A stretch of DNA of 32,000 nt from the NCBI GenBank assembly GCA_001897305.1, contig MKSO01000001.1:120001-152000 (forward strand). The letters run 5' to 3'. Source of the stretch: Candidatus Saccharimonadota bacterium. Lineage in GTDB: Bacteria; Patescibacteriota; Saccharimonadia; Saccharimonadales; Saccharimonadaceae. The position numbers and the translations under genes were made by a program. The notes beneath the pieces were generated by a model. The model saw only the letters and a list, made by a program, of their open reading frames with translations, was not told where the DNA came from and searched no databases. The number at the start of each line of letters is the position of its first letter. Position 1 is the first letter of the stretch. Shown here in pieces: positions 1 through 32,000 of the stretch.

Positions 1-690
1 GCTGCGGGGTCTTGTTCGGAGTCCGCCATAGGTAAGTACCCAACTGCTAGTACGGCGCCTAGTATTGCGGCGCGTTTCCCCGTTAACTCGGCTACTCCGG
101 CACTATCGGGTGTGGCAAATATTACAGGTGATAATCTATCCGGCTTATATAAGGCAACCGACGCAGCGCTTACTGTTGTAAGTGATGGTGCCATTCCGGC
201 TGGCCGTTGGGTAGTTATCAATGCCCCTAACACTACAGTTACTATTGGGAGTAATATTACCTATACAAACGATCCGCTAACATCTATAGCTCAAATCCCC
301 CAAGTTGTTATTATTGCCAAAAACATTATTATTGCCGATAAAGATGTAGGTAAACCGGGTGACCCTGCAATATCCCAAGTTGACTCTTGGCTAGTAGCTG
401 TTGGGAGCGGGTCTGAAGGGCGCATTAATACCTGTGGTGCGGGAACGGTGAGTGAGTCTACTGCACTTACCTCTAAAGTCTGTGATGCTAAGCTGACGGT
501 GAATGGTCCAATTACCGCTAATCGTCTTATTCTTCGTCGTACGGCTGGTGCTGGTGTTGGCTCGGCCGCCGGCGACCCAGCTGAGGTATTTAACTTACGT
601 TCAGACGCTTATATCTGGGCAACGAGCTATAGTCCGGGGACCGGCCGCCTTCCGACTGTCATGACAAAAGAAATTCCGCCTCGCTTTTAA
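1..690 (+). CDS. hypothetical secreted/surface protein, 5'-truncated by the window edge
   Basis: Frame 1 is open from base 1 to the TAA at 688-690, so the GTG at 112 in the ORF track is probably internal. The sequence is Thr/Asn/Gly/Val-rich with no TM segment. No family recognised. Confidence 0.55.
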   Translation, partial: AAGSCSESAIGKYPTASTAPSIAARFPVNSATPALSGVANITGDNLSGLYKATDAALTVVSDGAIPAGRWVVINAPNTTVTIGSNITYTNDPLTSIAQIPQVVIIAKNIIIADKDVGKPGDPAISQVDSWLVAVGSGSEGRINTCGAGTVSESTALTSKVCDAKLTVNGPITANRLILRRTAGAGVGSAAGDPAEVFNLRSDAYIWATSYSPGTGRLPTVMTKEIPPRF

Positions 691-701
691 TCCTATATCG
701 C

Positions 702-731
702 TTGCTTTTACGCTTATGCTTTCGGTATAAT
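702..731 (+). promoter_or_regulatory. candidate sigma70-type promoter of the pil operon
   Basis: TTGCTT (702-707), an 18-nt spacer, then TATAAT (726-731). The -10 overlaps the ATG at 730, which argues for ATG 742 as the pilM start. Confidence 0.35.
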
Positions 732-741
732 GAGGGACAAT

Positions 742-1788
742 ATGGCAAATCACGGCGTGGGCGATTTTTTTGCACTAGATATTGGCACGAATGCAGTTCG
801 TGTAGTTCAGCTTTCTCCGGCTGGGGGTGATACATGGAATTTGACCCATTTTGGCTATGCTCCCGTCGATGAGAAGATAACAAGCTCTTCGTCTCCAGAA
901 GCACAGCGAAAACTGGGCGAAGTTATTATGACGGCAGTAGGGCAGAGCGGTATCAAAACGAAAAATGTCGTTATTGGTTTGCCTTCAAGTAAAACCTTTA
1001 CGACTGTCATCGAAGTGCCGCTGATGTCCGAGAACGAGTTGCGTAGCACTATCAAGTATCAAGTTGATCAGTACATTCCTATGGCTGTTAATGAGGCTAA
1101 AGTGGATTGGGCGCTCCTTGGTACTTCGCTGCACGATCCAAAAATGCAAGAAGTTATTATTGCCAGTACGGCTAATAGTTATGCTGAAGAGCGACTCGAG
1201 TTTGTTGAAAGCTTGGGGCTTAATGTTATTGCGGCTGAACCAGATCCTCTGGCTATGATCCGTTCGCTACTTCCCGCTGGAGTACCTGACGCTCGTCTTA
1301 TCATCGATATGGGTGAACAGGCTACTAACTTAGCTATTACCTTCGGTGATACTCCTCGACTTGTTCGTACCATTCCAACCGGTGTGCAGTCACTCGTGAA
1401 AGCGACGGTACAGAACCTCAATGTTCAAGAGGACCAAGCCCGTCAGTTTATTCTCAAGTTTGGTTTGGCGCCAGATCGCCTTGAGGGGCAGGTTTACCGC
1501 GCTATCGAAGCGACACTCGATAGCTTCACCACCGAACTTACTAAATCAATCAAGTTCTTCCAAACGCGGTATCCTAATACGCCAGTGGGGGGTATCTTAC
1601 TCTCGGGGTATAGTGCGGTTGTTCCTGGCTTTGGCCAGTACGTTGGTACAAAAGTAGGTATTCAGGCTGATATGGCCAACCCATGGCAAAAAGTGCGTGT
1701 TTCTCAAACTGACCAACAGCAACTTGCGGCTGTCGCCTCAGAGTTCGCTACGGTTATCGGGCTGGCACAGCGAAGGAATGTCATATGA
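742..1788 (+). CDS. pilM: type IV pilus assembly protein PilM (actin-like ATPase fold)
   Basis: The N-terminus FFALDIGTNAVRVVQL is the typical PilM/FtsA-like phosphate-1 motif. It is about 350 aa and is followed by pilN with an ATGA overlap. An alternative start is ATG 730. Confidence 0.9.
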   Translation: MANHGVGDFFALDIGTNAVRVVQLSPAGGDTWNLTHFGYAPVDEKITSSSSPEAQRKLGEVIMTAVGQSGIKTKNVVIGLPSSKTFTTVIEVPLMSENELRSTIKYQVDQYIPMAVNEAKVDWALLGTSLHDPKMQEVIIASTANSYAEERLEFVESLGLNVIAAEPDPLAMIRSLLPAGVPDARLIIDMGEQATNLAITFGDTPRLVRTIPTGVQSLVKATVQNLNVQEDQARQFILKFGLAPDRLEGQVYRAIEATLDSFTTELTKSIKFFQTRYPNTPVGGILLSGYSAVVPGFGQYVGTKVGIQADMANPWQKVRVSQTDQQQLAAVASEFATVIGLAQRRNVI

Positions 1789-2495
1789 TAGAAATTAACC
1801 TCATCCCTGACGTTAAGCGCGAACTATTAAGGGCTCAACGGGCACGTACAACAGTTATCTCGGCGGCAATTGTTATCAGTATAGTCGCTGGCGCTGTTGT
1901 TGCGGCGCTTGCTCTGTATGTGTACGGAGTCCAAACAGTTCGTGGTGCGCTGCTGGATAATCAAATTAAGGACGGCGCTGCAAAATTATCAAAAGTGGAA
2001 GATCTTTCGAAGATTCTCACTATTCAAAATCAGTTAAGCCGTATATCCGAATTGAATAGTCAGAAAAACATCGACTCTCGACTCTTTGATGTACTGGCGG
2101 CGGTTATCCCCCCCGACCCTAACAGTGTAAAGGTTTCGCTTGTTACGGTTGACTCAGAGGCTAAAACGGTTCGCATTGAAGGCCAAACAAGGGGCTACGA
2201 TTCAATGGAGGTCTTCAAGAAGACACTCGATAGTGCCATTCTTAACTTTACCGATAATGGCAAAGCCGATACCGAGAAATTAGCTACAGATATCAGTGTT
2301 TCAGATACTAGTTACGGTGCTAATTCTGATGGCCAAAAGGTTCTCCGTTTTGTTCTAACCTTCACGTATGCTGAAAAGCTATTTTCGCCAGATATTTCTG
2401 GGGCAACCATTAAGCTTGATGCTAACGGTAATGTGACCGACTCTTATCTGGGTATCCCAAAGAGTATCTTCACGGAAAGGGGAACGGATTTGTAG
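1785..2495 (+). CDS. pilN: PilN-like pilus assembly protein
   Basis: The N-terminus IEINLIPD...RA is followed by a single TM helix, the PilN signature. It overlaps the pilM stop (ATGA), suggesting translational coupling. Confidence 0.75.
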   Translation: MIEINLIPDVKRELLRAQRARTTVISAAIVISIVAGAVVAALALYVYGVQTVRGALLDNQIKDGAAKLSKVEDLSKILTIQNQLSRISELNSQKNIDSRLFDVLAAVIPPDPNSVKVSLVTVDSEAKTVRIEGQTRGYDSMEVFKKTLDSAILNFTDNGKADTEKLATDISVSDTSYGANSDGQKVLRFVLTFTYAEKLFSPDISGATIKLDANGNVTDSYLGIPKSIFTERGTDL

Positions 2496-2496
2496 T

Positions 2497-3186
2497 ATGA
2501 AACCAAACGATGCAGCTATTCGAAAGCGTTCGCAAATTGCCAAAGCAAGTCGAACAATGTTTATCTGGATTGCGGTTGCCTCTGCTCTTATAGGCGTAGC
2601 CCTTGTAGTAAGTATCTTTTTGACACAAAAGCTGTTTTATAACGAAAAAGTTCTTGGTGAGAAGCAGAATACAGTATCAGTCGTTAACCATAACAACCAA
2701 GTTGTAGGTGATCTAGAGAACCAAGTTCGTGTTCTTGATACTAATTCAGCATTGGCAAGCGTTAAGGCAAATAGTAGCGATCAGGCTATACAGGTTATTC
2801 TTGATGCGCTGCCTTCGGATGCCAATTCAAATGCACTTGGTTCATCGCTACAGAACAAGTTACTAGTAGGGATTCCAGGGTTAAGCGTAGAATCGCTTCA
2901 AATTGATCCAGTCGTGGGTGTCGAAACATTAACCGGTGATAACACCTCAACCTCTACGACCACCCAGGAAACCGATGATCAAATTACATTCCAGTTTGTG
3001 GTTCGCGGTGATCAAAGCGCACTCCGTAAGGTTCTCGAAAATCTAGAGAAATCAATCCGAACTATTGTTGTTACGTCGGTTCGTATTGAAACCTCTTCTA
3101 CTGGAACCCAGATGACGGTACAGGGTAAGGCATTCTACGAACCAACTAAGACGATTGAGCTAGAAAAGAAGGTGGTAAAACCATGA
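2497..3186 (+). CDS. pilO: PilO-like bitopic pilus alignment protein (assigned by position and architecture)
   Basis: It has a single N-terminal TM helix, a coiled-coil-like region and an extracytoplasmic domain, and lies directly after pilN. I cannot verify sequence family membership by eye. Confidence 0.5.
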   Translation: MKPNDAAIRKRSQIAKASRTMFIWIAVASALIGVALVVSIFLTQKLFYNEKVLGEKQNTVSVVNHNNQVVGDLENQVRVLDTNSALASVKANSSDQAIQVILDALPSDANSNALGSSLQNKLLVGIPGLSVESLQIDPVVGVETLTGDNTSTSTTTQETDDQITFQFVVRGDQSALRKVLENLEKSIRTIVVTSVRIETSSTGTQMTVQGKAFYEPTKTIELEKKVVKP

Positions 3187-3407
3187 AAAAAACCGACATA
3201 GCCATGATTCTATTAATTGCTATTGTTAGTGTAGTAGTGGCATTCTTTGTAACCCGTTCAATCTTTGGTGGCTCGGCAACCGAAGCCGTAAAAGTAGACA
3301 CGATGGAAAAAATAACCTCACAGGTTACCGAACCCGACCCGGCCATTTTCAATTCGAACGCCATCAATCCAGCGGTTGAGGTTCAAATTACGAATAAAGG
3401 TCAGTAG
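3183..3407 (+). CDS. small single-pass membrane protein inside the pil operon
   Basis: 74 aa with an N-terminal TM helix (IAMILLIAIVSVVVAFFV). It has an ATGA overlap with the upstream gene and ends 12 nt before pilB. Confidence 0.5.
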   Translation: MKKTDIAMILLIAIVSVVVAFFVTRSIFGGSATEAVKVDTMEKITSQVTEPDPAIFNSNAINPAVEVQITNKGQ

Positions 3408-3418
3408 AGGAGGCGAGA

Positions 3419-5182
3419 GTGGCGCTTCTTACCGACGACATTCAGGAAAAGTTGATCACCCTTCTTGTAAACGAAGGGCTGGTGGCTGCTGATGTTATCG
3501 AAACGGCGCGGAGTCAAGCTGCGGGTACAAACAAACCATTGTTTAGCTTGCTGACTGATCAGGATATTATCGACGACGAGCTTCTTACGCATGCAATCGC
3601 GCAAGTCTCTGGTGTGCCCTACGTAAACCTTGTTAATACACTGATTGATCAGAACATTTTAGCGCTACTCCCAGAAGACATAGCCGAACGCTTCATGGCT
3701 GTGCCGCTCGCCGAAGTGCAGAACCGCTTGGCGGTTGCTATGCTCGATGGTAATAATGTCCAGGCGGTCGACTACCTTGCAAACCGTATCCAAAGGCCAC
3801 TTAAGGTCTTTATGGCCTCAGAGGGCGGTATACGCCACGTTCTTGACCAGTACAAGACCGACCTTTCGAGTGTGAACCAAGCGGCGCAAGCTAGCCAAGA
3901 AGAACTTAAGGAGCAAGAGGCGAATGATGTTAAAACAATTGTTCAAGACTCGCCTATTAGCCAAGCCTTGAGCAAGATTCTTGAGTATGCTATTAAGTCA
4001 CGAGCTAGTGATATCCACGTCGAGCCGCTCGAGAACGCGCTGAAAATTCGTTGTCGCGTTGACGGCGTGTTACGCGAAATCATGCAGCTGCCAAAAAGTA
4101 TCGAGCCGGCATTAGTAAGCCGTGTAAAAATTCTCGCTAACTTAAAGATTGACGAGCACCGCGTCCCCCAGGACGGTCAGTTTGCTGTTAAAATTGCGAA
4201 CAAAGAAGTTGACCTTCGTATCGCTATTAGCCCTGTTGTGTGGGGTGAACAAATTGTTATTCGTTTGCTGGATAAATCTGGTTCTAGTTTTGACCTTGAA
4301 CAAATGGGCTATGCGGGGCGTTCGCTACGAGCTATCCGCCACGGTATTAAGCGACCAAATGGTATGGTGCTTACATCTGGACCGACTGGTTCAGGTAAGT
4401 CGACTAGTTTGTATGCATTGATCAAAGAAATTAAAGACGATACCGTTAATATCGTCACCCTAGAAGACCCAGTTGAGTACAAAATGCAGGGGGTAAACCA
4501 AATTCAGGTGAACCCGGAAGTCGGGCTTACGTTTGCCAACGGTCTTCGTTCTATTCTGCGTCAGGACCCAGACGTCGTGATGGTAGGTGAGATTCGTGAT
4601 GGTGAAACGGCCAGCTTGGCTATTCAAGCGGCCTTAACGGGTCACCTTGTATTTAGCACCCTGCACACTAATAGTGCAGCCGGTGTGTTGCCGCGTTTGC
4701 TCGACATGAATATTGAGCCTTTCCTTATAGCAAGTACAGTGAATACTATTATTGGACAACGACTTGTTAGGCGTGTAGCCGATAGGCGTGAAACATACCA
4801 GTCGAGCCCTATTGAAACACAAAATATTATGGCCACTGTTGGGCACTTGCTTCCCAAGACAAAAGAAGAGGTAGCGCGTGTTTCTGCTGATTTAGGGTAT
4901 AAAGACCTACCATTAGCAGGCCAAAGCGCTTATACTTTAGTCAGAGGAATTGACACCCCTCAAACACCGCACGGGTATAGTGGTCGCGCAGGTATCTACG
5001 AAGTGATGGACGTGAACCCTGACATTCAGAAATTGATTATCAGTCACGCCACCAGCAACGAGATCCAGCAGCTTGCAGTCTCGCAAGGTATGATTACCAT
5101 GCGTCAAGACGGCTACCTCAAGGCGTTATCAGGGGTTACAACAATAGAAGAAGTCAACCGTGTGACATCAGACACAGCATAG
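3419..5182 (+). CDS. pilB: type IV pilus assembly (extension) ATPase PilB / GspE family
   Basis: GTG start preceded by AGAGGAGG. It has a T2SSE N-terminal-type domain, Walker A GPTGSGKST, the LEDPVE Asp box, GEIRD (Walker B region) and the TGHLVFSTLHTN His box. Confidence 0.92.
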   Translation: MALLTDDIQEKLITLLVNEGLVAADVIETARSQAAGTNKPLFSLLTDQDIIDDELLTHAIAQVSGVPYVNLVNTLIDQNILALLPEDIAERFMAVPLAEVQNRLAVAMLDGNNVQAVDYLANRIQRPLKVFMASEGGIRHVLDQYKTDLSSVNQAAQASQEELKEQEANDVKTIVQDSPISQALSKILEYAIKSRASDIHVEPLENALKIRCRVDGVLREIMQLPKSIEPALVSRVKILANLKIDEHRVPQDGQFAVKIANKEVDLRIAISPVVWGEQIVIRLLDKSGSSFDLEQMGYAGRSLRAIRHGIKRPNGMVLTSGPTGSGKSTSLYALIKEIKDDTVNIVTLEDPVEYKMQGVNQIQVNPEVGLTFANGLRSILRQDPDVVMVGEIRDGETASLAIQAALTGHLVFSTLHTNSAAGVLPRLLDMNIEPFLIASTVNTIIGQRLVRRVADRRETYQSSPIETQNIMATVGHLLPKTKEEVARVSADLGYKDLPLAGQSAYTLVRGIDTPQTPHGYSGRAGIYEVMDVNPDIQKLIISHATSNEIQQLAVSQGMITMRQDGYLKALSGVTTIEEVNRVTSDTA

Positions 5183-5196
5183 GAATAGGGTAGGGT

Positions 5197-6270
5197 ATGA
5201 ATAACAGTCCACAGCTACGAATCGAAGTACTCCTTGAGGAGGTTATTAAGCGTCGGGCATCCGACCTTCACTTGCAGGTTGGTTTGCCGCCAATGCTCCG
5301 CATTGATGGTCAGCTTGTGCCGGTTGTTGGGTTTAATCCCCTCGACGAAGCGGCGGTTGAGACCCTTGTGTTTGCTATTCTCGACCAAGATCAGCGTCAA
5401 ATTTTGCTCAAAGATAAAGAGTTCGACTTTAGTTTCGCATTTGGCACCCTTGGGCGTTTCCGTGTGAACGCGTTCCATGAACGCGGTAATTTAGCGGCTG
5501 CCTTACGTTTGATTCCTAACGAGATTAAGACAGTCACTGAGCTCGGTTTGCCACAGGTGGTGCTTAACTTTGCCGACTACCCACGTGGTCTAGTGTTGGT
5601 TACTGGGCCAACTGGTTCTGGAAAGTCGACAACACTCGCGGCTTTGGTGGATAAAATTAATACCGAAAAATCAGCGCATATTATTACCATCGAAGACCCA
5701 ATCGAGTTTACGCACAAGTCAAAAAAGTCGGTAATTGTACAGCGTGAGGTACACTACGACACCTATAGCTTCTCGGCGGCATTGCGTTCAAGCCTGCGTC
5801 AAGACCCCGATGTAGTGCTTATTGGTGAGATGCGTGACCTTGAAACCATTTCAGCGGCTATTACTATCGCCGAAACGGGGCACTTGGTGTTTGCAACGCT
5901 TCACACCAACAGTGCTGCTCAGTCAATCGACCGTATGATCGACGTCTTCCCACCACACCAGCAACCACAAATTCGCGCGCAGCTATCGAATATTTTGATG
6001 GCTATTGTGTCGCAGCGGCTTGTGCCAATGATCGGTGGTGGGCGTGTTGCAGCGGCCGAAATTATGGTAGCTAACTCTGCGGTTCGTAATATTATTCGTG
6101 AAGGTAAATCACACCAACTTGATGCGGTAATTCAAACCGGTGCCGAGCAAGGAATGCAAACAATGGACCGCACGTTGGCGAGCCTGGTGCAATCGGGTAC
6201 TATTACCTACGACAACGCCCGTGAGTTTGCCGTCGACCTCGCTGAGTTTGAGCGTCTAATGAGGGGTTAA
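5197..6270 (+). CDS. pilT: twitching-motility retraction ATPase PilT
   Basis: 357 aa with ASDLHL, GPTGSGKSTTLAA, IITIEDPIEF, GEMRD and TGHLVFATLHTNSA motifs, which are typical of PilT. Confidence 0.92.
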   Translation: MNNSPQLRIEVLLEEVIKRRASDLHLQVGLPPMLRIDGQLVPVVGFNPLDEAAVETLVFAILDQDQRQILLKDKEFDFSFAFGTLGRFRVNAFHERGNLAAALRLIPNEIKTVTELGLPQVVLNFADYPRGLVLVTGPTGSGKSTTLAALVDKINTEKSAHIITIEDPIEFTHKSKKSVIVQREVHYDTYSFSAALRSSLRQDPDVVLIGEMRDLETISAAITIAETGHLVFATLHTNSAAQSIDRMIDVFPPHQQPQIRAQLSNILMAIVSQRLVPMIGGGRVAAAEIMVANSAVRNIIREGKSHQLDAVIQTGAEQGMQTMDRTLASLVQSGTITYDNAREFAVDLAEFERLMRG

Positions 6271-6276
6271 TAAAGA

Positions 6277-7488
6277 GTGAAAAAATTTACATACGAAGCG
6301 CGCGACCAATCTACGAACAAAGTAGTTAAATCGGTTATTCAAGCTGATTCTGAGAATGCAGCTGCTCGCGTGCTTATCGCACAAGGCTTCGTACCCCTTA
6401 ATGTTAAGGAGCAAGTTGGCGACGGGAGCTTCCTTAGCCGCTTTACGGGCCGTATCACCACAAAAGACAAAGTGGTCTTTACGCGCCAGCTGGCAACGCT
6501 TATTGGTGCCGGGTTACCGCTTAGCCAGAGCCTTAATACGGTCGTAGAACAAACCGAGAACAAGCAGTTACAATCGGTTATTCAAGATGTTATCGTATCG
6601 GTTGAGGGTGGGCACTCTTTGTCGGACTCATTTGCCAAGCATCCAAAGGTGTTTAACGAAGTATTCCTAGCGCTCATTTCTGCCGGTGAGTTATCCGGTA
6701 CACTTGATGAATCGCTGCAAAGGGTAGCGGCGCAGCAAGAGAAAGATGCGGCGGTGGCGAGCCGTATTAGAGGTGCCTTAACGTACCCAGTTATTGTACT
6801 GTTTGTTATTGCCGGTGTTATGGCGTTCATGCTGTTCACTGTGGTGCCGCAAGTGGAAAAACTCTACGAAGACCTCCATAAACCATTGCCGATCCTTACT
6901 CAAATTATGGTTAATATGGCCAACTTTGCGACTTCCTTCTGGTGGCTCGTTATTATCATTATAGGTGCGGCTATTTTCTTCTTTGTGCAATTCTTAAAGA
7001 CTGAAAATGGCATTAGGTTTCGCGACACATTTAAATTGAAGGTGCCGCTGTTTGGCAAGATGTTCGTTAAGCTATACATGGCACGCTTCTCACGCACAGC
7101 GCAGACCCTTCTTAGCACCGGTGTAAGTATGCTCGACACACTAAAAGTAACTGGTCGTGCTGTAAACAATACCTTGCTTGAAGAGAGTGTGAGTCGCGCA
7201 GCTGAAAAGGTACAGGGTGGTAAAGCTCTCTCGGTGGCCTTGTCATCTGAAGAGCTCATCGAACCACTTGTTCCACAAATGATTAAAATTGGTGAACAAT
7301 CAGGTAAGATCGACGAAATGATGGGCAAGGTTGCTCAAATTTATGAAGATGAGCTTGATGAGCAAATTCGAACGATTTCCACGGCTATCGAGCCAGTCCT
7401 GATGGTTGTATTGGCGGTTGTGGCTGGTGGTATGGTTGGCGCTATTTTGTTCCCAATTTACAGCCTCGTAAATGGCATTAATATCTAG
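6277..7488 (+). CDS. pilC: type IV pilus platform protein PilC (GspF family)
   Basis: 403 aa with two repeats of the T2SSF-type domain and 3 TM segments. It lies directly after pilB and pilT. Confidence 0.9.
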   Translation: MKKFTYEARDQSTNKVVKSVIQADSENAAARVLIAQGFVPLNVKEQVGDGSFLSRFTGRITTKDKVVFTRQLATLIGAGLPLSQSLNTVVEQTENKQLQSVIQDVIVSVEGGHSLSDSFAKHPKVFNEVFLALISAGELSGTLDESLQRVAAQQEKDAAVASRIRGALTYPVIVLFVIAGVMAFMLFTVVPQVEKLYEDLHKPLPILTQIMVNMANFATSFWWLVIIIIGAAIFFFVQFLKTENGIRFRDTFKLKVPLFGKMFVKLYMARFSRTAQTLLSTGVSMLDTLKVTGRAVNNTLLEESVSRAAEKVQGGKALSVALSSEELIEPLVPQMIKIGEQSGKIDEMMGKVAQIYEDELDEQIRTISTAIEPVLMVVLAVVAGGMVGAILFPIYSLVNGINI

Positions 7489-7559
7489 ACATTTGCTTCT
7501 GAATGGTATAGCATAAGCGTAAATGGTTTAATAAGTTCATCGAAAGGTGGGAAACTGCA

Positions 7560-8048
7560 ATGAACACAAAACTAGTAACTAAAGGGTTCACGATCATCGA
7601 GGTCGTTTTGGTACTGGCTATTGCCGGTCTGATCTTCTTGATGGTATTCATCGCACTCCCCGCACTACAAAGTGGTCAGCGCGACACCGCCCGTAAGTCA
7701 GATGTAAGTAACGTTGCTTCAGCGGTTACTTCATATACTAATAACAATAGGGGTAAGTTCCCAGACACAGCTGCATTGAATACGCAATTGGGTGCAAGCG
7801 GTAGCGGTACTGATACCACCTACACGAGCTTATCGACTAACACTACTGATGTAACTGTAAATACTACAGCGACCGCAGGAACCGTTGCGGGCGTAAGCGA
7901 TGCTAAAATTATCGTTCTAAAGGGAATGAAGTGTGATAGCGTGGCTGCAGAAGGCAAGGTTATTGTCGCCGCTGGTACAACTCGCCAGTTCGTTGTTGTG
8001 ACGCAACTCGAAGGTGGAAACAAAACCGGATACTGCCTCGACAGCTAG
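7560..8048 (+). CDS. pilA: major type IV pilin (prepilin with class III signal peptide)
   Basis: The N-terminus KG/FTIIEVVLVLAIAGLIFL has Glu at +5 after the predicted cleavage Gly. The C-terminal domain is Thr-rich. It has its own RBS (AAAGGTGGG) and a strong terminator. Confidence 0.8.
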   Translation: MNTKLVTKGFTIIEVVLVLAIAGLIFLMVFIALPALQSGQRDTARKSDVSNVASAVTSYTNNNRGKFPDTAALNTQLGASGSGTDTTYTSLSTNTTDVTVNTTATAGTVAGVSDAKIIVLKGMKCDSVAAEGKVIVAAGTTRQFVVVTQLEGGNKTGYCLDS

Positions 8049-8064
8049 TCTTGGTACAATCTAA

Positions 8065-8090
8065 AAAGAAGGCCCATTGGGCCTTCTTTT
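8065..8090. terminator. intrinsic terminator after the pilin gene
   Basis: AAAGAAGGCC-CATTG-GGCCTTCTTT hairpin flanked by an A-run and a T-run. Confidence 0.8.
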
Positions 8091-8126
8091 GTTATAGGTG
8101 CTTAGTGCTCGAAGCTGCTTCATGGT

Positions 8127-9023
8127 ATGATGATGCTTATGAATGAAATAATTGTATATGTCGCTCTTGTTCTTACGGGGCTAGCTTTAGGGAGCTTTGC
8201 TGGCGCCTCGGTATGGCGATTGCGCGCTCGCCAACTCGAATCTGACAAGAAGCATGGTGATGACTACGACCCAAAGGAATACAAACGCCTAAAAAAACTG
8301 CTAGGTAAGAAAGTTCGCAGCGATCGTTCTCGTTGCCTCGAGTGTGGTTACGAATTAAAATGGTACGACCTTATCCCGCTTGTTAGTTGGATTTCGCTCG
8401 GTGGAAAATGCCGCTCCTGTAAGCACCCAATCGGGAAGTTTGAGCCACTAATCGAGCTCGGTGTAGCGGCTTTCTTTGTATTGTCGTATATGTTTTGGCC
8501 ATCAGGGCTGACGAGCGGCTATGAAATAGCGCATTTCGTATTGTGGTTAGCAGCAGGAGTGGTTATGGCTATGTTGTTTGCATATGACGCAAAGTGGTAC
8601 CTATTACCAGATCGTCTTGTGGTGGCACTTGCGGTTATAGGGCTAGCAATTGCCGTATTAGTTGGACTTAATAGCGGTACGGTGGTGACGACGCTGTTAT
8701 CAGCCGTCGGGGCAGTGGGCGTGCTGGCTGGGCTTTATGCCGTTCTGTACGGCGCTTCGCGCGGGCGGTGGGTTGGTTTTGGCGATGTAAAGCTGGGTGT
8801 TGGGCTTGGGCTGCTGTTAATAAGTTGGGAATTGGCTTTTGTAGCATTGTTCTTGGCGAACTTCATCGGCTGTCTTATAGTTATTCCTTTGATGCTTGCA
8901 AAAAAGCTCAAGCGTACATCCCGTATTCCGTTCGGACCTCTGTTAATTATGGGTACAATACTGGCGTGGTTTGTAGGCACTCCGTTGCTCGCATGGTATA
9001 TGAGCGGTCTGGGGCTTTACTAG
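8127..9023 (+). CDS. pilD: prepilin peptidase / N-methyltransferase family (A24) PilD
   Basis: It carries the CLECG...CRSCKHPI zinc-ribbon region, multiple TM helices and the FGDVKLG active-site Asp motif. TGGTATGAT (8123-8131) lies 7 nt before ATG 8139, so 8139 may be the true leaderless start. Confidence 0.9.
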   Translation: MMMLMNEIIVYVALVLTGLALGSFAGASVWRLRARQLESDKKHGDDYDPKEYKRLKKLLGKKVRSDRSRCLECGYELKWYDLIPLVSWISLGGKCRSCKHPIGKFEPLIELGVAAFFVLSYMFWPSGLTSGYEIAHFVLWLAAGVVMAMLFAYDAKWYLLPDRLVVALAVIGLAIAVLVGLNSGTVVTTLLSAVGAVGVLAGLYAVLYGASRGRWVGFGDVKLGVGLGLLLISWELAFVALFLANFIGCLIVIPLMLAKKLKRTSRIPFGPLLIMGTILAWFVGTPLLAWYMSGLGLY

Positions 9024-9083
9024 ATAATAAAGCCATAAGCTCTATGCTTTCTCGGGTATCGTCGTGGTATAATAACCCCAGGT

Positions 9084-9881
9084 ATGGGCATCCGCGACAC
9101 TCAGGGTTTTACAATTATTGAAACGACGCTTTTTTTGGCAATTAGCGGGGTGTTAGTGGTGGCAATGATAGCCGGCGCTGGAGTGTCTTTGAATATTCAA
9201 CGATACCGCGATGCCTCTGAATCATTTAAGTCTTTACTACAAGCACAATATGCGGCTTTAAATAACGTTCAAAATGGCCGAGACAATACGCTGACATGTG
9301 ACTCTACAGCGGCGATTACTAGTGGTACCGTTGCACGTGGTCAAAGTGACTGTATATTAGTGGGACGATACGTGCGGATCGATCAATCGGATATTACTGT
9401 CTATAACGTCCTTGCGAAGCAAACGAGTGCTACAACCAGTGGAACAAATGATATTACTGCGCTCCGTAATAACTACGCCTTGAATGCCTCTTCGTTTGAT
9501 CGAGAAGAAAAAACAATGGACTGGGGCACGCAGATTGCTTGGCCGAAGTCTGGTGGTGGTGCTCATAGTCCAACAACACCGCGTACTATAGGTATTTTAA
9601 TGATACGTTCGCCAGATAGTGGTCTGATATATACATTTAGCAGTACAGATATACCACCCGATAAGAACGTAGTTCCTCAGTCTACGTTTAAGGACCCCAC
9701 TAATGGTTTGTTGCAGGCGGGTAGCGGTATTCCTGGCCAAGGCGCAAGGACAATTTGCGTTGGTTCAGGCGGGCTTTTGGTAGCGGGTGATATGGCTGTT
9801 TATATTAACGCGTATGCCGCGTCAGCGAGCGCTATCGAGATGCGTTCAAATGACTTGGCGGGTGTGGGGTCGCAATGTTAA
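9084..9881 (+). CDS. minor pilin / pseudopilin (prepilin-type N-terminus)
   Basis: N-terminus [20 protein letters not shown] with Glu at +5. TGGTATAAT (9065-9073) lies 10 nt upstream of the ATG. Confidence 0.75.
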
Positions 9882-10495
9882 AGCAGCAACGGGCTCGTAG
9901 GGGTGACACACTTATCGAGGTACTATTTGCTGTGAGTGTTTTCAGTCTTGTTGTAGTATCAGCGCTTGCATTGATGAACCAAGGGACTGCAGCGTCGCAG
10001 CGTTCGCTAGAGATGACAATCGTCCGTCAACAAATGGATAACCAGGCTGACACTCTTCGGTTTCTCCATGCATCCTACGTACAAGCGTACTATTCGGGTA
10101 TTGATTTAAGTTCAGCCCCAGATTCTCCAGCTAAAGAGTACTATAGGGTGGTTCAACAGGCTGCTAAAAATACAGCTGGCGCTTCGGCCTTCGGCTCGGG
10201 GACGTGTGGCACGCCACCTAACCATAGCTTTGTATTTGATACCAGCAAAGCGACTATGGTAAGCGACAGCACTATTTTCAAGAAGCCGGATACATTTTCT
10301 CAGCTTGTCTATAACGGTTCGGGCGTGCTTACGTCGAGCGATGGGCTATGGATCGAGGGCGTACGTACTAATCCATCATCTGGCGCGAATGCTGGGTATA
10401 TTGATTTTCATATTCGTGCCTGTTGGGATACCCTTGGTATGAGTGTACCAATGAACTTGGGGACGATCGTGAGGCTGTATGAACCACGGGGTTAG
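9875..10495 (+). CDS. minor pilin / pseudopilin
   Basis: N-terminus [20 protein letters not shown] with Glu at +5. It overlaps the upstream gene by 7 nt. Confidence 0.7.
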
Positions 10496-11228
10496 TATAC
10501 GTCGTCAAAAAGGTTTTACGCTCATAGAGCTTATGTTAGCTATGAGCTTTATTTCTGTGTTGTTGTTGGCGGTCGCTATGACAATTATCCAGATCGGTAC
10601 GATATACAACAAAGGACTAGCGCTTAAAGAGCTCAACCAGGCTTCTCGTGATGTGGCAACTGACGTACGAAAAGCACTTTCGGCGGCAGATGGTATAGAT
10701 ACCTCTAAAGATTATGTTGAAGTGAAGAATGACGGAAATACAGCAGTGGCTGGTGGGCGTATTTGCCTGGGTAGCTATAGCTACATATGGAACACTCTCG
10801 CTGCGTTTGGCGATCCTGAGGATGCGACGGACAACGACAGTCACCTTACGCATTACGAATCGAACCCTAATAAAATTGTTCAGCTTGTCAAAGTACCTGA
10901 TCCGTCAAAAATTTACTGCGCCAAACAAACCAGTGGCGCCTTAACCTACCAGAATATTCGTAATGCCGACACAGACGTGGCACAGGAGTTGTTGGCTCAG
11001 GGTGACCACTCGCTCAGTATCACGCATTTATCACTCACTCCTTCAACTCGTGATGATGCAACGCGCGAGGCGCTGTATACGTTTAATTACACGCTTGGTA
11101 CGGGCTCTCTGACGGCAATGAACCTCGATCAATCGGCGTGTCTCGATGCGAGTCAGGCAAAATCAGATCTCGCATACTGTAATGTTGTTCAGTTTAGTCT
11201 TGTCGTAAGGGCGGGGAGTGGAGTTTAA
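10479..11228 (+). CDS. minor pilin / pseudopilin
   Basis: N-terminus KG/FTLIELMLAMSFISVLLL with Glu at +5. It overlaps the upstream gene by 17 nt. Confidence 0.75.
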   Translation: MNHGVSIRRQKGFTLIELMLAMSFISVLLLAVAMTIIQIGTIYNKGLALKELNQASRDVATDVRKALSAADGIDTSKDYVEVKNDGNTAVAGGRICLGSYSYIWNTLAAFGDPEDATDNDSHLTHYESNPNKIVQLVKVPDPSKIYCAKQTSGALTYQNIRNADTDVAQELLAQGDHSLSITHLSLTPSTRDDATREALYTFNYTLGTGSLTAMNLDQSACLDASQAKSDLAYCNVVQFSLVVRAGSGV

Positions 11229-12487
11229 TGGTAAGTAACATGAAAAACATAAGCACATCAAAACAGAGTGGCGCCGTATCACTATTTGTGGTCATTTTTG
11301 CGATGCTTATTATTACCGTCGTTACCATTAGCTTCCTGCGTTTGATGATGGTTGACCAAAGCCAGGCCAGCGATACGGACTTATCCCAAAGTGCTTACGA
11401 CTCTGCCCAGGCTGGGGTAGAGGATGCCAAGAGGGCGTTGCTGCATTACCAGCAGGTGTGTAGTTCAACGCCATCACTCTGCGCAACCCTAGCTTCTAGT
11501 TTATCCTCAGACGTCTGTAATGCAGCCGTTTTGATTGATGGAGTTGTACCTTCATCGAGCGTTAAAGGCGGCACGCCAAGTACGCCTGGTGAGATTATGG
11601 TACAGCAATCGACCAGTGCAACAGATGCGATTCTGGACCAGGCTTATACCTGCGTTACGATGAAGCTTGCGACACAAGATTATGTTGGTCAACTTTCGGC
11701 AGATGACAGCCAGATAGTCCCTCTTATTAGTGAGTCACCTTATGATACGGTGACCATCCGATGGTTCAGTCGTGACGACCTCGCCGATTCAACTGGTGCG
11801 CTTGATTTACAAAACGTTGTTTCCGGGGCTCTTCTTCCAGAAAAAACCCAGGCCGGCTGGCCAACAACCCGGCCATCGTTAATGCGTGCCCAGCTCATTC
11901 AGTTTGGTAGTTCGTTTAAGCTCGATGGGTTTGATTACGTAAAGGACAGTGGTGGAACAACTCAAAGCAATGCTAACACGGTATTCTTGTACCCAAGCTC
12001 TTCTGCTGGCGCGAGTACTATCGACTCTTTCACGGCACTTGATACGCGCAAGGACAGTCCTACCGATGAACCTGATGCAGATTCTCCTACTAATACACCA
12101 AAGACAGTACGATGCCTTCCTAATATTAGTGGTGGCGGCTATGCATGTAGTATGTCGCTTCGGCTTCCAGAGCCAATTGATGGTGGCGGCCGCACGGCAT
12201 TTTTGCGATTGACGTCGCTTTATAATAAGTCTCATTTCCAGGTAGTTCTTACTAACGGCGGCGCTCCAGATACGGGCGGTACAAATATCATCAAATTTAA
12301 GGATGTTCAGCCCGAAGTCGATTCAACAGGGCGGGCAAACGATATCTTTAGGCGGGTTCAGAGCCGTGTAAACCTATATGACACAAGCTTCCCATACCCA
12401 GATGCCACAATTGATATTACTGGTAACTTCTGTAAAGACTTTGGCGTGACGGATAGCCAGTATATTGCCGGAAGCTGTACTCCTTAG
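11228..12487 (+). CDS. PilX-like large minor pilin / possible tip-associated protein
   Basis: The hydrophobic N-terminus SGAVSLFVVIFAMLIITVVTISFLRLM has no Glu at +5, a PilX_N-like pattern. It is 419 aa, shares a TAATG overlap with the upstream gene, and is the last gene of the operon. Confidence 0.6.
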   Translation: MVSNMKNISTSKQSGAVSLFVVIFAMLIITVVTISFLRLMMVDQSQASDTDLSQSAYDSAQAGVEDAKRALLHYQQVCSSTPSLCATLASSLSSDVCNAAVLIDGVVPSSSVKGGTPSTPGEIMVQQSTSATDAILDQAYTCVTMKLATQDYVGQLSADDSQIVPLISESPYDTVTIRWFSRDDLADSTGALDLQNVVSGALLPEKTQAGWPTTRPSLMRAQLIQFGSSFKLDGFDYVKDSGGTTQSNANTVFLYPSSSAGASTIDSFTALDTRKDSPTDEPDADSPTNTPKTVRCLPNISGGGYACSMSLRLPEPIDGGGRTAFLRLTSLYNKSHFQVVLTNGGAPDTGGTNIIKFKDVQPEVDSTGRANDIFRRVQSRVNLYDTSFPYPDATIDITGNFCKDFGVTDSQYIAGSCTP

Positions 12488-12622
12488 TTTTTCACGCCAG
12501 CCAGCAGTTTTAAGCTATAAGGAAATATCTGCAGCCCGAGTCTGAACGGGACGCTGGCGCCCGAGAAGACCCGGTGCGAAGCCATTTCCGTTAGATTGAA
12601 GCTGCTGGCTGGCGTGAAAAAC
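12487..12622 (-). repeat. gene-terminal rod-hairpin element, copy 1 (sense on minus strand, 3' of the xerC-like gene)
   Basis: The outer arms 12487-12507 and 12602-12622 are a perfect 21-bp inverted repeat. The 69-nt core at 12521-12589 is the reverse complement of the copy-2 core, differing by one C indel. Confidence 0.8.
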
Positions 12623-12628
12623 GAAGAA

Positions 12629-13555
12629 TTAGCGCTCGCTATGGAACTTTTCGTACACATCTTTTAGGTGGGCGTCGGTAACGTGAGTATAAATTTGGGT
12701 GGTAGAAATGTTACTGTGGCCGAGCATACTTTGTACGCTCCGCAGGTCGGCGCCGTTCATGAGAAGGTCGGTTGCAAAGCTATGGCGCATGGTGTGTGGG
12801 CTCACGTGCTTGGTGATACCAGCGAGTCGAGCATATTTGTTAATCATCCGCTGGATGCTACGGGCGGTAAGCCGACGATAATCGCCGCTAGTATTTGCCT
12901 CAACATTGCGGCTATAGCTAATAAACAGGGGGGCGAGTGTGTCTTGGCGCATGGCTAGGTACTGCTCAACCCAATCGGCGGCTGCTTGGCTAATAAAGAC
13001 CGGTCGATCCTTTTGGCCTTTACCGCGCACCATAAATTCGCGTCGCTTAGTGTTAATATGGTCGCGGTTAAGGTTTACAAGTTCCGAGACACGCAAACCA
13101 CTTGAGAATAACAGTTCAAGGATGGCACGGTCTCGCAGGCCGCTTTCCTCGTTAGTATCCACTTGCTCAAGCAGACGACCGACTTCATCGTAATGAAGGA
13201 AGGTGACTTGTTTGCGGTGGGTTTTAGGGAGTTCAATTTTATCGGGCGAGAGGGAAGGGATGTCGCGGCGGGAAAAGTATTTCAAGAAGCCGCGGAGGGC
13301 AATCAGGTGATAGGCTTGGGTAATCATAGCCAGCTCTTCGCCACGCTCGTTCTTTAACCGATTAAGCCACAGGCGATACTTACGAATCAGTTCGCTGGTG
13401 ATCTGGTCTGGGGTAATATCACCGGCAAATTCCACAAAACGGTTTAAATAGAATTCGTAGTTTTCGGCAGTTCGCGGCATGCGGCCGCCCTCAACCTCAA
13501 GATGCTCGATGAAGTCAAGAATATACTCTGAAACAAATTTTTGTTCGTAGGCCAT
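12629..13555 (-). CDS. xerC: tyrosine site-specific recombinase, XerC/XerD type
   Basis: It has an N-terminal SAM-like core-binding domain and a C-terminal catalytic region with R...HTMRHSFAT...LGHSNISTTQIYTHV (the R-H-R-Y family motifs). Confidence 0.9.
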   Translation of the reverse strand: MAYEQKFVSEYILDFIEHLEVEGGRMPRTAENYEFYLNRFVEFAGDITPDQITSELIRKYRLWLNRLKNERGEELAMITQAYHLIALRGFLKYFSRRDIPSLSPDKIELPKTHRKQVTFLHYDEVGRLLEQVDTNEESGLRDRAILELLFSSGLRVSELVNLNRDHINTKRREFMVRGKGQKDRPVFISQAAADWVEQYLAMRQDTLAPLFISYSRNVEANTSGDYRRLTARSIQRMINKYARLAGITKHVSPHTMRHSFATDLLMNGADLRSVQSMLGHSNISTTQIYTHVTDAHLKDVYEKFHSER

Positions 13556-13602
13556 ACTATAAGCATAGCCTAAAACACAGCTGTAGGGTAGAATAGATAC
13601 TA

Positions 13603-14397
13603 ATGTGGCAATGGCTTGAAGCAGTTATTTTGGGTATCATCCAGGGTGTTACCGAATTTATTCCGGTGAGTAGTTCGGGGCACTTAATTTTAGCTCAAAA
13701 CTTCCTTTCGGGCGCGTCAGATCACTTGTTTGTTCAATTCCTTGATATAGGCACAACGTTGGCGCTTATCATCTTCTTCCGCAAGCGTATTTGGCGCATT
13801 ATTACCGACGTATTTGTTCATAGGAATTACCGCTTAGCACGCAATCTTATTATTACTATTCTGCCAGCTGGGTTGATTGGCTTTGCCATGGCTGGTTTTA
13901 TCGAGACTAATAGTTTCTTCGGGAATCCGCTTGTGGTGGCGACTGGGCTGTTTGTGGTCGGTTTCATTATGGTGATTCTCGAAAAACTTCCTAAGACATC
14001 GTATGTACCTAACGGTGAACGCTTACCCTGGTGGCGCGCCTTGGTCATCGGTTTAGCTCAGGTGTTTGCCCTTATTCCTGGAGTGTCTCGTTCGGGCTCA
14101 ACCATTATTACTGGTCGACTCATGGGCCTAAAGCCTGCCGAAGCGGCTGAGTACAGCTTCTTGGTGTCGATCCCTATTATGCTCGGTGTGATTTTGAAGC
14201 TCATGCTGTCTGACCATGCCTATCTCGGCGCTCATCTGGGAGCAATTGTGGTTTCAAACCTGGCTGCCTTTATTGCAGGTATTCTGGTTATTCGTTTCTT
14301 GATGGGATACCTCTCGAAGCACAGCCTGGCGGCCTTTGGGTGGTACCGCATGGGTCTTGCGGTAGTCGTCATTGCGATAGTACTTTTGGTACAATGA
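13603..14397 (+). CDS. uppP: undecaprenyl-diphosphate phosphatase UppP (BacA)
   Basis: The GVTEFIPVSSSGHLIL motif and SRSG.T motif are present, with about 8 TM helices in 264 aa. TAGAAT (13589-13594) lies 8 nt upstream of the ATG. Confidence 0.92.
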   Translation: MWQWLEAVILGIIQGVTEFIPVSSSGHLILAQNFLSGASDHLFVQFLDIGTTLALIIFFRKRIWRIITDVFVHRNYRLARNLIITILPAGLIGFAMAGFIETNSFFGNPLVVATGLFVVGFIMVILEKLPKTSYVPNGERLPWWRALVIGLAQVFALIPGVSRSGSTIITGRLMGLKPAEAAEYSFLVSIPIMLGVILKLMLSDHAYLGAHLGAIVVSNLAAFIAGILVIRFLMGYLSKHSLAAFGWYRMGLAVVVIAIVLLVQ

Positions 14398-14430
14398 AGT
14401 TAGACAGCTAAATTCCAGGAAGGATACAGT

Positions 14431-14937
14431 ATGAGCGATCATATCCAACGAACATTGATTTTATTTAAACCGGATGCCGTACAGAGGGGTGTAGTGGGCG
14501 AGATCCTGACGCGATTCGAGCGTGTCGGCCTCAAAATTATTGGTACCAAGATGATCGCCCCAGATCGCGAACACTACTACAAGCATTACGAGGAAATTGG
14601 CCAAGTCATTACTCGTCGCGGTGAGAAGGTGTTCAATAATACGTTAAACCGTATGAATGAAGGCCCAGTTATTGCAATGGTGCTTGAGGGTGTTGAAGCG
14701 GTTGAACTCGTGCGTAAACTTGTTGGAACAACCGAGCCAAAATCAGCTGCACCAGGCACAATTCGTGGCGACTTTTCACATATGAGCTATGGCTATGGCG
14801 ACGCAACAGATCAGGGTATTCCAAACCTTATTCACGCTTCGGGTGACTTGGCTGATGCAAAGCAAGAGATTCCTCACTGGTTTAGCGAAGATGAGCTCTA
14901 CGACTACAGCGCGCTGAGCGAAAAATTTACTCGCTAA
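14431..14937 (+). CDS. ndk: nucleoside-diphosphate kinase
   Basis: ERTLILFKPDAVQRG and the NLIHASGD active-site His region are present. RBS AGGAAGGA. Confidence 0.92.
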   Translation: MSDHIQRTLILFKPDAVQRGVVGEILTRFERVGLKIIGTKMIAPDREHYYKHYEEIGQVITRRGEKVFNNTLNRMNEGPVIAMVLEGVEAVELVRKLVGTTEPKSAAPGTIRGDFSHMSYGYGDATDQGIPNLIHASGDLADAKQEIPHWFSEDELYDYSALSEKFTR

Positions 14938-14945
14938 CATTCGTT

Positions 14946-15077
14946 TGTCGAAAATCGATACAAGACAGTATCTACCGGAAATGGCTTCGCACCGGGTCTT
15001 CTCGGGCCGCCAGCGTCCCGTTCAGACTCGGGCTGCAGATATTTCCTTGTAGATACTGTCTGCACCGATTTTTGGCA
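14946..15077 (+). repeat. gene-terminal rod-hairpin element, copy 2 (3' of ndk)
   Basis: The outer arms 14946-14975 and 15049-15077 form an imperfect ~29-bp stem that includes G-U pairs. The core at 14977-15046 begins GGAAAT-GGCTTCGC and ends GCTGCAGAT-ATTTCC. Confidence 0.8.
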
Positions 15078-15101
15078 CCCATCTGTTAAAATGAAGTACA
15101 C

Positions 15102-15177
15102 GCCCCGCTAGCTCAACTGGAAGAGCAGATCCGTCCTAAGGATAAGGTTGTAGGTTCGACTCCTGCGCGGGGTACCA
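15102..15177 (+). tRNA. tRNA-Arg (anticodon CCU)
   Basis: Manual cloverleaf: acceptor GCCCCGC/GCGGGGT, D arm GCTC..GAGC, anticodon loop GTCCTAA, T arm GTAGG-TTCGACT-CCTGC, and an encoded CCA. TGTTAAAAT (15084-15092) lies just upstream. Confidence 0.9.
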
Positions 15178-15216
15178 GTATTCGTATTTTCGTGCTTATG
15201 GTAAACTATAAGTATT

Positions 15217-15840
15217 ATGGCAACCACAAAAAAGACAACCCCAAGCAAAAAACCATCTAAAACAACGAAAGCTGGTAAAAAAGTAAAGGCTCGTCCGTTA
15301 ACTTGGCGATTCTATGTTGTAACAGTAGGTATTTTTCTTGTTTCTGTTGCAGCAGTGGTTGTTTTGGCGCTTTTTGCTTCACAAATGGTGGCAAGACAAA
15401 ACGCCCAAGCTCGTCTTGATCGTATTAATCAGATTTATGCCAGCCTTAACCTCGATGACACCTATCTTCTCGCGAATTCCCATGTGTTCGGCGACAAGCG
15501 TGTCTACGAGTGGGATAAGAGCCGAACCTACTCTTCAGAGCAGGATTATATAAAAGGGGATACGGTAAGTAATACCGTTGCCGAGCTTGATGCAAAAATC
15601 AAGGCGGCAGGCTTTGGCTTCATCGATGAACCATATCCTGGAACAAAGGCTACGCAGTACCACTACAAGTCATCTAAAGGCGAATATATTCGTTTGACTG
15701 TCGAAAGTAAGCCGTACTGGGATGCTACCAGTAACGCCGCTGTCATGAATCAATCGCTGGAAAATATCGACTCAATGGATCCTAATGCGGGCCCTTCAAA
15801 AATTACCATCAAGGTCAATCTTGATGATAATAACGAATAG
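15217..15840 (+). CDS. hypothetical membrane-anchored protein (Lys-rich N-terminus, one TM helix)
   Basis: 207-aa ORF with MATTKKTTPSKKPSKTTKAGKK followed by a TM helix. No family recognised. Confidence 0.6.
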   Translation: MATTKKTTPSKKPSKTTKAGKKVKARPLTWRFYVVTVGIFLVSVAAVVVLALFASQMVARQNAQARLDRINQIYASLNLDDTYLLANSHVFGDKRVYEWDKSRTYSSEQDYIKGDTVSNTVAELDAKIKAAGFGFIDEPYPGTKATQYHYKSSKGEYIRLTVESKPYWDATSNAAVMNQSLENIDSMDPNAGPSKITIKVNLDDNNE

Positions 15841-15872
15841 TACTAATGCTATACTGACTACAAGGAAATTGT

Positions 15873-16406
15873 ATGTCTAAAAAAGATTCTGCAGCTCAAC
15901 TTGATTTCGAAGGGCAACGACCTGGTGAAGAGTTATTGTTTGTCTTCCGCCGCCATATTATTGCTATGCGTAAAGGCTTCTATTTATTGCTTGGGCCACT
16001 CGTTATTACGGCCATTCCACCACTTATATGGCAAGACAATCTCGAGCTGTTCTTATTACCTGTTGGGGGGTTGGCGTTGGGGCTTATTCTGTTTTTCTAC
16101 CACTGGATGATGTGGTATTTTACCGTCTATATTGTTACTAATCAGCGCCTTCGACAGGTGACGCAAAAAGGCTTTTTTGGTAAGGATGTGGTCGAGCTAC
16201 GGCTGTCCAAAATCCAGAACATAAGCTATAATATACCAGGGTTTAGCGGCGAGATTTTTGGATTTGGCACTATTGTCATTCAAACATTCGTCGGCGATCT
16301 TGTTATTCGTAACGTCGAACATCCGGACAAGACCTACAACAAGCTACAGGACGCAGTTAGTACTGCGGTCGAAACGCAAGGAGACAATGAAGAAGTTACT
16401 ATCTAA
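15873..16406 (+). CDS. bacterial PH-domain (YdbS/YdbT-like, bPH_2) membrane protein
   Basis: Two TM helices are followed by YIVTNQRL...V..L....I..I, a pattern typical of bPH_2/DUF304 proteins. RBS AAGGAA. Confidence 0.7.
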   Translation: MSKKDSAAQLDFEGQRPGEELLFVFRRHIIAMRKGFYLLLGPLVITAIPPLIWQDNLELFLLPVGGLALGLILFFYHWMMWYFTVYIVTNQRLRQVTQKGFFGKDVVELRLSKIQNISYNIPGFSGEIFGFGTIVIQTFVGDLVIRNVEHPDKTYNKLQDAVSTAVETQGDNEEVTI

Positions 16407-17451
16407 AGTGCGTCGTAACAAAGAACCGGAACAACCGGCCTCGCGCATTACTAACGATACTTTAGCCGAACACCGCGAGCGAGTGTTAGCTGGTGGTCGT
16501 AAATTTAAGTACCCAGTGCAGTATCAGCGTCACCGATTGGTGATAAATGCTATTATTATTGGCGTCGTAGCTGTCATCCTGCTGATCGCATCCCTCTGGT
16601 ACCTTTTGTATTCAGCGCAGAATACCAGCGAATTTACGTATCGCGTCACTAAGGTTATTCCAGTGCCCGTGGCTATTATTGACGGTGAACCGGTTCGTTA
16701 TAGTGATTATCTTATGAAATATCGTAGCGGCGAACATTACTTGGTTGAAAAAGAGCAGATCGACATTAAAACTACTGACGGCAAGAATCAGCTCAACTAC
16801 ATTAAGGCACAGGCCTTAAACGATGCAATCGCCGACGCCTATGCACATAAGCTCGCCGAACAGCTCGATATTCAAGTAACAAATGCTGATTTAGAGGCCT
16901 TTTTGAAGCAGCAGCGCAAGTCCAGTGATGGTGAAGTCACTGAAGCAACCTACAACGCTGTTATTCTGGACTATTACGGATGGTCGCCAGAGGAATACCG
17001 TGAAGCTATGGCGAGTAAATTATTGCGCCAAAAAGTTGCTTACGCAGTCGATGCAGACGCTGAAAAAATCACCGATGCCATTGAGTCTAAGGTAAAAGGC
17101 GGCTCAAGCGACATGCAGGCAATCGCCAACGAACTTAACGCTCAACGTGAGGGGAGTGTTCAATATGTTGGTGCTACCTGGGTACCTAAAGACAACCAAG
17201 ACGGCGGCTTGGCTGCGGCAGCTCAAAAACTCAGTAAGGGTCAAATCTCAACCGTTATTAAACCGACTTCTGGAAATGGCTATTACTATGTAAAACTCGA
17301 TGATAGTAATGACAGTCAAATTCAGTATGAATACATTTTTGTTCCGTTAAAGGACTTCACCCAAAAACTCGCCGCAATTAAGCAAGAAGGCAAGCTGCAG
17401 ACCTTTATTAAAGTTGAACAACCAGCCACTAGCCAACCAGCAGCACAATAA
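16387..17451 (+). CDS. SurA-N/PpiD-like membrane-anchored chaperone, possibly with a degenerate parvulin domain
   Basis: Start reassigned to ATG 16387 (RBS AAGGAGA). The ORF-track start at 16258 lies inside the upstream gene. A TM helix is followed by a SurA_N-like region, and a C-terminal GNGYYYVKL resembles the parvulin GYHIIK motif. Confidence 0.65.
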   Translation: MKKLLSKVRRNKEPEQPASRITNDTLAEHRERVLAGGRKFKYPVQYQRHRLVINAIIIGVVAVILLIASLWYLLYSAQNTSEFTYRVTKVIPVPVAIIDGEPVRYSDYLMKYRSGEHYLVEKEQIDIKTTDGKNQLNYIKAQALNDAIADAYAHKLAEQLDIQVTNADLEAFLKQQRKSSDGEVTEATYNAVILDYYGWSPEEYREAMASKLLRQKVAYAVDADAEKITDAIESKVKGGSSDMQAIANELNAQREGSVQYVGATWVPKDNQDGGLAAAAQKLSKGQISTVIKPTSGNGYYYVKLDDSNDSQIQYEYIFVPLKDFTQKLAAIKQEGKLQTFIKVEQPATSQPAAQ

Positions 17452-17460
17452 GGAGGCACT

Positions 17461-18063
17461 ATGTTTACAGTCCCAGCATTAGAGTATGAGTATGATGCAC
17501 TGGAAGACGCTATCAGCGCGGAAATTATGGAACTCCACCATAACAAACACCATCAAACGTATGTTGACAAGCTCAATCAAGCGCTTAAATCGCACTCTGA
17601 ACTTCAAACAAAGCCGATCGAAGAGCTGTTACGTCATCTAGAAGATGTGCCCGAGGATATTCGGACCGCCGTGCGCAATAATGGGGGTGGCCATTACAAC
17701 CACTCGCTGTTTTGGCGCTGGATGTCACCACAGGGTGGTGGCCAGCCGGAGGGCGAATTATTACAGGCTATTAACGACCGCTACGGAAGTTTCGATGCCT
17801 TCGTTGAGACCTTCAATGAAAAGGCCCTTGGCCTCTTTGGAAGTGGGTGGGTATGGCTACAGCCAAACCTCGATATTATTACCACCGCTAACCAGGATTC
17901 ACCTTTGTCGCAAGGCCTTCCCGAGGCACTTTTAGGCCTCGACGTCTGGGAGCATGCTTACTACCTTGATTACAAAAACCACCGCGACGAATACGTTAAA
18001 AACTGGTGGCGTGTTGTTAATTGGCCGGTGGTGCAGGAGCGATACGAACATCTGCGTGGTTAG
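17461..18063 (+). CDS. sodA: Fe/Mn superoxide dismutase
   Basis: HHNKHHQTYV and the DVWEHAYYLDYKN metal-ligand motifs are present in 200 aa. RBS AAGGAGG. Confidence 0.93.
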   Translation: MFTVPALEYEYDALEDAISAEIMELHHNKHHQTYVDKLNQALKSHSELQTKPIEELLRHLEDVPEDIRTAVRNNGGGHYNHSLFWRWMSPQGGGQPEGELLQAINDRYGSFDAFVETFNEKALGLFGSGWVWLQPNLDIITTANQDSPLSQGLPEALLGLDVWEHAYYLDYKNHRDEYVKNWWRVVNWPVVQERYEHLRG

Positions 18064-18096
18064 AGCTACGCATTAATCTATTTGAATTCTGACCAC

Positions 18097-18127
18097 GAAA
18101 AAAGTTCACCGAAAGGTGAACTTGTTT
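18097..18127. terminator. bidirectional intrinsic terminator (sodA / tRNA-Asp)
   Basis: AAGTTCACC-GAAA-GGTGAACTT hairpin flanked by an A-run on the plus strand. That A-run reads as a T-run on the minus strand, downstream of tRNA-Asp. Confidence 0.75.
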
Positions 18128-18129
18128 CG

Positions 18130-18207
18130 TGGCGGGCCCGACCGGATTCGAACCGGCGATCTCCTCCGTGACAGGGAGGCGTGATAGGCCAGCTTCACTA
18201 CGAGCCC
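18130..18207 (-). tRNA. tRNA-Asp (anticodon GUC)
   Basis: The reverse complement folds as a cloverleaf: acceptor GGGCTCG/CGGGCCC, anticodon loop CTGTCAC, T loop TTCGAAT, and an encoded CCA. Confidence 0.92.
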
Positions 18208-18312
18208 TCGTATGTATGCTTACGGCCTAAGCTCAAATGATGATAGCATTTTTTCCCTTTAGACGCAACACTCCAGTGCCTATTTACGAGTGTAGGTTTT
18301 AGGCTGGCCGTT

Positions 18313-18321
18313 TGGTATAAT
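18313..18321 (+). promoter_or_regulatory. extended -10 promoter (TGGTATAAT) for tRNA-Thr
   Basis: A TGnTATAAT match lies 30 nt upstream of the tRNA 5' end. Confidence 0.5.
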
Positions 18322-18350
18322 AAACCAAGTAAGCGAGGCCACTCACACGT

Positions 18351-18426
18351 GCCGTTATAGCTCAGTTGGTAGAGCGGCGCTTTCGTAAAGCGTAGGTCTC
18401 CGGTTCAAGCCCGGATAACGGCTCCA
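18351..18426 (+). tRNA. tRNA-Thr (anticodon CGU)
   Basis: Acceptor GCCGTTA/TAACGGC, D arm GCTC-AGTTGGTA-GAGC, anticodon loop TTCGTAA, T loop TTCAAGC, discriminator U, and an encoded CCA. Confidence 0.92.
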
Positions 18427-18436
18427 TAGCACTATT

Positions 18437-18814
18437 ATGAAGAATACACTCGTCCACTCATTTAAAGAACTTGTCACCAACCGCTATCTGACGGTTTTGA
18501 GTAGTATTCTTGTTCTTTTGTCGATCGCCTTCATTATTTATATTTTTATCGCTGTTCGTCCTAGCGAATTGCAGCTCGTTACGCACTACACTGCCTATGG
18601 TGTAACGCATCTCTACCGCGACCAATGGTTCTACTTGTGGTCATTCGCTGGCTTTGCTGTGCTGGTAGCATTCTTCCATGTTGCGCTCGCTATCAAGCTC
18701 TATATTACAAAAGGTCACCCGCTCGCTATTGGATTGGTTTGGATCGGTATTGGGGTAATTCTTTTTGCATGGGCTACTGCGCTGTCTATTATTAACGTGT
18801 GGTCGCCGGTTTAA
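18437..18814 (+). CDS. small polytopic membrane protein
   Basis: 125 aa with 3-4 predicted TM helices. The ATG is only 10 nt after the tRNA-Thr 3' end and has no RBS. Confidence 0.6.
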   Translation: MKNTLVHSFKELVTNRYLTVLSSILVLLSIAFIIYIFIAVRPSELQLVTHYTAYGVTHLYRDQWFYLWSFAGFAVLVAFFHVALAIKLYITKGHPLAIGLVWIGIGVILFAWATALSIINVWSPV

Positions 18815-18824
18815 AGGTAGGGGC

Positions 18825-20534
18825 ATGTCGAAGTACCTCGATGACCTCGAGCTGCCGCTTGGAAAGCGTAGTCGATTTTATCGCTTCTTCGAGATGTTCC
18901 CAGCTATTATTAGCTACGGTGCTTTTATTCTTCTTATAGTCCTTTCGTTAGTATCACCGCTACTAGCAGCTATTTACCTTATGCTGGTTATTATCACGCT
19001 TTTAATTAGAGCGGTTGGTATCGTCTACCATACCCTAGCGGGTCACAGGCGTTTGGTGAAGTCTCAGCGTGTTCATTGGGCGCATCGCCTGGCCGAACTT
19101 GAGACACCAAAAGAGGCCTACGAAACCCATAGCCACAGCCGCCCAGAGGGCTATGGCATGCTGCAACATATTGAAAACTTGCGGCTGATCGCTGCCGATG
19201 AGTCCGGTTCTTTCCCGAAACCATCAGATGTATACAATATGGTCATTGTTGCTGCTTATAACGAAGCTTATGAGGTATTGGAGCCTACCATTCGTTCGCT
19301 AACAAGGGTGACCTATGACCAAAAACGGCTTATTGTAGCGCTGGCTTACGAAGAGCGTGGCGGTGAGGCTATTGAACAAACGGCGCAACGCCTCGCCGAA
19401 GAGTTTAAAGACGTCTTTATGACCTTTCAAATTATTAAGCACCCGCGTGACTTACCGGATGAGGTAGTTGGTAAGGGTGGCAACATTACCTACGCCGGTA
19501 AGCAGATGCAGCAATGGGTCGATCAGCAGGGGATTGAATACAAAAATGTGCTCATTACCACCCTCGACTCTGATAATCGCCCGCATTCTGCTTATTTCGA
19601 CTACGCTACCTACGAGTATATTGTCAACGAAGACCGCAAGCACTTAGCTTACCAACCAATTGCCCTGTTCTTAAACAATATTTGGGATGTTCCAGCGCCA
19701 ATGCGCGTGGTAGCAACAGGCAATACCTTTTGGAATATTATTAGTTCAATGCGCCCGCATTTAATGCGTAACTTCGCCTCGCACTCGCAACCGATGGATG
19801 CGCTAGTAGAGATGAACTTTTGGAGTACTCGCACAATTGTAGAGGACGGCCACCAATTTTGGCGTAGCTACTTTTATTTCAATGGCAATTATTCGGTGCA
19901 TCCGCTGTATATCCCTATCTATCAAGATGCCGTTCTCGACAATACCTACCTAAAAACCTTTAAAGCGCAGTTTATACAGCTACGTCGCTGGATGTATGGT
20001 GCTTCGGATATACCATTTGTAGCCGAGAAAGTGTTTACCAATAAACGTACCGTACCATTTTGGCCAGCCTTTGTATGGTTTATACGCGGGCTTGATGGGT
20101 ATGTAACGGCTGCTTCTGTCTCCATTATTGTCGCGGTGGGCGGATGGGTTCCTTTGCTTATTAATAATCAGGCGTACCGCGATGTTGTGGCGCACCAGTT
20201 ACCAGATACGATTGCCCTGTTTCAACGGATTGCTTTAATCGGTATTATTGTCATGGTCTACTTGTCATTTAAGCTGTTGCCGCCTCGTCCAGAACGATAC
20301 AAGCGTTCACGTACTTTCTGGATGTTGGCTCAGTGGGTGCTGATGCCGTTAACGGCTATCGGGTTCCTGTCATTCGCTGCCTTGAACGCGCAGGCGCGCC
20401 TCTTCTTTGGGCGTTATCTTACGAAGTTTGATGTTACGAATAAGGCCACGGTGGCCTCTAGGGAAGCACTGAAGCATGCTGCCAAGAAAAACGAACCAAT
20501 ACGGGTAAGTGAAGTCGATATCGAGCGTCCATAA
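18825..20534 (+). CDS. membrane-embedded family-2 glycosyltransferase, processive synthase type
   Basis: Start reassigned to ATG 18825 (RBS AAGGTAGGGG). It has N-terminal TM helices, a GT-A core with VIVAAYNE, TTLDSDN (DxD), TIVEDG (ED) and QLRRW (QxxRW), and several C-terminal TM helices. Confidence 0.8.
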   Translation: MSKYLDDLELPLGKRSRFYRFFEMFPAIISYGAFILLIVLSLVSPLLAAIYLMLVIITLLIRAVGIVYHTLAGHRRLVKSQRVHWAHRLAELETPKEAYETHSHSRPEGYGMLQHIENLRLIAADESGSFPKPSDVYNMVIVAAYNEAYEVLEPTIRSLTRVTYDQKRLIVALAYEERGGEAIEQTAQRLAEEFKDVFMTFQIIKHPRDLPDEVVGKGGNITYAGKQMQQWVDQQGIEYKNVLITTLDSDNRPHSAYFDYATYEYIVNEDRKHLAYQPIALFLNNIWDVPAPMRVVATGNTFWNIISSMRPHLMRNFASHSQPMDALVEMNFWSTRTIVEDGHQFWRSYFYFNGNYSVHPLYIPIYQDAVLDNTYLKTFKAQFIQLRRWMYGASDIPFVAEKVFTNKRTVPFWPAFVWFIRGLDGYVTAASVSIIVAVGGWVPLLINNQAYRDVVAHQLPDTIALFQRIALIGIIVMVYLSFKLLPPRPERYKRSRTFWMLAQWVLMPLTAIGFLSFAALNAQARLFFGRYLTKFDVTNKATVASREALKHAAKKNEPIRVSEVDIERP

Positions 20535-20539
20535 AACAA

Positions 20540-20560
20540 ATACCCCCAGTGCGGGGGTAT
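20540..20560. terminator. hairpin terminator (T-tract only on the minus strand)
   Basis: ATACCCCC-AGTGC-GGGGGTAT hairpin. On the minus strand it is followed by TTTGTTTT; on the plus strand no U-tract follows. Confidence 0.6.
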
Positions 20561-20594
20561 AAGCGTCTAGACTGTATTGGGTGGGTAAGATGGG

Positions 20595-20744
20595 CTAAAT
20601 GGTCCGCATCCTGACCTCGTGCTTAATCTCTTGAAGCGTCTTATTGTATTCGAAACCTATGGTAAATCGTTGTAGTGACGATGTTTTTTGTGGTTGCGTT
20701 ACGTTGGTAGTGTTGTTGGTTTTGATCTGTTGAGTGTTACTCAT
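20595..20744 (-). CDS. candidate 49-aa small protein (leaderless), or a non-coding sRNA
   Basis: Own translation: MSNTQQIKTNNTTNVTQPQKTSSLQRFTIGFEYNKTLQEIKHEVRMRTI*. The ATG lies 6 nt after a consensus promoter, and the terminator at 20540-20560 lies downstream. It falls below the ORF-track size cutoff. Confidence 0.35.
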   Translation of the reverse strand: MSNTQQIKTNNTTNVTQPQKTSSLQRFTIGFEYNKTLQEIKHEVRMRTI

Positions 20745-20750
20745 GCATTC

Positions 20751-20779
20751 ATATTAGCATAAAAAGTATATTTTGTCAA
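20751..20779 (-). promoter_or_regulatory. near-consensus sigma70 promoter (minus strand)
   Basis: The minus strand reads TTGACA (20779-20774), a 17-nt spacer, then TAATAT (20756-20751). The ATG at 20744 follows after 6 nt. Confidence 0.6.
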
Positions 20780-20954
20780 TGGAACAGATGCTGGCGGGGT
20801 ATATCGCGTATGATATATAGTTTTTGGAACGAAGAAATATCTTGTTAAAAAGGCTAGTGGAAAACTATCCGTATGTGTGGGTAAATGTCGGAATGCTTCG
20901 GCAGGATAGGGGTTACAGCCAGCTGTAACTAGCGAGAAAGCGCCTCTAAGAAAC

Positions 20955-20976
20955 AAAAAAACCGCCTCGTGGCGGT
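20955..20976 (-). terminator. intrinsic terminator of tRNA-Val
   Basis: The minus strand reads ACCGCC-ACGA-GGCGGT followed by TTTTTTT, 12 nt after the tRNA 3' end. Confidence 0.75.
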
Positions 20977-20988
20977 AAGGGTGCAATC

Positions 20989-21065
20989 TGGTGGGTCCTA
21001 GAGGGCTCGAACCTCTCACCTCCACAACGTCAATGTGGCGCTCTAGCCAAATGAGCTAAGGACCC
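20989..21065 (-). tRNA. tRNA-Val (anticodon GAC)
   Basis: Reverse complement: acceptor GGGTCCT/AGGACCC, D arm GCTC..GAGC, anticodon loop TTGACGT, T loop TTCGAGC, and an encoded CCA. Confidence 0.92.
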
Positions 21066-21146
21066 AGGTGGTTTTTCACGGCAACGCCGCGAAGGCTTTA
21101 TTTATGGTAGCAGAATAGGGGTGAATAGACAAGATTCTTAAAGGAG

Positions 21147-21155
21147 TGGTATACT
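21147..21155 (+). promoter_or_regulatory. extended -10 promoter (TGGTATACT) of the thrS leader
   Basis: A TGnTATACT match. The predicted TSS near 21162 gives a ~200-nt leader. Confidence 0.5.
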
Positions 21156-21161
21156 ATGAGC

Positions 21162-21324
21162 AAGTGCTGACGCGGTCTAACCACCCGCCGAGCTTCGTGG
21201 AGGTTGCCTGTGCGATAACGGGCTTCATAAGTAAAAGTCCGGTGGAACCGCCCCGAATATCCGAGGCCCGAGACATACGATTAATGGATTTAAGTAATTA
21301 AACCGGAAATCGTATGTTTCTTTT
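21162..21324 (+). promoter_or_regulatory. T-box riboswitch leader (Thr-specific) with terminator/antiterminator
   Basis: T-box sequence AGTCCGGTGGAACCGCC (21236-21252), close to the GGGTGGNACCGCG consensus. A candidate specifier ACC-A lies at 21180-21183 in a short stem-loop with a GA motif. A 13-bp terminator stem (21270-21282 with 21308-21320) is followed by TTTT, and its 5' arm can alternatively pair with sequence flanking the T-box bulge. thrS lies downstream. Confidence 0.7.
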
Positions 21325-21362
21325 AATATAGATGGTCATAACGGCCGCAGAAAGGCACAACA

Positions 21363-23180
21363 ATGAGCGACAACCAAGAACATTTACATGCAATGCGACA
21401 CAGCCTGGCGCACATTACCGCTAGTGCTGTGAAAAAACTATGGCCAAACGCCAAGTTTGGCGTGGGCCCAGTGGTTGAGAATGGTTTTTATTATGATATT
21501 GACCTAGGCGAGCAAAAGATTTCCGAATCGGATTTTAAAAAGATCGAAAAAGAAATGCGCACAATTATTAACCAAGGCCAAGATTTTGACCGTTTTGAAA
21601 TGCCGGTTGATGAAGCGATTGAGTGGGCCAAGGTGAATGGCCAGCCCTACAAAGAAGAGCTTTTAAATGACCTCAAGCGCTCGGGGACTACTGTTGCCAA
21701 AGACCTCGATGCCGATGAGCTTGGCTTGGCTGCCGATGGTGATGCCGCAGTTGAAAAGGTCTCATTCTACAAGAACGGTGAGTTCGTTGATTTATGCCGT
21801 GGTCCGCATGTGGCTAACACCAAAGAAGTTGGTGCCTTTAAGCTGCTTCGCGTAGCCGGTGCCTACTGGCGCGGCAACGAAAAGAACGCCCAGATGCAAC
21901 GGCTTTACGGTGTGGCATTCGCGACTCAAGAAGAACTCGATCAGTACCTAGCAATGCTCGAAGAAGGCAAAGCGCGCGACCACCGTAAACTTGGCAAAGA
22001 ACTTGATCTTTACACCGTTTCGCCCCTGGTTGGCGCCGGCTTACCGCTGTTCACTCCACGTGGTACCGTGCTTCGTGATGTTGTGGCCCAGTATTCAAAC
22101 CAATTGCGTCAAAAGCATGGCTTCCAAAAAGTCTGGACACCGCATATTACCAAAAAAGATTTATACGAAACCTCTGGCCACTGGGCAAAGTTTGGCGATG
22201 AACTTTTCTTGGTCACTAGCCAGGAAACCAGCGATGAGTTTGCCTTGAAGCCGATGAACTGCCCGCACCACACTCAAATCTATGCTTCCAGCCCACGGAG
22301 TTATAAGGATATGCCAGTGCGTTTCCTTGAAACCACCACCGATTATCGTGACGAGAAAACTGGTGAATTGGGTGGTCTTAACCGAGTTCGTTCACTTACC
22401 CAGGATGACAGCCATGTCTTTGCTCGACCGGATCAGATCGAGCAGGAGATTAACAGCCTACTCGCTGCTGCTCGTGAACTCTATGAATCTATTGGCATGA
22501 AGCTACGCGTACGGCTTAGCTATCGCGATAGCGGTGAAGGCTATTTAGGTGAACTTTCACTATGGGAATCAGCGCAAGAACAACTAAAAAGTGCCGTTAT
22601 TGCCAATGGTTTGGAATATTTTGAGCAAGAAGGTGAAGCGGCCTTCTACGGTCCTAAAATCGACTTCATGGCAACGGATGCAATTGGCCGCGAACACCAA
22701 GTCGCCACTGTGCAGCTCGACTTTGTACAACCGCAACGCTTTGGCTTAAGCTACACAGATGCCGAAGGTAATGCCGCGCAACCAGTCATGATCCACTGCG
22801 CGCTACTTGGTTCGATCGAGCGTTTCCTGAGCGTGTTTATTGAGCATACCGCTGGCTGGTTCCCGTTATGGGCCGCACCGGAACAAATTCGCATCCTCAC
22901 CATCAACGACACGGTGTTTGATTACGTTGAAGAAATTAAGGCAGTTTTGAGTGAAACAGTACTTATGACGCCGGTTCGCTATAACGAATTGCGTTTTACG
23001 GTTGATGACCGCAACGAAAGCCTTGGTAAGAAAATCCGCGAAGCCACGACTTCAAAAATTCCTGTTCAGTTGATTATTGGCGGTAAGGATAAGGAAGCAC
23101 GAGAAGTGAGCGTCCGTACGCAACAAGGCGAAGAGAAAGTAGCTCTAGGCGCCCTGAGCGACTACTTAAAGAGGTTGTAA
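21363..23180 (+). CDS. thrS: threonine--tRNA ligase (no N-terminal TGS domain)
   Basis: The HxxxH editing/SAD motif (MRHSLAHITASAVKKLWP) starts at residue 11. Class II motifs are present (FRYEKTGELGGLNRVR-like DYRDEKTGELGGLNRVRSLTQDDSH), as is a C-terminal anticodon-binding domain. Confidence 0.95.
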   Translation: MSDNQEHLHAMRHSLAHITASAVKKLWPNAKFGVGPVVENGFYYDIDLGEQKISESDFKKIEKEMRTIINQGQDFDRFEMPVDEAIEWAKVNGQPYKEELLNDLKRSGTTVAKDLDADELGLAADGDAAVEKVSFYKNGEFVDLCRGPHVANTKEVGAFKLLRVAGAYWRGNEKNAQMQRLYGVAFATQEELDQYLAMLEEGKARDHRKLGKELDLYTVSPLVGAGLPLFTPRGTVLRDVVAQYSNQLRQKHGFQKVWTPHITKKDLYETSGHWAKFGDELFLVTSQETSDEFALKPMNCPHHTQIYASSPRSYKDMPVRFLETTTDYRDEKTGELGGLNRVRSLTQDDSHVFARPDQIEQEINSLLAAARELYESIGMKLRVRLSYRDSGEGYLGELSLWESAQEQLKSAVIANGLEYFEQEGEAAFYGPKIDFMATDAIGREHQVATVQLDFVQPQRFGLSYTDAEGNAAQPVMIHCALLGSIERFLSVFIEHTAGWFPLWAAPEQIRILTINDTVFDYVEEIKAVLSETVLMTPVRYNELRFTVDDRNESLGKKIREATTSKIPVQLIIGGKDKEAREVSVRTQQGEEKVALGALSDYLKRL

Positions 23181-23182
23181 CA

Positions 23183-23776
23183 ATGAAACGTCTCGTTATT
23201 GCGATTGACTGTGACGACGTGCTGGTGCGTACGACACCATGGTTTGTTGAAAAGTATAATGAGCTGTACGGGACGTCAGTGACTTTAGAGCAGTCACATA
23301 CTGATAGTGATGAAATTTGGGGTGCCACTCATGCTGAGATGCTCACCAGGTTTGCTCAGATGATTGAAACAGATGAATATAAAGAGTTGGGGCCAACTGA
23401 AGACGAAGTAGCTGTTTTGAAATATTTGGCACAGAACCATGAACTTCATCTTGTGACGGCTCGACAAGAATCCGAGCGACTTTCAACCCAGGCCATGCTT
23501 GATCGTGATCTTTCGAATATTTTCACATCGATGGAATTTGTTGGCTGGCGAGGCTCGAAGGGTGATATTTGTAAGCGTATTAAAGCGGATATTCTTGTCG
23601 ATGATAATGCTCGTCACCTCCTTAATGCTATTGAGCAAGGCCTTCCAGAGGGTGGAGCGCTATTGTTCGGTGATTACCCTTGGAATGCGGATGATAGTAA
23701 TAATGTGAATCTGACGCATTGCTACAGCTGGAGTGACGTAAAAGCTGCTATAGATAAACGTGCTGATCAGGAGTAG
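23183..23776 (+). CDS. HAD-superfamily hydrolase, 5'(3')-deoxyribonucleotidase-like
   Basis: N-terminal DxDxV nucleophile motif (IAIDCDDVLV) and a distal DD motif (ILVDDN). RBS AGAGG. It starts 3 nt after the thrS stop. Confidence 0.65.
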   Translation: MKRLVIAIDCDDVLVRTTPWFVEKYNELYGTSVTLEQSHTDSDEIWGATHAEMLTRFAQMIETDEYKELGPTEDEVAVLKYLAQNHELHLVTARQESERLSTQAMLDRDLSNIFTSMEFVGWRGSKGDICKRIKADILVDDNARHLLNAIEQGLPEGGALLFGDYPWNADDSNNVNLTHCYSWSDVKAAIDKRADQE

Positions 23777-23777
23777 T

Positions 23778-24089
23778 ATGCAAAACAACAGCGAATTTCG
23801 AACTAAAGTCGAAGCTTTGATGGCTCAAGTCCCTGCCGGCTCCGTGACAACGTACGGAGACTTAGCTGCCCTGGCTGGGCACCCATATGCTGCGCGCATC
23901 GTAGGTGGTATGGCACATTACGGCGACCCCTCTTTGCCATGGCATCGGCTAGTGAATCGCTTTGGTGGTTTGGCTGCGGGCTATCATGGGGGCAGGCGGG
24001 CACAAGCTGAGCACTTGGCGGCTGAGGGTATTACCTGTACTAATGATATAGTGGACAATTTTAAGGAGGTGCGATGGCGACCTCTGTGA
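23778..24089 (+). CDS. alkyltransferase-like (ATL) DNA-damage-sensing protein (MGMT DNA-binding domain without the catalytic Cys)
   Basis: It has the MGMT/Ogt C-terminal fold pattern VPAGSVTTYGDLA...AR.VG, but the active-site PCHR is replaced by PWHRLV, as in YbaZ/Atl1-type ATLs. Start set at ATG 23778 (RBS AGGAG). Confidence 0.8.
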   Translation: MQNNSEFRTKVEALMAQVPAGSVTTYGDLAALAGHPYAARIVGGMAHYGDPSLPWHRLVNRFGGLAAGYHGGRRAQAEHLAAEGITCTNDIVDNFKEVRWRPL

Positions 24090-25003
24090 ATAACGAATTG
24101 AACACAAAAAATACTCAAATAAGGGCTACTAATGGAGCGCCCTTAATAGTAGTTGTGGGCCCTACAGCAAGTGGCAAGTCGGCAGTTGCAATGCGGCTTG
24201 CGAAGGCGCTTAACGGTGAAATTATTTGTGCGGACTCACGAACAATATATACACACATGGATATCGGAACCGCGAAGCCAAGTGTTCAGGATAGGGCTGA
24301 AGTACCACATTGGGGCTTGGATTTAGTTGAACCTGGTGAGGTTTTTACAGCAGCTGATTTTAAACAATATGCGACCAAAAAGGTTGCTGAGATACGAAAG
24401 CGAGGGCATGTTCCGCTACTTGTAGGCGGCTCCGGTTTGTATGTAGATGGAGTTATTTTTGATTACACATTTGCTCAGCCAAGCCCGGAAAGGCGCGCGC
24501 AGCTCGAAAAACTGACACTCGAAGAGCTAAAAGAGTATTGTGCTAACAACAACATATCGTTACCTGAAAATGATAAAAATCGTCGCTACGTCATACGAGC
24601 GATCGAACGTCAAAATGATCAAACTAAGAGGTTATCTGAACCCATCGACAATACAATTATTGTAGGAATTGCAACAGACAGAGATGTCCTTCGACGGCGA
24701 ATAGAGGCTCGCAGTGAACAATTGTTTGAACAGGGAATGGTCGAAGAAGCTATTTTATTGGGCAAAAAATATGGCTGGAATTCTGAAGCAATGACTGGCA
24801 ATATTTATAAACTCGTTAAGCAATATACGGACAAGCAACTCACTTTAGACGAACTAAAACAAAAAAATACCATTGCCGACTGGCAGCTCGCAAAACGTCA
24901 ACTTACGTGGTTTAAACGCAACCCATTTATTCAATGGTTGCCACTCAATGATGTTTATGAATATGTACAAGAGCGGTTGATTGCCACCAAGCAAGCTGAG
25001 TAA
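24074..25003 (+). CDS. miaA: tRNA dimethylallyltransferase MiaA
   Basis: P-loop VVVGPTASGKS, plus DSRTIY and MDIGTAKP motifs. RBS AAGGAGG. It overlaps the ATL gene by 16 nt. Confidence 0.92.
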   Translation: MATSVNNELNTKNTQIRATNGAPLIVVVGPTASGKSAVAMRLAKALNGEIICADSRTIYTHMDIGTAKPSVQDRAEVPHWGLDLVEPGEVFTAADFKQYATKKVAEIRKRGHVPLLVGGSGLYVDGVIFDYTFAQPSPERRAQLEKLTLEELKEYCANNNISLPENDKNRRYVIRAIERQNDQTKRLSEPIDNTIIVGIATDRDVLRRRIEARSEQLFEQGMVEEAILLGKKYGWNSEAMTGNIYKLVKQYTDKQLTLDELKQKNTIADWQLAKRQLTWFKRNPFIQWLPLNDVYEYVQERLIATKQAE

Positions 25004-25110
25004 CGTAATTTACTAAAGCCGGCTTCAGGCCGGGTTCCGATGGGGTCTCTACGCCCATCTCCACTCGGCTTGCAGATGGCGTTTAGAAATTAGTTACTCA
25101 GCTTGCTTGG
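24987..25110 (+). repeat. gene-terminal rod-hairpin element, copy 3 (overlaps the miaA 3' end)
   Basis: The outer arms 24987-25004 and 25093-25110 are a perfect 18-bp repeat, extendable to ~31 bp with small bulges. The 5' arm contains the last 5 miaA codons and the TAA. The core is at 25021-25077. Confidence 0.8.
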
Positions 25111-25169
25111 CGCACCCAACCCCTTTGTGCTATCATAAAAGCAATAAATGTGAACAAAGGAACAGGGGA

Positions 25170-25784
25170 ATGATAGACAAATTGTTCGGCTCGAAAACGC
25201 GCGTAAAGCTGCTGCATCTATTTATGAACCATCCTGGTCAATCTTTTTATGTTCGTGAGATTACACGTCTTATTGACGAACAAATTAACTCGGTGCGTCG
25301 TGAGCTTTCAAATATGCTCGAAGTCGGCGTCATTACCAGCGACACGGCCGACAACAAGCTGTATTACCAAGTAAATCAGCGTTACGAATTTTATACAGCT
25401 TTGCGAGCCATTTTTGCTGGTGAGCCAATTACTGCCGAGCAGGTTGGTCCAACCAACTCTGATGGCGTTAATGAACAACACGTCGCCCTCATTAACGAAA
25501 TCCCGGCGCTACGCCTGGCGCTGTTTGCGGGCGTGTTAGTGAAGGGCTCGATTTCGCCAATCGACATTCTGTTGGTAGGCAACTTACCAGCAAACAAAGT
25601 AAAGGCCGCTATTGCGATGATTGAAAAGTTGGAAGGTCGCGAAATCAACTACACTGTCCTGCCATACGATGAGTTCTATTATCGCCTTAGTGTTCGCGAC
25701 CGGTTTATTACCGAAGTATTGGCCGGTAAGCATAGTGTGGCAATAGACAAAGATAACGTACTTGGTGAACACATTCAGAAGTAG
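25170..25784 (+). CDS. winged-helix (ArsR/MarR-like) DNA-binding protein with an uncharacterised C-terminal domain
   Basis: Start reassigned to ATG 25170 (RBS AGGGGA), because the TTG at 25107 lies inside repeat copy 3. The N-terminal FGSKTRVKLLHLF...YVREI...INSVRRELSNL pattern is wHTH-like. TGCTATCAT lies at 25128-25136. Confidence 0.65.
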   Translation: MIDKLFGSKTRVKLLHLFMNHPGQSFYVREITRLIDEQINSVRRELSNMLEVGVITSDTADNKLYYQVNQRYEFYTALRAIFAGEPITAEQVGPTNSDGVNEQHVALINEIPALRLALFAGVLVKGSISPIDILLVGNLPANKVKAAIAMIEKLEGREINYTVLPYDEFYYRLSVRDRFITEVLAGKHSVAIDKDNVLGEHIQK

Positions 25785-25801
25785 TAAGAAGGAGACAGTA
25801 T

Positions 25802-26437
25802 ATGTTTGAAGTAGAGTATAAAGGCGCCAATTGTGTCGTCATTTCATCAAAAAAGGCTAGTATTATTACCGACCCAAAGCTTTCGCTGGTTGGCTTAAAA
25901 GACGCTAATGTGAAAGACGCGATCGAACTAGCTACCGAGGCTCGTTTTGCCGTTAATTCTGATGACGCAAAGCTCGTACTCGAGGGCCCAGGCGAATACG
26001 GTGTGGCCGATTTTGATATTCGCGGTATTGCCGCCCAGCGCCACCTTGATAGTGAAGCCGATCCAAAGGCGTCAACTATGTATCGCATAGAAAGTGGCGA
26101 TATTCGGGCTGCGGTTATTGGCAATATTTACGAAAAGCTGAGCGAAGAGCAACTCGAAGAGCTCGGTATTATCGACGTATTGATTATTCCAGTGGGCGGA
26201 AGCGGGTATACGCTAGATGCAACTGGTGCGGCTACTATTACCCGTCAAATTGATCCAAAGATTGTCGTTCCTGTGCATTATGCTGACCCCGCTTTGAACT
26301 ACGAAGTTCCTCAATCTGAAGTTGATGTTTTTCTTAGCGAATTGGGCGCGCCGGTCGAAGAGGCCTCAAAGCTGAAGCTCAAAAATACGTCTGCTCTTCC
26401 AAGTGTTCTCACGGTATATAAGCTTAACCGTGGCTAA
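25802..26437 (+). CDS. MBL-fold (beta-lactamase-like) hydrolase family protein
   Basis: 211 aa. The overall pattern (ITDP ... LIIPVGG.YT ... VPVHY) resembles UPF0173/Lactamase_B_3-type proteins. RBS AAGGAGA. The family call is tentative. Confidence 0.6.
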   Translation: MFEVEYKGANCVVISSKKASIITDPKLSLVGLKDANVKDAIELATEARFAVNSDDAKLVLEGPGEYGVADFDIRGIAAQRHLDSEADPKASTMYRIESGDIRAAVIGNIYEKLSEEQLEELGIIDVLIIPVGGSGYTLDATGAATITRQIDPKIVVPVHYADPALNYEVPQSEVDVFLSELGAPVEEASKLKLKNTSALPSVLTVYKLNRG

Positions 26438-26468
26438 TAAACTTAAGCTTTTGTGTTAAAATCGAGGT

Positions 26469-27464
26469 ATGTATTCGCGCCTGGGCAGCCGAAGCGGCTT
26501 TACGATTGTTGAACTGCTTATTGTAGTTGTAGTTATCGCTATTTTGGCGGCAATAACAATTGTTGCCTACAATGGCATTCAGAACCGGGCCAAAATATCA
26601 GCGGTAACATCTTCTATCGAAAGCGCTGTGAAGGCTATTGAGATATACGCACTGAAGAATGCCGATACATACCCATCGGATGCAGCCGCAGCTGGTTTGC
26701 CGAGTGGGAGCACTACAACGTATGAAGTTTCAAGTAATAATACAACGACTCCTAAGTCGTATTGTGTCACCGTAACGTTGAACGGCTTAACATACTTTCA
26801 AACAAGTGCTTCGCAAAAGGCATTGCCAGGTACATGTATGGGGCTCGCTGCGTGGTGGCCGTTTAACGGTGATGCGAAAGATATGAGCGGTAACGGTGCT
26901 GATGGTACTGTGAACGGTGCGTTACTTGTGGCAGGTGCGAATGGTTCTGCTAATAGTGCTTACCAGTTAGGCGAGTCGAGTCAGTATATCGCTATGGGTA
27001 CGCCGGCAAGTCTTTCGAATATACCGAGTGCGTTTACATACTCAGTATGGGTTGCGAGAACCGGTACTTCAACTGGTCAGTGGCCGCAAATTATGGGTGC
27101 TTCTGACACGCACGTTGGTTTTGGTATTCGTAGCTCAAATTACGGCACAAACGTCTACTTTGAGTGGGGAACCGCACCATATAGTGGCGCAACCTTTACT
27201 GGGACAGGTAACAATGGTGTACTGAGCACACTAAATGACTGGCATTTAATGACAGTAACGTATGATGGTTCGAAGGTATTAGCATACTGGGATGGGGCTC
27301 TAAAATCTACGAGCGGCACCACGACCTTGCGTCCAACAATGGCAAGTTTCTCGTTTACAACGAGCTCGGGTGGATGGCAGGGAAAGGTTGATGATGCCCG
27401 TGTGTATAATCGTCCACTGACGGCGGCGGAAATCCAAACGCTCTATTCGGCGGGCGCCCAATAA
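26469..27464 (+). CDS. type IV pilin-like protein fused to a LamG/concanavalin-A-like lectin domain
   Basis: The N-terminus SG/FTIVELLIVVVVIAILAAITIVAYNGIQNRA is a classic prepilin with Glu at +5. The C-terminal ~200 aa has Laminin_G_3 hallmarks (WWPFNGDAKDMSGNG...G..G ... W..V.VTYDG ... VDDARVYNRPLTAAEI). Confidence 0.8.
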   Translation: MYSRLGSRSGFTIVELLIVVVVIAILAAITIVAYNGIQNRAKISAVTSSIESAVKAIEIYALKNADTYPSDAAAAGLPSGSTTTYEVSSNNTTTPKSYCVTVTLNGLTYFQTSASQKALPGTCMGLAAWWPFNGDAKDMSGNGADGTVNGALLVAGANGSANSAYQLGESSQYIAMGTPASLSNIPSAFTYSVWVARTGTSTGQWPQIMGASDTHVGFGIRSSNYGTNVYFEWGTAPYSGATFTGTGNNGVLSTLNDWHLMTVTYDGSKVLAYWDGALKSTSGTTTLRPTMASFSFTTSSGGWQGKVDDARVYNRPLTAAEIQTLYSAGAQ

Positions 27465-27496
27465 AAAAGCTTCGCATTTAGGCGAAGCTTTTTTAT
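27463..27496. terminator. bidirectional intrinsic terminator (pilin-LamG / rpmB)
   Basis: AAAAAAGCTTCGC-ATTTAG-GCGAAGCTTTTTT. Confidence 0.85.
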
Positions 27497-27513
27497 TAAG
27501 ACCGAAATGGAAG

Positions 27514-27708
27514 TTAGGCGAGGATGCCCTTCTTCTTTAGCGTGCGGATCGCGCTAGTGCTAAGCGTCATGGTGACTTTTTGACCGTCTACCATGAAAGT
27601 CTTCTTCTGAAGGTTTGGCTTAAACACGCGATTAGTGCGACGCAAAGAGAAGCTAACATTGTTGCCAAATTGCTTGCCTTTACCGGTGAGTTCGCATCGT
27701 GCTGTCAT
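27514..27708 (-). CDS. rpmB: 50S ribosomal protein L28
   Basis: MTARCELTGKGKQFGNNVSFSLRRTNRVFKPNLQKK matches the conserved L28 N-terminus. 64 aa. Confidence 0.92.
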   Translation of the reverse strand: MTARCELTGKGKQFGNNVSFSLRRTNRVFKPNLQKKTFMVDGQKVTMTLSTSAIRTLKKKGILA

Positions 27709-27863
27709 AGTATTTTCTCTCTTTCCTGCTTTAATCTCAGGACACTGGTATACATTTTACCTTTTTTACCCTTCAGAGTCAATACCCGTAAGGGGTGTCA
27801 CTACCTTTGCTCTGGGTACATTAATTGCTTCTTTAGAGTGACTGAACACGCTATAATAGACCA

Positions 27864-28499
27864 ATGGGCATAGATATTCCATTACTACTTATTGTTCTCG
27901 GTGTTATTTTGTTTTCGATGACCCTTCACGAGGCTATGCATGGCTTTGTAGCATATTGGTTGGGTGATGATACGGCTAAGCGCGAGGGTCGTTTAACGCT
28001 TAACCCTATTAAACATATTGATCCGTTTCTTACCATTATTCTGCCATTAGGGCTCGCTTTAGTGGGCGGTCCCATTTTTGGTGGTGCCAAGCCTGTGCCG
28101 TTTCGACCGGATCAGGTCAAAGGTGGGGACTGGGGCGCGGCTTTGGTTGCTTTGGGTGGCCCGCTCACGAACCTTTTTATTGCCTTCATCGCGTTCGGTA
28201 TCTGGGTAGTGTCCGATGTACCGCCAGGTAGTATTGCCACGACTATATTCTCAGCGCTGGTATCGGTTAACCTTGGGTTCTTTGTATTTAATATGCTGCC
28301 TATTCCACCGCTTGATGGTTCGCGTGTTTTGTACGCTTTAGCTCCCGAATTTGTGCGGACGGGTATGCGGGCGATTGAGCAGTTTGGTATTATCTTTATA
28401 CTTATTTTAGTACTACTAGCCGGCTCATTATTGGGGGCATATATGAGCGAAGCGATTCATTTCTTCCTGTTGCTGTTTCAAACTATTTTTCGCGTATAG
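27864..28499 (+). CDS. site-2 protease family (M50) membrane metalloprotease
   Basis: The HEAMHG zinc motif lies in the first TM region, with multiple TM helices and a distal NMLPIPPLDG motif. TATAAT (27852-27857) lies 6 nt upstream of the ATG. Confidence 0.85.
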   Translation: MGIDIPLLLIVLGVILFSMTLHEAMHGFVAYWLGDDTAKREGRLTLNPIKHIDPFLTIILPLGLALVGGPIFGGAKPVPFRPDQVKGGDWGAALVALGGPLTNLFIAFIAFGIWVVSDVPPGSIATTIFSALVSVNLGFFVFNMLPIPPLDGSRVLYALAPEFVRTGMRAIEQFGIIFILILVLLAGSLLGAYMSEAIHFFLLLFQTIFRV

Positions 28500-28543
28500 T
28501 TGAAAACACTACATATTTAGGTCACTGATTCAGTAAACCCTCA

Positions 28544-28552
28544 GTTGGGCAG
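28544..28552 (+). promoter_or_regulatory. extended -10 promoter (TGGTATAAT) driving the rod-shaped RNA and tRNA-Pro
   Basis: A perfect TGnTATAAT match in a non-coding 250-nt gap. Confidence 0.55.
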
Positions 28553-28558
28553 TGGTAT

Positions 28559-28712
28559 AATAAGAAGTACCCAGGAAGCTCACCTAGGTGTACATGATTT
28601 TCCGATATCATAGATGAGGATGACCTAATGATTCGATCCCGTGGGATAGTTTTGCGGTTATCCACCTTGCATTTAAGCGGGGAATATCATCTCGCCTAGG
28701 TTTCGAGCTCCT
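28559..28712 (+). ncRNA. candidate structured ncRNA, ~150-nt rod with an internal bubble (6S-like architecture; identity unproven)
   Basis: The ends pair over a long range: 28561-28572 with 28696-28706 (11 bp), 28573-28581 with 28684-28692 (9 bp), 28585-28589 with 28677-28681, and 28609-28616 with 28647-28654 (8 bp). A poorly paired central region lies at 28595-28608 and 28655-28671. The 3' stem is followed by TTTTAT. It contains no ORF. Confidence 0.45.
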
Positions 28713-28753
28713 GGGTTTTATGTACCCAAAATTTCCTGAGAATTACTTTATAA

Positions 28754-28829
28754 CAGGGTGTGGCGCAGTTGGTAGCGCGTACGGCTGGGGGCCGTGAGGT
28801 CGCAAGTTCAAGTCTTGTCACCCTGACCA
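28754..28829 (+). tRNA. tRNA-Pro (anticodon GGG)
   Basis: Acceptor CAGGGTG/CACCCTG with the C1:G72 pair typical of bacterial tRNA-Pro, anticodon loop CTGGGGG, T loop TTCAAGT, and an encoded CCA. Confidence 0.92.
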
Positions 28830-28900
28830 TACACGACATTATTTTTCTTTTGAGTCTATTTCATCTATACTGTAAGCATAAACAGGGTGAATACAAACAT

Positions 28901-29797
28901 ATGAATCAACGGCTCTCGGTGCGCGCCATTATCAACGAAGATGGGAAAGCTCTGCTGCTGAGGCGCAATAATGGACGCCAAACCATTCTGGGTAAATACG
29001 AATTGCCTGGTGGAAAAATTGCCTACGGCGAACAGCCAGAAGACGCGTTACGGCGTTACCTACACGATGACGCTGGATTGCACATTCAGGCGTCACAATT
29101 ATTCGATGCGGTGACATATATTGATCGAGATGACCGCGATATTCAGTATGGGGTTATTGTGTATTTGGTGACACTGGCTCAGCAGCGACACCCGATGAAG
29201 CTGAGTGGAAATTACTCAAAATACAAATGGCATTCGATGTCAAGTATACAACAATCTGAACTAACAGATTTAACGCAACTCCTCCTCGGCATAATTCAGC
29301 AAGAAGAATTAACAGAGAAGGTAGTTGAAAAGACAAGACTAAACGATGTTAATAAATCATCAGAAGACGCTATTGTTATATATTCTGATGGTGGCTCTCG
29401 TGGAAACCCGGGTCCATCTGCTGCTGGCTATGTCGTCCTTAACAATCGCCAAGAAGTTATTGCCGAGGGTGGTGAGTACCTTGGTATTACTACAAATAAC
29501 CAGGCTGAGTACCAAGGTGTGCGCTTAGGCCTTGAAAAGGCTCAAGAACTGGGCTTTAAAAAAGTGGATTTCAAAATTGATAGTATGTTAGTAGTAAACC
29601 AAATGAAGGGCCTGTATAAAATAAAGAACCGGGAGCTTTGGCCCATTAACGAGCGCATTCGTATGCTAATGACAAACTTCGACCGCGTTACCTTTACTCA
29701 CGTGAATCGTCAGTTTAACCAATTGGCTGATGGTATGGTCAACAAAACGCTCGATGCCCACAAGGCCCACCCGGCTGGACCAATTGAAATAGAATAG
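28901..29797 (+). CDS. Nudix-domain / RNase H (RNase HI-like) fusion protein
   Basis: Start reassigned to ATG 28901, because the ORF-track start at 28760 lies inside tRNA-Pro. The N-terminal Nudix fold has a degenerate box, GGKIAYGEQPEDALRRYLHDDAGL. The C-terminal RNase H-like domain has DEDD-type residues (YSDGGSRGNPG, NNQAEY, DSMLVV, NQLADG). Confidence 0.8.
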   Translation: MNQRLSVRAIINEDGKALLLRRNNGRQTILGKYELPGGKIAYGEQPEDALRRYLHDDAGLHIQASQLFDAVTYIDRDDRDIQYGVIVYLVTLAQQRHPMKLSGNYSKYKWHSMSSIQQSELTDLTQLLLGIIQQEELTEKVVEKTRLNDVNKSSEDAIVIYSDGGSRGNPGPSAAGYVVLNNRQEVIAEGGEYLGITTNNQAEYQGVRLGLEKAQELGFKKVDFKIDSMLVVNQMKGLYKIKNRELWPINERIRMLMTNFDRVTFTHVNRQFNQLADGMVNKTLDAHKAHPAGPIEIE

Positions 29798-29804
29798 TAA
29801 TAAA

Positions 29805-29933
29805 GGGGATCAGCAAAGTCTCCACCTCTCTTTTCGGATGGCTTCGCGCTGGGTTTCGACAGGGTCTCTACGCCTGTCTCACCTCAGGCTGCAGATATCG
29901 CTCAAAGAGAGGTGGAGACTTTGCTGATCACCC
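29805..29933 (+). repeat. gene-terminal rod-hairpin element, copy 4 (3' of the Nudix-RNase H gene)
   Basis: The outer arms 29808-29833 and 29904-29929 are a perfect 26-bp repeat, with GGG/CCC beyond a 1-nt bulge. The core is at 29840-29896 (GGCTTCGC...GGCTGCAGAT). Confidence 0.8.
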
Positions 29934-29940
29934 TTATCCT

Positions 29941-29949
29941 TGCTATACT
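29941..29949 (+). promoter_or_regulatory. extended -10 promoter (TGCTATACT) of rnpB
   Basis: A TGnTATACT match 8 nt upstream of the predicted RNase P RNA 5' end. Confidence 0.55.
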
Positions 29950-29957
29950 ATTTTTTA

Positions 29958-30326
29958 GGCAGCCAGCTGGACGGCCGCTTGTCCAAAAGACAAGAGGAAA
30001 GTCCGGGCAGCATAGGACACGACAGTCGCTAACGGCGACCGGGGGTAACCCTAGGGAAAGTGCCACAGAAACAATACCGCCTCGCTACAAAAAGGTGTTA
30101 TCAGGTGAAAGCTCGGTAATTACCAAGAGGTAAGGGTGAAATGAGTGGGGTAAGAGCCCACAGCGTCATATGGTGACATATGGAGAAGGTAAACCCTGTC
30201 GGCTGCAAGGAGATCAACACAAAAGAGTAGTCCGCTCGTTGGTCGATACCCGCTTGAATACGCTAGTAATGGTGTATCTAGATAGATGGTCGTCCTCGAC
30301 AAAACCCGGCTTACAGGTTGGCTGCC
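29958..30326 (+). ncRNA. rnpB: RNase P RNA, bacterial type A
   Basis: Universal signatures are present: GAGGAAAGTCCGGGC (P4 5' strand), ACAGAAA, GGTAAGGGTGAAA, GTAAGAGC and ACAAAACCCGGCTTA (P4 3' strand). P1 pairs GGCAGCCAG with CAGGTTGGCTGCC. Confidence 0.93.
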
Positions 30327-30328
30327 AA

Positions 30329-30359
30329 TAAAAACGCCCTCTTCTACGAGGGCGTTTTT
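30329..30359. terminator. bidirectional intrinsic terminator (rnpB / minus-strand membrane protein gene)
   Basis: AAAAACGCCCTC-TTCTAC-GAGGGCGTTTTT. Confidence 0.85.
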
Positions 30360-30360
30360 C

Positions 30361-31821
30361 TTATAATCGAAGTTCTTTAAAGGCCTTGAGGGCGATGGTG
30401 AGCATTTTGTTGTATTCTTCCGCACTGATGACCGTACTTGAGTTGACTAGGGATTTCACCATAAATAGCGTAGTGTCAGCGACTTCTATGTTGATGCCGG
30501 GGTCATTGTCGTATAAATATGCCATAAAGCCGGGGTTTATGAGTTCGAAAGAGGCTAGTCGGTCGGCATTCGTGGCGTATACCTCGTAACGATTGTTAAA
30601 ATCGGGCCATTCGTAAGTGTATTTTTTATAATTTTTTGGCATCCCCGAGAACGCTTTGAGGAAAGGGAATACTTTTGTCTTGCGCCTTACGACAATCCCT
30701 TCGTAAGAACGGGGGAGGGTAAGCTGGACGATGAGCATATTGGCTGCGCTGTTCTTTGGATTCGGATTGTAGGTATAGAGCTGGAACAGCAGCCCATTGT
30801 AGTAACCGATCGTATGGTTATTGATATCACTGACACCAAATCGGCCGCTTCCTAAGAGGACCCCTCTTTTTGGAATGAGCAGCCACCCCATATCAAGTGA
30901 ATAATACAGTCCATTTTGCTGTGCAAACTGAATAAGTGATTGGTTAGCTTGTCGTTTATCGGCGGTTTGCTGGGCAATGTCCGCTAGTAGCCAGGTGGTT
31001 TCACTGCGCACAAAGGTCCAGGCTTCTACGAATGAACTATTGTCTGTATATAACACCGAGCCATCGGTGTCGATTAATTGGTCTTTTGCTGTTGCTTCAA
31101 ATAATACAGTATAGGTATCTTTATTGGCTGCAGATGTATCGTCTACGGCATCAATGATGGCAGCACCACCAATACGTACGTTGCTCATTCTATTTGTTCG
31201 GCCAAGTTCTTTTAAAGCTTGTAGTAAAAGGGCGCTATGTTTTGCATAATCACGGGTGGTGTAGGTAGTGATACTTGCAAGGTTGAATTGCGACCAATCT
31301 TCTTGGTAGCGTAGGAAGCATTGACGTGCGTAGTCGAGCAGACTCGCTTCGTTCCAGCTAGCATCGGACTGACTGGCTTTTGCTATGGTTTGTCGTGTTT
31401 TTTTGATACGATTCGCAAGACGCTCCCATAGCCCGAAGAAGGCGGTAGACCACCCGATCCATATACCTATGGTTATAACAGAGGCTACGTAGATGCTAAA
31501 GAACCCACCGAGCATAAAGCCGATTATGAGTAGAATAATACTTACAAGGCTTGCGAAGGTTGCGCTGATAATAAGTTCAAGCTTTCTAGAGAAGAATTTC
31601 TTGATCAACTTACCTAAGTAGTGGCTCGGAACGGCTCCGAGCAGTATGAGGAATTCCGCACCGCCTCCGCCTCCGCCGCTACTAGAAGAGCCGCCACCAC
31701 CGGCGCGGGCGATGAGCTCTAGAGATGGAATTATAGAGAAAAGTGAATTGAACATAGGTAGTTCTATAGTACCATGCTGGGCATATTGGTGGGTGTATAA
31801 ACCAAACAAAAAACTGGCCAC
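30361..31821 (-). CDS. membrane protein with a Gly/Ser-rich tract, a Tim44-like (NTF2-fold) domain and a DUF3137-like C-terminal domain
   Basis: A long ORF containing GGGGSSSSGGGGGG, 3 TM helices, then W..F.R....W.L..I.Q-type Tim44-like features and a C-terminal region resembling DUF3137. These domain calls are by eye and tentative. The GTG start at 31821 is doubtful. ATG 31755 lies 10 nt after TGGTACTAT (31774-31766) and is an alternative. Confidence 0.7.
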   Translation of the reverse strand: MASFLFGLYTHQYAQHGTIELPMFNSLFSIIPSLELIARAGGGGSSSSGGGGGGAEFLILLGAVPSHYLGKLIKKFFSRKLELIISATFASLVSIILLIIGFMLGGFFSIYVASVITIGIWIGWSTAFFGLWERLANRIKKTRQTIAKASQSDASWNEASLLDYARQCFLRYQEDWSQFNLASITTYTTRDYAKHSALLLQALKELGRTNRMSNVRIGGAAIIDAVDDTSAANKDTYTVLFEATAKDQLIDTDGSVLYTDNSSFVEAWTFVRSETTWLLADIAQQTADKRQANQSLIQFAQQNGLYYSLDMGWLLIPKRGVLLGSGRFGVSDINNHTIGYYNGLLFQLYTYNPNPKNSAANMLIVQLTLPRSYEGIVVRRKTKVFPFLKAFSGMPKNYKKYTYEWPDFNNRYEVYATNADRLASFELINPGFMAYLYDNDPGINIEVADTTLFMVKSLVNSSTVISAEEYNKMLTIALKAFKELRL

Positions 31822-31856
31822 CCGCTAGGGATGACCAGTTTATGTAATAAGAAGAA

Positions 31857-32000
31857 TTACTTGGTTGCTGCTTTAACAATAGCCTTGAACGCTTGTGGTT
31901 CAGAAACGGCTAGCTCGGCCAAAGCCTTGCGGTCTACCTCAATGTTAGCGGCTTTGAGTCCGGCAATGAGTTTACCGTAAGTGGTACCTTCAAGGCGGGC
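31857..32000 (-). CDS. rplT: 50S ribosomal protein L20, C-terminal 47 codons (5' part outside the window)
   Basis: Own translation: [47 protein letters not shown]. It matches the conserved L20 C-terminus (..GLKKA.I..DRK.LA.LAV.D..AF..L). Confidence 0.88.

Follow-up and report, generated by a model that had tools for sequence, protein, structure and literature searches.

Four palindromic elements in the window

The window, the 32-kb stretch of Saccharibacterial DNA that was analysed as a whole, contains four gene junctions which are each occupied by a long palindrome with a common centre. They are found at the convergent ends of a 419-aa ORF and a xerC-like gene, between ndk and a tRNA-Arg gene, at the end of miaA, and between a 345-aa ORF and rnpB. 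Positions of the palindromes, their cores and their arms are given in Table 1. A covariance model that was run over the window with filters off detects exactly these four copies and no more, with scores of 64.6-67.4 bits, and all of them lie where the first-pass annotation of this DNA had placed them. The reverse strands of the same copies reach 17-21 bits with the same model. Each copy is predicted to fold as a single long rod (z -7.2 to -11.4 against dinucleotide shuffles). With four copies in 32 kb the window is dense in the element.

Table 1. Positions of the four palindromic elements of the window, with their cores, arms and neighbouring genes (CM, covariance model).
Feature	Position	Strand	Remarks
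Copy 1, full palindrome (arms and core)	12473..12636	-	between the convergent stops of the 419-aa ORF and the xerC-like gene
Copy 1, gene context			419-aa ORF ends at 12487; xerC-like stop at 12629-12631; inserted block ~12488-12628
Copy 1, core (57 nt)	12527..12583	-	pattern match; CM match 12519-12591, 66.7 bits
Copy 1, arms	12473-12517/12592-12636		45 nt, 82% matched, including a 21-bp perfect run
Copy 2, full palindrome	14946..15077	+	between the ndk stop (14937) and the tRNA-Arg promoter/gene (15102)
Copy 2, core (58 nt)	14983..15040	+	pattern and CM match; 98% identity to the core of copy 1
Copy 2, arms			13-bp perfect run, outer pairing imperfect
Copy 3, full palindrome	24954..25144	+	left arm is the last ~50 nt of miaA with its stop codon
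Copy 3, core (57 nt)	25021..25077	+	pattern match; CM match
Copy 3, arms	24987-25004/25093-25110		18 nt, 100% matched; imperfect pairing to ~67 nt from the core on each side
Copy 4, full palindrome	29800..29937	+	between the 345-aa ORF (ends at 29797) and rnpB (29959)
Copy 4, core (57 nt)	29840..29896	+	pattern match; CM match
Copy 4, arms	29800-29833/29904-29937		34 nt, 94% matched

The ~141 nt that separate the two genes at copy 1 are an insertion, because related genomes have 0-28 nt between both stops. The inserted block may be flanked by a short direct repeat, (C)TAA, of 3-4 nt. A consensus scan of positions 12300-15300 revealed neither an intrinsic terminator nor a sigma-70 promoter in or near copies 1 and 2, in agreement with the earlier remark that these rods are without a short GC hairpin followed by a U-tract. 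Upstream of tRNA-Arg a conserved ATCTGTTAAAAT is present, which looks like an extended -10 box.

A conserved hairpin core

The core common to the four copies, which had been estimated at ~57 nt, is 57-58 nt long and has the order GGCTTC..CYGGGT..tip..CTCRG..TGCAGAT. The compensatory changes that had been described within it are present as well: helix P3 reads GATGGG/CCCATC in copy 3 and GACAGG/CCTGTC in copy 4, and a C-G pair of P2 in copy 3 is replaced by T-A in copy 4. Over the whole family the core is an imperfect hairpin of 55-59 nt with the consensus GGCTTC-NNN-CYGGGT-(hairpin)-CTCRG-NN-TGCAGAT. Its base, GGCUUC / UGCAGAU with G.U, G.A and U.C oppositions and single-base bulges, is near-invariant and strand-asymmetric, a conservation which is partly inflated by ascertainment since the seeding pattern demanded most of these bases. 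Among the second copies in these loci, which are free of that bias, about half fit the strict pattern, and degenerate inserts occur. Inward of GGCUUC / UGCAGAU follows CCGGGU / ACUCGG with a G.U pair, a part that likewise hardly varies. The tip helix evolves fast and changes freely with compensation. Together with its arms the palindrome has a median length of 126 nt.

Covariation within the core, for which the first-pass annotation had suggested a test, is strong in two independent sets of sequences. In the genome set 85.6% of the cells are paired against 72.2% after shuffling, and double-change cells number 294 against 103 (0 of 500 shuffles). The corresponding values of the metagenome set are 85.3% against 71.3% and 380 against 134. 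Rfam gave no match for any of the four window copies, neither at gathering thresholds nor at E<=10, so that the statement that they belong to no named RNA family stands.

The core is more stable on what we call its sense strand in 119 of 126 copies, and the antisense strand is favoured in 7. This bias, the conserved G.U pairs and the strong covariation are features that would suit a cis-acting structured RNA at the 3' ends of genes, be it a terminator or insulator, an RNase III site or a 3' stabiliser. Covariation, however, is equally expected for a DNA palindrome whose arms are kept matched by template switching. Moreover, identical nucleotides are kept irrespective of the reading frame or strand of the host gene; the constraint therefore lies on the nucleic acid itself and not on a peptide or on the host mRNA. 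The conservation of the core base exceeds what would be expected for decaying selfish DNA, and it could reflect a function for the host.

Distribution of the family

The strict pattern was found in 59 stretches from ~40 assemblies in a scan of one genome per species. Essentially all of these stretches come from Saccharibacteria or from bacteria with Saccharibacteria-like genes. At least 115 further stretches were obtained from metagenomes. The first-pass annotation had suggested that a covariance model be applied to other genomes, and this indeed gave further copies: run over the ~1.2 Mb of loci gathered by strict-pattern matches, the model returned 174 strong matches from ~40 Saccharibacteria MAGs and metagenomes, of which 165 are unique copies. 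The density is ~1 copy per 64 kb, or ~15 per genome, if only copies beyond the seed copy of each locus are counted. A phage origin was considered and discarded, as a collection of viral contigs contained a single match. Literature searches found no published description of such elements in Saccharibacteria, TM7 or the CPR.

Location and orientation relative to genes

Among the 165 copies, 72 are intergenic. The intergenic contexts are tandem (3'/5') in 47 cases, between divergent gene starts (5'/5') in 20 and between convergent gene ends (3'/3') in 10. The recurrent neighbours are exclusively syntenic housekeeping genes, namely miaA, a wHTH-like gene, ndk, a PriA-like gene and xerC, and no transposase-like gene is found among them.

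According to the first-pass annotation every copy is located at the end of a gene and is oriented in the sense of that gene. All four window copies indeed follow a stop codon, but no such rule holds in the wider family. The claimed orientation was not confirmed. Relative to the upstream gene the two orientations are equally frequent at the 3' sites of miaA (7:7) and ndk (5:5), and within ORFs 26 copies are sense and 30 antisense (p=0.69). Already in the window copy 1 is antisense to one of its neighbours because it lies between convergent genes.

A large part of the family is located inside genes. In 56 of 165 copies the element lies in a long ORF whose frame is kept open on both sides; at least 34% of the copies are thus intragenic. 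The following host genes were confirmed by Pfam or PDB: TopA (at two different sites), LeuRS, CysRS, AlaRS, an RNase HII-UPF0102 fusion, TatD, Fpg, PrmC, an FtsJ/S4 methyltransferase, TsaD, MnmA and Dus. The homologous protein resumes in frame past the insert, and none of the 56 copies introduces an in-frame stop. Judged from the reading frames, an in-gene copy is read through as an extra loop of ~37-45 residues, by which the host protein is lengthened. Compared with solved homologues the insert is purely additive in TsaD, where 43 residues are placed between PDB residues 122 and 124, and in MnmA (~37-40 residues). These two lengths agree with the median palindrome of 126 nt. In a model of Dus the insert is predicted to be disordered, with a pLDDT of 34-41, and lies in the linker that joins the barrel to the C-terminal helical domain.

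The copies make use of all six frames, and the resulting element peptides are unrelated to each other (TSAARVS..ETRxEAV, HLQPE..DPERSR, GFAPG..TRAADV and RLRAGS..). When a profile of the first of these peptides was compared with 5.8 billion proteins, only four short spurious ORFs passed; this search is uninformative because the peptide is too short for a database of that size.

A conserved, covarying hairpin inside essential coding regions might also be an intron-like intervening sequence that is removed at the RNA or DNA level and never translated. The in-ORF copies speak clearly against that, since in 56 out of 56 the host frame remains open on both sides and the protein continues, without a single in-frame stop in any of the six frames. 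In addition, no known ribozyme or intron family was matched, and bacteria are not known to have machinery for excising such intervening sequences. We regard this explanation as hardly credible.

The same data bear on the possible RNA roles at gene ends. Apart from the position of all four window copies behind stop codons, such roles would be in line with the element being found at the ndk site where other genomes have an intrinsic terminator, and with the A-tract/T-tract at the base of some rods. Against them stand the random orientation towards the neighbouring genes, the 20 intergenic copies between divergent gene starts, the blank terminator scan at copies 1 and 2, and especially the copies in essential ORFs, in which a terminator or an RNase III site would be harmful. 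Because placement and orientation relative to genes follow no rule, the terminator, insulator or RNase III module that the first-pass annotation had proposed cannot be the general function of the element, and a 3'-end RNA is altogether an improbable explanation. The element is an insertion at the DNA level and not an RNA signal tied to gene ends.

Filled and empty sites

Individual sites could be found both with and without the element. Site A of TopA is filled in loci L015, L050 and L030 and empty in L034 and L038, and site B shows the reverse pattern, being filled in the latter two and empty in the former three. The junction between the xerC-like gene and the 419-aa ORF is filled in window copy 1 and in its orthologue L045, and it is empty in eight loci, in which the stops are 0-28 nt apart (e.g. 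TAA|CTA in L165). At the 3' site of ndk 9 loci are filled and 7 are empty. Other genomes have at that position either a canonical terminator hairpin or the element, the latter in one or the other orientation. In Dus the element is present in the assembly DAIDJW but absent from its relative DAIDKE and from P0007, the proteins being 80-81% identical in amino acids. Some insert is found at this site in about 22 of the 120 closest Dus homologues, and about 80% have none. At the filled/empty junctions examined (TopA, the xerC junction and Dus) no consistent direct target-site duplication was found. A link to the adjoining xerC-like recombinase was also rejected, as in eight related loci the gene is present and the element is not.

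Orthologous sites can persist, as seen from 14 loci for miaA, 10 for ndk and 8 for Dus. At two sites the core has flipped in place: between L034 and L038 (TopA) and between L110 and L128 (Dus) the arms are homologous, and the cores are similar but point in opposite directions. The orientation is the same in 20 of 20 orthologous pairs with flanks that are at least 90% identical, whereas 14 pairs are the same and 17 opposite at 80-90% flank identity. Within an assembly 13 of 27 core pairs are at least 90% identical, compared to a median identity of 0.69 between genomes, and DAIDJW carries one and the same core in AlaRS, TopA and Dus. At orthologous sites with 90-97% flank identity the identity of the cores is only ~0.75. 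This homogenisation within genomes, together with the divergence at orthologous sites, indicates concerted evolution or rapid replacement of the cores.

Some of these observations could be taken as signs of a DNA hairpin or cruciform site that is maintained by the host for a conserved host protein, at ~15 sites per genome, possibly with a regulated inversion as in intragenic invertons. The persistence at orthologous sites, the density of ~1 copy per 64 kb and the inversion of the core between its arms would agree with such a site, as would the asymmetric core base, which is near-invariant over many species in any frame or orientation, and the strand asymmetries described below, which are tied to the element and not to the host genes. 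However, presence and absence vary among close relatives at every site examined, the large majority of the closest Dus homologues has no insert, and the placement within proteins looks tolerated rather than designed, given that the Dus insert is predicted to be a disordered linker. None of the 20 near-identical pairs differs in orientation, so there is no sign of rapid switching, and no candidate protein was identified. A host-maintained site is therefore rather unlikely.

Origin and structure of the arms

The outer stems had been described as unrelated between copies. It is true that the arms differ between loci, but one subfamily has conserved arms of ~30 nt (CGCCTTTTCGCCA../..GGCGAGCGGCTC) in different host genes, and therefore the moving unit can be ~125 nt. 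In general the shared sequence comprises the central core plus about 5-12 nt. The ends vary from locus to locus, also among copies of a single genome (L026/L034/L056).

The arms often contain inverted copies of adjoining host sequence, including coding sequence. In L045 the 5' arm is made up of the final 13 nt of the xerC-like gene and of 8 further nt that match the end of the other gene. Its 3' arm is a perfect 21-nt inverted copy, and the inner part matches the start of the opposite flank. At the miaA site the pairing reaches ~50 nt into the miaA ORF in at least 9 loci, among them window copy 3. One arm at TopA site B is formed by native FEA(T/V) codons; between L034 and L038 the opposite arm co-varies with it by three consecutive double changes. 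The Dus arms (GAAGTTG.../...CAACTTC) include native QLL codons. Altogether the arms extend at least 9 nt into the ORF in 31 of the 67 copies that adjoin a gene 3' end. Arms of intergenic copies are longer, with a median of 31.5 Watson-Crick pairs compared to 22-26 in intragenic copies. Neither flank matches the arms in window copy 1 or in the Dus insert of L056.

Such arms might have been there before the core. The outer stems would then be hairpins that already existed, either terminators or older palindromes, and the core would have been inserted into their loops. Several sites fit this picture: empty ndk sites carry a hairpin made of A-tract, GC-stem and T-tract at the same position; A/T tracts lie at the rod base of window copy 2 and of L012; at the miaA site, L147 and L097 share the outermost arm with their relatives and differ in the interior; and the Dus site hosts several unrelated palindromic inserts. 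At ndk an insertion into an existing hairpin is a possibility because the empty genomes have a terminator hairpin there. On the other hand, several empty junctions between the xerC-like gene and the 419-aa ORF leave 0-1 nt between the stops and thus no room for a hairpin, and the ORF sites in TopA, Dus, TsaD and MnmA had no prior palindrome. No hairpin pre-existed at the xerC junction or at the ORF sites, because the empty sites lack one. It also does not fit that one arm is native coding sequence and the other its inverted copy. Core-like 8-mers are not enriched in the arms, with 0.80 versus 0.82 in control regions 210-260 nt away, and on these grounds nested insertion, in which the arms are remnants of older copies, was rejected as well as a general source of the arms. 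As a general explanation, pre-existing hairpins have little probability.

The arms are not symmetric with respect to the strands of the element. Mismatches of the A.C type outnumber those of the G.U type (329 versus 138; 83 loci versus 25, p=2e-8). At mismatched positions, the strand that reads GGCTTC...GCAGAT has C opposite A or T much more frequently than it has G opposite T or A. The bias does not differ between sense-ORF, antisense-ORF and intergenic copies and is limited to positions ~6-35 nt away from the core; the core itself shows the opposite bias. Where neighbouring copies are separated by 47-167 nt, they have convergent orientations (8 of 8 cases). They are independent elements: with unrelated arms and different core subtypes, they were not accepted as inverted duplications of each other. 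Both the mismatch bias of the arms and the convergent pairs show that the two strands of the element are non-equivalent for a reason internal to the element. It is chiefly this non-equivalence that speaks for a single-stranded, strand-specific intermediate or for a dedicated protein.

A probable mobile palindromic element

Of the possible roles listed in the first-pass annotation, the comparison of filled and empty sites agrees best with that of a mobile element building an inverted copy of its target. The rods probably represent a family of short palindromic DNA insertions that is present in many Saccharibacteria and resembles the Rickettsia palindromic elements (RPEs). Copies sit between genes as well as in frame within essential genes, which is why the element is most likely a selfish, or formerly selfish, DNA repeat.

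We propose that the core hairpin forms in single-stranded DNA and that either a putative trans-acting protein recognises it or gene conversion copies it from one locus to another. The hairpin in the nascent strand might then fold back and prime the copying of its own upstream flank (snap-back synthesis); alternatively, the template could be switched across the fork. The flank would be copied in inverted orientation, and the palindrome would grow outward with its arms being matched again repeatedly. Since hairpin-primed copying takes in adjoining host sequence, the outer stems would be specific for each locus. Growth by snap-back or template switching would also account for the greater length of intergenic arms compared to intragenic arms. 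If the element acts like a terminator or stabilises RNA at gene ends, this would be a side effect. Template switching has been published as a mechanism that makes palindrome arms and keeps them matched; for quasi-palindromes it is established, and for coding palindromes it has been proposed (PMC6649704).

Beyond such an insertion family, a long-lived and vertically inherited intragenomic replicator is conceivable, although we consider it doubtful. A dedicated enzyme would handle one strand of the core, either in a partnership like that of REPIN and RAYT or by a single-stranded "peel-and-paste" route, and the chemistry of insertion or maintenance would itself write the inverted copy of the target beside the element. 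The A.C/G.U bias, the convergent pairs and the homogenisation of the cores would then be footprints of that mechanism. A search for the HUH/Y1 motif in six-frame ORFs of 1.24 Mb around the copies found none; it was done with a regular expression, which is crude compared to a profile. An inverted target copy as an outcome of transposition would, if true, be something not described for bacterial elements.

Relation to known repeats

The insertion family resembles RPEs in several respects. Those are dispersed palindromic repeats of ~100-150 bp in a small genome (here the median is 126 nt), a third to a half of them lie in frame in unrelated housekeeping genes and are read through, they are also found between genes, they encode no transposase, and orthologous sites are shared between species (PMC10969869). 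The likeness concerns the functional kind; membership by descent is not claimed because the host is a Saccharibacterium and thus belongs to a different phylum. In contrast to RPEs it is the central hairpin that is conserved here, while the ends vary and consist in part of copied host flanks. RPEs encode one conserved peptide, while six frames with unrelated peptides are used here. RPEs are also described as decaying (PMC6649704), whereas the cores of this family are homogenised within genomes and flip. The kind of element is hence already known as RPE-like, in-frame palindromic repeats. New are the phylum, the inverted architecture and the arms that copy the flank, and three behaviours go beyond RPEs, namely flipping, homogenisation of the core and growth of the arms.

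REPs and REPINs, which are mobilised by RAYT transposases of the HUH/Y1 type whose single-copy gene usually has the repeats on its flanks, are similar in being imperfect hairpin palindromes that form sequence "populations" of near-identical members within a genome and persist vertically for a long time. Their strand asymmetry, too, suggests recognition as folded single-stranded DNA. REPs, however, are extragenic, 20-40 nt long and tagged with GTAG or CGTC, and REPINs consist of two conserved REPs and a spacer. In the present family at least a third of the copies is intragenic, a conserved tetranucleotide tag is absent, and the tip is the conserved part. MITEs are likewise small, non-autonomous and hairpin-forming and land in genes and between genes. 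They differ by their conserved terminal inverted repeats, direct target-site duplications and origin from IS elements; here the termini differ by locus, a direct duplication is not evident and no parent IS was seen.

Coding palindromes in the mitochondria of Nematomorpha are long matched inverted repeats in translated genes, for which template switching has been proposed (PMC6649704). They have no shared conserved core, and both of their arms code for native, conserved protein; the Saccharibacterial copies have a common core and one arm is extra. Intrinsic terminators share the hairpin just past the stop codon, and at ndk the element takes the position of the terminator of its relatives, but random orientation and the many copies in ORFs set the family apart. 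Integron attC sites show the reverse architecture, with conserved outer R''/R' boxes and a variable centre, and they lie in cassette arrays beside an integron integrase, while the copies described here are scattered in and among housekeeping genes. In intragenic invertons both orientations coexist in a strain or population; in this family the orientation is uniform in the 20 pairs with flanks at least 90% identical and randomised in pairs at 80-90%.

Implications

Saccharibacteria and other ultrasmall CPR bacteria have streamlined genomes of ~1 Mb. A repeat that persists within TopA, aminoacyl-tRNA synthetases, TsaD, MnmA and Dus is unexpected in such genomes. On the practical side, inserts of ~40 residues distort alignments, gene calls and phylogenies of CPR marker genes, and the rods can be misread as regulatory RNAs. 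The pairs of filled and empty sites are a natural record of palindrome growth by flank copying, of in-place inversion and of the concerted evolution of dispersed 57-nt repeats, and all three processes are testable in the Saccharibacteria strains that can now be cultured.

To our knowledge, the only well-known colonisation of essential genes by in-frame palindromes is that of Rickettsia, which is unrelated and also has a reduced genome. The family described here would extend this phenomenon to Saccharibacteria and suggests that it may be a general feature of small genomes.

The ndk 3' end and the surroundings of the window copies

Where the ndk gene lacks the palindromic element, its 3' end carries a canonical terminator with A-tract, GC stem and T-tract at that same position, and in the element-bearing genomes there is no separate terminator after ndk. 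Immediately 5' of tRNA-Arg(CCT) the motif ATCTGTTAAAAT is conserved in the window and in eight other loci (L008, L012, L042, L068, L096, L106, L116, L122). The motif resembles an extended -10 promoter that lacks a recognisable -35 box; it was not picked up by the consensus promoter scan. One of these loci, L012 (JAEYUP010000001.1), is recorded as 'Candidatus Parcubacteria bacterium'. This label is probably wrong: the ndk and xerC-like genes of L012 share 77-83% identity with their counterparts in the Saccharibacteria window, and the synteny agrees as well.

Four further window hairpins, ordinary ones without the element core, have stems of 13-18 bp and loops of 1-6 nt. Several of them have A-tract/T-tract bases, and they look like bidirectional terminators. 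A link between the element and the xerC-like recombinase gene next to copy 1 was considered and rejected, since the gene is present without the element in eight related loci and the adjacency therefore looks coincidental.

Coordinates of the features discussed (L-numbers, fetched loci; P-numbers, Dus homologues)
Feature	Location	Site or remark
Alternative rod, ~190 nt	L147:13862-14060	miaA 3' site
Alternative rod, ~190 nt	L097:4828-5030	miaA 3' site
Terminator	L042:6454-6520	element-free ndk 3' end
Terminator	L147:1137-1200	element-free ndk 3' end
Terminator	L073, L165, L020, L066, L115	element-free ndk 3' end
ATCTGTTAAAAT motif region	window 15078-15101	upstream of tRNA-Arg(CCT)
Long-stem hairpins without core	window 18093-18132, 27460-27497, 30327-30362, 8064-8090	
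xerC-like tyrosine recombinase gene	window 12629-13555	adjoins copy 1; also in L045, L101
Element-carrying LeuRS	L055:2027-5026	
Element match, viral collection	L178:5422-5478	IMGVR_UViG_3300048576_000578
Other insert, Dus gene of P0006	L180:~2230-2400	Dus linker site

Paired copies and single loci

All eight pairs of closely set copies, 47-167 nt apart, are convergent (L046, L064, L072, L088, L089, L117, L158, L174). Their members differ in core subtype and have unrelated arms, and two pairs each lie within a single gene (TsaD in L046, MnmA in L072). The LeuRS of L055 shows a NUDIX domain match at residues 423-544, within the synthetase, an unusual architecture which is not related to the element. 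The viral contig collection yielded a single element match, which could stem from a prophage or from Saccharibacteria DNA binned wrongly as viral.

Other inserts at the same sites

At the miaA 3' site of L147 and L097 the 57-nt core is replaced by a different rod, which has an unrelated interior and which the element covariance model did not match. Its arms are perfect over 35 bp, including the final miaA codons, and it folds with an MFE of -111 kcal/mol (z -16). The outermost arm AAAAGCTAACTG/CAGTTAGCTTTT is common to the relatives L113, L107 and L084, which have the 57-nt core inside it at this site. The rod may belong to another family of elements, or its interior may be exchangeable.

Further inserts of 30-100 residues occupy the Dus linker site in eight of the compared homologues (P0006, P0012, P0020, P0050, P0054, P0058, P0059, P0107). 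At least one is palindromic, with the arms TCGAGAGCTCGCCGACTGCT/AGCAGCCGCCGAGCTCTCGA, and was not matched by the core model. The linker site thus has the look of a hot spot, taking up either palindromic inserts of several kinds or copies that have degenerated.

Follow-up and report, generated by a model that had tools for sequence, protein, structure and literature searches.

The window, by which we mean the whole stretch of DNA analysed (32,000 nt, 32 kb), belongs to a Saccharibacteria bacterium near Candidatus Microsaccharimonas, as judged from the names of homologs. The following features were recognized around the 3' end of its miaA gene, where the third of four copies of a repeat is located (copy 3):

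24074-25003, plus strand: miaA coding sequence (tRNA dimethylallyltransferase), an open reading frame matching Pfam IPPT (E=1.9e-51), with MiaA-named homologs from Candidatus Saccharibacteria and Microsaccharimonas
24987-25004, plus strand: 5' outer arm of copy 3, CCAAGCAAGCTGAGTAAC, made of the CC of a Thr codon, the codons for K-Q-A-E, the TAA stop and a C
25005-25092, plus strand: copy 3 interior, 88 nt, inverted as a block in some relatives; covariance-model match of 95 bits
25009-25089, plus strand: conserved 81-nt unit, within the interior
25021-25077, plus strand: 57-nt core, within the unit
25093-25110, plus strand: 3' outer arm of copy 3, GTTACTCAGCTTGCTTGG, exact reverse complement of the 5' arm
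25107-25136, plus strand: promoter-like site of the downstream gene (TTGGCG, 18 nt, TG-n-TATCAT)
25170-25784, plus strand: conserved downstream gene (MIDKLFGSKTRVKLLHLF...), without a Pfam match, used as anchor for the comparison of filled and empty sites

A long hairpin at the end of miaA

The two arms of copy 3 are 18 nt each, 100% complementary and 88 nt apart, according to both a repeat finder and direct reading. The whole hairpin covers 124 bases just 3' of miaA, and the last 17 bases of the gene, including the TAA (25001-25003), are part of the 5' arm. A previous sequence-only reading, which had described this arm as the last miaA codons, the stop and one further nucleotide facing a perfect complement at 25093-25110, proved exact in this respect; its count of five codons (T-K-Q-A-E) holds too, except that the Thr codon contributes only two of its three bases, the first one lying outside the arm. 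Pairing extends inward past the perfect arms, imperfectly, to give a hairpin of about 45 bp in total. The 139-nt region of copy 3 folds at -77.3 kcal/mol on the plus strand, compared with -39.3 +/- 3.9 for shuffled sequences (z = -9.8; 0 of 200 shuffles equally good), and also forms a rod on the minus strand (-73.1 kcal/mol). By our own arithmetic, 32 kb should contain about 1e-4 perfect inverted repeats of 18 nt with both arms inside 200 nt. On the distal side, the -35-like hexamer of the downstream gene's promoter overlaps the end of the 3' arm, and the TGnTAnnnT motif is kept in all orthologous miaA sites. The 5' arm is itself orthologous across the clade, where it always ends in ..GAGTAAC or a variant of it.

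A hairpin at a gene end may first bring to mind an ordinary terminator that has drifted. We consider this extremely improbable, since the structure has no U-tract, its stem is far longer than those of the canonical terminators of the window and its 57-nt core, itself structured, is common to unlinked loci. A terminator scan of the window did not call copy 3, which has no T-run, and its sole repeat-related call was a small sub-hairpin in the left arm of copy 4. Canonical terminators, of the ordinary bidirectional kind, are present elsewhere in the window.

A repeat family built on a conserved 81-nt unit

Four copies of a conserved 81-nt quasi-palindromic unit are found in the window, each nested in a long palindrome whose outer arms are locus-specific and unrelated between copies. 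Besides copy 3, these are:

12487-12622, minus strand: copy 1, with unit 12515-12595 and core 12527-12583 (both minus strand), between the convergent PilX-like and xerC genes
14947-15076, plus strand: copy 2, with unit 14971-15052 and core 14983-15040, between the ndk stop and the tRNA-Arg promoter
29800-29937, plus strand: copy 4, with unit 29828-29908 and core 29840-29896, between a NUDIX-RNase H gene and the RNase P RNA (29959-30329)

The core consensus reads GGCTTC..C.GGGT.., a small hairpin, then ..CTC.G..TGCAGAT. Copies 1 and 2 have 82-84 nt in common at 96% identity, yet are enclosed in different 20-bp arms. An alignment of 16 distinct units describes an 81-nt rod of 27 pairs, of which 17 show compensatory change, with an invariant G.U pair and with a U.C mismatch and bulges that are fixed. 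The same asymmetries (G.U at columns 25-58, the U.C mismatch, the bulges) recur in 18 of 19 distinct copies across deep divergence. Over these 19 distinct sequences, 93.2% of cells are paired; shuffles give 79.5%, and sliding the partners lowers the value to 30-47%. The changes are double-sided in 84 cases and one-sided in only five, as one-step complementary copying predicts.

The covariance model derived from the unit (R1) detected about 25 instances among the loci listed, exclusively where MiaA is at least 65% identical to that of the window, and none in the outgroup loci. Rfam 15 returned no match for the repeat in the whole window at gathering score, nothing meaningful in the copy 3 region at E<=10 and no match in the variant locus L014 at E<=1; the Rfam hits on the window, copy 3, the L014 variant and four related loci were tRNAs, RNase P RNA and tmRNA only. 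When the unit and the L014 interior were compared with the loci by BLAST, only other copies were retrieved. A scan of viral contigs with the core pattern yielded one match, in a high-GC coding region scoring 16 bits with R1, which we take as chance. In the literature on palindromic or repeat elements of Saccharibacteria and Patescibacteria we found no account of an element with this 81-nt unit. The ensemble is best read as a palindromic repeat family restricted to one clade of Saccharibacteria, the Microsaccharimonas-like one.

Most copies lie directly 3' of stop codons, the majority in sense orientation relative to the upstream gene, and elements also immediately precede the genes for tRNA-Arg, RNase P RNA and tmRNA, with the promoters of those genes located between element and gene. 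The very stable fold, the strong covariation, the invariant G.U pair, which can pair on the unit-sense strand only, this preference for positions right after stops and the placement of copies 2 and 4 ahead of tRNA-Arg and RNase P RNA would all suit a functional structured RNA in 3' UTRs. The unit would then be a protein-binding RNA acting as an RNase III or exonuclease-barrier hairpin or as a transcriptional insulator, and the hairpin would separate the upstream mRNA from the next promoter or stable RNA gene. We regard this as possible but unlikely, on several grounds. G.U intermediates are almost absent from the covariation (5 vs 84), the stable RNA genes are transcribed from promoters located beyond the element, which is thus outside those transcripts, and ordinary terminators exist elsewhere in the window. 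Moreover, the third copy in L005 and L001, located upstream of tmRNA and beside a divergently transcribed gene, is not in a 3' UTR. Further evidence against an RNA module comes from the empty sites, the arms and the orientation of the interior, which are addressed in turn below.

Filled and empty miaA sites

The 3' ends of miaA genes were gathered by exact-protein look-ups and one metagenome scan, so that the loci considered are those among the matches listed; a scan of genome contigs with MiaA led to two Saccharibacteria loci. Filled sites were found in the following loci, given with the identity of their MiaA to that of the window:

Window, L105, L106: identical strain
L002: 96%
L001: 91%
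L003, L004: 84%
L005: 83%
L006: 82%
L104: 71%
L103: 70%
L007, L020, L031: 67%
L015: 65%

All filled sites display recognisably the same arms, with ..GAGTAAC on the 5' side and GTTACTCA.., or the variant GTTAGC of the LKS group (defined below), on the 3' side. L014 (MiaA 71%) retained the outer arms around a different interior, a 190-nt rod. The element is thus present at miaA in every sampled relative whose MiaA is at least 65% identical, with L107 as the one exception. None of 12 outgroup miaA sites (L008, L016-L019, L021-L024, L026, L028, L033) has a palindrome, and the stop is separated by only 0-10 nt from the extended -10 that serves the conserved downstream gene. The pattern named beforehand as refuting the sequence-only reading, both arms already in place as a plain terminator, was thus not seen in these orthologous empty sites (12/12), and insertion of the core into the loop of a pre-existing terminator at miaA was rejected on the same ground. 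An unbootstrapped neighbour-joining tree of MiaA places all element-bearing taxa together, which suggests a single old insertion. Copy 3 therefore appears, from these alignments, to be an ancient insertion at miaA, of single origin and orthologously retained, to which the evidence points.

L107, a Ca. Microsaccharimonas metagenome-assembled genome, nests inside the element clade, yet its miaA site is empty. Its MiaA ends with ..Y-I/I-G-S-V-T-S-L-stop (the slash marking the junction), encoded by sequence that in filled sites is found 3' of the 3' arm; at the junction, L107 reads TTGGCTCAGTCACCTCTTTGTGA followed by TACTAT and L015 reads TTGGCTCGATCACCCCTATTGTGA followed by TACTAT. The protein also lacks the conserved K-x-x-L, and no unit was detected in about 21 kb sampled of this lineage (the same region in two assemblies). 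L107 thus seems to have undergone a secondary deletion of tail and palindrome, with promoter-spacer sequence apparently recruited as the new C-terminus. Tail and palindrome appear dispensable, since L107 seems to have lost both, and the fact that the outgroups and L107 manage without the element weighs against its being a functional RNA module.

Origin of the 5' arm

In outgroups, the MiaA tail reads Y-x4-L-x4-K-S-stop (L016, L017, L028), compared with Y-I-K-x-x-L-x4-K-S-E-stop in a widespread group of 309-aa proteins (the KSE group) and Y-V-Q-E-R-L-I-A-T-K-Q-A-E-stop in the window. Length and K-S spacing are the same in outgroup and element-clade tails, except that the latter are one residue longer. 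Since the hairpin-less outgroups match in both respects, the coding tail predates the hairpin. The suggestion that the element had supplied a new C-terminus to MiaA on insertion thereby finds marginal support at best: judging from these tails, the 5' arm is mostly pre-existing coding sequence, and the element can have brought no more than the last Glu codon and the TAA. The miaA stop codon does not appear tied to the arm in the loci compared: in L007, translation ends at a TAG that comes earlier in the same frame, so that no part of the arm is coding (R-L-R-stop, then V-R-G-T-E-stop), in L020 a 1-nt indel makes MiaA stop at a TGA, and in L031 the stop lies 10 nt upstream.

Coupled changes in the two arms

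Between the window and L001, GCTGAG/CTCAGC is replaced by GCCGAG/CTCGGC, a change that is synonymous in the Ala codon of miaA and accompanied by the matching base in the 3' arm. Copy 4 likewise went from CCACC/GGTGG to CCGCC/GGCGG, both sides being altered. The KSE group has the arms GAAAAGCGAGTAAC (5') and GTTACTCACTTTTCC (3'), whereas in the LKS group (L103, L014) the 5' arm aligns as GAAAAGC and TAAC around a three-position gap and the 3' arm as GTTA and GCTTTTCC around another. One Glu codon (GAG/CTC) and its complement thus differ together between the two groups, as an apparent one-codon indel; in an alternative alignment the difference is a point change, GAA to TAA, also mirrored on the other arm. 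L103 shows an additional 8 bp, CCGCACAC/GTGTGCGG, in both arms, and in L005 three changes in the 3' flank lengthen the pairing by 7 bp further into the coding sequence. Unmatched single changes of the arms are seen as well (L005, L104), which indicates that the correction of the arms is episodic.

Such compensatory and indel changes, mirrored on both arms, favour the second proposal of the sequence-only reading, namely that the element copies adjacent sequence in inverted orientation. The 3' arm at miaA is best read as a templated inverted copy of the miaA coding sequence, a reading that these comparisons suggest, and the dispensable C-terminal residues of MiaA and the non-coding arm are best regarded as co-evolving. 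A hand count of arm mismatches gave about six G.U-type pairs on the sense strand and nine on the antisense strand; this absence of a sense-strand bias again argues against an RNA module.

Inversion of the interior

The sequence-only reading had not raised the orientation of the interior, which differs between relatives. The copy 3 interior of L001 matches the window at 87 of 88 positions as reverse complement and at 64 of 88 directly, its copy 4 interior at 69 of 70 and 45 of 70, respectively, and the partial copy 3 interior of L006 at 56 of 57 positions of the reverse complement of the window. Four sister pairs are discordant at miaA (L001 vs the window and L002; L005 vs L006; L007 vs L015; L020 vs L104), which implies at least four independent flips on the unbootstrapped neighbour-joining tree. 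Flipped copies bear their own lineage-specific substitutions. In the identical strain, represented by three independent assemblies with 12,930 of 12,930 nt identical, the orientation is the same at both copies.

Assemblers can mis-orient loops between inverted repeats longer than k, and the flips might in principle be assembly artefacts, the companion of the drifted-terminator idea and just as extremely improbable. The perfect arms are only 18-19 nt long, below any usual assembly k, and the three assemblies agree, so that the flips are not assembler noise; the lineage-specific substitutions of the flipped copies also speak against an artefact.

A segment lying between inverted repeats and found in both orientations among relatives, with a tyrosine recombinase gene adjoining copy 1, may evoke a phase-variable inverton, in which a site-specific invertase would flip the segment and thereby switch miaA or the downstream gene. 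We consider this very improbable. The arms are wholly different from copy to copy, so no recombinase site is shared, and the interior, which is about 73% self-complementary and without a promoter, would change little upon flipping. The two orientations were seen between lineages only, and the agreement of the three same-strain assemblies at both copies makes fast switching at the population level unlikely. Contigs of L003, L004 and L006 do end inside the unit, at the repeated core, but repeat-induced assembly breaks at the core explain this.

The flips bear on the RNA module too, as they are fixed in lineages and leave copies 3 and 4 of L001 both antisense. As the element is free to lie either way, it is unlikely to serve the miaA transcript as a strand-specific RNA. 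From this pattern, any role of the hairpin would be independent of orientation, not that of a strand-specific cis-RNA: it may act as a generic structure, in RNA or in DNA (a hairpin or a cruciform), or be a selfish element.

Other insertion sites

The left arm of copy 1 begins with the G of the PilX-like TAG (12487), and the last base of its right arm is 12622, which leaves 6 nt up to the xerC stop (12629-12631, minus strand), in agreement with the junctions initially described. Such tight junctions had been taken to imply a defined mechanism of insertion or formation, an argument that we do not retain: compactness of the genome suffices to account for tight junctions on their own, and an ordinary terminator of the window (27460-27497) likewise overlaps a stop codon.

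The copy 1 site is empty in L095, L097, L098 and L100. The copy 2 site is empty in L100 and L101, where the junction reads GCTAA joined to TCTGTTAAAAT, and it is filled in L095 and L098 with wholly different arms and another subtype of the unit. Neither arm of the window's copies 1 and 2 is visible in the corresponding empty sites. The templated copy of a flank is hence established at miaA only, and the general form of the earlier proposal, in which the 3' arm always copies pre-existing flanking sequence, survives for miaA and finds no support at copies 1 and 2, both arms of which are absent from the empty sites. A small GGCTGG/CCGGCC hairpin in the copy 1 empty site was considered as a precursor and set aside as a coincidence, its strands being arranged opposite to the window arms. 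No direct repeat was observed at either junction of the filled ndk site, and no inverted target duplication was demonstrable at the copy 1 or copy 2 sites. Elsewhere, a copy downstream of a Lactamase_B_3 gene is present in L003/L004 and L020 and absent from the window, L001 and L005, and in L096 synteny breaks at the 3' arm of the element.

These comparisons also bear on whether the element could be a DNA-level signal, a hairpin, cruciform or duplex read by a dedicated protein, with arms and flips as by-products of the enzyme. It could be a nucleoid site, a signal for uptake or recombination, or a site read by the transposase or recombinase of an uncharacterised mobile system that duplicates its target in inverted form. 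Such a signal would fit an element that works in either orientation, keeps the same asymmetric positions through deep divergence, has near-identical units in copies 1 and 2 with already different 20-bp arms, and varies in presence among relatives, with the synteny break of L096 at the element. Against it, a candidate protein occurs in none of the flanking regions examined, the XerC-like gene beside copy 1 also exists in element-less lineages (L100), and the sites of copies 1 and 2 yield no demonstrable target duplication, direct or inverted. We therefore deem this reading quite unlikely.

Comparison with known systems

REP/REPIN sequences, mobilised by RAYT transposases, resemble the element in being multi-copy intergenic imperfect palindromes that form long hairpins, lie just after stops whichever way they face, and are present in some relatives and missing from others; their conserved mismatches would be read in the folded form. 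REPINs differ in conserving the arms and a 5' tetranucleotide, whereas here the central 81 nt are conserved and the arms are locus-specific. No RAYT (IS200/IS605-type TnpA) gene or Pfam domain was seen in about 0.5 Mb of flanking sequence (window plus flanks of up to 10 kb). IS608-like targeting of TTAC was ruled out by the junction sequence. Bacterial MITEs (Correia, ERIC, RUP, NEMIS) are also short non-autonomous intergenic hairpin repeats that can be co-transcribed, but their terminal inverted repeats are conserved and they are flanked by direct target-site duplications, neither of which was found here. Integron attC sites share imperfect palindromes in which structure and extrahelical bases outweigh sequence; they are however organised in reverse, with conserved ends (RYYYAAC / GTTRRRY), a variable middle and cassettes beside intI. 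The attC option was also discarded at the sequence level: the GAGTAAC/GTTACTC of copy 3 does not fit RYYYAAC, the other copies do not have it, and the genes alongside are housekeeping ones (miaA, ndk, RNase P RNA).

Quasi-palindrome correction in E. coli is a kindred process of template switching. The hairpins attributed to template switching have perfect stems that are inverted copies of adjacent sequence, and display mirrored compensatory changes and indels, stem extension and inversion of the whole loop, all of which resemble our observations (Monttinen & Loytynoja 2022, PMC8794818). Clustered mirrored changes, stem extension and loop inversion are all present in our loci, and one arm is an inverted copy of pre-existing sequence at miaA, though not demonstrably at copies 1 and 2; any assignment of change patterns to single events would rely on an unbootstrapped neighbour-joining tree and on a KSE/LKS arm alignment that is ambiguous. 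Template switching is, however, generic, and explains neither an 81-nt unit common to many loci nor its spread.

Hairpin-associated small inversions were reportedly described in plastid genomes by Kelchner & Wendel in 1996. Plastid small inversions are comparable in that loops between short inverted repeats are inverted recurrently and homoplasiously without a dedicated invertase (PMC12371153), but they occur in an organelle, their loops do not constitute one repeat family and no such overlap with coding sequence exists.

Discussion

We consider the element to be an old, orthologously retained palindromic repeat of the REP/MITE-like kind, whose arms are matched by arm-to-arm copying and whose interior is sometimes inverted, a reading to which we assign a probability of roughly 0.55. 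Its anatomy, its orthology, the flips, the mirrored arm changes and the pattern of presence and absence are direct observations. The repeat sits in the gap that separates a stop codon from the extended -10 promoter following it, the only permissive slot in a compact genome. At miaA, the 3' arm would have been made as an inverted copy of the adjacent coding sequence, after which the arms would be re-matched by replication template switching at the quasi-palindrome, or by gene conversion or recombination (RecA-type) within the palindrome; the same copying process would occasionally invert everything between the arms. Perfect stems, compensatory changes of several bases and inverted loops have all been reported as products of template switching (PMC8794818), and the recurrent inversion of hairpin loops is well known in plastids (PMC12371153). 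What we infer is the copying mechanism, the selfish or neutral status of the element and the existence of whatever recognises the conserved unit.

The copying model does not account for the asymmetries kept in the unit. The conservation of these positions through deep divergence suggests recognition by some factor, and a function is thus possible. The near-identical units of copies 1 and 2, enclosed in different long arms, indicate that arm formation may be part of insertion; a mobile element building an inverted target duplication would explain how such units come to sit in different perfect 20-bp arms. The 81-nt unit could, in this respect, be the part recognised by an uncharacterised Saccharibacteria system for DNA transactions that acts on hairpins or cruciforms, either such a mobile element or a structured recombination or uptake signal, with the asymmetries (G.U, U.C, bulges) serving as the protein's handle. 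We mention this as a speculative and unlikely option.

Under the preferred reading of an old palindromic repeat maintained by copying, the C-terminal codons of MiaA and the non-coding arm of a hairpin evolve together, down to what appears to be an indel of one codon mirrored on the other arm. A bacterial lineage also shows repeated flipping of the loop of a long hairpin, which is known chiefly from plastids. This undescribed repeat family, with its conserved centre and locus-specific arms, is the reverse of REPs and MITEs, and it occurs in the ultra-small genomes of Saccharibacteria, where non-coding DNA is scarce. In practical terms, the repeats break short-read assemblies, contigs stopping inside the core, and a flipped loop can pass for a cluster of SNPs. 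The repeats also mark points of rearrangement and deletion, as illustrated by the synteny break in L096 and by the deletion that rewrote the MiaA C-terminus in L107.

Variants of the miaA site and ordinary terminators

At miaA, locus L014 keeps the outer arms and encloses within them a rod-like hairpin of ~190 nt (L014:1405-1615; folding energy -102.7 kcal/mol), which differs from the 81-nt repeat unit and was matched neither in Rfam nor by R1, the covariance model of that unit. Its arms form more than 30 perfect base pairs, K-S-stop included, and the rod may represent another family of repeats or have taken the place of an earlier interior. In L107, the Candidatus Microsaccharimonas MAG that is empty at this site, MiaA ends in IGSVTSL-stop, and the sequence coding for this C-terminus (L107:10868-10975) is promoter spacer in relatives; the TG of the extended -10 of the next gene comes from the miaA TGA stop; likewise, the miaA TGA stop provides the TG of TGnTATGAT in the outgroups.

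The window also contains ordinary terminators.

Canonical bidirectional terminators (A-run, stem, T-run) in the window
8064-8090, terminator
18093-18132, terminator
27460-27497, terminator overlapping the pilin-like gene 26469-27464 at its stop codon
30327-30362, terminator

Genomic neighborhood and uptake-like motif

Two related loci have an additional copy (L005:19590-19740 and L001:20680-20850), flanked on one side by tmRNA and on the other by a ComM/ChlI-like gene transcribed divergently.

Stable RNA gene adjoining the additional copy
L005 19776-20181, tmRNA

Together with copies 2 (ndk/tRNA-Arg) and 4 (before RNase P RNA), this makes three site classes in which a stable RNA gene follows ~30-70 nt downstream.

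The inner stem beside the unit contains GCCGTCTGAA in L104 (4855-4870, minus strand) and L103 (10985-11000), which matches the 10-mer DNA uptake sequence of Neisseria exactly; L095 and L020 carry GCCGTCTGCA. Natural competence is known in Saccharibacteria and a type IV pilus operon is present in the window; the likeness of GCCGTCTGAA to the Neisseria sequence is probably coincidental.

Recurrence, possible exchange and rearrangement

The window strain was recovered in two unrelated metagenome assemblies, whose whole loci (L105 and L106) are identical to the window at 12,930 of 12,930 bases. In the index of the sequence collection, 98 blocks carry exactly the MiaA sequence of this strain, which is therefore a very widely sampled clone. 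The interior of the conserved core is where short-read contigs from different samples end (L003:12395-12431, the L004 contig end and L006:10935-10987), and the repeat fragments the assemblies of these genomes.

All three units of L005 (10948-11004, 16190-16246 and 19639-19695) have the same apical segment, TTTCGATGGGGTCTCTACGCCCATCTCAAC. Their orthologues in the window and L001 are not identical to each other, and this pattern suggests gene conversion among copies of one genome.

In L096 (1874-2000), the ndk protein, 5' arm and unit all equal those of L095, and synteny is lost at the 3' arm, where a phosphoribosyltransferase gene replaces tRNA-Arg, which places a rearrangement breakpoint at the element. 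The xerC-bacA-ndk order also occurs without the repeat, in the L100 lineage. In the window, this block separates copies 1 and 2 (12515-12596 and 14970-15052), which are 96-97% identical across ~82 nt, inverted relative to each other and 2.4 kb apart, and which could support its inversion.
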